Made by a program: the position numbers and the translations under genes. Under the pieces are notes generated by a model that did not search any database, was not told the origin of the DNA, and was given only the letters and a program-made list of their open reading frames with translations. This document shows, one piece after another, positions 1-33,543 of a stretch of DNA of 33,543 bases. This DNA is from an uncultured Chitinophagaceae bacterium (GTDB taxonomy: Bacteria; Bacteroidota; Bacteroidia; Chitinophagales; Chitinophagaceae). The number at the start of each line of letters is the position of its first letter. Within the stretch, counting starts at the first letter, position 1. The stretch spans positions 19,298 to 52,840 of the forward strand of contig CAZTOP010000008.1 in assembly GCA_964615145.1 (NCBI GenBank), given 5' to 3'.

Positions 1-2
1 GT

Positions 3-356
3 AGTTACGCACAAAATAATCATCTATCAACAAATGATTCATTGTTTAATGCAATTATCCGTTCAAAAAATAAAACTGCGTTAATAAACCCCAATATTAA
101 AAAGTATGGCAAAATAGATACAAGTGCTGTAAAAATTAGCAACAGCCAAACTAATATTGATAATATGCCCATTAAAAAAATCGATAGTTTGAATATTGAA
201 AAAATGCCTACTTCAAAAGCAACAAATGCTACTGTTTATAATATGCCAATATCGAGTGGTAAATCAGGAATATTAAATGGAAAAAAATATAAATTACTAG
301 GTAACAATCCCATTGTTTTAGACAGTTTAAGCAATAACATAAATGTTAAACCATAA
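3..356 (+). CDS. Hypothetical low-complexity protein (N/I/K-rich), 5'-partial. The reading frame is open from the window start.
   Basis: Frame 3 is open from nt 3 through the listed ORF 42..356, with no stop codon. The protein has three 'NMPI/KMPT' repeats. Its composition tracks the AT bias, so it could be non-coding. Confidence 0.25.
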   Translation, partial: SYAQNNHLSTNDSLFNAIIRSKNKTALINPNIKKYGKIDTSAVKISNSQTNIDNMPIKKIDSLNIEKMPTSKATNATVYNMPISSGKSGILNGKKYKLLGNNPIVLDSLSNNINVKP

Positions 357-437
357 TAAAATATCGGTTTATACAAGTATCCAATTACCCTCTCTCCTAC
401 TTTATCCTTATTTTTGCCAATTACAATAAATAAATTA

Positions 438-1691
438 ATGGCTAAGAAAGAGATAATACGATGTTCGTTTTGCGGTAAACCCAGAGATGAAGTTAAAATT
501 TTAATTGCTGGTCATCAGGGACACATATGTGAGGGTTGCGTTGAACACGCTAAGGAAATTGTTGAACAGGAATTAAACTTGGTATTAAACGAAAACCCTT
601 CATACAAGGCTTCATCAAAAAAATTAGTAGTAAAAAAACCTAAAGAAATTAAAACATTCTTAGACCAATATATTATTGGGCAAGATGATGCAAAAAAGAT
701 ACTGGCTGTAGCTGTGTATAACCACTATAAAAGAATTGTACAAAAACCGAAAGCTACTGATGATGATGTTGAAATAGAAAAAAGCAATATTATTATGGTG
801 GGCGAAACAGGTACCGGAAAAACATTATTGGCTAAAACAATTGCCAAAATGTTGAATGTTCCTTTTTGTATTGTTGATGCTACAGTATTTACAGAAGCTG
901 GATATGTGGGCGAAGATGTGGAAAGTATGCTAACTCGCTTATTACAAAATTGCAACTATGATGTAGAAGCTGCACAACAGGGCATTGTATTTATTGATGA
1001 AATTGATAAAATTGCACGCAGACAAGATAATCCTTCAATAACCAGAGATGTAAGTGGCGAAGGGGTGCAACAAGGGTTATTAAAAATGCTGGAAGGAACA
1101 GATGTATTAGTACCACCTCAGGGCGGACGTAAACATCCCGACCAAAAAATGATTCCGGTAAACACTTCTAATATTTTATTTATTTGTGGTGGTGCTTTCG
1201 ATGGTATTAATCAAATTATTGCTCGAAGAATAAATACTAACGCCATTGGTTTTAATGTTAACAAAGAATTACAAAACTATCAACGCCAGAATTTATTGCA
1301 ATTTGTAAATGCACAGGATATAAAAGCTTTTGGAATTATACCTGAGTTATTGGGTCGTTTACCAATCATTACATACCTGAACCCATTAGATGCTGAAACA
1401 TTAAAGAGCATTATCACCGAACCTAAAAATTCTTTGGTAAAACAATACACCAAACTATTCGATTTAGAAAATATTAAACTGGAAATAGAACCGGCTGTAC
1501 TTGACTTTATGGTAGAAAAAGCATTGGAATATAAACTAGGTGCAAGAGGCTTGCGTAGCATATTTGAAACTATTTTAACTGAAGCAATGTTTGAAATGCC
1601 TGGTACAGAAGCTACTTCTTTTTTACTAACTGCTGAATATGCAAAAAGTATGTTTGAGAAAAGTAAAATGAGTATGCTGAAGGTAGCATAA
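438..1691 (+). CDS. clpX: ATP-dependent Clp protease ATP-binding subunit ClpX
   Basis: N-terminal C4 zinc ribbon (CSFCGK...CEGC), Walker A GETGTGKT, Walker B FIDEIDK, and 'LGARGLRS' near the C-terminus. I place the start at the ATG at 438 ([14 protein letters not shown]) rather than the TTG at 414. A TATTTTTG-like Bacteroidetes -7 box lies at 409-416. Confidence 0.95.
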
Positions 1692-1772
1692 TCATTTACG
1701 ATTTTTAGATTTTAGATGTACGATTTTTTAAATTAAGCTAGACTAACTAATAAACTTTTAAATAAAACAAAA

Positions 1773-1925
1773 ATGAACGAACTAATTGACCGCCTTGTTA
1801 AAGAAGCTAATATAACACCTGAACAAGCTGTAAAAGCTATTGAAGCTTTATCGGGCTATGTAAAAGAAAAATTCCCAATGTTAGGTGGGGCTGTAGATAA
1901 TTTATTTGGTGGTGGACAAAGCTAA
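1773..1925 (+). CDS. Small hypothetical protein (50 aa). It is not in the ORF track because it is under 60 aa.
   Basis: Clean ATG-to-TAA ORF reading MNELIDRLVKEANITPEQAVKAIEALSGYVKEKFPMLGGAVDNLFGGGQS. It has an amphipathic helix followed by a Gly-rich tail and a balanced, non-AT-driven composition. It overlaps the NUDIX gene stop by 4 bp on the opposite strand. Confidence 0.4.
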   Translation: MNELIDRLVKEANITPEQAVKAIEALSGYVKEKFPMLGGAVDNLFGGGQS

Positions 1926-2476
1926 ATCGCTTTCTCTTTCAGCAACATCAATTCCAGCTTTTGCAATGCTGCAACACTAATTGAATCGGTAATCACATTC
2001 TTATCAACCATATCAAAAACTTCCTGTAAAGGGAGTTTTTTTATTTGCAATTGTTCTGTGTCTTCGGGTTGTGCAGTTTGCTGTTGTAAGCCTTTGGCTA
2101 TATATACCATACTCAATTCATCACTTACCGAATTAGATAAATGTAAGGTAAGTATTTGTTGCCACTCGGTAGCTACTAATCCAGTTTCTTCCAGCAATTC
2201 TCTTTTAGCTGCAACCAATGGTTCTTCATGTAATGGACAACCTCCTTCCGGTATTTCCCAACTATACATATCTAGTGGAAACCTGTGCTGTCCCACAAGC
2301 CAAGTGTTACCATTATTATCTATGGGTATTACACCTATAGCAATATTTTTAAAATGTACTTTACCATATATACCTGCTCCACCATTTGGATTAATTACAT
2401 TACAATGATGCAAACTAATCCAATTGTTATTATATACCACTTCTTCGTCTATAATTTTCCAAGTATTATGTTCCAT
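1922..2476 (-). CDS. NUDIX hydrolase
   Basis: Nudix box GGCPLHEEPLVAAKRELLEETGL (Gx5Ex7REUxEExGU). I place the start at the internal Met (MEHNTWKII) at 2476 so that it abuts the upstream gene. The longer ORF running to 2545 would overlap that neighbour. Confidence 0.85.
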   Translation of the reverse strand: MEHNTWKIIDEEVVYNNNWISLHHCNVINPNGGAGIYGKVHFKNIAIGVIPIDNNGNTWLVGQHRFPLDMYSWEIPEGGCPLHEEPLVAAKRELLEETGLVATEWQQILTLHLSNSVSDELSMVYIAKGLQQQTAQPEDTEQLQIKKLPLQEVFDMVDKNVITDSISVAALQKLELMLLKEKAI

Positions 2477-2477
2477 A

Positions 2478-2807
2478 TTATTTTTTAAAAGCAAAGTAAA
2501 CAGCACCAACAATAAACAAAAAACTAATAATATATTTTGTTTCAAAAGGCTCTTTTAAATATATTACTGCAAAAATGGCAAATACAACTAAAGTAATAAT
2601 TTCTTGTGTAATTTTTAATTGAAAAGCATTAAATCCATTACCATATCCTATACGGTTGGCAGGCACCATAAAACAGTATTCAAAAAAAGCCAATGCCCAT
2701 CCAATTAAAACAGCTTTCCATAAAGGCATTCCTTTATCCTTCAAATGTCCGTACCATGCAAAGGTCATAAATATGTTAGAGAGCACCAGTAGGCTAATTG
2801 TTTTCAT
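2478..2807 (-). CDS. Small DMT-superfamily/DUF486-like membrane protein
   Basis: 109 aa with 3-4 predicted TM helices. The segments 'FAWYGHLK' and 'PANRIGY' are typical of DUF486/EamA-like small transporters. Confidence 0.65.
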   Translation of the reverse strand: MKTISLLVLSNIFMTFAWYGHLKDKGMPLWKAVLIGWALAFFEYCFMVPANRIGYGNGFNAFQLKITQEIITLVVFAIFAVIYLKEPFETKYIISFLFIVGAVYFAFKK

Positions 2808-2916
2808 TTAAAAATATTTTCCGCAAATTAACACAAAGTATCAAATTAAATTTTGTAATGTTGCCTATTGATTATTACCACGATTGACTGCCATAAACTC
2901 TATTAAACATTCAAGT

Positions 2917-3207
2917 ATGAAAAAATATCAGGCAATCATTAAGTTTACGATGAACGATGATTTTATGACTCTTATTCCACCTCATCGTACCTATATCAAC
3001 TATCTTATCAATAAAAACATTATTGATATGTATGCTGTAAGTATGGAGTCGCAAACAGTTTGGATTACTTTTAATGCAGGCAATAAAACGCAGGTAGATG
3101 AGTATTTAATTAAATCGCCTTTATACAAATACTGGACATACACTATTGAAGAGTTATTTGTGTACGATAGTCAGCAATACCGATTACCACAGTTGCAATT
3201 GAATTAA
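2917..3207 (+). CDS. Hypothetical small alpha/beta protein
   Basis: Compact ORF starting at the ATG at 2917 (MKKYQAIIKF...). No recognisable catalytic motif. Confidence 0.45.
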   Translation: MKKYQAIIKFTMNDDFMTLIPPHRTYINYLINKNIIDMYAVSMESQTVWITFNAGNKTQVDEYLIKSPLYKYWTYTIEELFVYDSQQYRLPQLQLN

Positions 3208-3410
3208 ATAATTTTTGATAGGCTGGTTTACAAATATTCCATCATTATTGGTTTTATGTAACCAAACTTTGAGCTGCTTAGTGTTAAAAAAACTACAACA
3301 CTACACCCCTTTCTGAAAAAGAGGCATTGTTTGCCAGACTGAGTTTGTCTAAAGATAATAAAAGCCACACTTACAAAATGAACCACTCCGTAACATTTAA
3401 TGATAATAAA

Positions 3411-3450
3411 TAAAAAGTCCCTAATATTATTAAAAATATCAAGGACTTTA
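3411..3450 (-). terminator. Possible rho-independent terminator for the minus-strand gene at 3485..4114
   Basis: Stem aaagtcc/ggacttt with a large (about 22 nt) AT loop. The minus-strand read continues into a T-rich tract. Confidence 0.35.
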
Positions 3451-3484
3451 TTTGCCTAACAATACCCACCCTGCATAAAACAAA

Positions 3485-4114
3485 CTAATTGCTTACGTAT
3501 TTAGTTATTGGTGCAGCCCACACTAAATCTTCATTATCTCTGCCTTTATGAGCAGCACTAAACACATAAGCCACACCCGCAGGCAAACCTTTAATAACAA
3601 CACTATGCCCATTCACTGGTTTCAATGTCCACAAGTTAATATCACTTGAAGCATTGGTAGCTGGTGTGTAAGCAAACACAGTACCGTGATCGGTTACTGG
3701 CGACTTATCTACCGACACATTCATACTGCCATTATTGCCATTTTCGACCCTAAGGTTAGCAGGTATAGGTTGTGGCAAATACTTGGGCTGCTCCGACAAA
3801 GGAATGCCACTACTTTGCAGCTTAGCCAAATCTCCATCTGCCTGTTGGTTAACCACTACAGCTACTGCACCAAAACTGTTGAGCAGGGTTTCCCTTGCAG
3901 CATTTTTAGCAGTTACTGCAGCTTTGCCACCAGTAGCTAAAGCAGCTAGACTATCGTGATAGGCATTGCTATCATCTTCAAAGTCTTTGAGTTGATCATC
4001 AACAAAAGTGAAGTTGGCATTGCCCTTTAAACCAGTTACAGCAGCTGCTGCTGCAACATCCAAATCAGCGTCTGTTTTATCGCTGAAATCCGTAATAACT
4101 TTGTACTTACGCAT
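3485..4114 (-). CDS. Hypothetical Ala/Gly/Val-rich protein. It is locally GC-rich and may be a secreted or structural beta-rich domain.
   Basis: 209-aa ORF. It has runs of AAAAAV and GGKAAVTAKNAARE. Its GC content is clearly higher than that of all neighbouring genes. Confidence 0.55.
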   Translation of the reverse strand: MRKYKVITDFSDKTDADLDVAAAAAVTGLKGNANFTFVDDQLKDFEDDSNAYHDSLAALATGGKAAVTAKNAARETLLNSFGAVAVVVNQQADGDLAKLQSSGIPLSEQPKYLPQPIPANLRVENGNNGSMNVSVDKSPVTDHGTVFAYTPATNASSDINLWTLKPVNGHSVVIKGLPAGVAYVFSAAHKGRDNEDLVWAAPITKYVSN

Positions 4115-4295
4115 AAAAATTGTTTTAAAAATGAATTAATTAAAATACCAACCTAAAGCTCTTAAAACATTTTTAAATTGCTATATAACAAAATGTTAAA
4201 AATCAATACATACTATTAAAATAATGGTACTTTTTATAAAATTTAACAGAATTTTTACAGTTTTACTTACAACAGATACTTAATAAGTTATAAGG

Positions 4296-4556
4296 GATAG
4301 CAAAAAAGTTGTAACCAAAATATTTTCCGCTACAGCGGAAATGAAAAAAGTTATAGCCGAAATAAAATCTGCTATAACCGAAAGCAAAAAAGTTATAGGG
4401 GTAATGATTTCCGCTATAGCGGAAATTGAAAAAGGGATAGCAGAATGGGAATTTGGTGTAAGGGAAAGGGGAAAAGGGATAGAAGAAATGAAATCTGTTA
4501 TAGGGGAAAGGGAAAAAGTTGTAAGGGAAAGAGAAAGAGTTATATAGGATAGAACT
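4296..4556. repeat. Array of about 12-13 tandem direct repeats with a 21-bp period and GYTATAGSS/GGGATAGMA palindromic cores
   Basis: Units read off directly: gttgtaacc..., gctacagcg..., gttatagcc..., gctataacc..., gttataggg..., gctatagcg..., gggatagca..., ggtgtaagg..., gggatagaa..., gttataggg..., gttgtaagg..., gttatatagg. The segment ttccgctatagcggaa is a perfect 16-bp palindrome. One frame reads as a heptad-repeat 68-aa ORF (4341..4547). Confidence 0.85.
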
Positions 4557-4624
4557 TTGCAGGCTATGAATTGTAAATACTAGATATAGAAAAACAAAAA
4601 AGTACTAACAAAATTTGTTCAAAT

Positions 4625-4632
4625 TAATTTTG
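4625..4632 (+). promoter_or_regulatory. Candidate Bacteroidetes sigma-A -7 element (TAATTTTG) upstream of the methyltransferase gene. It is followed by direct repeats ttgtccgt/gtccg.
   Basis: TAnnTTTG octamer 39 bp upstream of the ATG at 4671. No clean -33 TTTG was found at canonical spacing. Confidence 0.3.
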
Positions 4633-4670
4633 TCCGTAAGTTTGTCCGTGTCCGCAAAAAAGTACGTAAA

Positions 4671-6896
4671 ATGATTAAAGTAAGATTCTATCTCGACAAA
4701 GCAGATAAAAATAGTTTTTCTCCTATACATCTTCGTGTAACCAAAAATGGTGTGCAAATCAAAGTCGCAACAGGTGAGAAAATAAAAAAGAAAGACTGGG
4801 ACAACACAAATCAATTGGTTAAAGACACAGAGTATAAGCATATATCAATCAATAAGTTTCTCAATTTTTTAAAATCAGAAACTGAGAAGTACATATCATC
4901 AACACCGCATACAAAACATACTGACAAAAAAATAAAAGACAAAATTCAAGAGTTAGTGAACAGTAGAAAAGCAAATACGGATGTTCAAATAGTATGTGAA
5001 GATGGAGCGAAATATGAAACAAAACAATCAATAACATTCGTTGACTTATTTGCAGGTGCAGGTGGATTTAGCGAAGGTTTTTTGCAAGCAGAAACAGATA
5101 TTCGATATTACGATTTTTTGCTAGGAAGCGATATCAATGAAAATTGTGAGCTAACTCACCTTGCACGTTATAATTATCAATTAGGACTTGATGCAGCATT
5201 TATAAGACAAGATATTACAGAACCTGATTTCTTGGATAATTTATTGAAAAAGATTAACTGCAAACAAGTTGATGTTGTCTGTGGAGGACCACCCTGCCAA
5301 AGTTTTAGTTTGGCAGGAAGAAGAAAGAAGTTTGATAAGAAAGATGATTTATTCGCACACTACCTAAAAGTAATTAGGCAGTTAAGACCTAAATATTTTG
5401 TAATGGAAAATGTGAAAGGAATTCTTACCAAAGAAGATGGCAAGATTAAAGAAATGATTTTGCAAGAAATTAGGTCAATAGTTGATTTAAAGGAATTTCA
5501 TCAGCTAATAACATTTGTTGCTCAACTAAAAAAGGTTGAGAAAAAACAACCTTTCATTTTAGATTGTTATACACTAAGATTACAATTTGAAACAGCAACA
5601 GAGAAACAACTCGAAAACTCCAGAGAGACTTATATACAGATTCTTGAAAACAAGTTTAGACTTTTAACGCCAAAAATCGTTGATTACAAAACAAGCAAAA
5701 CAGATAAGAATATAAGTACGATTCGACACGGATTTAATTTGCTTAAACGCAGCAAGGAATTGGCTTACATAAGAAAAAAAGTCATTCTTGAAAAGTCATT
5801 TTGTGATTTAGATAATGATTTTTTTACAGATAGCTTCGATGGATTTTTAACTTCAATAGAAAGTGAATCTATTATTGAAACTATTCATAATGCTTTTACA
5901 AACTTAAAGCCATCAGAAGACTATATTGCTGAAATAAATGACATAATTAAATCACTTGAAATTTATAATTACTCTTTTGATGAGTGTGTGCAAGGGCTAA
6001 AAACATTTGTTGAAAAGGCTAATAGATCAAATGAGTTTAATGAAATATTATCGCATATTAGATTATATAATATTGAACAACCTTTTGTTGCTCTTGCATC
6101 TAACTATGGTGTGCCACAAAATAGAGAAAGAGTTCTATTTATTGGTTGTCGAAAAGACCAAAAACTAATTACTGATGTACCACCTACAGTTACAGACAGA
6201 GAAAAGGTAACAGTTTTTGAAGCCTTATATGATTTGGATTTTGTTGGAAACGATGAAGAAAAGTATCATTACGAGAAAATAGATTTAAAAGCCAAATACA
6301 ATGGTTCAACAGAAAAGATGAAAGCCTTAATACAGAAAAGAAATATTGATGGAAAACCGAATAATAGTAAAGGTTTAACTTATGCAGACTGGAGCAAAAA
6401 AGGAAGATTAAATGAAAGATTTGCAAATGCAAAGAACCCCTTTTATGTAAGGAATTTTGAAGATTTAGAAAATAACCTTTCACACATTGTTGCTCCATTA
6501 CACAATCATAAAACAAGTAAACAAAACGACGATGTTGTAAAACGTTTAAATGTCATTTTAAATACTGGTGATTATGATTTAGCAAAAAAAGAATTGAAAG
6601 CAATCGGTTTAGATTCAGAAAAAAGAAGTTACAATGTATTAAAAGCAGATTCGCAAAGCCCAACAGTAATGACAATTCCAGATGATTATATTCACTTTTC
6701 AAGTCCAAGGGCTTTAACAGTTAGAGAAATGGCAAGATTGCAGTCATTTGATGATTCATTTGTATTTCAAGGTAAACGCTCAACTGGTGGCAATAAACGT
6801 AAATTTGAAGTACCGCAATTTACATTGGTTGGTAATGCTGTTCCTCCCTTAATGGCAAGGGCTGTGGCACTAGAAATATTAAAAAATATAGATTAG
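4671..6896 (+). CDS. DNA (cytosine-5)-methyltransferase. It has an N-terminal integrase-type Arm DNA-binding domain and a long insertion between motifs VI and VIII.
   Basis: Motif I FVDLFAGAGGFSEGF (aa 122-135), motif IV GGPPCQSFS (aa 205-213), motif VI FVMENVKG (aa 243-250), motif VIII QNRERVLFIG (aa 483-492), motif X LVGNAVPPLMA near the C-terminus. The N-terminal 55 aa (VRFYLDKADKNSFSPIHLRVTKNGVQIKVATGEKIKKKDWDNTNQLVK) match the Arm-DBD pattern of Bacteroidetes tyrosine integrases. Confidence 0.9.
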   Translation: MIKVRFYLDKADKNSFSPIHLRVTKNGVQIKVATGEKIKKKDWDNTNQLVKDTEYKHISINKFLNFLKSETEKYISSTPHTKHTDKKIKDKIQELVNSRKANTDVQIVCEDGAKYETKQSITFVDLFAGAGGFSEGFLQAETDIRYYDFLLGSDINENCELTHLARYNYQLGLDAAFIRQDITEPDFLDNLLKKINCKQVDVVCGGPPCQSFSLAGRRKKFDKKDDLFAHYLKVIRQLRPKYFVMENVKGILTKEDGKIKEMILQEIRSIVDLKEFHQLITFVAQLKKVEKKQPFILDCYTLRLQFETATEKQLENSRETYIQILENKFRLLTPKIVDYKTSKTDKNISTIRHGFNLLKRSKELAYIRKKVILEKSFCDLDNDFFTDSFDGFLTSIESESIIETIHNAFTNLKPSEDYIAEINDIIKSLEIYNYSFDECVQGLKTFVEKANRSNEFNEILSHIRLYNIEQPFVALASNYGVPQNRERVLFIGCRKDQKLITDVPPTVTDREKVTVFEALYDLDFVGNDEEKYHYEKIDLKAKYNGSTEKMKALIQKRNIDGKPNNSKGLTYADWSKKGRLNERFANAKNPFYVRNFEDLENNLSHIVAPLHNHKTSKQNDDVVKRLNVILNTGDYDLAKKELKAIGLDSEKRSYNVLKADSQSPTVMTIPDDYIHFSSPRALTVREMARLQSFDDSFVFQGKRSTGGNKRKFEVPQFTLVGNAVPPLMARAVALEILKNID

Positions 6897-6902
6897 TTTT
6901 TA

Positions 6903-8087
6903 ATGAGACAGCTATCCGAAATAGAAATCAGTCGTATAAAATTACTAACAGAAAACTCTGTAGAATTAACTTTAATTGAACCAACTGCAACAGGTTTGGA
7001 AAAGTCAATTATGGATGCCACAGGTTCTGTCCGTACTTATTTAAAATCAAAATCTATTCACGACTTTGAAAATCAAAAGCAAGGACAAGAATATAAAATA
7101 CAAATAAAATCGCATTTAATTTTTGAAGATGCACTAGTAAATTCTATCGCTTCATTATATCGCCCTAATACAAAAAAAGGAGACCCAAGAATTTGGTTTA
7201 AAGGATTAACAAGTTTTGCGAAAGCAAATGATATACTAGCAATTGTTGAATATCAAAAAGTGCTGTATGTTTTAAATATTACACAACTTGATTTGAAGAA
7301 ATTATTAGAAGCAAGAATCAACAACCCATTTAGTGAACTTATTAATGAAATCAATCAAAACACGAATGCTATTGCTGAAGAATTATTATTTAAACTAAAA
7401 GAGATTTCTGCAAGAGGCCTCGTTCCTGCTATGTTAAAAGCAGATACAGCAATAGGAAGAACACTCGAAACTTTACTAAACATTGATATTAATTCATCAA
7501 AAAAACCAGATTACAAGGGAATAGAATTAAAATCGTATCGTGATAAAAAGGGTAATAGAAAAAATCTATTCGCTCAAGTACCTGATTGGAATTTAAGTAA
7601 ATTTAGTAGTTCGGCTGAAATATTAAATGCATTTGGTTACAGTAGAGGTGAAGATTTTAAGTTGTATTGCACTGTATCAACTTTAGTGAGAAATTCACAA
7701 GGATTAAAACTAAAATTGAATGCTGAAATAAATCATTTAGTGGAAAATTCCGATAAATCAACAATTGGAGACTTTGTTGTTTGGGGCTTGGAAACTCTGC
7801 ATAAACGACTGCTTGAAAAACATAATGAAACATTTTGGATAGCTGCTGATTCAAAGATTGTTGATGGCAAAGAATATTTTCAGTATAAAAAAGTTGAACA
7901 CACCAAAAAGCCAATTGTTTCTCAGTTTGATATTCTATTGGAACAAGGAATTATTACATTAGATCACTTAATAAAAAGGAAACCGAGTGGAAGTGTTGTA
8001 GAGAAAGGACCACTTTTTAAAATAAAACCAAATGCTCTGGATTTATTATTTCCTCCTAGTCAATCATATTCATTAATTCAAAAATAA
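6903..8087 (+). CDS. Putative Type II restriction endonuclease (PD-(D/E)xK), cognate to the upstream methyltransferase
   Basis: It starts 6 bp after the methyltransferase stop on the same strand. It has a 'GRTLETLL...KKPDYKGIELKSYRD' segment (aa 185-213) that fits a G-x-x-L-E ... PD-x4-E-x-K nuclease core of the kind seen in MutH/Sau3AI-like and EcoRII/NgoMIV-like enzymes. This resemblance is from memory and unverified. The N-terminal roughly 130 aa could be a separate DNA-recognition domain. Confidence 0.5.
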   Translation: MRQLSEIEISRIKLLTENSVELTLIEPTATGLEKSIMDATGSVRTYLKSKSIHDFENQKQGQEYKIQIKSHLIFEDALVNSIASLYRPNTKKGDPRIWFKGLTSFAKANDILAIVEYQKVLYVLNITQLDLKKLLEARINNPFSELINEINQNTNAIAEELLFKLKEISARGLVPAMLKADTAIGRTLETLLNIDINSSKKPDYKGIELKSYRDKKGNRKNLFAQVPDWNLSKFSSSAEILNAFGYSRGEDFKLYCTVSTLVRNSQGLKLKLNAEINHLVENSDKSTIGDFVVWGLETLHKRLLEKHNETFWIAADSKIVDGKEYFQYKKVEHTKKPIVSQFDILLEQGIITLDHLIKRKPSGSVVEKGPLFKIKPNALDLLFPPSQSYSLIQK

Positions 8088-8099
8088 AACTAAAACAAA

Positions 8100-8339
8100 A
8101 TGACACAGTTTAACTCACAAGTAAGCAGCCTTTCACCCAATGGTTCATTTGTTTTATCTCAATCAGATAATCTTGTTTGTAGTGTTGAAAGAAGTAGTGA
8201 TGGCAAAAAACTTCGTTTTGTAAGAACCTTTGCCAATGGCAGTTTTGTAGTGGTTAAAGAAACAGATTACACATTGTATCATTACATTAAACCGAATGAA
8301 CTAAATAGTATTAAAAATACTAAGGCTGTGTTTAGATAA
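8100..8339 (+). CDS. Small hypothetical protein (79 aa), immediately after the R-M pair
   Basis: ATG ORF 12 bp after the endonuclease stop. No motif recognised. Confidence 0.35.
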   Translation: MTQFNSQVSSLSPNGSFVLSQSDNLVCSVERSSDGKKLRFVRTFANGSFVVVKETDYTLYHYIKPNELNSIKNTKAVFR

Positions 8340-8486
8340 TACTTGATTGTATACTTACTACTTTTTAAAATTCCATACTAAGCCCAAAAAGATTTTTGAA
8401 CCCTTCAAGGTCTATTGCATTAACTTGTTAGACACTACTAAAAAATATATAAAATTAAAAAAAACTTCGAGGCATCATTTCCACCA

Positions 8487-9032
8487 ATGAAAATAACTAT
8501 TCGTAACCTGCTCCCGGTTCTTATTCTTATACTTGGCTTTTTTGCTATTAAAAAAGAGTTCCGTGCAACTGATACTGGTTTGTTTTACCAACTTAACTAT
8601 ATACCTTTTGGTCTGTTGATTCTTTTTACACTTATTGCAATCTCTTTAGATAAGCTTTTTTATAAAGCTTATAGAACCAAAAAACAATTTATTACTTCTA
8701 CCATTGGCATTTTGTTGTGTTGTATTGTTGTTTATAAAATTTACCAAAGGCATACAATAGATAAGTCAAATACCTTGTACACTTTCTCAACTAAAACTAC
8801 ATTAAATGAATACTGGGAAATACAATTAAAAGAAAATGAGAAGATGGTACTTGCCAATATAGATATGTTAGGTCAAACACTTTACTATGGCAAGTACACC
8901 CAAAAAGGAGATACGATTACCCTAACCGATATAATGAAAAACCGATACCTGAAACAAACACCTGTTACAGGTATCATCCATCAAAATAAAATTTACTTTA
9001 AAGGCTTAGATACTTTGGGTTTAGTTCAATAA
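8487..9032 (+). CDS. Hypothetical membrane protein (3 TM helices, N-terminal)
   Basis: The N-terminal half is hydrophobic (LLPVLILILGFFAI, FGLLILFTLIAISL, IGILLCCIVVYKI) and the C-terminal half is soluble. Confidence 0.5.
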   Translation: MKITIRNLLPVLILILGFFAIKKEFRATDTGLFYQLNYIPFGLLILFTLIAISLDKLFYKAYRTKKQFITSTIGILLCCIVVYKIYQRHTIDKSNTLYTFSTKTTLNEYWEIQLKENEKMVLANIDMLGQTLYYGKYTQKGDTITLTDIMKNRYLKQTPVTGIIHQNKIYFKGLDTLGLVQ

Positions 9033-9102
9033 TATTATCATTGTAATTAAAAATACCTTTAATATTTTTGAGACGCAACTGTACTAATTTTTTTTATATA
9101 TC

Positions 9103-9248
9103 GTCCCTATGGGACTTTTGCTAGTTTTTGATGTGATGGCTAACCATATTTTATGCCTACGGCATAGTGCAACTTAAAACCAATAGCTCCACTAGGAGCA
9201 AAATATTGGTAGAAAGAAATAGCATTAGGTATTAGAGTTCCGTAGGAA
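9103..9248. repeat. Cluster of four GC-clamped mini-hairpins (5-bp stems, 3-4 nt loops) in a 318-bp intergenic gap
   Basis: gtcccTATgggac (9103-9115), atgccTACggcat (9154-9166), gctccACTAggagc (9186-9199), gttccGTAggaac (9236-9248). Confidence 0.45.
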
Positions 9249-9350
9249 CGAGATATTATTTAGCTTTTATCATATTTTAAATAGCGGTGTTTATAAACCC
9301 TAATAGGCAGGCATTGGTATAAAAAATTTTATAATAAATATAAATACACT

Positions 9351-9638
9351 ATGGCATTAATATTTACAGGTTCAACCGAATGTGCTATTTGTAAAAAGGT
9401 GTTGCAAGATGGAGAGGCTATAGCTACATTGCCTGCTATTGCTAATACACAGCATCCGTTGTATTCTTTTTTTGATGGTGGTTTCCATCAATCCTGCTTC
9501 GATAACTGGGAGCATAAAGCAACCATTCAACAAATTATTGAAGAGGAAAGAGCAGCCTATGAAAATTCAGATTACTACAAAGAAATGGTTGCTAAGTATG
9601 GTGAGCCAAAATATAAAAATACAACACCAGATAAATAG
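9351..9638 (+). CDS. Small hypothetical Cys/His-containing protein (possible metal-binding)
   Basis: 95-aa ORF with CAICKK...HQSCFDNWEH. No catalytic motif. Confidence 0.45.
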   Translation: MALIFTGSTECAICKKVLQDGEAIATLPAIANTQHPLYSFFDGGFHQSCFDNWEHKATIQQIIEEERAAYENSDYYKEMVAKYGEPKYKNTTPDK

Positions 9639-9900
9639 ACTTCTTCGGCAATTCAAAGAACATCTAATAGAGGCGTCTTTGCGAGGTTCTTGCCGAAGCA
9701 ATCTCCAGCATAAAATAAATTGCCCACTTTCAAGGAGACTGCTTCGTTCCTCGCAGTGACGTACACCATTATATTTTTTTAGAATTTTTGAAAAAGTCTC
9801 TAATGAATATGGGTTACATAGCTTGTTTTTTTACGAAGCACAAAACAATCTTCGCTATGTTTGAGATTGCTTCGGGCAAGAACCTTCGCAATGACTTTTT
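9639..9900. repeat. Roughly 250-bp element bounded by about 25-33-bp near-perfect inverted repeats, with internal GC-rich sub-hairpins. It could be a MITE-like element or a structured RNA.
   Basis: Left arm aggcgtctttgcgaggttcttgccgaagcaatctc (9671-9705). Right arm gagattgcttcgggcaagaaccttcgcaatgacttt (9863-9897), reverse-complementary with two 1-nt indels. Additional pairs: cttcggcaa(9643-9651)/ttgccgaag(9690-9698), actgc...gcagt (9738-9757), gcttcgt(9741-9747)/acgaagc(9833-9839). Confidence 0.55.
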
Positions 9901-10109
9901 GTTCCTAAAGTTTACCTATCCAATCATCAGTGTAAATCAGTAGCATCCGTGCTATCTGTGTTGCAACAAATATTCTGTTAATTACCTCACAAAATATCTT
10001 TTCCCCAATTTATCCTAATGGTTTGTTAGTCAAATTACAGACCCTTAGTTTTACAGATACTATTTTTAACCACAACATTTAATTAATCAATTAATAAACT
10101 TTTATTCAA

Positions 10110-10976
10110 ATGGAATTAGTTATCAAAAATCTTAGCAAAACATACAGCAATGGGGTTAAGGCTTTAAATAATATTAACTTAAATATTAGTAAAGGAATGT
10201 TTGGTTTGCTTGGTCCTAATGGTGCTGGTAAAAGTACTTTAATGAGAACTATTGCAGCTTTGCAAAATGCAGATAGTGGCAGTATTTTTTTAGGAGATAT
10301 TGATGTAATAAATCAAAAAAATGAACTAAGAAAAGTGTTGGGTTATTTGCCTCAGGATTTTGGTTTTTATCCAAAAGTTTCGGCACTTGACCTGTTAAAT
10401 CATTTTGCAGTGCTAAAAGGTATCAGTAATAAAACAGAACGTAAACAAATGGTAGATGCCTTATTACTGCAAACTAATTTGTATGAAGTAAGAAAAAGAA
10501 ACGTGAGTGATTACAGTGGTGGTATGCGTCAGCGTTTTGGTATTGCACAGGCTTTATTGGGTAATCCTAAACTGATTATTGTGGATGAACCCACAGCAGG
10601 ATTAGACCCACAAGAAAGAAACAGGTTTCATAATATTTTAAGCGAAATTGGTGAACAGGTAATTGTAATTCTATCTACCCATATTGTAGATGATGTTAAA
10701 ACATTGTGTAACCAAATGGTGGTAATGAACAGAGGTACTATTTTACTGGAAGGCACACCAAAACAAGCAGTGGAAGCCATACAGGGCAAAATATGGACAG
10801 CATCTATCAACAAAGAAGATTTAACCAGTTACAAAAAACAGTTCAACGTAATTTCTCAATACATTAACGAAGGGAAAATGACGGTTCACGTTTTTGCCAA
10901 CTCACAACCATCGGCCGAGTTTGTTGCTACTGAAGCAGACTTAGAAGATGTTTACTTTTCGCATATTGGAAAGTAA
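10110..10976 (+). CDS. ABC transporter ATP-binding protein
   Basis: Walker A GPNGAGKST, signature SGGMRQR, Walker B LIIVDEPTAGLD, H-loop STH. Confidence 0.93.
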   Translation: MELVIKNLSKTYSNGVKALNNINLNISKGMFGLLGPNGAGKSTLMRTIAALQNADSGSIFLGDIDVINQKNELRKVLGYLPQDFGFYPKVSALDLLNHFAVLKGISNKTERKQMVDALLLQTNLYEVRKRNVSDYSGGMRQRFGIAQALLGNPKLIIVDEPTAGLDPQERNRFHNILSEIGEQVIVILSTHIVDDVKTLCNQMVVMNRGTILLEGTPKQAVEAIQGKIWTASINKEDLTSYKKQFNVISQYINEGKMTVHVFANSQPSAEFVATEADLEDVYFSHIGK

Positions 10977-11075
10977 TGGTTAATTGTTAGTGGTAAATTA
11001 TTAATTAAGAACCACCTGTTAACAACAAACAAATAACAATTAACAACTATTCACTGATCATTAACTGCTGATTTT

Positions 11076-14000
11076 ATGTTTAAAGAGATATTTTTATTTG
11101 AATTAAAACAAGGCTTAAAAAAGCCCTCTACCTATATATACTTTAGTATTTTATTTTTATTATCAATGATGCTTGGTTTAGGTGGTACAGGTGCATTGTT
11201 TACTACCAGAAATGATAGTAATCTTATTATGAATTCGGCATCGGTAATATCTGGTATTTTATTAGTAAGCAGCAGTTCTATATTTAGTTTAATGACTAGT
11301 GTTTTATTGATATCTATCATGGCAAATGCTATACAAAAAGATTATGAGTATAATACACATCCACTTTTTTTTACCAAGCCTATTACTAAATCAAGTTATT
11401 TTTTTGGACGATTTTTAAGTGTGTTTCTTTTAGCAGTATTTGTATTTAGTGGCTTACTAATTGGATATTATTTAGGCATTATACACGCTGCGGGTACAAG
11501 CTATGTAGGAGCGTTTGAGTTTATTAATTTTATACAACCTTTCTTAATTTTTACCTTACCCAATGTATTTTTATTTGGCGTTATTTTCTTTTCGCTTACT
11601 ACTTTTTTGCGTAATACTATGATGGCTTATATAGTAGCCATTATTTTAATGGTATTGCAAATAGCTACTGGTACTATAAGCTCAGATATTGATAATAAAA
11701 TGCTGGTAGCTGTATTAGAACCAACTGGCAGCAAGGCTTTGGGCTTAATAACAGAATACTGGAGCCCTGCCGAAAGAAATGCACGGCTCATTCCACTATC
11801 GGGTGCTTTGTTATACAACAGACTACTTTGGTTGGGGATTGCATTGCTTACAACTGCCATTAGTTATTATGGCTTCAATTTTTCGCAATTTTTACAACCT
11901 TTTCAGTTATTTAAAAGAAAAAAAGCAGAGGAACAACCCTCGCAAGTGTTATTAAATAGCTTAAGTGAATTGCCAACAGTGCATCAAGATTTTAGTGTCA
12001 AAAATGCTTTACAACAAGCTTGGTATTTAGGTTGTTTTGAGTTTAAAAAATTAAATCGTACTGTATTTTTTATAGTAATGTGCTTGTTAAGTATTGGCAC
12101 TATGCTTTTAATTGTAAAGTATATGGATGCTATGTACGATTCGCCAACTTATATGGTTACATATAAAGTACTGGAAGAGGCAGTGGGCTCTTTGGATTTA
12201 TATGCTATGATTTTTATAATTTTTTACAGTGGCACCATTATTTGGCGAGATAGAGAAACTAAAATGGTAGAACTGGTTGGAGCCACTCCTATTAGTAACG
12301 GTTCATTGTTTTTATCAAAATGGATTGGTTTAGAGCTTGGATTTATTTTGCTTTCGGTTATAGGTGCTTTTTGTGGTATATTGATTCAATTATATAATGG
12401 TTTTTATCATATCGATTTTTCACAATATCTGGTTTTTATATTAAAAGGTATTGCATCGAGTAGTGTACTGATTACATTTTGTCTTGCAGTACAGGTGTAT
12501 TCTCCTAACAAGTTTTTAGGTTTCTTTTTTGTGCTGATTCCAATTGTAATTATGCCCATAATATTCAGTTTACTGGAATGGGATGTTTTTTTATTAGACT
12601 TTAATAGCAGTGGCGATTCAAGCGAGTATTCTGATATGAACGGTTATGGAACTACCTTTATTGAATGGCCTGTTTTTAGAACTTACTGGACAAGTATTGC
12701 CGTTTTTCTGGCTATGTTAGCCATTTTGGTTTATGCAAGAGGAAAGGAAAAATCGCTTGTTGGCAGATTTAGATTATCGAAATACTTTTTTGGAGCAAAG
12801 TATATGCTTTATATGCTTGCCAGCTTTATCGTTATTGCAGTTTTAGGGTATTACATTTATTATGAAAAAAGAATTGTAAAAACTCATATTTCAGCAAAAA
12901 CAGCAGAAAAAAACAGGGCTGAATTTGAAAAAAAATATAAAAAATACGAAACCTTATTACAACCAAGAATTGTAGCCACAGTAGTAAACCTTGATATGTT
13001 TACCAAAACAAAACAACTACATGTTGCTGGTGTTTACACTTTGGTTAATAAGCATGCTGTTGCCATTGATAGCTTGTATATTGATTATATAGGTGGTAAA
13101 AAAAGTTCTTACAATTTTTCTAAACTTAATCCAACTGTGGGTTATAAAGAGGTATTGAAAGATGAGGAAAATGGCATTAAAATTTTAAAACTTGAGCATC
13201 CTTTACAACCCAATGACTCTATTATTTTCGAATTTGATGTTTGGTATAAACCGCTTAGTTATTTCGATAAAGTAAATTCACCCATTCAAGCTAATGGCAC
13301 ATTCATTAACAATGAATTTTTCCCAAGTTTTGGATATAATGAAGGAGATGAGCTCAGCGAAAACAGGGCAAGAAAAGAATATAACCTGAAGCCAAAGCCA
13401 CGAATGGCAAAGGTTACAGACTCGGCAGCAAGAATGAACAACTACATTTCAAGCGATGCTGACTGGATAAGATTTGAAACAACGGTTAGTACAGATGAAG
13501 GACAAATTGCAATAGCACCTGGTTATTTGCAAAAAGAGTGGATAAAAGATGGCAGACATTATTACAGTTATAAAATGGATAGCCCAATTCTTAATTTCTA
13601 TTCTTTTTTAAGTGCAGCCTACCAAGTAAAAAAAGATAGCTGGAAGGGAATTAGTTTAGAAATTTATTATAACAAGGGTCACGAGTATAATATAGATAGA
13701 ATGATGAAAGGAATGAAAAAGGCTTTGGAATATTATACCACCAATTTTGGTCCTTATCAGCATCGACAAGTAAGAATTATTGAATTTCCAAGGTATCAAT
13801 CATTTGCTCAATCATTCCCTAATACCATTCCTTTCTCTGAATCTATAGGTTTTATCACAAAAGTTGATGATGAAGATCCATTAAGTATAGATGTTCCGTT
13901 TTATGTTACAGCACACGAGGTAGCTCATCAATGGTGGGCACATCAAGTAATTGGTGGCAATGTACAAGGTAGTGTTTTAATGAGTGAAACCATGAGTCAG

Positions 14001-14762
14001 TACAGTGCTTTGATGGTAATGGAAAAAGAGTATGGAAAGGATGCCATGAAGAAGTTCCTGAAATACGAAATGGACAAATATTTAAAAGGAAGAACTTTTG
14101 AAAGTAAAAATGAAATGCCACTGATGCTGGCAGAAAATCAACAATATATTCATTACAATAAAGGTAGTGTGGTAATGTATGCACTAAAAGATTATTTAGG
14201 GGAAGCAACCCTGAATAATGCTATTAAAGAATATTTAAACAAAACTAAATTTACTGGACCTGTTTATACTAATTCAATTGAGTTTGTTAATTACATAAAA
14301 AAAGCAACACCCGACAGTTTACAATATTTAGTAACAGATTTATTTGAGAAGATTACTTTATACGAAAACTATGTTAAAAAACTAGACTATAAGAAAATTA
14401 GTGATAAAGAATATAAGGTAAGTATAACAGTGGGTTGTGCTAAGTTCTATGCAGACAGCACTGGCAATTTAACCAAAGCTACAGTGAATGACTATGTTGA
14501 TATTGGTATATTCACAATGCAAAAAATTAAAAATAAAGACATAGAGAAACCATTACTATTTACCAGAGTAAAAATGAATGCACCAGAAAAAACATTTGAG
14601 TTTACTGTAACTGAAAAGCCTGTATCTGCTGGCATTGACCCATACTTAAAGTTAATTGACAGAACACCTAAAAACAATGTTTGCAAGTTTGGAGAAACGC
14701 CTTCAAAACCTAATCTTGATTTAAATGGGAAAGATCTTAGTATTATTATTGGAGGAGAATAA
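11076..14762 (+). CDS. ABC-2 family permease fused to an M1-family (aminopeptidase N-like) zinc metallopeptidase domain
   Basis: The N-terminal roughly 600 aa are polytopic membrane (more than 10 TM helices). The C-terminal domain has HEVAHQWWAH...E (HExxH-x19-E zinc site). The canonical GAMEN exopeptidase motif is not visible upstream of HExxH. Confidence 0.88.
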   Translation: MFKEIFLFELKQGLKKPSTYIYFSILFLLSMMLGLGGTGALFTTRNDSNLIMNSASVISGILLVSSSSIFSLMTSVLLISIMANAIQKDYEYNTHPLFFTKPITKSSYFFGRFLSVFLLAVFVFSGLLIGYYLGIIHAAGTSYVGAFEFINFIQPFLIFTLPNVFLFGVIFFSLTTFLRNTMMAYIVAIILMVLQIATGTISSDIDNKMLVAVLEPTGSKALGLITEYWSPAERNARLIPLSGALLYNRLLWLGIALLTTAISYYGFNFSQFLQPFQLFKRKKAEEQPSQVLLNSLSELPTVHQDFSVKNALQQAWYLGCFEFKKLNRTVFFIVMCLLSIGTMLLIVKYMDAMYDSPTYMVTYKVLEEAVGSLDLYAMIFIIFYSGTIIWRDRETKMVELVGATPISNGSLFLSKWIGLELGFILLSVIGAFCGILIQLYNGFYHIDFSQYLVFILKGIASSSVLITFCLAVQVYSPNKFLGFFFVLIPIVIMPIIFSLLEWDVFLLDFNSSGDSSEYSDMNGYGTTFIEWPVFRTYWTSIAVFLAMLAILVYARGKEKSLVGRFRLSKYFFGAKYMLYMLASFIVIAVLGYYIYYEKRIVKTHISAKTAEKNRAEFEKKYKKYETLLQPRIVATVVNLDMFTKTKQLHVAGVYTLVNKHAVAIDSLYIDYIGGKKSSYNFSKLNPTVGYKEVLKDEENGIKILKLEHPLQPNDSIIFEFDVWYKPLSYFDKVNSPIQANGTFINNEFFPSFGYNEGDELSENRARKEYNLKPKPRMAKVTDSAARMNNYISSDADWIRFETTVSTDEGQIAIAPGYLQKEWIKDGRHYYSYKMDSPILNFYSFLSAAYQVKKDSWKGISLEIYYNKGHEYNIDRMMKGMKKALEYYTTNFGPYQHRQVRIIEFPRYQSFAQSFPNTIPFSESIGFITKVDDEDPLSIDVPFYVTAHEVAHQWWAHQVIGGNVQGSVLMSETMSQYSALMVMEKEYGKDAMKKFLKYEMDKYLKGRTFESKNEMPLMLAENQQYIHYNKGSVVMYALKDYLGEATLNNAIKEYLNKTKFTGPVYTNSIEFVNYIKKATPDSLQYLVTDLFEKITLYENYVKKLDYKKISDKEYKVSITVGCAKFYADSTGNLTKATVNDYVDIGIFTMQKIKNKDIEKPLLFTRVKMNAPEKTFEFTVTEKPVSAGIDPYLKLIDRTPKNNVCKFGETPSKPNLDLNGKDLSIIIGGE

Positions 14763-14778
14763 TGCTAAATAAAAATTA

Positions 14779-14822
14779 GGTTCAAGAGTAGATGAAATTA
14801 TGAATTGGGTACTCCTGAACCT
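14779..14822. terminator. Bidirectional rho-independent terminator between convergent genes
   Basis: ggttcaagagta...tactcctgaacc, a 12-bp stem with one wobble, followed by ttatttta. Confidence 0.6.
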
Positions 14823-14848
14823 TATTTTAATTATAAAAAAGAAACGTG

Positions 14849-15340
14849 TTACCCTTTCATATTTTCATATTGTAATGGCACACCAAAATTGCTGCTTCTG
14901 CACAAAGCAATTACGTCTTGCAAATCATCAATTTTTTTTGCAGTAACACGAATAATATTATCCATAATTGCAGCCTGAACTTTTAAGCCACTATCCTTAA
15001 TTGCTTTTACAATTTTTTTTGCATCATCTTGTTTAAGCCCATTGCGAACAGTAACTTCTTGCTTTACAATTTTTCCGCTTGGGTAAGGTTCCTTACTAAA
15101 ATCAAAAGCATTTGCATCAATACCTTGTTTAATTCCACGAGAAAGAATAACATCAGTTACTTGCTGAATTTTCATGTCGCTTTCTGCTTCAACTTTAATA
15201 ATAAAATTCTTTTTATCAAGTTCCATATCAAAATGAGAACCCCGAAAATCAAAGCGATTCTGAATTTCTTTTTTTACAACATTGATAGCATTATCTAATG
15301 TTTGTAAATCAACTTTGCTTGCAATATCAAATGATGGCAT
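14849..15340 (-). CDS. yajQ: YajQ-family (UPF0234) nucleotide/cyclic-di-GMP-binding protein
   Basis: MPSFDIASKVDLQTLDNAINVVKKEIQNRFDFRG... is the characteristic YajQ N-terminus. Length 163 aa. Confidence 0.88.
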   Translation of the reverse strand: MPSFDIASKVDLQTLDNAINVVKKEIQNRFDFRGSHFDMELDKKNFIIKVEAESDMKIQQVTDVILSRGIKQGIDANAFDFSKEPYPSGKIVKQEVTVRNGLKQDDAKKIVKAIKDSGLKVQAAIMDNIIRVTAKKIDDLQDVIALCRSSNFGVPLQYENMKG

Positions 15341-15496
15341 ATAACTATAAAATTATTAATTGTTAATATGTATGTTTATAAAAAATCAAAATTATGGAAT
15401 ATTGAACGCTCTTAATCTATAAAAAATTTCAAAAAAATAATTTTACAACTGTTTTTCAGCTGAAATAAATATCCTTGAATATGAATAAAAATCATC

Positions 15497-18361
15497 TTAT
15501 TCAATAATCAATTTCTCTCTTAACTCCTCCCCTTCTGTCGTTATTATCTCAACAATATAAACCCCGCTTTTCAATTGTTTGGTGCTTAAAGTTTGATGTT
15601 CAGCTGTAGCAGTCAATTGAATTATTCTTCTTCCCAAACCATCAACAATATTAACTTGTTTTAAATTTTTAGCCTCAATTGTAATAAAATTTTTTGCTGG
15701 ATTTGGATATATAGAAATTGGGTTGGTTAATGTTGTTAAGTTTAAATTTTTAATATCACTATAAGTTTTGCTACCATTATTATCTACTATTTCTAATCTA
15801 TAATAAAGAGTTGATAACATCTTATTATTTGGCAAAATATCAATAAAATTATATTCTGACTTACCAACAGCATTAACTTTTCCAACATTTATAAATGTTC
15901 TGCTGTCATCACTTCTTTGCACATTAAAATATGAAGTATTTATTTCAGATAAAGTAGCCCAAGTATTTAGAACCTGTTTTTCATTTTTCAATTTAATTTC
16001 AAAATGCTTCAGTATTACAGGTAAGTTTACAGGTGCTAACCCTTTAACTTGAACATTTTTTATTACCGCGTACCTTCCTGCACTTGTGCTTCCACAACTT
16101 AAATAAATTCTGATGGTGAGTGTTTCTCCTGCATTTAGTTGAACGCCATTTCCAGCATTTAATGCAAATCCATATTGCAAATTATTTGACCCATTGGAAG
16201 TTGCTGTTACTATTATTGGTTTAGTAAAACCACCATTTGCAGTACCAGGGAATGCTGTGCCTGTTACATCTCTTCCACTTGTTACATCTGTAGAATCTAA
16301 TGTGAAATTAGATTTAGAGTACACAACTGCAATTTTAGTTCCTGAAGTAGAACCATAATATCCAATTAATGCTACCAAAGAATCTATTCTTACAGCATAA
16401 TTTGCATCAGGCTTTATTGTAAATTGCTCATATAGTGTTCGATTAAGGGAAGAACCGCTACCTCCAGCTGCTGTTGTCCATAATCCATCTCCAGCAATTG
16501 AAGGAGCAATTGCTTGTCCATAAAGGGAAGAGTATGCAGGTACAGCAACTACTTGGGTGCCATTAGATAAGTTTAGTCTGTTTAGGGTAGGAATTGTTGG
16601 CAATAGCCCAGTTGCTCTAAATGAAGCATTGTCCAGGTTATTGTTTGTAAAATCCCATTGTTGCAATACATCAAAACTTAATAAAGGCGTACTTTGTGTA
16701 ACACCACTTACAAAAACCGTATCTGAAATTGCACTTGGTGATTCGTGCAAAATTTTACCCGAATAATTTCCTGCACTTGAAGCATTTAATCGTACATAGA
16801 TTACGGTATTGCTAACATTTCCTAAAGTTTGATTGAGTACGATGGTATTAGTATTCCAATTTGCATTATCGATACTAATTTCAAAATTTGCAGGTGCTGT
16901 AACAGCTATATTTCCTAATAAATTTACACCAGAAAGAATATAAGATTGACTGCTACTTGGTGCTGTTGAACCTTGTAAGAAATTAGTTAAATTATGATTG
17001 TTGATTATAATTGTTGGTGTTGAAGAAATTTCAATAGTATCTGTATAAGTTGTATTGGAACCAGACAGATACGCTTTTATATAGTAGTAATAAGTGAATC
17101 CAGCAGGTGGAACAGCATCAGTTCCACCAAAATTAATGGCTGTGTCATTGGTTGCTGTTATTGTGCTTAATAAACTAAAACTAGCTTTATTGTTTGTAGA
17201 TTTATATAGCTCATACGTAATGCCAGTTAATGGCCAGCTAATGTTCCAAGAAAAGTTGGCATTAGCACCTACTTTAATTCCTTTAAAATTGGAAACAGCA
17301 ATTTCAGTATTTGGGCTACTACAAAAATCAGTTCTTACACTACAAGGATTCCAACCATTCAGTATATTCAGTACGTTGTATCCAATAGTATCAATATCGG
17401 CAAATTGTTTGCTCCAAGCCACACGATTCGAAACATCAACTAATGTTCCATCAAACTTTTTGCTTTTATATTCAGCATAAGTAATAAGACTGGTATTTGT
17501 ACCTGCATCCCAAATACTCCATCCAAGTGGATTTATGCTACTACTCATTGTTGTATTTATAAATACAACTTTATTATTTGCAGTAATACCACTAGTTGAA
17601 TTATTCCAGGGTCTGCCAAGATAGTATGATGTAACACCAGTGTTTGCAGGTATTTTACAATCTTTAAATACATAACCATAGGCTTGTCCAATTGTTGTGT
17701 TTGCTGCTGTTATGTATGAATTTCCAGTTGCTGCCCTTGATTTTGGGAAAATAACACAACTATCAAAAACATCTATAGAACTTCCAAAAATAAAATCAAC
17801 TATACCATCTATATAACACTTATAGTAATAGTGTCTTGCATTCGTTGCTCCTTTTGTGTAAAGTGTATCTTGCATACCAGTAAATCTACAATTCTTAAAA
17901 GCAGACCTATCGGCATTAATTACTACAGCCACAGCCTGAGTACCAGTAACCCCTGCTGATACAGCACTATCATAATTGAAAGTATTGGCAAAGCTAATAT
18001 TTACAGCTACAAAATCTGCAGCGTTAATTGTTACGCTAGCACTATTTTGAGTGCCTAATGTACCACCTCCGGGTGTAGGTTTACCGGCATAATCATCATA
18101 AAAAACTATAACGTTTGCAACACTTTCTCCGATTAATTGGATATTGGGTTTATTGGAAGGTATATTTACTTTTTCGTAATACTTACCGTTTTTGATAAAA
18201 ATTACCCAAGGTGTTGAACTATTTGTTGGTGCTGCATCAATCGATGCCTGAATTGTTGTAAAATCCCCTGAACCATCCTTAGCTACAATTTTATTAATTT
18301 GTGCATTCACACAAAACGACAGTAAAAATACACTCCATAGAGTGACTAATTTCTTTTTCAT
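15497..18361 (-). CDS. Secreted pectin methylesterase (CE8) with extended beta-rich domains and a T9SS C-terminal sorting domain
   Basis: Signal peptide MKKKLVTLWSVFLLSFCVNAQ. Pectinesterase motifs IDGIVDFIFG and YYLGRPW. C-terminal 'ISIYPNPAKNFITIEAKNL...GVYIVEI' is a Por/T9SS CTD. Confidence 0.85.
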   Translation of the reverse strand: MKKKLVTLWSVFLLSFCVNAQINKIVAKDGSGDFTTIQASIDAAPTNSSTPWVIFIKNGKYYEKVNIPSNKPNIQLIGESVANVIVFYDDYAGKPTPGGGTLGTQNSASVTINAADFVAVNISFANTFNYDSAVSAGVTGTQAVAVVINADRSAFKNCRFTGMQDTLYTKGATNARHYYYKCYIDGIVDFIFGSSIDVFDSCVIFPKSRAATGNSYITAANTTIGQAYGYVFKDCKIPANTGVTSYYLGRPWNNSTSGITANNKVVFINTTMSSSINPLGWSIWDAGTNTSLITYAEYKSKKFDGTLVDVSNRVAWSKQFADIDTIGYNVLNILNGWNPCSVRTDFCSSPNTEIAVSNFKGIKVGANANFSWNISWPLTGITYELYKSTNNKASFSLLSTITATNDTAINFGGTDAVPPAGFTYYYYIKAYLSGSNTTYTDTIEISSTPTIIINNHNLTNFLQGSTAPSSSQSYILSGVNLLGNIAVTAPANFEISIDNANWNTNTIVLNQTLGNVSNTVIYVRLNASSAGNYSGKILHESPSAISDTVFVSGVTQSTPLLSFDVLQQWDFTNNNLDNASFRATGLLPTIPTLNRLNLSNGTQVVAVPAYSSLYGQAIAPSIAGDGLWTTAAGGSGSSLNRTLYEQFTIKPDANYAVRIDSLVALIGYYGSTSGTKIAVVYSKSNFTLDSTDVTSGRDVTGTAFPGTANGGFTKPIIVTATSNGSNNLQYGFALNAGNGVQLNAGETLTIRIYLSCGSTSAGRYAVIKNVQVKGLAPVNLPVILKHFEIKLKNEKQVLNTWATLSEINTSYFNVQRSDDSRTFINVGKVNAVGKSEYNFIDILPNNKMLSTLYYRLEIVDNNGSKTYSDIKNLNLTTLTNPISIYPNPAKNFITIEAKNLKQVNIVDGLGRRIIQLTATAEHQTLSTKQLKSGVYIVEIITTEGEELREKLIIE

Positions 18362-18471
18362 ACACTAACAATCTTTAGGGCTTGAAGGTAGTTTATTTAA
18401 ATATTGGGAGTTTAAAACCCAATGTTCTAAATTATGCAATCGATAATCAATTATTATAATTAAAAAAGCGA

Positions 18472-19755
18472 TTAAATTTTCCAATCCACAATTTCGTTAG
18501 CAAATTCTTTTCTATAGGGTGTAGTAATTCTGATGTAGTTATCGCTGTAACCTTCCATCATTCCATTTTTATCTGCATCCTCAAACAATACTTTTCTATT
18601 TTGCCCAATAAATAAGTTATTGAAATATTGTTGTTTCATAAAACTTAAATTTCTTAAAGTTTTATTCCTTTCATTTCGGATATTAACAGGAACTATATTG
18701 TCCATTTCTACTGCCAGCGTATTATCTCTTTCGGAATATGTAAAAACGTGCAAATAGCTAATATCTAGTTGATGCAAGTAGTCGAATGTTTCTTTAAAAT
18801 GCTCATCTGTTTCTCCAGGGAAACCAACAATTACATCAACACCAATTGAACAATGTGGAATTAGTTGTTTTATTAGTGAAACTTTATCTGAATATAAATC
18901 ACGTTTATACCTTCTTCGCATTAATCCTAAAATAGCATCACTTCCACTTTGCAAAGGAATATGAAAATGGGGCATAAATTTTTTGCTTTTTGCCACAAAC
19001 TCAATAATCTCGTTACTTAACAAATTAGGTTCAATCGATGAAATTCTGTAACGCTGTATTGTTTGAACTTTGTCTAATTGATTAATTAATTCGAAAAAAG
19101 TTTCTTGATAAGTTTTTTCTCCTTGCTCTCCCCTACCAAAATCGCCTAGGTTTACACCAGTGAGTACAATTTCTTTTACTCCTTTAGCACCCAACGATTT
19201 TGCAGTATTAACAACATTTTCAATAGTATCACTCCTGCTTTTACCCCTTGCCTGAGGAATTGTACAAAAGCTGCAATTATAATTACACCCATCTTGTACT
19301 TTCAAAAATGTTCTTGTTCTGTCTGCTACAGAAAATGATGAAGTGAATCCAGATACATCTTCAATATCGCAACTTGAAATTTTACCACTATCATTTAATG
19401 TTAATTCTCTTAAATGAGCAGCAATATTAAATTTTTCAGCAGCTCCTAATACAAGATTAACACCAGGTATTTCTGCTATTTGTTTTGGTTTTAACTGTGC
19501 ATAACATCCAGTAATTACCACTAAACTTTCAGGAGACTTTCTATTAATTCTTCTCACAAGTTGCCTGCATTCCTTATCTGCATTATCTGTTACAGAGCAA
19601 GTATTAATTACATATACATCAGCAATATCTGTGAAATCTTTTTTTTCAAAACCTTCTGTTTCCAGCATCCTGCTTAATGTAGAAGTTTCAGAATAATTGA
19701 GTTTGCAACCTAAAGTATGAAAAGCAACTGTTCTTTGTTTTTGCATAAGCCGCAA
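18472..19755 (-). CDS. mtaB: tRNA methylthiotransferase, MtaB-like (radical SAM, MiaB/RimO family)
   Basis: N-terminal MTTase domain VAFHTLGCKLNYSET (YqeV/MtaB-like), radical-SAM CNYNCSFCTIP, and a C-terminal TRAM-like region. Confidence 0.8.
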   Translation of the reverse strand: MRLMQKQRTVAFHTLGCKLNYSETSTLSRMLETEGFEKKDFTDIADVYVINTCSVTDNADKECRQLVRRINRKSPESLVVITGCYAQLKPKQIAEIPGVNLVLGAAEKFNIAAHLRELTLNDSGKISSCDIEDVSGFTSSFSVADRTRTFLKVQDGCNYNCSFCTIPQARGKSRSDTIENVVNTAKSLGAKGVKEIVLTGVNLGDFGRGEQGEKTYQETFFELINQLDKVQTIQRYRISSIEPNLLSNEIIEFVAKSKKFMPHFHIPLQSGSDAILGLMRRRYKRDLYSDKVSLIKQLIPHCSIGVDVIVGFPGETDEHFKETFDYLHQLDISYLHVFTYSERDNTLAVEMDNIVPVNIRNERNKTLRNLSFMKQQYFNNLFIGQNRKVLFEDADKNGMMEGYSDNYIRITTPYRKEFANEIVDWKI

Positions 19756-19792
19756 AAATAATCGTTTCTACACAGATATTTTGCTAACAAAA

Positions 19793-19815
19793 AAGTCTCA
19801 TAAAATATGAGACTT
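19793..19815 (-). terminator. Rho-independent terminator for the DUF3276 gene
   Basis: Perfect hairpin aagtctcat-aaaat-atgagactt. The minus-strand read is followed by tttttgtt. Confidence 0.65.
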
Positions 19816-19850
19816 GGAAAATTATATAACAAACAAAATAAATTTTGGTT

Positions 19851-20291
19851 TTACCACTTATCTACTTGTTCACTAGAGATATTAACACTTGATGTGTCTG
19901 TAAAAGTGTTGGAAACTTCCTTCGCTACATCGGCAACAGTCTCTGTACTTGATTCTATATTGGTTACAGGAGTATAACCTTCACCTTCGGGATATTCGTG
20001 ATTAAATGCATCAAAATCAAAGTTTGGCATTAACTCTGTTTTTACATAATCCACAGTTTCACCTAGAGCTTTAACAAATTTGTTGAAGTCTTCTTTGTAA
20101 ACAAAAACCTTGTGTCTATCATAACCATTGTCATCAAACCTTTTTCTGCTTTCTGTTATAGTTAAAAAATAGTCGTTTCCTCGGGTAGCTCTTACATCAA
20201 AAAAATAGGTTCTTCTTTTGCCGGCTTTAATTCTTTTACTGTAAACACTTTCTTGTTTTCTTTCGTCTAGGTTGTTTTGTTCGTAAGGCAC
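19851..20291 (-). CDS. DUF3276 family (Pur-alpha-like) nucleic-acid-binding protein
   Basis: SKRIKAGKRRTYFFDVRATRGNDYFLTITESRKRFDDNG is the conserved DUF3276/PUR repeat found across Bacteroidota. It has an acidic, disordered C-terminal tail. Confidence 0.8.
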   Translation of the reverse strand: MPYEQNNLDERKQESVYSKRIKAGKRRTYFFDVRATRGNDYFLTITESRKRFDDNGYDRHKVFVYKEDFNKFVKALGETVDYVKTELMPNFDFDAFNHEYPEGEGYTPVTNIESSTETVADVAKEVSNTFTDTSSVNISSEQVDKW

Positions 20292-20437
20292 AATTAGTAA
20301 AGTTTTGTTCTTTTAATGATTATTTTGAGCAACAAATATAATATTGTTTAGCAATTACCAAAATTTGTAACGATTAGTTTATCAGAAAAATCTGTGTAAG
20401 ATATACACATTTATTTTTTTCTAAAACGTTTGCGTCT

Positions 20438-20445
20438 AATTTTGC
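20438..20445 (+). promoter_or_regulatory. Candidate -7 promoter element TAATTTTG upstream of pckA. An 8-bp inverted repeat (aaactaac/gttagttt) overlaps the start codon.
   Basis: TAnnTTTG octamer 24 bp upstream of the ATG. The inverted repeat spans 20447-20468. Confidence 0.3.
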
Positions 20446-20469
20446 AAACTAACAAATGTAAGTTAGTTT

Positions 20470-22077
20470 ATGCAAATGCAAAATACAATTCAAATCCCAA
20501 CAGAACAATTAACACAATTAGGTATTGCTGAAAATGTAAACATTCATTATCAATTAAATCCTGAAGAATTAGTTGAACAAACACTCATTAGAAATCAGGG
20601 AGTACTTAACAACACAGGTGCTTTATGCATTAACACTGGTGAATTCACTGGTAGAAGCCCTCAGGACAAATTTATTGTTAAAGATGAAATAACAGAGAAT
20701 ACCATAAACTGGAATAATTTCAACATTCCTATTGAAGAAAAATATTTTATTCAATTACGATCTAAACTTCTAAAGCATTTGAGCAGTAAGGAAGAAGTCT
20801 GGGTTAGAGATGCATATGCTTGTGCAGATGAAACGTATAGAGTAAATATTAGAATTATTAATGAAAAACCTTGGAGTAGTTTATTTGCTTACAATATGTT
20901 CTTAAGGCCACAAGAAGAGGAATTAGAAAAATTTATTCCTGAGTGGCAGATTATTCAGTCACCAAGTTTTAATGCAGACCCTTTAGTTGATGGGACAAGA
21001 CAACACAACTTTGCTATAGTTTCATTTAAACACAAAACAATTTTAATTGGTGGCACTGGGTATACTGGTGAAATGAAAAAAGGGATTTTTACAATACTCA
21101 ACTACATTTTACCACACGACAACAATGTACTAAGTATGCATTGCAGTGCAAATATGGGTAATGATGGTGATGTAGCTATTTTCTTTGGATTAAGTGGTAC
21201 TGGAAAAACAACTCTGAGTGCCGATGCCAATAGAAAGTTAATTGGCGATGATGAACATGGTTGGACAAATAATTCAGTATTTAACTTTGAAGGAGGCTGC
21301 TATGCCAAAGTTATTGATTTAAGTGAGGAGAAAGAACCAGAAATTTTTAGAGCTATTAGACCAGGAGCACTCATAGAAAATGTGGGCTTTGTTGGAGAAA
21401 CTAATGAAATAGACTTTGCTAGTACAAAAATCACTGAAAATACCAGGGTTAGTTATCCTTTATCATACATCAGTAATGCCTTAGAACCAAGTATTGGTGC
21501 TTTACCAAAAAATATTTTCTTTTTAACTTGTGATGCTTATGGCGTGCTACCTCCTGTCAGTAAGCTTAGTGCAGGGCAGGCAATGTATCAATTCATTAGT
21601 GGTTATACAGCTAAGGTAGCTGGCACAGAAGAAGGTGTTACTGAGCCTAAAGCTACATTTAGTGCTTGTTTTGGTGCACCATTTATGCCACTTCATCCTG
21701 GATTTTATGCTAAAATGTTAGGAGAAAAAATAAAAGAAAATAATGTAAATATTTGGATGGTTAATACAGGTTGGAGCGGTGGTCCCTACGGTGTTGGCAA
21801 TAGAATGAAACTTTCTTACACAAGGGCAATGATTACAGCTGCTTTGAATGGAGAACTTGAAAATGTTGAATTTGAACCACACCCAGTTTTTGGTATGATG
21901 ATGCCTAAAACATGTCCTAATGTTCCTAAAGAAATTTTGCACCCAAGATTTACTTGGGCCAATAGAGAAGCCTATGATATAGCTGCAAAAAAATTAGCAG
22001 AAATGTTTATCAAGAACTTTGAAAAATATGCAGCTCAAGTAACAGACGAAATACTTGCAGCAGCCCCAAAAGCCTAA
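20470..22077 (+). CDS. pckA: Phosphoenolpyruvate carboxykinase (ATP)
   Basis: Kinase-1a motif GLSGTGKTTLSAD, 'IGDDEHGW', and 'VSYPL'. Length 535 aa. Confidence 0.95.
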   Translation: MQMQNTIQIPTEQLTQLGIAENVNIHYQLNPEELVEQTLIRNQGVLNNTGALCINTGEFTGRSPQDKFIVKDEITENTINWNNFNIPIEEKYFIQLRSKLLKHLSSKEEVWVRDAYACADETYRVNIRIINEKPWSSLFAYNMFLRPQEEELEKFIPEWQIIQSPSFNADPLVDGTRQHNFAIVSFKHKTILIGGTGYTGEMKKGIFTILNYILPHDNNVLSMHCSANMGNDGDVAIFFGLSGTGKTTLSADANRKLIGDDEHGWTNNSVFNFEGGCYAKVIDLSEEKEPEIFRAIRPGALIENVGFVGETNEIDFASTKITENTRVSYPLSYISNALEPSIGALPKNIFFLTCDAYGVLPPVSKLSAGQAMYQFISGYTAKVAGTEEGVTEPKATFSACFGAPFMPLHPGFYAKMLGEKIKENNVNIWMVNTGWSGGPYGVGNRMKLSYTRAMITAALNGELENVEFEPHPVFGMMMPKTCPNVPKEILHPRFTWANREAYDIAAKKLAEMFIKNFEKYAAQVTDEILAAAPKA

Positions 22078-22110
22078 TAACGATAGGCCTCTTCGATTGC
22101 TCTGACATTA

Positions 22111-22143
22111 ATAGTCCTGCTGAAAAGTGGGGCTATTTTTTTT
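22111..22143 (+). terminator. Rho-independent terminator after pckA
   Basis: atagtcc...ggggctat stem (7 bp, one G-U pair) followed by ttttttt. Confidence 0.55.
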
Positions 22144-22417
22144 AACTTTAATTTCGGATTTTAATTGCTTATTCATAAAAACAAATGCTTGATGGATTAC
22201 CTTACCCCAGGTTTTATCTTGAAAAGTATTAAGGCTTCCATCAAACTTCGAAACTAGAGTAAGTTCATACAAGGCTTCCTCAGGCATATTTACATCAAAA
22301 GTATAAAGCTGAAGCAGCAGAGGAATTTTATGGCAAAGTCTCATTATATTACAAATATTATAAATATTAACTAGTCAGCCTTTACTAATAAAACATAGTT
22401 TTACAAAAAATAGATTT

Positions 22418-22846
22418 ATGAAAGAACAAAACTACAAAAATCACACTCGAATGGTACCAATGTATCATTATTTTTTAACTATTATTTTATTAGCCATTCT
22501 TATCAAAATTTGCTTGCCTTGTTGCTACCAAACTTGTACTTTTTCTCAAAGCAATATTTTAATCGGAGCCTTAACTTTAGCTTGTATTGTCATTGCATAT
22601 TTCGCAAGAGCATTTGCATTAAAAGCTCAAGATAGAGTTATAAGAGCTGAAGAAAATCTCAGACATTTTGTGGCTACAGGAAAACTATTACCAGAAAATT
22701 TAAAAATGAATCAAATAATCGCACTTCGTTTTGCAAGTGATGATGAATGGTTGAGTTTAATGGATAAGGCGATTAAAGAAAATTTAAGGAGTAAGGATAT
22801 AAAACTATCCATTAAAAATTGGAAAGCTGATTTTAACAGAGTTTAA
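22418..22846 (+). CDS. Hypothetical membrane protein (2 TM helices)
   Basis: YFLTIILLAILIKICL and ILIGALTLACIVIAYF helices, followed by a soluble C-terminal half. Confidence 0.5.
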   Translation: MKEQNYKNHTRMVPMYHYFLTIILLAILIKICLPCCYQTCTFSQSNILIGALTLACIVIAYFARAFALKAQDRVIRAEENLRHFVATGKLLPENLKMNQIIALRFASDDEWLSLMDKAIKENLRSKDIKLSIKNWKADFNRV

Positions 22847-22909
22847 TTTAAAAAAATGTAACATTTATTTTAAAACATCGTTCATTATAGTATATCAAAA
22901 TAGTATTTT

Positions 22910-23641
22910 ATGTTTAAGAATTTTTTGTATGTTTCTTTATTAACCATTTCATTCATTAGCTGTAATGCACAACCAGAAGTAAGAACTCTTGTAAATGATG
23001 CAAATGCTGAAAAGAGAATGGTTACACCTTTTACAGGTGTTGATGTAAGTAATGCAATAACACTTTACATCTCACAGGGAAATGAGGATGCTGTTGCTGT
23101 GAGTTGTACAGAATCAAGTGACACAAAAAAAGTGAAGACAGAGGTTAAAAACGGCGTCTTAAAAATATATTGCGATAATGGATTTTGGGGTGGTGCTTGG
23201 AAGGATAAAAAAGTAAAAGCATACGTTTCAATTAAAAATCCAAATTTCATAAGTATTTCAGGAGCCAGCTCCTGTAAAATAAATGAAACTATTAATGCAG
23301 AAAATTTAAAAATTAATATTAGTGGTGCAAGTAATATTAAAGGAAATTTGAAAGTAAATAATCTTAAAATAGACCTAAGTGGGGCAAGCTCTGCAACATT
23401 TAATGGAACTACAAATCTAGCTTTTATTGATGCCAGTGGTGCAAGCAGTTTCAAGTGCTACGATTTTATTATTGATGATTGTACAGCTGAAGCAAGTGGT
23501 GCTAGCAGTTTAAATTTAAATGTAAAAACAAAACTTGCAGCCTCTGCAGGTGGTGCAAGTAGTATAAAATACATAGGCAATCCTGATGTTGTTAAAAGCG
23601 ATTCTAATGGAGCTTCGTCAATAAAAAAGAAAAACGATTAA
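22910..23641 (+). CDS. DUF2807/'head GIN' domain lipoprotein (putative adhesin-like beta-helix)
   Basis: Lipoprotein signal ...LTISFISC, then repeated '[ID]xSGASS' beta-strand units (ISGASS, DLSGASS, DASGASS, EASGASS, AGGASS, SNGASS). Confidence 0.7.
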   Translation: MFKNFLYVSLLTISFISCNAQPEVRTLVNDANAEKRMVTPFTGVDVSNAITLYISQGNEDAVAVSCTESSDTKKVKTEVKNGVLKIYCDNGFWGGAWKDKKVKAYVSIKNPNFISISGASSCKINETINAENLKINISGASNIKGNLKVNNLKIDLSGASSATFNGTTNLAFIDASGASSFKCYDFIIDDCTAEASGASSLNLNVKTKLAASAGGASSIKYIGNPDVVKSDSNGASSIKKKND

Positions 23642-24063
23642 TCATATTTTCTCTTTGGTAATTGGTCCATATTATCAACTTCTCCAACTAACAATTTTTC
23701 ATTTGGATTGTGAACAATTGAAGTTGCTAGCTTGTACAATCCTAACAGTAAAACAATTGACATTATTAATTCTCCCCAAGTGAACCAATAACCCCAGAAG
23801 TTATATACTGCTGCTATTTCAGGTTTTGATGGATTATAAATTAACTCAACTTTTTCTCCATCATTTAGTTGTCTTAAAGGATAATCAACATTTATTTGAT
23901 ATTGCTTTGAGGCAATCATATAGTAAGCAAAAGCATCCCTTGTTTTAGTATCAATTTTTACAATTGCTGTTACTGTTTCTCCATCAAAATAATCTGGCAC
24001 TCTGGTATAAAAAATATAACAGAAATAACAAGTGAAGTATAGTGATAGTAAGAGTTTGAGCAT
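23638..24063 (-). CDS. Hypothetical membrane protein (DUF3592-like, with TM helices at both ends)
   Basis: I place the start at the ATG at 24063 (MLKLLLSLYF...). The TTG-initiated extension to 24084 would run into the upstream terminator. The C-terminal TM is IMSIVLLLGLY. Confidence 0.45.
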   Translation of the reverse strand: MLKLLLSLYFTCYFCYIFYTRVPDYFDGETVTAIVKIDTKTRDAFAYYMIASKQYQINVDYPLRQLNDGEKVELIYNPSKPEIAAVYNFWGYWFTWGELIMSIVLLLGLYKLATSIVHNPNEKLLVGEVDNMDQLPKRKYD

Positions 24064-24075
24064 AAAAGAAAAATA

Positions 24076-24104
24076 AAACCTCAAAACAAAAAGTATTGAG
24101 GTTT
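24076..24104 (-). terminator. Rho-independent terminator of glyQS
   Basis: Perfect 9-bp stem aaacctcaa/ttgaggttt with an 11-nt loop. The minus-strand read continues into tttatttttc. Confidence 0.7.
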
Positions 24105-24132
24105 TATAAAATTTAAAGTCTAAAATATGAAA

Positions 24133-25593
24133 TTATACAATTGCGTTTAAGACCAAATTCTTTACATCAGCAATAGATATTCTTTCTTGTACCATACTAT
24201 CTCTGTAACGAATGGTAACAGTATTATCCTCTTTTGTTTGGTGATCGATTGTTACACAAAATGGGGTACCTATTGCATCTTGTCTTCTATAACGTTTTCC
24301 AATTGCATCTTTTTCCTCATAAAAACATCTGAACAAAGGTTTGCATTCATCTAACAGTTCTCTTGCAATTTCTGGCAACCCATCCTTTTTTAATAATGGC
24401 AAAATTGCTAATTTATTAGGTGCAAGTTTAGCAGGAATTTTCAGCACAGTTCTACTGTCTGTTGTGCCATCTTCTTTGTTAATAGTTTCCTCTTGGTAAG
24501 AATTTGAAAGTATCAATAAAAACATTCTATCTAAACCAATTGAAGTTTCTATAACGTATGGAATATAGTTACCATAGGCCTTTCCTGTTGTTTCATCAAT
24601 ATCATTATCGAAATATTGTTGTTTCTTTTTGCTGTATTCTTGATGTTGCTTTAAATCAAAATCACCACGGCTATGAATGCCCTCAACTTCCTTAAATCCT
24701 ATTGGGAATTCAAATTCAATATCGCAAGCTTCTTTAGCATAATGGGCTAATTTAACGTGGTCGTGAAAACGGTATTTATTAGCACTAATTCCTAAACTTA
24801 AATGCCATTTTAAACGTTCTTCTTTCCATATTTTATACCATTCTCCTTCTGTGCCAGGGCGAACAAAAAATTGCATTTCCATTTGTTCAAATTCTCGCAT
24901 TCTAAAAATAAATTGGCGAGCGACAATTTCGTTTCTGAATGCTTTACCTGTTTGTGCAATACCAAATGGAATTTTCATACGTGCCGATTTTTGAACATTC
25001 AAAAAGTTCACAAAAATTCCCTGAGCTGTTTCAGGACGTAGGTATATTGTATCAGCCTCATCTGAAATACTGCCAAGCTTTGTATCAAACATTAAATTAA
25101 ATTGGCGTATATCCGTCCAATTGCAAGTTCCACTAATAGCACATTTGATATTATTGATAATAATGAGGTTTTTTAAGCCAACATAATCCGCGTTAGCTTC
25201 TAATTTTTCCATTTCAAGTAGCAAACTTTTAGCTGCTTCTTCTTTATTATCTTCCTTTAACTTTTCAGCAAAGCTTTCAATTAAATGATCCACACGATAA
25301 CGTTTATTACTATCCTTGTTATCAATCATTGGGTCGCTAAAATTATCAACATGTCCACTAGCTTTCCAAGTTGTTGGATGCATAAAAATTGCAGCATCAA
25401 TACCAACAATATTGTCGTTCATTTGAGTCATTGATTTCCACCAATAATCTCTAATATTTTTCTTTAGCTCGCTTCCCCAAGGACCGTAATCATACACAGC
25501 TGCTAAGCCATCGTAAATTTCGCTAGATTGAAATACAAAACCATATTCTTTTGCGTGTGCAATAATTGCTTGTAAATTATTTTCAGTTGCCAT
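24133..25593 (-). CDS. glyQS: Glycine--tRNA ligase (class II, alpha2 homodimeric type)
   Basis: N-terminus MATENNLQAIIAHAKEYGFVFQSSEIYDGLAAVYDYGPWG, class II motifs (FRNE, GLDR), and a C-terminal anticodon-binding domain. Confidence 0.93.
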   Translation of the reverse strand: MATENNLQAIIAHAKEYGFVFQSSEIYDGLAAVYDYGPWGSELKKNIRDYWWKSMTQMNDNIVGIDAAIFMHPTTWKASGHVDNFSDPMIDNKDSNKRYRVDHLIESFAEKLKEDNKEEAAKSLLLEMEKLEANADYVGLKNLIIINNIKCAISGTCNWTDIRQFNLMFDTKLGSISDEADTIYLRPETAQGIFVNFLNVQKSARMKIPFGIAQTGKAFRNEIVARQFIFRMREFEQMEMQFFVRPGTEGEWYKIWKEERLKWHLSLGISANKYRFHDHVKLAHYAKEACDIEFEFPIGFKEVEGIHSRGDFDLKQHQEYSKKKQQYFDNDIDETTGKAYGNYIPYVIETSIGLDRMFLLILSNSYQEETINKEDGTTDSRTVLKIPAKLAPNKLAILPLLKKDGLPEIARELLDECKPLFRCFYEEKDAIGKRYRRQDAIGTPFCVTIDHQTKEDNTVTIRYRDSMVQERISIADVKNLVLNAIV

Positions 25594-25741
25594 AACTGCA
25601 AATATAGGTTTGATAGGTATTTAGAAAAATCGTTTTAAAGCTGAAATCAAAATTTTGAAAATTGTGCAATTACACAAGGAGTAATGCTTAAGTCAAATTT
25701 GTATTTTTAATATTTTGATGCTTAATTTGCAACAAACAGAA

Positions 25742-26788
25742 ATGATGGCAAAGATTTTGGTAACGGGGGGTGCAGGATATATTGGCTCACATACGATTGT
25801 GGATTTATTAGAAAGTGGTTTTGATGTAATAAGTGTTGATAATTTTTCTAGTTCCTCCAAAGAAGTTTTTTTGGGTATTGAAAAAATTACAAATAAAGAA
25901 ATAATTAATTATAATGTCGATTTGACAAATTTGCACCAAACAAGGAGCGTATTCAATAACAATAAAGATATTGTTGGTGTCATCAATTTCGCTGCTTTTA
26001 AAGCAGTTGGCGAATCTGTACAAAATCCTTTAAAATACTACCAAAACAATATCATATCGTTACTTAATATACTACAATGTGTACAAGAATTTAGCATTGA
26101 AAATTTTGTTTTTTCCTCCTCTTGTACTGTATATGGTAATCCAGAATTAATTCCAGTTACTGAACATACAGAGCAAAAAAAAGCTGAATCTCCTTATGGT
26201 TATACTAAACAAATAGGCGAAAGAATAATTGAGGATTTTGTGAAAGCCAATCCCAATATTAAAGCATTTTTACTAAGATACTTTAATCCTGTAGGAGCCC
26301 ACCCCTCAACATTTATTGGAGAATTGCCCTTAGGCAAACCAATGAATTTGGTTCCAGCTATCACTCAAACAGCAATAGGTAAATTGCCAAAAATGCTTGT
26401 GCATGGCAATGATTACAACACAAGAGATGGTAGTTGTATAAGAGATTATATACACGTGTGTGATATTGCTGCTGCCCACACTTTGGCTATGGAATATTTA
26501 ATTGAAAATAAAAATGAGTCAAACCCTGAAATACTAAATTTGGGTTCTGGTAATGGTGTTACAGTTTTTGAAGCTATTCAATCGTTTGAAAAAGTAAGTG
26601 GAATTAAATTAAATTATGATATTGGTCCACGCCGAGAAGGTGATGTAATGGCTATTTATGCCAACAATGACTTGGCTGTAAAAAAACTGAATTGGAATAT
26701 TCAATTTAATTTAGATAATATGATGAAAACAGCCTGGGAGTGGGAATTAAAACTTCAGGAAAAAAATATATTTAAAAAAAGCAGCTAG
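25742..26788 (+). CDS. galE: UDP-glucose 4-epimerase
   Basis: Rossmann motif KILVTGGAGYIGSHT, SSSCTVYG, and YGYTK (YxxxK). I place the start at the MMAKIL Met. The ORF is open from 25715. Confidence 0.9.
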   Translation: MMAKILVTGGAGYIGSHTIVDLLESGFDVISVDNFSSSSKEVFLGIEKITNKEIINYNVDLTNLHQTRSVFNNNKDIVGVINFAAFKAVGESVQNPLKYYQNNIISLLNILQCVQEFSIENFVFSSSCTVYGNPELIPVTEHTEQKKAESPYGYTKQIGERIIEDFVKANPNIKAFLLRYFNPVGAHPSTFIGELPLGKPMNLVPAITQTAIGKLPKMLVHGNDYNTRDGSCIRDYIHVCDIAAAHTLAMEYLIENKNESNPEILNLGSGNGVTVFEAIQSFEKVSGIKLNYDIGPRREGDVMAIYANNDLAVKKLNWNIQFNLDNMMKTAWEWELKLQEKNIFKKSS

Positions 26789-26809
26789 CTCGTAAGCTAG
26801 CTGCTTTTG
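26780..26809. terminator. Strong, symmetric (potentially bidirectional) rho-independent terminator
   Basis: aaaaaaagcagctagct-cgta-agctagctgcttttgt. The stem is a perfect 11-bp palindrome flanked by an A-run and a T-run, and it overlaps the galE stop codon. Confidence 0.75.
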
Positions 26810-26922
26810 TAAGTATAATTCTTTGATTTTCTAATATATTTATCAATACAATTCTTAGCACTGATGCTCAATTGAATCTTTTAAAAAAATTATAGATCCT
26901 GTAACAAGTTTTTAAGTGTAAA

Positions 26923-28833
26923 TTATTCATTTTTTTCTTGAGCTTTTTGAGTATCCATCATTTCCATTAGTTTCATTCCAAGTAAGCCATTAATGCCACC
27001 ATCTGTGCCATTGCTGCCACCAATTAAAATATCTGGTATTACTTTAATTTTTCCCTTCCCAATTTCTTCTGTTACTTTAAAGCGAGTAAAGTTATCGCCA
27101 CCCATTGCTTTCACCTGCAATTCATAAGCTTCGGCAGTTGATTTACCAATTGCCATAATTTTCTCAGCTTCTGCTAAACCAGTTTTGCTAATTTTCTCAG
27201 CATCTGCACTGGCATTTAATTTAGTGGCTTCAGCTTGTGCTCCTGCTCTTGCTTTTGTAGCCTCTGCTTCGGCATTAGCTCTCATCTTTGTTGCTGTAGC
27301 TTCAGCATCTACTTGTAGTTTTAAACTATTAGCATCACCTTCTGCTTTTTTAACAGTAGCATCGGCTGTGCGTTGTGCAATTTCCACACTTTGTTGTGCC
27401 TTCACAATTTCTTTTTGCATATCGGCAATGGCAGTTTCTTTTTCCATACCCTGTCTCTGCTCTTGTGCCATTTTTTGTGTTTGATAAGTTTTTTGCTCTT
27501 CTTCAGCAATCTTTCTATCGGTTAAAGTTTTCATCAATGCTTCAGGAGGAACGATATCACCAATTAAAGTATCTACTGCATTTACATTATATTCATCTAA
27601 CACTGTACGAATATGCTCTTTAGCACTTTGTTGTCTTTCTTTACGAGTTGATAGGAATGAAATTACATCACTATCCTGTGCAGAGTTTCTGAAATAGTTA
27701 CCAATAGTAGGTTCTAATACTTGAGATACTAAATTGTTCATACTTCCAAAACGTGCAATTACTTTGGGAGCTTCGTTTGCAGGGATATGAATAATTTGAC
27801 TGACATCCAGATTAAAAGGGAAACCATCTCTACTACGAACTGTAATTGTAGAAAGATTTTTATCTAGCTGATGGCTTTCGCTGCGTGCATTTGCCCAGTT
27901 TAATACAAGGTTGGTGGTTGGCACTAACTCTACCTTCATAATATATTTATTGAAGGGATATTTACCAGGGCCATAAGGTTCCATCCACACACCACGTTGT
28001 CCTTTGCTTACGATATTACCGTGTTTAAAACTCTCTCCAGTCAGGTCTTTTCCATCTTCACCAATATAAGAAATCACCACGCCTACATAACCAATTGGCA
28101 CATCTGTCATTGGTACTTCTTCAATTTGAATCGCCCAAGGGTTGATGTTATAACTACCTGCTAAAACAATGGTTGGTTGCAAACCACGATTACCATCATT
28201 TTTTAAGAAAGTATCAAAATCCTGAAAATTATTGTGTCCATCGATATACTTACCTGCTATTTGTCCAGATTCAATTGGGTGACCATCAAGCGTTGTAACA
28301 ATGCCCACCATATTTTCGTGAATAATCACCATATCGGCAATAGTAATAGTAAACGCAAATGAATTGATACGATAAGTACCTGCTGTTATGTAAGCAGTTT
28401 GACGACCTTTTTGTCCACCATTATTCAGGAATTTTTCAGCATCCTGAAAATTATCACTATCCACTCTCCTGGCTAAAATTGCTCCAGTTGGAATCTCAGC
28501 ACCATCATTGCTTAATACTAGACCAATTTTCCCTTCTGGAATTACAGTAAAAGCGATCATATCCACACCGTATTGCCAAGGCCACATTCCCCAATATAAT
28601 CCTGGTGCTAAAGTTTTTGCCTGAAAACCAGCTTCGCCTTTGGTAGCAATAATTCTACCATCTGGCAATTCTTTGTTAGCACCAAAGAGTACGAATTTTT
28701 TTGTTACCAAGCCTATTTTGTTTTCAGGGACAATGACCATCCCAAAGAAAACTCTTAAAATAAATTTGTATAAAATAATACATAGTATCAATACTAGTAC
28801 CCACCAGTAATGAATAAAAAAATTTGATTCCAT
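26923..28833 (-). CDS. SPFH/band-7 (flotillin-like) membrane protein with an Ala/Glu-rich coiled-coil tail
   Basis: N-terminal TM helix (WWVLVLILCIILY), duplicated SPFH-like beta regions, and a C-terminal 'AEATKARAGAQAEATKLNASADAEK' flotillin-type coiled coil. Confidence 0.8.
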   Translation of the reverse strand: MESNFFIHYWWVLVLILCIILYKFILRVFFGMVIVPENKIGLVTKKFVLFGANKELPDGRIIATKGEAGFQAKTLAPGLYWGMWPWQYGVDMIAFTVIPEGKIGLVLSNDGAEIPTGAILARRVDSDNFQDAEKFLNNGGQKGRQTAYITAGTYRINSFAFTITIADMVIIHENMVGIVTTLDGHPIESGQIAGKYIDGHNNFQDFDTFLKNDGNRGLQPTIVLAGSYNINPWAIQIEEVPMTDVPIGYVGVVISYIGEDGKDLTGESFKHGNIVSKGQRGVWMEPYGPGKYPFNKYIMKVELVPTTNLVLNWANARSESHQLDKNLSTITVRSRDGFPFNLDVSQIIHIPANEAPKVIARFGSMNNLVSQVLEPTIGNYFRNSAQDSDVISFLSTRKERQQSAKEHIRTVLDEYNVNAVDTLIGDIVPPEALMKTLTDRKIAEEEQKTYQTQKMAQEQRQGMEKETAIADMQKEIVKAQQSVEIAQRTADATVKKAEGDANSLKLQVDAEATATKMRANAEAEATKARAGAQAEATKLNASADAEKISKTGLAEAEKIMAIGKSTAEAYELQVKAMGGDNFTRFKVTEEIGKGKIKVIPDILIGGSNGTDGGINGLLGMKLMEMMDTQKAQEKNE

Positions 28834-29193
28834 TTGTTTATAATTTTTAAAGTTAAATGCAAAAAATTCTGTAGTTATGATTTGTTAGTATTGGTTTAAA
28901 CCTAATGATATCTATTACTATTGCAAAAGACTATCAACAATTTAATGAGCACAATAGTAAGTATTAAGTATGATTTATTTATTACAAAAACAACATTGTT
29001 TATTTTTTTATTGCTAAAAAAATTAAAGTGAGTAAAGAATGCTTTCAAATACGTAAGATATTATCTGTTTTTTTGTTTGCTATACAAATAAAGACAATAA
29101 TATACTTTCATTGACTATTAATTGGGTTATATTTATTGATTGTTATTGTTAATGAAAATATGACCTTTACTGAAAATTATAAACAATTTTGCA

Positions 29194-29550
29194 ATGGAAC
29201 AAAACATAATAATTGCTGAAAAATGGTTTGCAGCTTTTAATGAACACAACCTAGAAAAGCTATTAGAACTTTACGATGACAGTGCCGAGCATTACAGCCC
29301 TAAGCTTAAAATTCATCAACCACAGACTAACGGTATTATTAAAGGTAAAAGCCAATTAAAAAGTTGGTGGCAAGATGCTTTTACACGACTGCCCAATCTG
29401 TACTATCAAGTCTTAACTATAACCGCAAATAGTAAGCAGGTATTTCTGGAATATATCAGACAAACACCTAACGAGGATGATTTACAAGTAGGAGAAGTTT
29501 TAGTTATTAAGCAAGGCAAAATAGTTGCATCACGAGTGTATCACTCATAG
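29194..29550 (+). CDS. SnoaL-like/NTF2-fold small protein
   Basis: EKWFAAFNEHNLEKLLELYDDSAEHYSP... is typical of nuclear-transport-factor-2-like proteins. Length 118 aa. Confidence 0.65.
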   Translation: MEQNIIIAEKWFAAFNEHNLEKLLELYDDSAEHYSPKLKIHQPQTNGIIKGKSQLKSWWQDAFTRLPNLYYQVLTITANSKQVFLEYIRQTPNEDDLQVGEVLVIKQGKIVASRVYHS

Positions 29551-29632
29551 TTCAAAAGCTAGTTTACAGTAAAAGTTATTCTACACCTTAGTAAGCCAAA
29601 CTGTTTTACTATATATTTGTTGCAAGAAAATT

Positions 29633-30403
29633 GTGATAATGAATTATAATACCGGAAGAAATTATTTAAGTATGCGTGAGTATGGCAGACACATTCAAAG
29701 AATGGTAGAATACGTACTAACAATTGAAGATAAAGAAAAACGTAACGAACAAGCTAAAATTATAATAGAATTAATGGGGGTTTTAAACCCACATTTAAAA
29801 AATGTTGAAGATTTCAGACACATGCTTTGGGATCATTTATTTTTTATAAGTGATTTTAAATTAGATGTTGATAGCCCCTATCCTATTCCTGAAAAAGAAA
29901 CCTATAAAGCTAAAACCCAGCCTATGGGCTATCCTAAAAGACATCCCAGATTTTCGCATCTAGGCAAAAATTTGGAATTAGTCATTGATAAAGCATTAAA
30001 AGAATCTGACCCGGAAAAAAAAGCTGCTTTTGCAAATTCTATTGCCTATTACATGAAATTGAGTTACAGTAACTGGCACAAAGAATTAGTACACGATGAA
30101 TCTATAAGAACTGAACTAGATGCTATTACTGGTGGTCAACTTGAATTTAGCAACACCCCATATATAAAACACAGACCTCAAAACGAGAGAGGAGAATTTA
30201 GTGTTAGAAATAACAACAATAGAAGACAACAAAATTTTGGCAACAGAAATGCCCGACCTAACGATAGAAATGCCGCAAATAGTGGTGCAAGAAACAACAG
30301 AAATAACGATTCCAGAAATAATGGAAGACCTGGAGATAGCAGAACAAATGATAATAGAAATGGCGGCGTAAGAAACAACAGAAACTTTAAAAAACGTTTT
30401 TAA
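29633..30403 (+). CDS. DUF4290 family protein with an Arg/Asn-rich low-complexity C-terminal tail
   Basis: The conserved Bacteroidota DUF4290 N-terminus is present (EYGRHIQRMVEYVLTIEDKEKRNEQAKIIIELMG...FRHMLWDHLFFISDFKLD). The tail is RNNNNRRQQNFGNRNARPNDRN... Confidence 0.7.
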   Translation: MIMNYNTGRNYLSMREYGRHIQRMVEYVLTIEDKEKRNEQAKIIIELMGVLNPHLKNVEDFRHMLWDHLFFISDFKLDVDSPYPIPEKETYKAKTQPMGYPKRHPRFSHLGKNLELVIDKALKESDPEKKAAFANSIAYYMKLSYSNWHKELVHDESIRTELDAITGGQLEFSNTPYIKHRPQNERGEFSVRNNNNRRQQNFGNRNARPNDRNAANSGARNNRNNDSRNNGRPGDSRTNDNRNGGVRNNRNFKKRF

Positions 30404-30420
30404 AATAAAATACTTTTTTT

Positions 30421-30456
30421 CAAAAGCGGAACTATGCCATAGTTCCGCTTTTTTGT
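30421..30456 (+). terminator. Strong rho-independent terminator after the DUF4290 gene
   Basis: aaaagcggaactat-gcca-atagttccgctttttt. A 10-bp GC-containing stem followed by a T6 run. Confidence 0.8.
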
Positions 30457-30570
30457 GAGAAAATAAAAAATAGTGTGTATATTTTACACTATTGTAAAAT
30501 ATACTATATTGCAAACGATTGTTTGTATTCACGAAACGAACACCTTAAGCTATAACGTCAATACTTGTAT

Positions 30571-33543
30571 ATGAAAAAAAAGTTTACTCAATTTTTTTTG
30601 CTTTTATTTACCCTGATTGTTTTTAGTAATGTTTTAAAAGCACAAAACTTGCTGTATAATGGCGATTTTGAATATGGAGGTAGTGGAAACGGATTTATTT
30701 CAGATGACCCAAGTTATTTTTATTTAACAAACCCAAATGGTATTTCGTTCGCCGGCAATTGGGCTATTGTCAATAATCCACAAGCTGTAAATACTAATTT
30801 CATTTCAGGAACAGACCATAGTGGTACAGGTAATATGATGGTTGTAGATGCTACTACAAATGGTGGTGCAAAACGTTTTTGGAAAGCAGGAAACAATGGC
30901 AATGGTATTATTGGTTTTATTACTGGTACATCTTATACATTTAGTTATTGGATTAAATCAGTTTCAAACGATCCTTCAAGAGCAAATATTGGCATTTCGT
31001 TTAATAACGTTTCAAATGTTGTGCTAGCAAGTGGCAATGCTACAGCACCGCTGGCAAGTGATGGATGGCAGCAAGTAAAATACACTTTTACTGCCAATGG
31101 AAATACTGTTAATATAGAGTTATATGATAATAATACAGATGCTATTGGAAATGATTTTGCGATTGATGATATTGAATTATATGGTCCACCACAACCGTTT
31201 TCATTTTCATATTCAAGTGTAAATCCTACTTGCTCAAATGTAGCAGATGGTTCAATTGTGGCTTATGGTACAGGAGGTACTGCACCATATTTATATAGTT
31301 TTGATGGAGGTGCTTTTACAAGCACAAATGTTCTAAATGGTTTAACAACTTCAAACCACACTATCACAGTTCAAGATGCCGCTTTAAATACATTAACAAG
31401 TCCAGTAATTCATATTATTTCACCAACAGATGTTTTAAATGCAACTACGAATAAAGATTCTATTTGTTCTGGTCATTCTGCAACTTTAAATGCTACAGGT
31501 GGTGGCAATAATGGTTACACTTGGGTTGCTACACCAGCAGATCCAACCCTTTCTGTAAATGCAACAAGCCCGGTTGTTAGCCCTTTAGTTCCTACTATCT
31601 ACGTAGTATCTACTTCCAGCACTTATGCCACCAATCTTGTTTTTAATGGCGATTTTGAATTAGGCAATAATGGTTTTTCTACTGATTATGTTTTTAAAAC
31701 TTCAAATACTTCTGGTGCACAAAGAACTTATGGTATTACTGATAGTGCCAGTAAATTTTATTCTGCATTTTCAAATTGTGGAGATCATACAACTGGCAGT
31801 GGAAAAATGTTTGTTTGTGATGGTTCAACTAATCCTACCAACAGAATATGGAGTCAAACAGTTCCGGTAAAGCCTGGCAGTACGTATACATTTACGTATT
31901 GGATTCAATCTGTAACATCTCCTAGTCCTGCCCAAATTGAAACAAGAATAAATAATGTTGTTTTACCAGCAGGAACCAATGCAAATCCTTACACAGCACC
32001 AGCTACAAATACTTGTAACAATTGGCAGAAAGTGTCTTACTCCTGGACTGCAGGTGTTGGAGTAACTTCTGCTGACTTGTCAATTTATGATAAAAATTTC
32101 GTTGACATTGGAAACGATTTTGCATTAGATGATATTTCGTTTATCACCTTAACAACAACCTGCACTTTGGTTGATAGTGTTAAAGTATTTGTAACTACAA
32201 CAACATCGTCCATTACAGATTTTAGTTATATACCCAATGCTATTTGTGTGAGTAGTACAACAAATCCAACATTAAATACAGTACCCAGCTTTACAACCGG
32301 AGGCACTTATACCGCCACACCAGCGGGATTGAAAATAGATTCTTTAACTGGTGCAATTGATGTTGCTAATAGTTTACCAAATACTTATAATGTTACTTAT
32401 TTTGCTCCAATTGTGGGCTGTAGATTAAGTGGTAGTAGTAGCACAACAATTACTATTAGACCATTGGTGGCAACACCAACAGCTAGTGTTACAGTGCAAC
32501 CAACTTGTACCACACCAACAGGAACTATTGTTGTTAGTAACCCTCTAGCGACTAATTATTATTTTAGTGTAGATTCTGGATTAAATTATCAAAGCAGTGC
32601 AACATTTACAGGACTTGCACCAAATAGCACCCATTACATTGTTGTAAAAGATACCAATGCTGGTGGATGTATTTCTGATACTATTAGTCTTACAATAAAT
32701 CCTGTCACTCCGCCTCCACCAACACCAACTGGCAGTGTAAGTTTTCAACCAACTTGTGCCGTTGCCACAGGAACAATCATTGTATCAAGTCCACATAGTA
32801 CAAACTATGTTTATTCTATTAATGGAACTACTTATCAAGCTGATACAACATTTGCTGGACTTACAGCTAATACAACATATCCTGTTATAGTTAAAGATGT
32901 AACTACAGGTTGTATTTCATCTGCATTGAATTTAACAGTTTATCCTTTTATACCTGTAATTGCAACAACAAACACTCAAACATTGAGTAGTTGTAAGGAT
33001 ATTATTTATAACAGTATTACTTATTCTTCATCAACGATACTAAAAGACACTGTAAAATCTTTTCAAGGTTGTGATAGTGTTTACAATGTTGTTAACATTA
33101 ATATTAATCCTATTACTCCAGCAACAAACACACAAACATTCAGCAGTTGTAAGGATATTTTTTATAACAGCATCACTTATTCTTCATCAACCATACTAAA
33201 AGACACCATAAAATCTTTCCAAGGTTGTGATAGTATTTACAATATTGTCAACATTAATATCAATCCTATTACTCCAACAACAAACACTCAAACATTGAGT
33301 AGTTGTAAGGATATTATTTACAACAGCATCAGTTATTCTTCATCAACGATACTAAAAGACACTGTAAAATCTTTCCAAGGTTGTGATAGTATTTACAATA
33401 TTATAAACATCAATATCAATCCAATTACTACTACAACTAATACTCAAACATTCAGCAGTTGTAAGGATATTGTTTATAATGGTATGGCTTATTCTTCATC
33501 AACGATACTAAAAGACACTGTAAAATCTTTCCAAGGTTGTGAT
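30571..33543 (+). CDS. Large secreted surface protein, 3'-partial. It has two CBM_4_9-like modules, SprB-type repeats, and tandem 51-53-aa Cys-containing repeats. It is probably a T9SS adhesin.
   Basis: The ATG is at 30571. I read the frame through to the window end without a stop codon. Signal peptide MKKKFTQFFLLLFTLIVFSNVLKAQ. Two modules run from N[LV]x[YF]NGDFE to GNDFAxDDI. SprB-like repeats (PTCSNVADGSIVAYGTGGTAPYLYSF, VQPTCTTPTGTIVVS...). The track ORFs 30720..30902(-) and 31670..31870(+) lie inside it and are artefacts. Confidence 0.8.
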   Translation, partial: MKKKFTQFFLLLFTLIVFSNVLKAQNLLYNGDFEYGGSGNGFISDDPSYFYLTNPNGISFAGNWAIVNNPQAVNTNFISGTDHSGTGNMMVVDATTNGGAKRFWKAGNNGNGIIGFITGTSYTFSYWIKSVSNDPSRANIGISFNNVSNVVLASGNATAPLASDGWQQVKYTFTANGNTVNIELYDNNTDAIGNDFAIDDIELYGPPQPFSFSYSSVNPTCSNVADGSIVAYGTGGTAPYLYSFDGGAFTSTNVLNGLTTSNHTITVQDAALNTLTSPVIHIISPTDVLNATTNKDSICSGHSATLNATGGGNNGYTWVATPADPTLSVNATSPVVSPLVPTIYVVSTSSTYATNLVFNGDFELGNNGFSTDYVFKTSNTSGAQRTYGITDSASKFYSAFSNCGDHTTGSGKMFVCDGSTNPTNRIWSQTVPVKPGSTYTFTYWIQSVTSPSPAQIETRINNVVLPAGTNANPYTAPATNTCNNWQKVSYSWTAGVGVTSADLSIYDKNFVDIGNDFALDDISFITLTTTCTLVDSVKVFVTTTTSSITDFSYIPNAICVSSTTNPTLNTVPSFTTGGTYTATPAGLKIDSLTGAIDVANSLPNTYNVTYFAPIVGCRLSGSSSTTITIRPLVATPTASVTVQPTCTTPTGTIVVSNPLATNYYFSVDSGLNYQSSATFTGLAPNSTHYIVVKDTNAGGCISDTISLTINPVTPPPPTPTGSVSFQPTCAVATGTIIVSSPHSTNYVYSINGTTYQADTTFAGLTANTTYPVIVKDVTTGCISSALNLTVYPFIPVIATTNTQTLSSCKDIIYNSITYSSSTILKDTVKSFQGCDSVYNVVNININPITPATNTQTFSSCKDIFYNSITYSSSTILKDTIKSFQGCDSIYNIVNININPITPTTNTQTLSSCKDIIYNSISYSSSTILKDTVKSFQGCDSIYNIINININPITTTTNTQTFSSCKDIVYNGMAYSSSTILKDTVKSFQGCD
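32962..33543 (+). repeat. Near-identical tandem coding repeats (159/156/153 bp, at least 3.6 copies) that run off the window end
   Basis: Repeat unit T(T)NTQT[LF]SSCKDI[IF]YNSI[TS]YSSSTILKDT[VI]KSFQGCDS[VI]YN[IV][VI]NININPITP. DNA identity between copies is roughly 90% or higher. Unit starts are at 32962, 33121, 33277 and 33430. Confidence 0.9.

What the first reader, a model, noticed from the sequence alone, without database searches (positions are those of the whole stretch)
4296..6896. C5-cytosine methyltransferase fused to an integrase-type Arm DNA-binding domain, placed directly behind about 12 tandem 21-bp direct repeats
The first roughly 55 aa of the methyltransferase fit the N-terminal Arm-binding domain of CTnDOT/Bacteroidetes tyrosine integrases (V.FYL.K....SPI.LRVT.NG....ATG..I....W....Q.VK). 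That domain binds direct-repeat 'arm' sites. Within 120-380 bp upstream of the start codon sits an array of direct repeats at exactly two-helical-turn (21 bp) spacing with GCTATAGC-like cores. Some methyltransferases with N-terminal HTH extensions (M.EcoRII, M.SsoII) autoregulate by binding an operator in their own promoter. Here the extension is an Arm-type domain and the candidate operator is an iteron array. I am not aware of this arrangement as a described R-M control mode. It could also reflect domain capture from a mobile element.
Basis: partly seen in the sequence, partly recalled or inferred. Interest (0 to 1): 0.82.

Follow-up and report, generated by a model that had tools for sequence, protein, structure and literature searches.

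The report
Methylase carrying a borrowed integrase arm
A restriction-modification gene cassette found in hundreds of Bacteroidota species has a methylase that carries the DNA-binding "arm" domain and promoter repeats of an integrase gene, probably to shut off its own expression, while the 21-bp repeat array next to it is unrelated flanking DNA.

Summary
Window 4671-6896 encodes a 741-aa C5-cytosine methyltransferase whose residues 9-76 match the integrase Arm-DNA-bind_5 domain (PF17293) above Pfam's cut-off. About 13 units of a 21-bp tandem repeat lie at 4284-4556.

The proposed link between them does not hold. The methylase, an MvaI/BcnI-family nuclease and a 79-aa ORF form a 3.76-kb cassette (4611-8373), found at different chromosomal sites in more than 320 Bacteroidota species. 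The array lies 55 nt outside it. Only about 6-7% of orthologous loci have a 21/42-bp array within 1 kb upstream. Their unit sequences are unrelated, and such arrays are no commoner there than in other non-coding flank DNA.

What is conserved, in 159 of 161 loci, is a roughly 40-nt element just before the start codon (window 4632-4668). It holds four direct GTCCGYA repeats spaced 12, 6 and 12 bp and overlaps a predicted Bacteroidetes promoter. It is as constrained as second codon positions.

Genuine integrases with this Arm domain carry the same arrangement upstream of their own genes, two of them with GTCCG cores. My best reading: an integrase 5' end (promoter, arm sites, Arm domain) was fused to a dcm gene, giving SsoII/EcoRII-like autorepression with a different DNA-binding domain. 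DNA binding was not tested.

The parts
4284..4556 (.). 21-bp tandem array, about 13 units with a 42-bp super-period. It is flanking host DNA outside the R-M cassette and is not conserved in orthologous loci. Function unknown.
   Evidence: array; cassette homology starts at 4611-4620; absent or unrelated in orthologous loci, not enriched; not consistently coding
4611..8373 (+). Conserved mobile R-M cassette: promoter/operator, methylase gene, nuclease gene and a 79-aa ORF.
   Evidence: blastn against the closest relatives L173 and L174 (87% nt identity over window 4611/4620-8373, in a different genomic context)
4615..4617 (+). Predicted -33 'TTG' of a Bacteroidetes sigma-ABfr-type promoter, 19 nt upstream of the -7 box.
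   Evidence: The column is 85-92% conserved in 79-80 loci. Consensus taken from PMC7366714. The promoter is predicted, not mapped.
4637..4644 (+). Predicted -7 box TAAGTTTG (TAnnTTTG), formed at the junction of repeats 1 and 2.
   Evidence: one of only two TAnnTTTG matches on either strand in 4100-4700, and the only one with a TTG 19 nt upstream..
4632..4668 (+). Candidate operator: four direct repeats, GTCCGTA (4632-4638), GTCCGTG (4644-4650), GTCCGCA (4650-4656) and GTACGTA (4662-4668), spaced 12, 6 and 12 bp and ending 2 nt before the ATG.
   Evidence: Present in 159 of 161 loci of two subfamilies. Mean pairwise identity is 0.91, against 0.38 at 4-fold degenerate sites. The same architecture lies upstream of genuine integrase genes.
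4671..6896 (+). Methylase gene: a 741-aa C5-cytosine DNA methyltransferase with an N-terminal Arm domain.
4695..4898 (+). Arm-DNA-bind_5 (PF17293) domain, aa 9-76. The AlphaFold2 model has three long beta-strands (aa 2-39) followed by helices 55-77 and 85-103.
5031..6893 (+). C5-methyltransferase catalytic region (aa 121-741) with motifs DLFAGAGG, GGPPCQSFS, MENVKG, QNRERV and GNAVPP. It carries a roughly 210-aa insertion between motifs VI and VIII.
6903..8087 (+). Nuclease gene: a 394-aa MvaI/BcnI-family restriction endonuclease (PF15515 at aa 164-383) with an unassigned N-terminal region of about 160 aa. It starts 6 nt after the methylase stop codon, so the two genes are probably one operon.
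8100..8339 (+). 79-aa ORF of unknown function, kept in the cassette in the closest relatives.

Best explanation
Window 4611-8373 is a horizontally spread Type II R-M cassette: methylase, MvaI/BcnI-family nuclease and a 79-aa ORF.

The 5' end of the methylase gene derives from the 5' end of a Bacteroidota tyrosine-integrase gene. It kept three things: the promoter, the promoter-proximal arm-type direct repeats, and the coding region of the Arm DNA-binding domain.

Inferred mechanism. The Arm domain of the methylase binds the four GTCCGYA direct repeats at 4632-4668. These overlap the -7 box, the predicted transcription start and the short leader of the methylase-nuclease operon. As methylase accumulates it blocks its own promoter. 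This is negative autoregulation of the whole operon. The logic is that of M.SsoII and M.EcoRII, which use an N-terminal helix-turn-helix (HTH), and of integrases that repress their own promoter through arm sites.

The 21-bp array at 4284-4556 belongs to the host flank. It is one of many unrelated 21-bp minisatellites in Bacteroidota non-coding DNA and has no specific relation to the methylase.

Shown: the fusion, its spread, the cassette boundaries, the conservation and position of the repeats, and the shared architecture with integrase genes. Inferred: that the Arm domain binds these repeats, that the promoter is where predicted, and that binding represses.
For: (1) Arm homology. Pfam match above cut-off. 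An exhaustive profile search reaches integrases with PF17293+PF13102+PF00589. tblastn of integrase N-termini hits the methylase N-terminus in every locus at 26-43% identity. The alignment is near gap-free.

(2) Spread. 321 confirmed stretches in a one-genome-per-species collection. The best 80 are 74-91% identical and span Chitinophagaceae, Flavobacteriales, Saprospiraceae, Cytophagales, Sphingobacteriales and others. A sister subfamily (55% identical overall, about 35% in the Arm region) gave 186 stretches in metagenomes.

(3) Element. GTCCGTAnnnTTGTCCG lies within 90 nt of the ATG in 80 of 81 family-1 loci, and the first two repeats are invariant. TGTCCGYA occurs 199 times at -80..0, always in forward orientation, against 34 times elsewhere in 879 kb on both strands. 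The sister subfamily carries the same element. Mean pairwise identity is 0.91 for the element, against 0.38 at 4-fold sites and 0.90 at second codon positions.

(4) The element overlaps TTG-N19-TAAGTTTG. This fits the sigma-ABfr consensus of TAnnTTTG at -7 and TTTG near -33 (PMC7366714).

(5) Integrase genes with this Arm type carry 11-12-bp-spaced direct-repeat pairs within about 70 nt of their ATG, often with an inverted third copy. Examples are TGTCCGT x2 (L176), GTGTCCGCAA x2 (L179), ATCGGCAGTAAA x2 (L177), AGGCAGTAAA x2 (L180), GTGTACGA x2 (L182) and GTGTACGCAA x2 (L264), that is 6 of 8 loci looked up. A viral clade has TTGGGTGTA x2. By the strict criterion 10 of 17 distinct upstream regions have a pair, against 0.9 expected in random windows. 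The repeat core is identical within a locus but differs between clades, so the binding partner should be encoded in cis, not a sigma factor or a shared host factor.

(6) Precedents. Integrase promoters that overlap attL arm sites are negatively autoregulated (Panis et al. 2010, PMC2951348). The N-terminal region of M.SsoII regulates transcription of its own R-M system (PMC3978073 and PMC6100179).

(7) Array excluded. It lies outside the cassette. It is absent or unrelated in orthologous loci and not enriched there.
Against: - No binding, transcription-start or expression data exist. The promoter is a consensus match only.
- The repeats stay unchanged although the Arm domains of the two subfamilies are only about 35% identical. 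So there is no covariation inside the methylase family.
- Overall Arm identity does not track the repeat core among integrases. The methylase Arm is no closer to the GTCCG-type integrases (33-38%) than to the GGCAG-type (39-44%).
- The AlphaFold2 model (pLDDT 83) found no significant match to any solved structure, including known arm-binding domains.
- Part of the repeat unit (TTTG...TA) is itself promoter consensus, so some conservation could reflect promoter function alone.
- A methylase that represses a co-directional methylase-nuclease operon also lowers nuclease expression. This differs from the SsoII wiring.
Confidence: 0.6

Rival explanations
1. The Arm domain binds the 21-bp array at 4284-4556 as an iteron-like operator and so controls the R-M system.
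For: The array is real, lies 115-387 nt upstream of the ATG and has two-helical-turn phasing. The three closest cassette relatives, in independent genomic contexts, each have some 21/42-bp array within 0.3-1.3 kb upstream.
Against: The array lies outside the conserved cassette. About 93% of orthologous loci have none within 1 kb. Where arrays exist, the units are unrelated although the Arm domains are 60-90% identical. Density is the same as in other non-ORF flank DNA (P=0.28). No GTCCG-like motif occurs in the array.
Confidence: 0.04
2. The GTCCGYA element is only a strong promoter and leader that travels with the cassette. The Arm domain does something else, for example tethering the methylase to DNA, binding arm sites of integrative elements elsewhere, or mediating protein contacts. 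It could also be a tolerated relic.
For: The TTTG and TA parts of the repeat unit are promoter consensus. There is no covariation between Arm sequence and repeats inside the methylase family. No binding data exist.
Against: The GTCCG cores are not part of the sigma-ABfr consensus. They are nevertheless invariant and repeated four times, extending past the predicted start site. Integrase genes show the same layout with other cores that are repeated identically within each locus. The Arm domain keeps 34 invariant columns across the N-terminal fragments aligned, which argues against a relic.
Confidence: 0.2
3. The Arm domain and the arm-type repeats serve mobility. The cassette is a non-autonomous element whose left end is recognised by resident GTCCG-type integrases, or whose methylase joins an intasome. 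That would explain its spread to many chromosomal sites.
For: The cassette sits in different contexts even at 87% nt identity. Its left boundary coincides with the repeats. Integrases with GTCCG repeat pairs exist.
Against: No integrase gene lies within 3-6 kb on either side in any of the 161 loci. No GTCCG cluster occurs at the right end or anywhere else. No terminal direct or inverted repeats or shared core sequence appear at the junctions. The cassette is absent from the phage, plasmid and viral-contig collections searched.
Confidence: 0.1
4. The 21-bp array encodes a small heptad-repeat protein (the frame is open over 4287-4547, with an ATG at 4341) and is not a DNA site.
For: One + strand frame is open across the whole array, and 21 bp equals 7 codons. 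Gene callers call an 82-aa ORF over the arrays of L173 and L174.
Against: Arrays in L013, L023 and L072 are closed in all six frames. Open frames never extend more than a few codons beyond an array. No Bacteroidetes promoter motif lies upstream.
Confidence: 0.03

Closest known systems
Methylase-autoregulated Type II R-M systems (M.SsoII, M.EcoRII, M.MspI, M.ScrFIA type)
   Same: A C5-cytosine methyltransferase with an extra N-terminal DNA-binding region of roughly 70-120 aa. A candidate operator sits in its own promoter. The partner nucleases belong to CCNGG/CCWGG-type families: MvaI/BcnI here, and an EcoRII-C-domain nuclease in locus L020. The control logic is the same, with the modification enzyme also acting as repressor (PMC3978073 and PMC6100179).
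   Different: The DNA-binding domain is a beta-sheet Arm domain of integrase origin, not an HTH. The candidate operator is four direct repeats, not an inverted repeat. The genes form a co-directional methylase-nuclease operon, not a divergent pair. No Type II methylase model in PADLOC covers the N-terminal domain.
Negatively autoregulated integrase genes whose promoter overlaps attL arm-type sites (IntS of KplE1; Panis et al. 2010, PMC2951348)
   Same: An Arm-type N-terminal domain is encoded directly downstream of promoter-proximal direct repeats, and the protein is predicted to repress its own promoter. Bacteroidota integrases with PF17293 show the same 11-12-bp-spaced pairs.
   Different: Here the core-binding and catalytic recombinase domains have been replaced by a methyltransferase. 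No att core, recombination directionality factor or integrase lies nearby.
IntDOT/CTnDOT-type Bacteroidetes tyrosine integrases (PF17293 + PF13102 + PF00589)
   Same: The N-terminal domain is homologous, at 26-39% identity over about 90 aa.
   Different: Only the Arm domain is present. It is not a recombinase.
C-protein (controller) regulated R-M systems
   Same: A conserved operator just upstream of the first gene of the system, probably serving to time or limit expression after transfer.
   Different: No separate C gene or HTH protein is found in the cassette. The operator consists of direct repeats, not C-box inverted repeats.
Plasmid iterons (17-22-bp direct repeats bound by Rep proteins)
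   Same: The 21-bp array resembles iterons in unit length and in its tandem, helically phased layout.
   Different: No rep gene is present and the location is chromosomal. The unit sequences are unrelated between loci, and such arrays are scattered through Bacteroidota non-coding DNA.

Membership tests
Arm-DNA-bind_5 (PF17293) integrase N-terminal domain | Match to the family HMM above the curated gathering score | tested here: met
   34.2 bits in the whole protein and 38.3 bits (E=2e-9) for aa 1-120, against a cut-off of 22.6
Arm-DNA-bind_5 (PF17293) integrase N-terminal domain | Reciprocal homology to N-termini of genuine tyrosine integrases | tested here: met
   A profile of methylase N-termini retrieves 380-445-aa proteins. 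Those checked carry PF17293+PF13102+PF00589. tblastn gives 26-43% identity. The alignment A3 is near gap-free.
Arm-DNA-bind_5 (PF17293) integrase N-terminal domain | Three-stranded beta-sheet plus helix fold of arm-binding domains (lambda Int and Tn916 Int N-domains) | tested here: inconclusive
Arm-DNA-bind_5 (PF17293) integrase N-terminal domain | Binds direct-repeat arm-type DNA sites | not testable with these tools
   Indirect only: conserved GTCCGYA direct repeats next to the gene and analogous pairs next to integrase genes.
C5-cytosine DNA methyltransferase (PF00145 / TIGR00675) | Conserved motifs I (FxGxG), IV (PCQ), VI (ENV), VIII (QxRxR) and X (GNAVPP), plus an HMM match | tested here: met
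   DLFAGAGG, GGPPCQSFS, MENVKG, QNRERV and GNAVPP read. PF00145 E=1.9e-51. TIGR00675 scores 153 bits against a cut-off of 100.65.
Type II R-M system with an MvaI/BcnI-family nuclease | A methyltransferase adjacent to a restriction endonuclease of a known Type II family | tested here: met
   PF15515 E=1e-74 in the ORF that starts 6 nt after the methylase stop. PADLOC gives MTase_II plus REase_II. The pair is adjacent in most orthologous loci.
Type II R-M system with an MvaI/BcnI-family nuclease | Matching recognition specificity and activity of the two enzymes | not testable with these tools
   CCWGG is only mildly under-represented in the window (observed/expected 0.61, 19 sites). This is not decisive.
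Methylase-autoregulated R-M (SsoII/EcoRII type) | N-terminal DNA-binding extension on the C5 methyltransferase | tested here: met
   aa 1-120 precede motif I. All Type II methylase models start matching at aa 78-124.
Methylase-autoregulated R-M (SsoII/EcoRII type) | The extension is a helix-turn-helix that binds an inverted-repeat operator | tested here: not met
   The domain is PF17293, a beta-sheet Arm type. The conserved element consists of direct repeats.
Methylase-autoregulated R-M (SsoII/EcoRII type) | The methylase represses its own promoter | not testable with these tools
   Inferred from the overlap of the conserved repeats with the predicted -7 box and start site.
   About 10 of 152 loci have any 21/42-bp array within 1 kb. 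The units are unrelated. Arrays are not enriched there. This array lies outside the cassette.
Integrative mobile element with a tyrosine recombinase | A recombinase catalytic domain (PF00589) in the protein or encoded nearby, and att-like repeats at both ends | tested here: not met
   No PF00589 in the methylase. The only integrase-like hits in the 161 loci (3-6 kb of flank on each side) are the methylase N-termini themselves. No terminal repeats.
C-protein controlled R-M | A small HTH controller gene with C-boxes | tested here: not met
   The only extra ORF (79 aa, 8100-8339) has no significant family hit. No inverted-repeat boxes lie upstream of the methylase gene.

The most novel reading that the evidence does not exclude
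The methylase shares its operator type (GTCCG direct repeats at 12-bp spacing) with one group of Bacteroidota integrases. The R-M cassette and integrative elements could therefore be cross-wired in two ways. The Arm domain of the methylase could bind the arm sites and int promoters of such elements, repressing or blocking their integration or excision. This would be a defence function beyond restriction. Conversely, their integrases could silence the R-M operon or mobilise the cassette in trans.
Probability: 0.12. Interest if true: 0.8.

Novelty: new variant of a known kind. Interest (0 to 1): 0.6.

Why it matters
If the Arm domain does bind the GTCCGYA repeats, this would be a further solution to a known problem: how an R-M system limits and times its own expression after moving to a new host. 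Unlike the known cases, it would be built from an integrase part and not from an HTH or a C protein.

It would also be a clear example of a promoter, an operator and a DNA-binding domain being captured together as one 5' cassette and grafted onto an unrelated enzyme.

The system is abundant, found in more than 320 species across Bacteroidota at about 75-90% protein identity. It therefore affects gene flow and genetic tractability in that phylum.

A compact self-repressing promoter-plus-domain module would be a useful part for Bacteroidetes synthetic biology.

The comparison also gives a testable general prediction for PF17293 integrases: that they autoregulate through 11-12-bp-spaced repeat pairs at their promoters.

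Tried and rejected
- Array as coding sequence. Rejected. Three other arrays are closed in all six frames, and open frames stop at the array edges.
- Array as a known RNA or tRNA-linked site. No Rfam hit in 4000-4800 and no tRNA in the window.
- Array enrichment upstream of the methylase gene. Not significant once normalised to non-ORF DNA.
- Covariation of Arm sequence and operator, using the sister subfamily. The operator is unchanged, so the test was uninformative.
- Overall Arm identity against repeat core among integrases. No clean relation.
- Fold match to solved arm-binding domains. None significant. A single-sequence model was poor. The afdb50 library was not available. A sequence search of the PDB gave only spurious ankyrin hits.
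- Phage or plasmid carriage. No close relative and no Arm-bearing methylase in either collection. Exact-motif hits in viral contigs are chance matches inside coding DNA.
- An integrase nearby, or terminal repeats of the cassette. None.
- Target-site avoidance as a way to infer specificity. CCWGG observed/expected is 0.61, which is inconclusive.
- The sigma-70 promoter scan. Not relevant to Bacteroidetes and not above shuffled expectation.
- The arm-site consensus of CTnDOT. The paper (PMC1855790) is not held.
- Word-index searches with the N-terminus returned only fragments of the same family.


Full report
OBSERVATION

The ORF at 4671-6896 (+) encodes 741 aa. Pfam finds C5-methylase PF00145 (E=1.9e-51) and, at aa 9-76, the integrase Arm-DNA-bind_5 domain PF17293. 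That match scores 34.2 bits in the whole protein and 38.3 bits (E=2e-9) for aa 1-120 alone, against a curated cut-off of 22.6. NCBIfam and PADLOC agree on a Type II C5 methylase. Their models start matching at about aa 78-124, so the N-terminal roughly 120 aa are an extra domain.

The next ORF (6903-8087) starts 6 nt after the methylase stop. It is an MvaI/BcnI-family restriction endonuclease (PF15515, E=1e-74).

The tandem array is also real. Tandem Repeats Finder reports periods of 21, 42 and 84 bp between 4289 and 4544. Thirteen units lie in register over 4284-4556. The lag-21 self-match is 0.54-0.59, z about 6.6. An independent short-read assembly is identical to the window up to 4432 and breaks inside the array.

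IS THE N-TERMINUS REALLY AN INTEGRASE ARM DOMAIN?

I built a profile from N-terminal fragments of the family and scored it against 1.8 billion representative proteins. It gave 157 hits at E<=0.001. Many are proteins of 380-445 aa. Every one of those I checked carries PF17293 + PF13102 + PF00589, so they are genuine Bacteroidota tyrosine integrases.

Integrase N-termini hit the methylase N-terminus by tblastn in every locus, at 26-43% identity. A 19-sequence alignment is almost gap-free over about 90 residues, with the shared pattern FYLDK...PI.L...K..TGEK...W....Q.VK....IN..L..L.

HOW WIDESPREAD IS THE FUSION, AND WHAT UNIT DOES IT BELONG TO?

The protein database returned 7,196 relatives. The best 120 cover the full length at 77-100% identity, and most are exactly 741 aa. 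In a collection with one genome per species, 321 stretches encode a relative. The best 80 are 74-91% identical and come from Chitinophagaceae, Flavobacteriales, Saprospiraceae, Cytophagales, Sphingobacteriales, Bacteroidales and others.

The upstream 209-aa gene of the window is found in none of these loci. The nuclease follows the methylase in most of them.

There are variants. Some loci have a convergent 313-aa ORF, an EcoRII-C-domain nuclease, or a convergent MvaI/BcnI-family nuclease in place of the usual one. Others have two GmrSD-like genes inserted between the methylase and nuclease genes.

The closest relatives (92% protein identity, 87% nt identity) sit next to RNase HII, which is a different context from the window. 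Their homology with the window runs from 4611/4620 to 8373. The unit is therefore a 3.76-kb cassette: promoter region, methylase gene, nuclease gene and a 79-aa ORF. The 21-bp array ends 55 nt to the left of it.

I found no integrase gene within 3-6 kb on either side in any of 161 loci. There are no terminal repeats at the junctions. There is no close relative on plasmids, phages or viral contigs.

THE 21-BP ARRAY IS NOT THE OPERATOR

Of 152 loci with enough upstream DNA, about 10 have a 21/42-bp periodic array within 1 kb. These are the window, L013, L038, L041, L054, L072, L126/L133, L173 and L174/L175.

Their units are unrelated:
- AAAGTTATAGCCGAAATAAAA in the window
- AACATCGATTCGATGATATGG in L013
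- TGCGGAAGGCTATTATAGAAA in L041
- ATCGGTTCAACTGCAGAGATT in L072
- ACTACAGnnnnnTTTGCATAC in L173

The Arm domains of these loci are nevertheless 60-90% identical to each other.

Similar 21-bp arrays also lie elsewhere in the flanks, from -4.2 kb to +7 kb. Period 21 is the commonest class of tandem repeat in these loci. Normalised to non-ORF DNA, the 1 kb upstream of the methylase gene has 6 arrays where 4.4 are expected (P=0.28).

The arrays are not consistently coding. L013, L023 and L072 are closed in all six frames, and open frames stop at the array edges. No Rfam family and no tRNA is involved.

I conclude that the array is host-flank minisatellite DNA. What such arrays do in Bacteroidota remains unexplained. 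It is curious that the three closest cassette contexts each have one nearby.

WHAT IS CONSERVED INSTEAD

Lining up the 130 nt before the ATG of 81 loci shows no similarity beyond about -60. Downstream of that point the sequence is nearly invariant: TTTGTCCGTAAATTTGTCCGTGTCCGTAAAAATGTCCGCAAT-ATG.

GTCCGTAnnnTTGTCCG is present in 80 of 81 loci. The first two GTCCG repeats are 100% conserved, and the ATG lies 39 nt after the first repeat in 58 loci.

TGTCCGYA occurs 199 times at -80..0, always in forward orientation and at -40, -28, -22 and -10. It occurs only 34 times elsewhere in 879 kb on both strands.

In 55 loci with the canonical spacing, mean pairwise identity is 0.91 for the element (0.96 for the first two repeats). 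This compares with 0.38 at 4-fold degenerate sites, 0.52 at third codon positions, 0.90 at second positions and 0.37 further upstream. Choosing loci by the motif inflates the element figure somewhat.

A sister subfamily was fetched from metagenomes (80 loci). It is 55% identical overall and about 35% identical in the Arm region. It has the same element. Taking both subfamilies together, only L025 and L121 lack the motif.

In the window the four repeats are GTCCGTA 4632-4638, GTCCGTG 4644-4650, GTCCGCA 4650-4656 and GTACGTA 4662-4668.

The element overlaps TTG (4615-4617)-N19-TAAGTTTG (4637-4644). This is one of only two TAnnTTTG matches on either strand of the whole intergenic region, and the only one with a TTG at that spacing. 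The primary sigma factor of Bacteroidetes recognises TAnnTTTG at -7 and TTTG near -33 (PMC7366714).

The -7 box is formed at the junction of repeats 1 and 2. Repeats 2-4 cover the predicted start site and a leader of about 20 nt.

THE LINK TO INTEGRASE GENES

I looked up the DNA around integrases retrieved by the Arm profile. Six of eight loci have a pair of direct repeats spaced 11-12 bp within about 70 nt of the integrase ATG:
- L176 (P0192): AGTGTCCGTATATTTGTCCGT, the same GTCCGT pair with an embedded TAnnTTTG, plus an inverted copy CCGGACA next to the ATG
- L179 (P0207): GTGTCCGCAA x2
- L177 (P0191): ATCGGCAGTAAA x2
- L180 (P0210): AGGCAGTAAA x2
- L182 (P0201): GTGTACGA x2
- L264 (P0219): GTGTACGCAA x2, plus an inverted copy

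A clade of integrases from viral contigs has TTGGGTGTA-TA-TTTGGGTGTA plus an inverted CACCCAA before the ATG. By my strict criterion, 10 of 17 distinct upstream regions have a pair. That compares with 0.9 expected for random windows of the same loci and 0.5 for shuffles. Several more are missed only because the repeat contains just two letter types.

So the layout 'two helically phased direct repeats flanking the -7 box, directly upstream of an Arm-domain coding region' is a property of this integrase family. The core is identical within a locus and differs between clades. This points to the protein encoded in cis as the binding partner, not to a sigma factor or a shared host factor.

Promoters of integrase genes that overlap attL arm-type sites are known to be repressed by the integrase itself, and this arrangement is widespread (Panis et al. 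2010, PMC2951348).

MECHANISM PROPOSED

An integrase 5' end (promoter, arm-type repeats and Arm-coding region) was fused to a dcm-type gene. The methylase then binds its own promoter through the Arm domain and represses the methylase-nuclease operon.

This is functionally analogous to M.SsoII and M.EcoRII. Their N-terminal region regulates transcription of their own system (PMC3978073 and PMC6100179).

The steps that are shown are the homology, the architecture, the conservation and the cassette boundaries. The steps that are inferred are binding, promoter position and the direction of regulation.

Several points weaken the case:
- There is no covariation inside the methylase family.
- Overall Arm identity does not track the repeat core.
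- There is no structural match to solved arm-binding domains.
- Part of the repeat unit is itself promoter consensus.

I put the combined explanation at about 0.6. The fusion itself is near certain. Exclusion of the array is about 0.9, binding of the repeats about 0.7, and repression about 0.55.

COMPARISON AND NOVELTY

The system works like the methylase-autoregulated R-M systems, but it fails their defining structural features: an HTH domain and an inverted-repeat operator. It is not a C-protein system and not an integrative element.

Databases label these proteins only 'DNA cytosine methyltransferase'. Full-text searches found no paper that links an Arm DNA-binding domain or PF17293 to a methyltransferase. 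I class it as a new variant of a known kind of control.

The enzyme's specificity is unknown. The partner nuclease families suggest a CCNGG/CCWGG-type site. CCWGG is only mildly depleted in the window, with observed/expected 0.61.

Noticed in passing
L011 13018-13377; L069 10011-10188; L023 4059-4303; L001 4696-4837; L013 913-1195; L173 3529-3777; L174 about 3400-3660; L126 2221-2624; window 4284-4556: Tandem arrays with a strict 21-bp period (or 42/63 bp) and unrelated unit sequences are the commonest tandem-repeat class in non-coding DNA around these Bacteroidota loci, at roughly one per 8-11 kb of non-ORF DNA. Many units contain a short palindrome. They are not consistently coding. I know of no explanation for the preferred 21-bp period.
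   Followed up: partly
L176 1464-1500; L179 1166-1200; L177 1431-1460; L180 about 205-235; L182 1166-1190; L264 1140-1185; L185-L258, about -45 to -1 of the int ATG: Bacteroidota integrase genes with a PF17293 Arm domain carry 11-12-bp-spaced direct-repeat pairs, often with an inverted third copy, right at their predicted promoter. The cores are specific to each clade: GTCCG, GGCAGTAAA, GTACG, TTGGGTGTA. This suggests general autoregulation of this integrase family through arm-type sites.
   Followed up: partly
P0148 (1044-nt metagenome contig); L069 8463-9281: One protein fuses the first 70 or so residues of this Arm domain to an Mrr_cat nuclease C-terminus. In L069 a full Mrr gene lies just downstream of the methylase gene. 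This is probably a deletion or an assembly chimera, but it shows that the promoter-Arm module can end up on other restriction genes.
   Followed up: no
window 6903-7390 (nuclease aa 1-160); L030 3942-5468 (C-terminal part): The N-terminal region of about 160 aa of the MvaI/BcnI-family nuclease has no family assignment. A similar stretch (…TATGL.KS.MDAT..VR…) forms the C-terminus of the 508-aa GmrSD_N-like protein inserted between the methylase and nuclease genes in L030. It may be a shared DNA-recognition or effector domain.
   Followed up: no
window 5480-6110 (methylase aa about 270-480): The methylase has an insertion of about 210 aa between motif VI (ENV) and motif VIII (QNRER). This is not the usual position for a target-recognition domain. 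The insertion is conserved in both subfamilies and matches no family.
   Followed up: no
L007, L010, L028, L038, L040, L054 (two genes of about 380 and 358 aa); L030, L042, L076 (about 200 and 367-508 aa), inserted just after the methylase gene, in most of these loci between the methylase and nuclease genes: In a subset of loci a pair of genes, one with a GmrSD_N (DUF262-like) domain, follows the methylase gene directly. In most of these loci the pair sits between the methylase and nuclease genes, which suggests accretion of a modification-dependent nuclease module into the operon.
   Followed up: partly
L001-L160, contig ends: Many metagenome contigs stop 50-600 nt upstream of the methylase start. 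This fits assemblies breaking at the boundary of a cassette shared by several genomes in one sample. Some gene callers extend the ORF 27-30 codons upstream through the GTCCG repeats, giving products of 768-771 aa.
   Followed up: no
window 32963-33543: A 156-bp tandem repeat with 3.7 copies and 89% matches runs off the right end of the window.
   Followed up: no
L042, L053, L055 (record titles): A few loci come from metagenome-assembled genomes labelled Vulcanococcus (a cyanobacterium), Actinomycetes or Verrucomicrobiota. They still carry a cassette about 76% identical with the Bacteroidetes-type promoter. Mis-binning is likelier than transfer between phyla.
   Followed up: no

Follow-up and report, generated by a model that had tools for sequence, protein, structure and literature searches.

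A 21-bp tandem array paired with the gene of an uncharacterized FN3-domain protein in Bacteroidota

In type II and type III partition systems, such as parC of R1, parC of pSK41, and tubC of pBtoxis, about 4 to 10 or more phased head-to-tail units are located upstream of the genes that they control. The dimers bound to these arrays are placed on one face of the DNA, and the unit sequence is specific to each system, whereas the architecture is common to all of them. The iterons of theta plasmids, including R6K, RK2, P1, and pSC101, are direct tandem units of 17 to 22 bp with a period of about 21 to 22 bp, and an AT-rich stretch adjoins them. The contingency genes hmw1A and hmw2A of Haemophilus influenzae carry copy-variable 7-bp repeats upstream, and the plc promoter of Clostridium perfringens has curved upstream DNA with phased A-tracts. 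Arrays that are homogenized by unequal exchange, as in satellite DNA, usually have degenerate edges.

Here, we analyzed a 33.5-kb stretch of DNA, referred to as the window, from a Bacteroidota chromosome with a GC content of 32%. Two divergent genes, p209 on the left and a methyltransferase gene (M) on the right, are separated by 556 bp, and this gap holds an array of 21-bp units (Table 1). Further neighbors encode ClpX, a NUDIX protein, an ABC transporter, PEPCK, ProRS, and a Por secretion tail protein. DMT_6 and NUDIX were among the domains found beside the array in scans with Pfam, NCBIfam, PHROGs, and PADLOC.

By analogy, the array resembles the parC and tubC arrays in its short tandem units, which are in helical phase and have a lineage-specific sequence. 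Unlike these, it is accompanied by neither a partition NTPase nor an RHH or HTH centromere-binding protein and lies on a chromosome; the gene adjacent to it encodes an acidic protein in which a helical bundle is joined to an FN3 domain. Unit length, direct tandem order, and an AT-rich spacer are shared with the theta iterons, whereas an initiator gene and a replicon are missing, no DnaA box was found near the array of the window, the number of units is larger, and their turnover is faster. Similarly to the hmw1A and hmw2A repeats, the array is located upstream of one gene and varies in copy number between very close strains, but its unit is far longer and corresponds to exactly two helical turns, and the presence of an array is conserved throughout the family. 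Periodic A-rich runs upstream of a gene, together with the curvature that a wedge model predicts for most arrays, recall the plc promoter. However, the arrays are far longer (about 200 to 270 bp), those of L013, L092, L109, and L119 contain no A-tracts, and the prediction for the window is weak. With regard to CRISPR features, the units abut without spacers, and no cas domains were found within the window.

The array appears to share its architecture with partition operator or centromere arrays and with iterons but to lack the features that define them. It would best be described as a tandem cis-array in helical phase that accompanies an uncharacterized protein family, and no earlier description of it was found in the literature searched. 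Full-text searches returned nothing on such arrays, on the pairing of array and p209, or on Arm-domain methyltransferases, and arrays of this type are not treated in "Satellites in the prokaryote world" (PMC6749651).

Table 1. Coordinates of features in the window and consensus units of the arrays in its clade
Feature	Position	Strand	Description
p209	3485..4114	-	209 aa; gene with which the array travels; divergent from M
AT-rich spacer, array to p209 start codon	4115..4280	-	166 bp; GC 17%
Tandem array	4281..4553	.	13 head-to-tail 21-bp units; plus-strand consensus AAAAAGTTATAGCGGAAAGGA
68-codon ATG ORF with heptad pattern	4341..4547	+	Read as an artifact of the 7-codon period; not conserved
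Perfect 20-bp palindrome ATTTCCGCTATAGCGGAAAT	4407..4426	.	Unit 7
Strain-variable segment relative to L083	4477..8481	.	Four outer array units, M promoter, M, R, and a 79-aa ORF
M promoter	4625..4666	+	TAATTTTG at 4625-4632 and TAAGTTTG at 4637-4644; conserved
Direct GTCCG boxes	4632-4636, 4644-4648, 4650-4654; GTACG variant 4662-4666	+	Overlap the M promoter
Two-gene R-M cassette	4671..8087	+	Outside the array
M, Arm-DNA-bind_5 plus C5 cytosine methyltransferase	4671-6896	+	Neighbor; 741 aa
R, MvaI/BcnI-family endonuclease	6903-8087	+	Neighbor
Consensus unit, window			AAAAAGTTATAGCGGAAAGGA
Consensus unit, L083			AAAAAGTTATAGCGGAAATGA
Consensus unit, L085			AAAAAGGATAACCGGAAAAGA
Consensus unit, L086			AAAAAGGGTAAGCGGAAAGGA

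The 21-bp array claimed in the original prediction is real. Tandem Repeats Finder reported periods of 21, 42, and 84 across 4289-4544, and the array comprises 13 units when these are set in register. Identity at a lag of 21 was 0.56, compared to 0.29 and 0.32 at lags of 20 and 22, respectively, and exceeded that of shuffled sequences (0.317 ± 0.027; n = 5,000) with a z value of 8.9. No second 273-nt stretch in the whole window came near this lag-21 identity. The unit motif occurred six times in the array and once elsewhere in the window, where 0.33 occurrences were expected, the outside occurrence being a match with three mismatches. In each unit, a purine-rich linker comes after a core of 8 bp, GYTATARC, which resembles a palindrome. 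Positions G6, T10, and A11 of the core, as well as GAAA, are invariant in the window. The plus strand of the array is 71% purine, and its GC content is 34%, twice that of the adjacent spacer.

The units are also organized at a higher level, with a superperiod of 42 bp and a lag-42 identity of 0.66. An alternation of GTT and GCT cores had been described for the array; it is limited to units 2 to 7, where it fits the 42-bp superperiod, and the cores that follow unit 7 read GGG, GGT, GGG, GTT, GTT, and GTT. Adjacent cores that are mutual reverse complements were confirmed (GTTATAGC at 4350 and GCTATAAC at 4371). Two 16-bp palindromes had likewise been claimed. The one at 4325-4340, TTCCGCTACAGCGGAA, is near-perfect with one mismatch. 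The other had been placed at 4411-4426, which is off by two positions: the perfect 16-bp palindrome, TTCCGCTATAGCGGAA, occupies 4409-4424 and is contained in the 20-bp palindrome of unit 7. This longer palindrome has a near-twin in unit 3 (4324-4342), which is 95% complementary. Core arms are present in both orientations and generate the perfect palindromes TTTCCGCTATAGCGGAAA in the window and AAAAAGGTTAACCTTTTT in L085.

The original prediction did not name the gene of the array; we found that the array pairs with p209 on its left. An AlphaFold model of the p209 protein (pLDDT of 91) shows a three-helix bundle, located at residues 14 to 100 in the N-terminal part, which is followed by a C-terminal FN3 domain. 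Structural matches from fold searches were restricted to the FN3 domain. The protein is acidic, with a pI of 5.3 for the full length and 4.6 for the N-terminal domain. It was assigned to no Pfam, NCBIfam, PHROG, or PADLOC family, and its N-terminal domain has no Pfam family. Clustering at 50% identity divides the p209 family into about 2,280 clusters, its members are almost all 200 to 215 aa long, and a name for it was absent from all of the sources checked. Using tblastn, HMM searches of the flanks, and gene tables, no conserved partner gene was found beside p209. Only this single gene lies downstream of the array, the genes beyond it vary by locus, and no DNA-binding protein is encoded in cis with the array.

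A tandem array was present upstream of the p209 homologue in 25 of 25 loci examined, at a distance of about 40 to 590 nt from the start codon, and none of the loci was without one. The period was exactly 21 bp in 24 loci and 22 bp in one (L115), the array of which is degenerate. Period-21 arrays were seen in the window, L083, L085, L086, L088, L090, L092, L013, L093-L110, L116, L117, and L119. Unit counts ranged from about 4 to 18, mostly between 8 and 14, and unit sequences were unrelated between lineages. The closest relatives, L083/L084, L086/L087, and L085, share 99%, 72%, and 68% p209 identity, respectively, and possess arrays of 11 to 14 units. The arrays of L083, L085, and L086 are equally far from the start codon of p209 and share one 21-nt register. 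A window-clade consensus, AAAAAG..TA..CGGAAA, is kept together with the palindrome-like 8-bp core down to 68% p209 identity. At 42 to 51% identity (L088, L090, and L092), the 21-bp arrays differ wholly in sequence. The remote homologue L013 (E = 1e-12) carries 17 to 18 units, and all 15 metagenome loci with complete upstream DNA carry 21-bp arrays, with about 4 to 12 units. Further remote members were reached with a second profile, among them L116, L117, and L119 as well as the 22-bp case L115. Retention of the array spans homologues down to about 21 to 34% pairwise identity and profile E-values of 1e-19. On this comparison, the array is part of the upstream region of p209 and a local case of a conserved gene-array pairing.

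As a background, six 21-bp arrays were counted in unrelated flanking DNA, the length of which we estimated at about 617 kb. The neighbors of 21-bp arrays without p209 (L015, L025, L056, L071, and L003) were rejected as p209 relatives, showing no significant similarity to p209 and, in L071, a weak motif. The "array" of L054 turned out to be a YtxH coding gene.

We give an even chance to the reading that the tandem array, which is non-coding and in phase with two turns of the helix, acts in cis as an element of the upstream region of p209. Such an element would act on the DNA and control p209 expression. Its units may provide a same-face platform of multiple sites for cooperative binding of a putative factor, probably a dimer that reads the core, and a unit of 21 bp would allow the copy number to change while the helical phase stays. 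Significant dyad symmetry of the consensus unit was observed in about 5 of 16 independent arrays, and that of the window is not significant (P = 0.7). Dyad symmetry was therefore rejected as a universal feature, and a dimer that reads a palindrome cannot be the general rule.

Alternatively or additionally, the array may represent intrinsically bent upstream DNA. In a wedge model, 13 of 16 arrays fell into the most-curved quarter of their period-preserving permutations, with the window at the 25th percentile, and a combined Fisher P value of about 3e-4 was obtained; it should be noted that the wedge parameters are provisional, that the control destroys A-runs, and that the P values were combined by hand. 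The model faintly suggests that most arrays may bend more than permuted ones.

A wider proposal is more tentative, and we hold it to be possible rather than probable. Array and p209 would together constitute an undescribed two-part module, widespread in Bacteroidota, in which a period-locked but sequence-free array is required in cis by an FN3 family, and the arrays would additionally seed the boundaries of defense slots. If the pairing is functional, it would offer a handle on an unannotated family of about 2,280 clusters. It would also provide an unusually clean natural case in which selection keeps a repeat period at two helical turns and lets the sequence drift.

The array could be transcribed. 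In 20 loci, the DNA from the array to the start codon of p209 contained no canonical Bacteroidetes -7 box (TAnnTTTG), and the spacer of the window is without one, so that a sigma-A promoter in this position was rejected (0 of 20 loci with a box). In L100 and L105, canonical boxes are located just upstream of the array and point to p209. Some lineages share a conserved 230-nt element beyond the array, which could suit an upstream promoter. Several arrays contain arms able to form stems of 5 to 8 bp with tetraloops, and one unit scores as a terminator-like hairpin on the minus strand. These observations are consistent with an array that acts as RNA, either in the 5' leader of the p209 mRNA or as a separate transcript, with its units serving as hairpins or protein sites. 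Nevertheless, we consider this unlikely. Among the arm mismatches of dyad-symmetric units, read on the p209 strand, 58 were of the G.U type and 71 of the A.C type. There is no strand bias, and hence neither strand shows signs of having been selected for RNA pairing. Hairpins are absent from most units of the window, and dyad symmetry is not significant in the majority of arrays. In the window clade, the DNA beyond the array varies by strain, and therefore no conserved upstream promoter is located there. A search of window positions 3900-4900 against Rfam 15 yielded no match at an E value of 1 or less, and related arrays gave only subthreshold miRNA-precursor or weak tRNA-like matches, the latter deriving from palindromes. 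The distal 230-nt element matched nothing in Rfam, showed no covariation, and contained no consistent ORF. RNA hairpins were rejected on account of the missing G.U asymmetry and the missing Rfam match.

Turnover of the array was apparent from a comparison with L083, which belongs to the same species as the window. The flanks are 98.8% identical at the nucleotide level over 9.6 kb, and the AT-rich spacer differs by two substitutions only. The arrays differ at about 8% of positions and consist of 13 units in the window versus 11 in L083. The differences are multibase patches that make a unit resemble its neighbors, such as GCTATAACCGAAAGC to GCTATAGCGGAAAGC and GGGATAG to GTTATAG. Similarly, L116 and L117 encode an identical protein downstream of 9.3 and 13.9 units, respectively, and the outer units were the most degenerate in four of four clade members. 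These differences demonstrate an array that, as judged from the aligned copies, evolves by unequal exchange and gene conversion. The later units of the window had been described as degenerated. Their cores do differ, and this is explained by their position at the edge of the array and by the strain-variable segment, which begins at 4477.

Complete turnover of unit sequences between lineages, an unstable copy number, degenerate edges, conversion-like changes, and the lack of an identified binding protein would all fit a functionless minisatellite that is inherited beside p209 and for which 21 bp is simply the period of the ancestral unit. We regard this reading as quite improbable. In a compact genome, a neutral repeat should vanish repeatedly, yet the array was retained at every one of the 25 loci, down to the most distant homologues. 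In addition, the period stays at 21 bp, the place just upstream of the start codon is kept, and members of the window's clade agree in their unit consensus. The comparison of loci demonstrates, at the level of sequence, a non-coding array of fixed period that is specific to the p209 family and evolves in concert.

Positions 378-4476 and 8482-13983 of the window align with L083. In place of the segment between them, L083 carries 2.1 kb with an SLFN-g3 helicase gene. The alignment ends at 4476, which places the left breakpoint within the array. The cassettes beyond the array also differ in other relatives: L086 and L087 carry a KAP NTPase, L085 carries M together with a different gene, and L013 carries an R-M system and a HATPase-like gene, as read from the N-terminal sequence. 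The Arcicella rosea isolate L056 has two copies of a 196-bp array segment, 94% identical, one on either side of a 5.7-kb block containing M and R. Among 80 M loci, 21-bp arrays within 700 nt upstream of M were found in 5, compared to about 0.5 expected by our own estimate (Poisson P of about 1e-4), and these arrays are unrelated in sequence.

Arrays of this kind mark the boundary of defense-cassette exchange between strains. It could be argued from these data that the array is chiefly a hotspot of recombination or integration that captures defense cassettes, with p209 as nothing but a flanking anchor. This seems rather unlikely to us. At many p209 loci, the genes beyond the array are housekeeping genes, including those for aconitase, ribosomal proteins, and DnaK, and the array is not accompanied by a recombinase. 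A hotspot also leaves unexplained the fixed period and the fixed position relative to p209, and the pattern observed is also what homologous exchange at a repeat of any kind would produce incidentally. We read the exchange of slots at the array as a probable side effect of a recombinogenic repeat.

About 13 direct repeats of 21 bp beside 166 bp of very AT-rich DNA resemble theta-plasmid iterons and the parC and tubC operators, and the array had been called an iteron array. In the sense of replication, this term is not supported. Scans with Pfam, NCBIfam, PHROGs, and PADLOC found no Rep, ParA, ParM, TubZ, or ParB-like gene near the array, where the neighbors are the chromosomal genes named above. 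The window contains no DnaA box with one mismatch or less within 1 kb of the array. Over 20 loci, 4 DnaA boxes were found compared to 6.5 expected, and a replication origin was judged unlikely given this lack of enrichment; the spacer with 17% GC would suit an unwinding element. Neither p209 nor a distant member of its family had a tblastn match in 72,556 plasmids and 50,697 phages, none was found in IMG/VR, and the module of array and p209 occurs in unrelated chromosomal contexts. On these grounds, it is very improbable that the array provides a plasmid, phage, or integrated element with replication iterons or a partition centromere.

The neighbor on the right raises the question of arm-type sites. 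The N terminus of M carries an Arm-DNA-bind_5 domain (E = 3.7e-8), and the start codon of M follows the array at a distance of 118 nt. M has thousands of homologues, and 741-aa orthologues at 74 to 92% identity occur in many Bacteroidota families. The upstream DNA common to these orthologues is about 75 nt long and consists of a TTG / TAAATTTG promoter that is overlapped by 3 to 4 direct TTTGTCCGTAA boxes. The genes that flank 80 orthologous M loci are unrelated to one another. That the array serves as a set of sites for the Arm domain is hardly credible, since the conserved upstream DNA of M has its own GTCCG direct repeats, 73 of 80 M loci lack a 21-bp array, the arrays at the remaining loci are unrelated in sequence, and L083 and L086 keep the array without M. 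An upstream element of the M gene was rejected for the same reason, the shared upstream DNA being confined to the 75 nt with their own boxes.

The 68-codon ORF claimed at 4341-4547 is present as stated, begins with ATG, and has I or V at position 4 of its heptads, as a real heptad-repeat microprotein might. In L083, a C-to-T change creates an in-frame TAA after 15 codons, and no plus-strand ORF of 30 aa or more runs across the array. L086 has no equivalent ORF, and that of L085 is in another frame with a TTG start. In L101, stops occur within the array in all six frames, and in the direction of p209, every frame is closed in L101, L103, and L107. Because a stop-free unit of 21 nt gives rise to a long ORF automatically, and unit variation is not enriched at third codon positions and the ORF has no Pfam match, a microprotein is scarcely to be believed. 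On the comparison of strains, the ORF is an artifact of the 7-codon period. The original prediction had preferred a DNA-level element over a peptide and had proposed a comparison of related strains. This comparison supports its preference: the copy number varies (11 versus 13 units), the cores are retained, and the reading frame is lost in L083.

The same periodicity affects annotation elsewhere. In five more distant members of the p209 family, heptad-periodic "N-terminal extensions" are translated 7-codon arrays. Gene callers take arrays of this type for genes that do not exist or add them wrongly to the N terminus of p209, tRNA predictions can be misled by them, and short-read assemblies break at them.

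The two-gene R-M cassette of the window, which consists of M, encoding the Arm-DNA-bind_5 C5 cytosine methyltransferase, and R, encoding the MvaI/BcnI-family endonuclease, is very widespread and recently mobile. It was confirmed at 321 genome loci, with protein identities of 74 to 92%, in many families of Bacteroidota, and its flanks were unrelated at every locus compared. For a few of these loci, the bin carried the label Verrucomicrobiota, Actinomycetes or that of a cyanobacterium. The 79-aa ORF that follows the endonuclease gene in the window yielded no family match, and counterparts in the same position (53% identical) were found only in L047 and L074, two loci with M orthologues.

Direct repeats of TTTGTCCGTAA, arranged as three to four boxes upstream of M, were kept by nearly all of the 80 M orthologues. 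These boxes probably form an operator at which M, through its N-terminal Arm domain, regulates its own expression. No description of an Arm-DNA-bind_5 domain fused to a C5 methyltransferase was found in the literature searched.

In the window and its relatives, the array of 21-bp units and a 181-aa gene (window position 8487) were found to bound a strain-variable defence slot. It was occupied by R-M in the window, whereas the closest relative, L083, whose flanks are 98.8% identical, carried an SLFN-g3 helicase. Within the same clade, the slot contained a KAP NTPase in L086/L087 and, in L085, M paired with another gene.

Coordinates of the features described (L, comparison locus; P, protein of the p209 family)
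Feature	Position	Remark
Two-gene R-M cassette	window 4671-8087; also L003-L082	
TTTGTCCGTAA boxes	window 4625-4666; L003-L082	overlapping TTG / TAAATTTG promoter; ~75 nt upstream of M start codon
79-aa ORF	window 8100-8339	directly after endonuclease gene
Strain-variable defence slot	window 4477-8481; L083 rc 8993-11128; also L086/L087, L085	
Array-segment copies	L056 5596-5791 and 11309-11504	direct repeats, 94% identity
~230-nt element	L101 3506-3735; also L103, L104, L106, L107, L090, L111, L113	partly L109
Arrays without p209	L025 4059-4303; L071 10011-10188; L003 4696-4837; L015 913-1195; L043 2786-2975; L074 1126-1272	
Frames read through arrays	L088 5554-5949; L092 5562-5972; L094 3542-3937; L108 3655-3987; L110 3578-3976	proteins P0155, P0161, P0288, P0310, P0314
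tRNA calls in array	L110 3687-3863	
156-bp tandem repeat	window 32963-33543	continuing past window end
Flavo-1 RNA (RF01705)	L090 4416-4507 (-)	

On an isolate contig of Arcicella rosea (L056), a 196-bp part of a 21-bp array, with GAGATAGC-type units, was present twice. The two copies bracket a 5.7-kb block in which M and R are accompanied by a gene of 356 aa and a helical one of 153 aa.

Directly beyond the array, one sub-clade of p209 loci shared a noncoding element of ~230 nt with 83 to 97% identity, and the array units differed among the loci that have it. The element did not match Rfam, showed no covariation and lacked a consistent ORF. Another conserved element was common to L116 and L119 at the same place.

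Other arrays with a period of 21 bp and unrelated sequence occurred without a recognizable p209 homologue. In two cases, a small helical gene (of 225 aa in one and 272 aa in the other) followed 105 to 240 nt after the array. A weak p209-like motif (TAKNAAR) was present in the L071 protein. Among arrays of at least four copies in 845 kb with a period above 7, the most frequent period was 21.

Breaks in short-read assemblies fell inside or beside arrays in L001 and L002, which are Logan contigs from the same sample as the window, and at many other loci. Many contigs with p209 homologues were only 1 to 3 kb long, and many M contigs ended 50 to 600 nt upstream of M. Open frames through arrays, called by gene callers or by our ATG-ORF scan, appeared as "genes" of 110 to 136 aa or as N-terminal extensions of p209 by 60 to 180 aa; both are likely annotation artefacts. 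Within an array of CCAAAAGGTTTTGG units in L110, tRNAs were called by ARAGORN (tRNA-Leu) and by Rfam, whose hits of 30.6 and 32.7 bits barely exceeded the gathering score of 29. Almost certainly, these calls are spurious and result from the repeated palindromes.

The window closes inside a tandem repeat with a period of 156 bp (3.7 copies at 89% identity). This repeat lies within a long plus-strand ORF and therefore encodes a 52-aa protein repeat. A Flavo-1 RNA, with a match of 42.5 bits just above the gathering score, was detected ~1.5 kb from the p209 homologue in L090.

Follow-up and report, generated by a model that had tools for sequence, protein, structure and literature searches.

The gene at positions 6903 to 8087 of the window (the whole 33,543-nucleotide stretch analyzed here, to which all positions refer) probably encodes a two-domain restriction endonuclease of the UbaLAI type, the partner in a compact Type II restriction-modification (R-M) cassette of the C5 methylase encoded upstream. 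The gene for this C5 DNA cytosine methyltransferase, M (4671-6896, forward strand, 741 amino acids [aa], stop codon TAG), the endonuclease gene, R (6903-8087, forward strand, 394 aa, ATG to TAA), and a small open reading frame (ORF) of 79 aa (8100-8339, forward strand) are arranged head to tail on one strand. The gaps of 6 bp between M and R (TTTTTA) and 12 bp between R and the small ORF (AACTAAAACAAA) are as described in an earlier note on this DNA. Judging from this spacing and the conserved gene order, cotranscription of the three genes is plausible. The earlier note had also proposed that R is the restriction endonuclease partner of the upstream methyltransferase, and this proposal is borne out by a match to Pfam family PF15515, by the catalytic residues of R, and by its strict linkage to M.

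The C-terminal part of R (aa 164 to 383; 7392-8051, forward strand) is a PD-(D/E)XK nuclease domain of the MvaI/BcnI type. It matches PF15515 (MvaI_BcnI) with 251.9 bits (cut-off, 25; E = 1e-74) over profile positions 3 to 227 of 227. Against PDB sequences, the single sequence of R retrieved MvaI at 5e-6, and a family profile built from 76 homologues (32 to 59% identity) retrieved MvaI at 1.3e-28 and BcnI at 1.6e-15. An AlphaFold2 model of R, computed on the homologue alignment (pLDDT, 94.7; pTM, 0.89), has a two-lobe MutH-like fold and was matched by Foldseek to MvaI (2oaa, 3.5e-14) and BcnI (2odi, 3.5e-13) with a probability of 1.00; the nuclease-fold similarity expected by the earlier note is therefore found by both profile and structure comparison.

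That note had placed the catalytic site at D203, E208, and K210 within the motif PDYKGIELK (aa 202 to 210; 7506-7532, forward strand), preceded by GRTLETLL from aa 185, and both motifs are indeed read in R. The MvaI paper gives the active site of that enzyme as E36, D50, E55, and K57; once the numbering of the PDB chain, which is shifted by 3 residues, is corrected for, they align to E189 (codon at 7467-7469, forward strand), D203, E208, and K210 of R. Among the 76 homologues, E189 is conserved in 72, D203 in 74, E208 in 76, and K210 in 74, such that each of the three residues named at the outset is retained in at least 74. These data show that the C-terminal domain belongs to the MvaI/BcnI family and has a single active site, E189/D203/E208/K210. 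Databases already carry R under the automatic annotation "MvaI/BcnI family restriction endonuclease," with more than 5000 relatives. A suggested likeness to MutH and Sau3AI stands only in part: R has the MutH-like superfamily core, but the match to MutH is marginal both for the family profile (E = 0.15, over the G-x-x-L-E...ExK core) and for the R model (Foldseek against 2aoq, E = 0.37, probability 0.28), which indicates a common superfamily core and not family membership. An EcoRII-like catalytic core, which had been raised as a possibility, is rejected, as neither profile nor fold searches matched the C-terminal domain to EcoRII-C or PspGI.

M matches PF00145 (E = 1.9e-51), TIGR00675 (E = 1.2e-44), and the PADLOC profile MTase_II (E = 1.5e-74), and motifs I, IV, VI, VIII, and X are present (FAGAGG, PPCQSFS, ENV, QNRER, and GNAVPP, respectively). 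An insert of about 200 aa between motifs VI and VIII has no family match and no counterpart in the partner methyltransferases of proteobacterial systems. Next to relatives of R at 80 to 94% identity, the same M of 741 aa is found in chromosomal neighborhoods that are unrelated, and DNA homology to relatives (blastn) is limited to 4611/4629-8090 of the window. When one genome per species was scanned, 572 confirmed relatives were obtained, of which the best 80 loci (63 to 81% identity, almost all Bacteroidota) were studied. An M homologue lies upstream on the same strand in all 71 loci with at least 2.4 kb of upstream DNA and is directly adjacent in 67. Seven homologues of R (41 to 49% identity) are found on proteobacterial plasmids; the six that are annotated all adjoin a C5 methyltransferase, in tandem or divergent orientation and in one case together with Vsr, and the seventh record carries no gene annotation. 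Because of the PF15515 match at E = 1e-74, the more than 5000 database relatives, and the synteny in 71 of 71 loci, R and M are not chance ORFs. Together they are a Type II R-M pair and a mobile unit, which is ordinary, widespread, and very common in Bacteroidota. The two-domain design of R has a characterized precedent in UbaLAI, and finding it again is in itself of little weight; the more novel material lies in a B3-like reader family that lacks annotation, in the Arm-domain/GTCCG leader, and in nested Dazbog genes.

Residues 1 to 160 of R had no match in Pfam, NCBIfam, or PADLOC. In the R model, this region is predicted to form a B3-like DNA-binding pseudobarrel (aa 1 to ~130) followed by a helical linker (aa 131 to 170; together 6903-7412, forward strand), in agreement with the earlier idea that the N-terminal ~130 aa may be a separate DNA-recognition domain. 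Comparison of this domain listed values of 10.2 for the FUS3 B3 domain, 8.0 for the LlaJI.R1 N-domain, 7.6 for both the BfiI recognition domain and VRN1, 7.4 for both EcoRII and RAV1, 7.2 for UbaLAI-N, and 6.8 for the NgoAVII B3 domain, against 3.9 for the best non-B3 match. EcoRII matched R solely via its own N-domain. Foldseek with the N-domain model returned nothing from the PDB at E ≤ 0.001, 45 N-domains compared with Pfam at E ≤ 10 showed no pile-up on B3 or EcoRII-N, and the R family profile retrieved neither UbaLAI-N nor EcoRII from all PDB sequences (5o63 included) at E ≤ 10. We regard the predicted B3-like fold, an assignment from one method, as well supported and homology to UbaLAI-N as unproven.

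At 50% identity, the N-domain family falls into 677 clusters, of which 471 have E ≤ 1e-10. In the best 150 of the 677 clusters, 77 are proteins of ~370 to 430 aa with the domain at the N terminus, and 61 are shorter proteins that are probably fragments. Near-invariant polar residues include T28, K34, D38, R44, H53, Q58, Y86, and R87, and K91, D94, R96, and W98 are near-invariant as well. A fold and a likely role can now be given to a domain that lacks a Pfam or NCBIfam model and is present in hundreds of clusters.

The B3-like N-domain also heads DruF-like, SspF-like, DndH/HerA-like, and Type IV restriction endonuclease-like proteins; P0264, which contains a Type IV mREase segment, is one that has it. 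Two such effector loci are readable, and both adjoin C5 methyltransferases. These methyltransferases share with M of the window motifs of the variable region as well as a TGG..R..EVPQ(F/Y)T insertion.

UbaLAI has 405 aa, of which residues 1 to 164 form a B3/EcoRII-N-like domain and residues 165 to 405 an MvaI-like domain (PMC5766183; PDB 5o63). It is a monomeric Type IIE enzyme that cuts CC/WGG and needs two sites; while its N-domain is bound to one copy of the site, the catalytic domain that it tethers nicks the two strands of the second copy (PMC5766183). The order and boundaries of the domains in R are similar, with the C-terminal domain at aa 164 to 383 compared with 165 to 405 in UbaLAI. 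A 405-position PADLOC profile, REase_II, places its positions 168 to 396 on R aa 155 to 383, the C-terminal domain alone being aligned. Unlike the shared layout, the sequence of the R N-domain has no homology to UbaLAI-N that is detectable with the family profile.

Because R has the same domain layout as UbaLAI, we propose by analogy that it uses the same mechanism. R would act as a monomer, its B3 domain binding a first, unmethylated site copy and thereby tethering or licensing the nuclease domain, as in Type IIE enzymes, while the nuclease domain would nick the two strands of a second site copy in turn. On host DNA, C5 methylation by M would block both binding and cleavage by R. MvaI tolerates 5-methylation of the inner cytosine (MvaI paper), and protection from R by a C5 methyltransferase therefore requires a different methylation sensitivity.

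MvaI (CC/WGG) and BcnI (CC/SGG) are single-domain monomeric restriction endonucleases (PDB 2oa9/2oaa and 2odh/2odi). R shares with them its fold and the catalytic constellation E...PD-x4-E-x-K, but both lack its N-terminal domain and are only ~22% identical to it, and the partner of MvaI is an N4-cytosine methyltransferase, whereas that of R is a C5 methyltransferase. EcoRII, a Type IIE enzyme specific for CCWGG, does have a C5 methyltransferase partner, but its catalytic domain gave no match to the C-terminal domain of R. More generally, EcoRII, BfiI, NgoAVII, and LlaJI.R1 differ from R in their catalytic modules, which are an EcoRII-C/PspGI-type dimer, a PLD nuclease, or an ATPase/GTPase.

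That MvaI and BcnI are efficient as single-domain monomers fits an alternative account, in which R is an orthodox single-site Type IIP enzyme of the MvaI/BcnI kind and the N-domain adds specific or nonspecific DNA affinity or does something else, for example regulating the system or contacting M. The pTM of 0.89 for the full-length model likewise suggests a fixed arrangement of the two domains and not a loose tether. We nevertheless consider single-site action unlikely: UbaLAI, the only characterized enzyme that combines a B3 domain with an MvaI-like domain, needs two sites, and its C-terminal domain depends on the N-domain; the B3 domains of EcoRII, BfiI, NgoAVII, and LlaJI all bind specific DNA; and the near-invariant polar surface residues of the N-domain across 677 clusters argue for sequence-specific DNA reading.

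The 79-aa ORF had been described as a controller, an accessory protein, or spurious. Compared with the copies in two related loci, L004 and L005 (93% identity), it has 15 synonymous and 9 nonsynonymous codon changes, and the differences are distributed 5/5/18 over the three codon positions (binomial p = 1e-4 for synonymous excess). By this pattern, it is a real gene under purifying selection, and we reject the spurious option. The ORF stands behind R in loci L001, L004, L005, and L014. In L004 and L005, the downstream genes and the neighborhood differ from those of the window, and homology runs ~30 nt past the stop codon of the ORF; the right edge of the cassette in this sublineage is at 8340-8373, with blastn homology to L004/L005 stopping at 8373. 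In cassettes that lack the ORF, homology stops at ~8090. From these boundaries, the ORF has moved together with the cassette.

It is nevertheless rare, being present in 1 of the 80 species loci and absent from 79. Only 6 clusters were found in 5.8e9 proteins; one homologue, of 62% identity and the same length, is also found closely behind another gene. No helix-turn-helix (HTH) or family match was obtained in Pfam, NCBIfam, PADLOC, or PHROGs. C-proteins normally precede R, and a C-protein is rejected here by the position downstream of R, the distribution, and the lack of an HTH. Of the roles first considered, then, the controller and the spurious ORF fall away and a passenger or accessory is left. 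A functional third component (a controller, an antitoxin-like inhibitor of R, or a specificity factor) would fit the 12-bp gap behind R on the same strand, the coinheritance with the cassette in two distinct genomic settings, and the purifying selection. We give it little credence, since 79 of 80 species loci keep an intact M-R pair with no such ORF, homologues are confined to 6 clusters, and four libraries returned neither an HTH nor a family match. Because these 79 loci have none, M-R evidently works without it, and we rate the ORF as a dispensable, lineage-specific passenger or accessory and not as a core component.

It is less probable still that R is a modification-dependent or strand-nicking enzyme acting on methylated or mismatched DNA, as in MutH/Vsr-like repair or Type IIM/IV systems: the fold is MutH-like, MvaI can nick C5-methylated BcnI sites (PMC3001055), the locus of one homologue encodes Vsr too, and the N-domain is shared with P0264, but such a nuclease placed 6 bp behind its own methylase in 71 of 71 loci would be self-toxic, R retains each of the four catalytic residues that full cleavage requires, both the family annotation and the closest relatives of solved structure point to true restriction endonucleases, and the similarity to MutH is marginal (E = 0.15).

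For the two-domain, UbaLAI-type endonuclease that we favor, CCWGG is the leading candidate recognition site, with about an even chance of being correct. MvaI and UbaLAI, which among characterized relatives have the closest C-terminal domain and the same architecture, respectively, both cut CCWGG. An MvaI residue that reads an inner cytosine, D207 (MvaI paper), corresponds to D354 of R, conserved in 72 of 76 homologues. The reader loop H-D-H-G of MvaI becomes x-(D/E)-(H/K/R)-G in the family and V-E-K-G in R, and R209 of MvaI, which reads the central T, is replaced by L, T, or A in the R family and is not conserved.

Motif counts in 778 kb of sequence around the 80 cassettes, all from hosts that carry the cassette, gave 477 CCWGG sites compared with 701 expected (observed/expected, 0.68), the strongest depletion of any specific 5-mer, with counts below expectation in 42 of 45 host loci. 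CCSGG was not depleted (454 versus 456 expected; 24 versus 21 loci). GGWCC was as depleted as CCWGG, and GATC, GGCC, and CTAG were more so. In the window by itself, depletion is dominated by GCGC, GATC, CATG, and GGCC and is not attributable to the M-R system. Within 65 cassettes, CCWGG occurs 22 times versus 111 expected and CCSGG 17 times versus 58, on a crude mononucleotide expectation and with nonindependent sequences.

All seven proteobacterial homologues have exactly one CCTGGAC, located 62 to 73 nt upstream of the M start and in the orientation of M. The sequence around this box is divergent, and both gene arrangements have it. A cognate site that overlaps the promoter is a known feedback design of R-M systems, and we read the box as a putative cognate site overlapping a -35-like TGGACw hexamer. 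The box gives inexpensive access to the specificity of the entire family. CCWGG is absent from the Bacteroidota leader and from the cassette of the window. Between the target recognition domain of M and either solved methyltransferases or E. coli Dcm, the classical CCWGG C5 methyltransferase, only generic motifs align, so that no specificity is transferable from known methyltransferases to M.

Upstream of M, the conserved leader and promoter of the cassette (4629-4670, forward strand) is a candidate operator for an Arm-type DNA-binding domain at the N terminus of M (aa 9 to 76; 4695-4898, forward strand), which matches Arm-DNA-bind_5 (PF17293) with 38.3 bits (cut-off, 22.6). Four direct GTMCG units are found at 4632-4636, 4644-4648, 4650-4654, and 4662-4666, with spacings of 12, 6, and 12, and the window contains two exact copies of TTTGTCCGT, both in the leader. 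A scan of 4100-9100 for sigma-70 promoters and terminators was uninformative, with 20 promoter-like sites versus 24.7 expected; Bacteroidota use other promoters, and a Bacteroidota-type -7 box, TAnnTTTG, lies at 4637-4644, bracketed by GTMCG units. Homology to all relatives begins at 4611/4629, and the leader hardly varies among relatives with coding DNA of ~75% identity. In 73 species loci, the leader has four units in 52 and three in 14, whereas the flanks average 0.6 GTCCG per kb. The proteobacterial systems have neither the Arm domain nor the repeats.

We infer that the Arm domain of M binds the leader repeats and thereby autoregulates the operon. M.SsoII, M.EcoRII, and M.MspI are C5 methyltransferases that regulate themselves and have a DNA-binding region at the N terminus. 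As in these systems, M has an additional DNA-binding domain at its N terminus, a C-protein is lacking from the cassette, and a conserved repeat element overlaps its promoter. In contrast to them, the domain of M is an integrase Arm-type domain (PF17293) and not an HTH, and the candidate operator consists of four direct GTMCG repeats and not of an inverted repeat. The regulatory hypothesis is thus one of an Arm-type domain of M acting on an invariant GTCCG-repeat leader.

A joint reading of the locus can be offered tentatively, and we hold it to be somewhat doubtful as a whole. The N-domain would belong to a B3-like family of "unmethylated-site readers" mounted on at least five effectors, combined with Arm/GTCCG autoregulation and with Dazbog as a second line of defense. 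The reader family would be large and highly divergent and would travel with one C5 methyltransferase subfamily, its effectors being the MvaI-like nuclease, Druantia DruF, an SspF-like protein, a DndH/HerA-like ATPase, and a Type IV restriction endonuclease-like protein. In Bacteroidota, the partner methylase would in turn have acquired its integrase Arm-type domain, which would bind the four-fold GTCCG repeat over the methylase's own promoter. The Dazbog pair, placed between M and R in ~8% of operons, would provide a built-in second line against phage methylases. If this reading is true, the Arm domain acting on the GTCCG repeat would be a new, C-protein-free form of autoregulation of an R-M cassette.

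Dazbog has been described in reviews as sensing modified DNA or phage methylases, and recurrent M-DzbA-DzbB-R operons may help explain its coupling to methylation. A Dazbog pair lies between M and R in UKL13-3 and five more species (DzbA, E = 4e-103; DzbB, E = 5e-47), and the divergence of the pair tracks that of R. In one locus, L094, a deletion remnant of the Dazbog pair is kept.

Immediately 5′ of the C5 methylase gene M (window 4671-6896), four GTMCG direct repeats with a spacing of 12/6/12 are arranged around a TAnnTTTG -7 box (window 4629-4670). In the 60 nt 5′ of M, the repeats and the -7 box hardly vary at all among 73 of the species loci (L018-L097, almost all from Bacteroidota). Because the methylase that follows this leader begins with a DNA-binding domain of the Arm type, we suggest a putative autoregulation of the cassette that is free of a C protein.

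Neither the Arm domain nor GTCCG repeats are present in seven proteobacterial plasmid homologues. All seven carry one copy of CCTGGAC, located -62 to -73 from the methylase start (L010:3511, L011:4938, L012:4346, L098:3344, L099:3478, L100:3352, and L101:2479). This box combines a CCWGG site with an overlapping -35-like TGGACw, the sequence on either side of it differs among the seven homologues, and it is probably the R-M system's own recognition site within its own promoter. In A. baumannii pA52-1, a gene for the very-short-patch repair endonuclease Vsr (L099:1257-1700) adjoins the C5 methylase of the homologous system, consistent with repair of the T:G mismatch generated by 5mC. Proteobacterial methylase partners of homologous R (endonuclease) genes also lack an insertion of ~200 amino acids that lies between methylase motifs VI and VIII in the window (5484-6080; M residues ~272-470); this insertion, which has no family match, is found in the Bacteroidota lineage of 741-amino-acid M proteins.

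Six of the 80 species loci (L021:7779-10001, the same locus as L002:5779-8004, and L026, L044, L062, L068, and L083) have a Dazbog pair, DzbA and DzbB, lodged between M and R. Dazbog divergence runs parallel to that of R and a deletion remnant persists in another locus (L094:9481-10001); M-DzbA-DzbB-R is therefore an old four-gene form of the operon rather than the product of a single insertion event.

The B3-like N-terminal domain of R is also fused to other defense effectors: DruF-like (P0196 and P0227), SspF-like (P0262), DndH/HerA-like ATPase (P0251), and type IV REase-like (P0264) proteins. The B3-DruF and B3-ATPase genes adjoin C5 methyltransferases (loci L015 and L016) that have variable-region motifs in common with the M of the window.

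Immediately left of the cassette lie 2 to 3 or so copies of a tandem repeat with a period of 42/84 nt (window 4289-4544), within which GC-rich hairpins (TTTCCGCTATAGCGGAAA) occur; this repeat most likely gives rise, as an artifact, to the 68-amino-acid "ORF" at 4341-4547. To the right, ORFs of 181 and 95 amino acids (window 8487-9638) separate the cassette from an ABC transporter gene. Both are absent from a close relative (L014/L013; L014:1585-1829), where the ABC gene almost directly follows the 79-amino-acid ORF, and the difference is an indel of ~1.5 kb adjoining the cassette. An ABC ATPase (window 10110-10976) lies upstream of a 1,228-amino-acid protein with ABC-2-type membrane segments and a Peptidase_M1 domain (window 11076-14762), which is unrelated to the R-M cassette.

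Across the whole window, several 4-bp palindromes are far rarer than expected (observed versus expected: GCGC, 0 versus ~13; CATG, 14 versus 89; GATC, 16 versus 70; GGCC, 10 versus 34). The same avoidance pattern is seen in L004, a relative with a 93%-identity cassette, which points to other R-M pressures acting on the lineage.

What the first reader, a model, noticed from the sequence alone, without database searches (positions are those of the whole stretch)
9639..9900. A roughly 250-bp element with about 30-bp terminal inverted repeats and nested GC-rich sub-hairpins (MITE-like or structured RNA)
The arms at 9671-9705 and 9863-9897 are reverse complements apart from two single-base indels. 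Additional complementary pairs are nested inside, and the element is markedly GC-richer than its surroundings. It sits just downstream of a small ORF and about 200 bp upstream of the ABC transporter genes. The overlapping 106-aa track ORF (9439..9759) is probably an artefact of this element.
Basis: seen in the sequence. Interest (0 to 1): 0.5.

Follow-up and report, generated by a model that had tools for sequence, protein, structure and literature searches.

The report
Cluster of REP-type palindromic repeat units
The "250-bp element with terminal inverted repeats" is really a small cluster of copies of a short hairpin-forming DNA repeat found across many bacteria and phages, an ordinary kind of selfish or structural intergenic repeat and not a new RNA gene or a regulator of the neighbouring transporter.

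Summary
The inverted arms exist as described, but they do not bound one element. The region 9636-9895 holds three intact and up to three decayed copies of a 26-33 nt palindromic unit, YGTC|ATTGC-GA-G[variable stem-loop]C-GAA-GCAAT|CTC.

The units form two dimers with the GTC tags outside. Dimer 1 (9674-9761) is nested in a 165-bp end-to-end palindrome (9636-9800). That palindrome recurs at about 85% identity at unrelated loci of other Chitinophagaceae MAGs. Dimer 2 (9825-9895) has a decayed left partner.

The unit is very widespread: Bacteroidota, Alphaproteobacteria, Cyanobacteria, and phage structural operons. Its inner stem covaries. Near-identical phage contigs differ by presence or absence of units.

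The cluster is absent from orthologous positions in close relatives and sits at a synteny breakpoint. Rfam has no match, and I found no RNA strand signal and no adjacent transposase.

Its architecture matches the CGTC-tagged REP superfamily of Di Nocera et al. 2013, apart from a shorter basal stem and a conserved purine internal loop. ORF 9439-9759 is an artefact.

Verdict: a new member of a known kind, of low to moderate interest.

The parts
9636..9673 (.). Outer left arm of the 165-bp composite palindrome. Its TIR core is AGACTTCTTCG (9637-9647). It overlaps the TAG stop of the 95-aa ORF. It may be a decayed repeat unit.
   Evidence: It is conserved with L121, L184 and L126. It pairs with 9762-9800 in the DNA fold. 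It resembles a unit, and in I5.
9674..9705 (+). Unit A, intact: CGTC tag (9674-9677), then TTTGC-GA-GG TTCTTG CC-GAA-GCAAT-CTC. It is the left half of HH dimer 1.
   Evidence: 1 mismatch to GTCATTGCGAGG; 0 mismatches to CGAAGCAATCTC.
9706..9734 (.). 29-nt spacer (the loop) of HH dimer 1.
   Evidence: It is conserved with L121 and forms the loop of the -36.7/-40.4 kcal/mol hairpin.
9735..9761 (-). Unit A', intact and of the short form. Read on the minus strand it is CGTC-ACTGC-GAGGAACGAA-GCAGT-CTC. Its basal stem carries the compensatory variant ACTGC/GCAGT. It is the right half of HH dimer 1.
   Evidence: The same variant occurs in L121, L140, L151 and L181.
9762..9800 (.). Outer right arm of the composite palindrome. 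Its TIR core is tGAAAAAGTCT (9789-9799).
   Evidence: About 70% complementary to 9636-9673 by my own count of the sequence. The end-to-end hairpin is shown. Homology with L121 ends at 9799.
9825..9853 (+). Unit B, decayed: gTTTTTTTACGAAG-CACAAAACAATCTTC. It is the left half of HH dimer 2.
   Evidence: It aligns column for column with intact units of L129, L150 and L126 (BLAST of 74 nt at 84%). It matches the half-site with 3 mismatches.
9854..9862 (.). Short spacer of HH dimer 2 (gctatgttt). It is similar to the spacers in L129 and L126.
9863..9895 (-). Unit B', intact. Read on the minus strand it is GTCATTGC-GA-AGG TTCTTG CCC-GAA-GCAAT-CTC. It is the right half of HH dimer 2 and is followed by TTTTT (9896-9900).
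   Evidence: Alone it is a weak hairpin (-6 kcal/mol, z +0.6).
9351..9638 (+). The real 95-aa gene that ends at the element boundary (context).
   Evidence: An ortholog of 81% identity and the same length exists. Substitutions fall 14/6/29 by codon position. It was called in the source contig.
9439..9759 (+). Spurious 106-aa ORF that reads through unit A and unit A'.
   Evidence: Its frame has several stop codons in the relative L198. It was not called by the source's gene caller. Its C-terminus is the translation of the repeats.

Best explanation
The region 9636-9895 is a BIME-like cluster of REP-type palindromic repeat units. The basic unit is 26-42 nt and reads YGTC tag, 5-bp basal stem ATTGC/GCAAT, conserved purine internal loop GA/GAA, a variable upper stem-loop (loop TTCTTG in this Chitinophagaceae subfamily), and a 3-nt tail CTC. 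Units pair up with the tags outside ('HH' dimers, REPIN-like) and so form long hairpins. Here dimer 1 is nested inside a 165-bp palindrome that behaves as a composite, MITE-like element in Chitinophagaceae. A second, half-decayed dimer lies 25 bp downstream. These are non-coding, non-autonomous DNA repeats that are gained, lost and amplified at the DNA level. The likely route is single-stranded hairpin intermediates handled in trans by an enzyme that has not been identified, plus recombination between copies. They accumulate in variable intergenic DNA. In this window the cluster marks the junction between an accessory block (restriction-modification genes and small ORFs) and the conserved ABC-transporter operon. 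Any effect on expression is a by-product and is inferred, not shown; one example would be the very stable dimer-1 hairpin 36 nt after the stop codon acting as a 3' mRNA stabiliser or transcription barrier. Shown: the repeat nature, the architecture, dispersal, covariation of the stem, presence/absence polymorphism, and absence from orthologous sites. Inferred: the transposition mechanism and any RNA-level effect.
For: (1) Three intact units lie in the cluster and none elsewhere in the 33.5-kb window. Three further unit-like decayed segments are present.

(2) The composite 9636-9799 recurs at L121:2719-2881 (85% over 164 nt). Parts of it recur in L184, L126, L125, L129 and L150. In every case the rest of the locus is unrelated to the window. 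L184 has a perfect 13-bp outer TIR.

(3) The exact subfamily pattern occurs in 14 loci of Chitinophagaceae/Bacteroidota MAGs, with up to 4 loci per MAG, and a looser pattern (variable gaps around the GGTTCTTGCC core) in 55 metagenome loci.

It also occurs in plasmids of Novosphingobium, Methylosinus, Methylocystis and Aulosira, and inside phage portal/capsid operons.

(5) Dimer orientation is HH 91, TT 37, HT 31.

(6) The upper stem covaries: 108 of 160 cells are paired against 81 +/- 4 in column shuffles, with 0 of 2000 shuffles reaching the observed value. The basal stem shows the compensatory variant ACTGC/GCAGT.

(7) Phage contigs with 98-100% identical flanks differ by one unit present or absent and by 1 versus 3 units. 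A 42-nt in-frame intragenic insertion is also seen.

(8) Six relatives whose ABC ATPase is 87-93% identical have no unit upstream. In the relative GCA_965185295.1, homology downstream of the 95-aa ORF ends at 9618-9636, and the genes that follow are different.

(9) Dimer 1 folds at -36.7/-40.4 kcal/mol, z -5.6/-6.8. The whole of 9636-9800 folds end to end as DNA.

(10) The architecture matches the published CGTC-tagged REPs. The shared features are the tag, a stem starting with AT, a 3-nt tail, HH heterodimers, dimers nested in palindromes, intragenic copies, and no dedicated transposase (PMC3733652).
Against: Copy number in the source genome itself could not be measured. Only this one cluster lies in the 33.5 kb, and there are no units in 51 kb of close relatives, so the family is sparse in this lineage. 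No target-site duplication could be established for the 165-bp element: the flanks are T...A in L121 and L184 but T...C in the window. No mobilising enzyme was found. Among 320 loci the only Y1-like ORF lies 3.2 kb from a unit, is not flanked by units, and scores below the Pfam threshold. Reading the outer arms as decayed units rests on weak similarity; 3-mismatch matches are at chance level window-wide. The near-identity of the unit across phyla is not what vertically co-evolving REP/RAYT pairs show and remains unexplained.
Confidence: 0.8

Rival explanations
1. A single, roughly 250-bp MITE bounded by the 30-bp inverted repeats 9671-9705 and 9863-9897.
For: The arms are nearly perfectly complementary, and the whole region folds as one hairpin.
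Against: No other locus carries this 230-bp arrangement. Homologous copies elsewhere cover 9636-9799 or 9828-9901 separately, never as one piece. A third intact unit (9735-9760) pairs with the left arm at 29-nt spacing, which matches the commonest HH dimer geometry in the family (median gap 22 nt). The right arm has its own decayed partner at a 9-nt spacing. The left boundary of homology is 9636, not 9671.
Confidence: 0.05
2. A functional structured RNA. Candidates are a cis-regulatory leader or riboswitch for the ABC transporter, a small RNA gene, or a 3'-UTR stabiliser or terminator selected for that role.
For: The cluster is intergenic between co-directional genes. The hairpin is very stable. 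RNA folding of single units favours the GTCAT strand by about 2 kcal/mol, with more G:U pairs on that strand (207 versus 112). Single units show a mild sense bias, 52 to 30. T5 follows unit B'. Published REPs can stabilise mRNA, as cited in PMC3733652.
Against: Rfam gives no match at gathering thresholds or at E<=10. The cluster is absent upstream of six ABC operons that are 87-93% identical, while the promoter-proximal roughly 120 bp is conserved. It is also absent downstream of the orthologous 95-aa gene. In the covarying upper stem, G:T cells (9) do not exceed A:C cells (15), so neither strand is favoured. The energy difference probably reflects the purine internal loop. Dimer 1 has no U-tract, and unit B' alone folds no better than shuffles (z +0.6). 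The promoter/terminator scan flagged nothing here. Units also occur inside coding regions and in both orientations.
Confidence: 0.1
3. A recombination scar or attachment site (an integron attC-like or integrase att site) left by insertion of the upstream restriction-modification island.
For: The cluster lies exactly at a synteny breakpoint. The upstream block carries a methylase fused to an integrase-type Arm DNA-binding domain. The attC sites of integrons are also imperfect hairpins with conserved ends and a variable centre; this comparison rests on my own knowledge.
Against: By direct reading, the unit lacks the attC core sites RYYYAAC/GTTRRRY. The same units occur by the hundred in unrelated contexts, including phage structural operons and plasmid catabolic operons. 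No integrase gene lies next to the cluster. Dispersed repeats are expected to collect at, or to cause, such breakpoints.
Confidence: 0.05

Closest known systems
CGTC-tagged REP superfamily (Di Nocera, De Gregorio & Rocco 2013, BMC Genomics 14:522; includes Neisseria dRS3 and Rickettsia RPE-4/-6)
   Same: An unpaired CGTC/TGTC tag sits at one end. The stem begins with complementary A-T, T-A. The tail is 3 nt and unpaired (CCA in the variant, CTC here). HH dimers with tags outside predominate. Heterodimers have loops of different length. Some dimers are nested in longer palindromes. Copies are mostly intergenic, with occasional in-frame intragenic ones. The family occurs in several phyla, including Bacteroidetes and Alphaproteobacteria. 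No dedicated transposase is known.
   Different: The published families have 8-9 bp fully paired stems and 4-5 nt loops. This unit has only a 5-bp basal stem, then a conserved GA/GAA purine internal loop, then an upper stem-loop of variable length. I could not see the paper's Figure 2 consensus sequences, so I cannot say whether this unit is one of CGTC-1 to -4. It does occur in N. aromaticivorans, a listed CGTC-2 host. Its abundance in phage genomes was not reported there.
REPIN/RAYT systems and E. coli BIMEs (Bertels & Rainey 2011; Ton-Hoang et al. 2012)
   Same: Two inverted REP units separated by a short spacer form one long hairpin. Units also cluster in alternating orientation. Copy number varies between close relatives.
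   Different: The tag is CGTC, not GTAG. No flanking RAYT gene was found. The unit sequence is nearly identical across phyla, whereas REPINs co-diverge with their lineage-specific RAYT.
Bacterial MITEs with full-length palindromic structure (for example Correia/NEMIS, Nezha, Rickettsia RPEs)
   Same: The 165-bp element has 11-13 bp TIRs, folds end to end, sits in AT-rich intergenic DNA, and recurs at unrelated loci at about 85% identity.
   Different: No parental IS with the same TIRs was found and no clear target-site duplication. Its core is a dimer of a much more widespread, independently occurring short unit.

Membership tests
CGTC-tagged REP superfamily | Unpaired terminal tetranucleotide CGTC (or TGTC/CCTC) | tested here: met
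   In the window, unit A has CGTC at 9674-9677, unit A' has CGTC (reverse complement of 9758-9761), and unit B' has AGTC. In the family, the base before GTC is T 54% and C 28%. In the CCA-tail variant it is C in 153 of 177 units.
CGTC-tagged REP superfamily | Stem starting with complementary A-T residues at positions 1 and 2 | tested here: met
   The consensus is ATTGC/GCAAT. Unit A' has ACTGC/GCAGT, and unit A has a T.T mismatch at position 1.
CGTC-tagged REP superfamily | Stem of 8-9 bp and loop of 4-5 nt | tested here: not met
   Only 5 bp are complementary. They are followed by a conserved GA/GAA internal loop and an upper stem-loop of 0-30 nt.
CGTC-tagged REP superfamily | Short unpaired 3-nt tail (consensus CCA) | tested here: met
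   The tail is CTC in the window and in the set. A CCA form is equally abundant.
CGTC-tagged REP superfamily | Predominantly HH dimers (tags outside), often heterodimers | tested here: met
   HH 91, TT 37, HT 31. Both window dimers are HH, and dimer 1 is a heterodimer (centres GTTCTTGC versus AA).
CGTC-tagged REP superfamily | Many copies per genome, mainly extragenic | tested here: inconclusive
   Units are depleted in crude ORFs: 41% lie inside them against 84% coding. Up to 4 loci with exact-pattern matches per MAG, and arrays of up to 10 units. The source genome could not be scanned, and its relatives show none in 51 kb.
CGTC-tagged REP superfamily | Identity with one of the published consensus families CGTC-1 to -4 | not testable with these tools
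   Figure 2 of PMC3733652 is not held, and the supplements contain no sequences.
REPIN/RAYT | Cognate single-copy Y1 (RAYT) transposase gene flanked by the REPs | tested here: not met
   A motif scan of all ORFs in 320 loci found one weak candidate (L122:768-1493; Y1_Tnp E=0.0034, below cutoff). It is 3.2 kb from a unit and is not flanked by units. The source genome is not testable.
REPIN/RAYT | Two inverted REPs forming one hairpin | tested here: met
   Dimer 1 folds at -36.7/-40.4 kcal/mol, z -5.6/-6.8.
IS-derived MITE | Terminal inverted repeats plus a target-site duplication | tested here: inconclusive
   TIRs are present: AGACTTCTTC/GAAAAAGTCT here, and a perfect 13 bp in L184. The flanks are T...A, T...A and T...C, so no unambiguous duplication is visible.
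IS-derived MITE | Autonomous IS sharing the same termini | tested here: not met
   No transposase lies between or beside the units in the sampled loci.
Curated structured RNA (Rfam) | Match to a covariance model | tested here: not met
   The window gives 0 matches at gathering thresholds. The region 9300-10200 at E<=10 gives only two chance snoRNA hits outside the element. Thirteen unit-rich loci give 0 matches.
cis-regulatory leader of the ABC operon | Conservation at the orthologous position | tested here: not met
   Six relatives with 87-93% identical ATPase lack it. Similarity upstream of the ATPase start codon is confined to a stretch of the window at about 9985-10050.
Intrinsic terminator | G+C-rich stem immediately followed by a U-tract | tested here: not met
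   No T-run follows dimer 1 or the outer palindrome. Unit B' plus T5 has a weak stem (-6 kcal/mol, z +0.6). The scan flagged nothing at 9636-9900.

The most novel reading that the evidence does not exclude
The ATTGC-GA...GAA-GCAAT unit may be a distinct, essentially pan-bacterial and phage-borne mobile hairpin. Its near-invariant tag, basal stem and purine internal loop span hosts of 30-72% GC in at least three phyla. That invariance would reflect recognition by one horizontally spreading, still unidentified enzyme or by a universal host factor. Phages would then be a vehicle for its spread. The 165-bp Chitinophagaceae element would be a second-order MITE built from nested units.
Probability: 0.2. 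Interest if true: 0.55.

Novelty: new member of a known kind. Interest (0 to 1): 0.3.

Why it matters
For annotating this window, the result removes a false ORF. It rules out a riboswitch or leader for the ABC transporter. It also explains a synteny breakpoint as repeat-rich variable DNA. More broadly, these units are translated into recurrent spurious peptides in many metagenomic protein sets, so a model of the unit would help mask them. The cross-phylum sequence constancy, the conserved GA/GAA internal loop, the abundance inside phage late operons, and the lack of any known mobilising enzyme together form a modest open question about how CGTC-type REPs spread.

Tried and rejected
- **Rfam.** I searched the window, the region at E<=10, and 13 unit-rich loci. 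Nothing matched.
- **tRNA or tmRNA origin.** None found.
- **Literature searches by sequence.** Searches with the DNA or RNA sequence of the unit and with the peptides it encodes returned only unrelated primer hits. The RepRanger paper has nothing specific.
- **Exact 25-mer scan of JGI metagenomes.** It gave 0 hits. A gapped pattern then gave 55 loci.
- **BLAST of the whole cluster against PLSDB plasmids.** No match.
- **Gene association.** The clusters of neighbouring proteins turned out to be phage structural genes (portal, capsid, adaptor, ClpP). They reflect relatedness of the IMG/VR contigs and are not a mobilising enzyme. The gene between two units in L134 is an alcohol dehydrogenase.
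- **RAYT search.** One sub-threshold candidate, not associated with units.
- **RNA-strand test.** Whole-unit MFE favoured one strand, but the cleaner test on covarying pairs showed no G:U excess. I treat the first result as an energy-model effect of the purine loop.
- **Target-site duplication for the 165-bp element.** TA and AAT were each considered. Neither is consistent across the three copies.
- **Downstream remnant.** I checked whether the sequence after the element is a remnant of the 126-aa gene that follows the ortholog in L198. The similarity is too weak to claim.
- **attC identity.** Rejected on the core-site sequence.

Full report
**1. Checking the observation**

The arms 9671-9705 and 9863-9897 are reverse complements apart from two single-base indels and one mismatch (pairs I2 and I10; alignment). 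A search with the 33-nt arm finds nothing by chance in 100 shuffles. The 12-mer GAGAYTGCTTCG occurs three times in the window against 0.05 expected. The region 9630-9910 folds much better than shuffled sequence on either strand (z -6.3 and -6.7).

The GC enrichment is modest. The region is 38% GC against 32% for the window, and only the repeat units reach 52-59%. The 95-aa ORF stops at 9636-9638, and the ABC ATPase gene starts at 10110.

**2. Anatomy: a cluster of short units, not one element**

The arm sequence is present three times, not twice:
- 9675-9705, read as GTC...CTC on the + strand
- 9735-9760, in the opposite orientation
- 9863-9895, also in the opposite orientation

The first two lie 29 nt apart and form a very stable hairpin (-36.7/-40.4 kcal/mol, z -5.6/-6.8). 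The third has its own partner 9 nt to its left, 9825-9853. That partner has decayed, but it aligns column for column with intact units in other loci (BLAST of 74 nt at 84% to L129).

The first dimer is embedded in a longer palindrome, 9636-9800. Its outer arms (TIR core AGACTTCTTC / GAAAAAGTCT) pair over about 37 nt, and the whole 165 nt folds end to end as DNA. The outer arms themselves weakly resemble decayed units (I5). If that is right, the cluster is an alternating array of six units, like an E. coli BIME. This last point is only suggestive.

**3. The same pieces occur elsewhere at unrelated loci**

One scan of species-representative genomes with a subfamily-specific pattern found 14 loci. 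All are in Chitinophagaceae or Bacteroidota MAGs, with up to four loci in one MAG. A metagenome scan found 55 more.

L121 carries the whole composite element (window 9636-9799, 85% over 164 nt). L184 carries it with a perfect 13-bp outer TIR and a shorter right arm. L126 and L125 carry the left arm plus a dimer. L129 and L150 match the second dimer. In every case nothing else in the 8-kb locus matches the window, so these are dispersed copies and not orthologous regions. The left boundary is consistently 9634-9638, not 9671.

**4. The unit belongs to a very widespread family**

A variant with tail CCA in place of CTC did the same, in contigs of 30-72% GC. The GTCA end was not part of the first search pattern, yet it is almost invariant.

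The unit reads YGTC | ATTGC | GA | G-[variable]-C | GAA | GCAAT | CTC or CCA. The smallest form is CGTCATTGCGAGCGAAGCGAAGCAATCCA. HH dimers of it lie in plasmids of Novosphingobium aromaticivorans, between a dioxygenase gene and a VOC-family gene. They also occur in plasmids of Methylosinus, Methylocystis and the cyanobacterium Aulosira.

Many of the IMG/VR contigs are true phages, with units between portal, scaffold, capsid and adaptor genes.

**5. Structure**

The variable centre is usually a hairpin. Centres of 9 nt or more fold at a mean of -3.7 kcal/mol against -1.1 for shuffles.

In the Chitinophagaceae subfamily the loop TTCTTG is conserved while the stem changes by compensatory substitutions (TCGGG/CCCGA, TTGAGG/CCTCAA, GCTGGG/CCCAGC and others). 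At the four variable pairs, 108 of 160 cells are paired against 81 +/- 4 when partners are shuffled among sequences, and 0 of 2000 shuffles reach the observed value. The basal stem also has a compensatory variant, ACTGC/GCAGT. It is seen in window unit A' and in L121, L140, L151 and L181. So a hairpin is under selection.

Which nucleic acid forms it is not settled:
- In the covarying stem, G:T cells (9) do not outnumber A:C cells (15).
- Single units between co-directional genes are only mildly biased, 52 sense to 30 antisense, and the phage loci are not independent.
- Whole-unit RNA folding favours the GTC... strand by 2 kcal/mol. I attribute this to how the energy model treats the purine internal loop.

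**6. Arrangement**

Neighbouring units are mostly HH, with tags outside: 91 HH, 37 TT and 31 HT, at a median spacing of 22 nt. Arrays of up to ten units occur.

**7. Evidence of gain and loss**

Among related phage contigs, flanks that are 98-100% identical bracket different states:
- a unit present in L014 and absent in L073
- three units in L014 where L073 has one, with the junctions inside the repeats
- a 42-nt in-frame insertion inside a gene, in L072 and L098 but not L073

No clean target-site duplication is visible in these pairs or around the 165-bp element.

**8. The window locus compared with relatives**

The source contig is a metagenome assembly. Its gene caller called the 95-aa ORF but not the 106-aa one.

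Six loci whose ABC ATPase is 87-93% identical to the window's have no unit within 3 kb. Their upstream genes all differ, and visible similarity upstream of the ATPase start is confined to a stretch at about window 9985-10050. This rules out a conserved leader for the transporter.

The 95-aa gene has one ortholog, 81% identical and of the same length, in assembly GCA_965185295.1. That assembly also holds a 93%-identical ABC operon on another contig. There the gene is followed 4 nt later by a different gene. DNA homology with the window stops at 9618-9636 and resumes only at the YajQ gene (window 14856-15367). The repeat cluster therefore sits exactly at a rearrangement junction in variable DNA: restriction-modification genes here, an AbiC-like gene in the relative.

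**9. The ORF question**

Substitutions between the two 95-aa genes fall 14/6/29 on codon positions 1/2/3. In the frame of ORF 9439-9759 they fall 5/20/12, and that frame has several stop codons in the relative. The tail of the ORF's translation (...EASLRGSCRSNLQ...RRLLRSSQ) is simply the repeat read through.

**10. Comparison with what is known**

Di Nocera et al. 2013 (PMC3733652) describe a superfamily of REPs tagged by an unpaired CGTC, often TGTC. They report these properties:
- stems that begin A-T, T-A
- 3-nt tails, mostly CCA
- predominantly HH dimers, often heterodimers
- some dimers nested in longer palindromes
- intragenic copies
- presence in five phyla, including Bacteroidetes
- no dedicated transposase

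All of these hold here. The stated stem of 8-9 bp and loop of 4-5 nt do not hold. This unit has a 5-bp basal stem, a conserved GA/GAA internal loop and a variable upper stem-loop. I could not see the paper's consensus figure, so I leave assignment to one of its four families open. The unit does occur in N. aromaticivorans, a listed host of CGTC-2.

The REPIN/RAYT model fits the dimer-hairpin form. The tag does not fit, however. No RAYT was found near any unit. Constancy of the sequence across phyla is also not what co-diverging REPIN/RAYT pairs show. Quentin et al. 2018 (PMC6006769) note Y1 transposase subclasses 2.4 and 2.6 in Bacteroidetes with atypical or "double foot" REPs. That is a lead and was not tested.

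**11. Mechanism and verdict**

The most likely reading, at about 0.8, is a cluster of REP-type palindromic units. They are non-autonomous DNA repeats that spread and are lost through hairpin-forming intermediates and inter-copy recombination, and here they decorate a variable junction. The stable dimer-1 hairpin 36 nt after the stop codon may incidentally protect or end the upstream transcript. That is inference by analogy with E. coli REPs. The lack of a U-tract argues against a classical terminator.

The finding is genuine but ordinary in kind. The unresolved and mildly interesting part is what mobilises this cross-phylum, phage-carried family.

Noticed in passing
window 4671-8087: A 741-aa protein fuses an integrase-type Arm DNA-binding domain (PF17293) to a C5 cytosine methylase. 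It is followed directly by an MvaI/BcnI-family restriction endonuclease. The N-terminal Arm domain on a methylase is unusual.
   Followed up: no
window 9050-9638 versus L198:3661-4249; window 14856-15367 versus L198:7661-8171: The 95-aa gene and the YajQ gene are syntenic with a relative. The DNA between them differs: the ABC operon here, and a 126-aa lipoprotein-like ORF, a TPR protein and an S1/P1 nuclease there. The small gene sits beside defence-type genes in both genomes, restriction-modification here and putAbiC in the relative.
   Followed up: partly
window 11076-14762: A 1228-aa protein combines ABC-2 type membrane domains with a C-terminal M1 peptidase domain. It is conserved at about 80% DNA identity in relatives.
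   Followed up: no
L001:4300-4400 versus L094/L009: In one phage group a unit is inserted between a Shine-Dalgarno-like AAGGAGG and the start codon of the capsid-region gene. Folding of the hairpin would bring the two back together. This may be a split ribosome-binding site.
   Followed up: no
L072:6299-6323 and L098:2565-2589 versus L073:~6517: A 42-nt (14-codon) in-frame unit insertion lies inside a phage coiled-coil or scaffold-like gene. It is reminiscent of Rickettsia palindromic elements found inside genes.
   Followed up: partly
L151:2570-3342, L165:4437-7733, L167, L168, L171: Dense arrays of 5-10 units in alternating orientation lie within a few hundred bases. They are much larger clusters than the one in the window.
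   Followed up: no
window 9103-9115 (+) and 9186-9199 (-): Two short G+C-rich hairpins with T-runs, terminator-like, lie between the 181-aa ORF and the 95-aa ORF.
   Followed up: no
Metagenome-contig collection: The exact 25-mer GCGAGGTTCTTGCCGAAGCAATCTC gave 0 hits in 241 million JGI records, although it is shared by the window and at least four GTDB MAG loci (L121, L125, L126, L184). The low-GC sublineage that carries the window's form seems poorly represented there.
   Followed up: no
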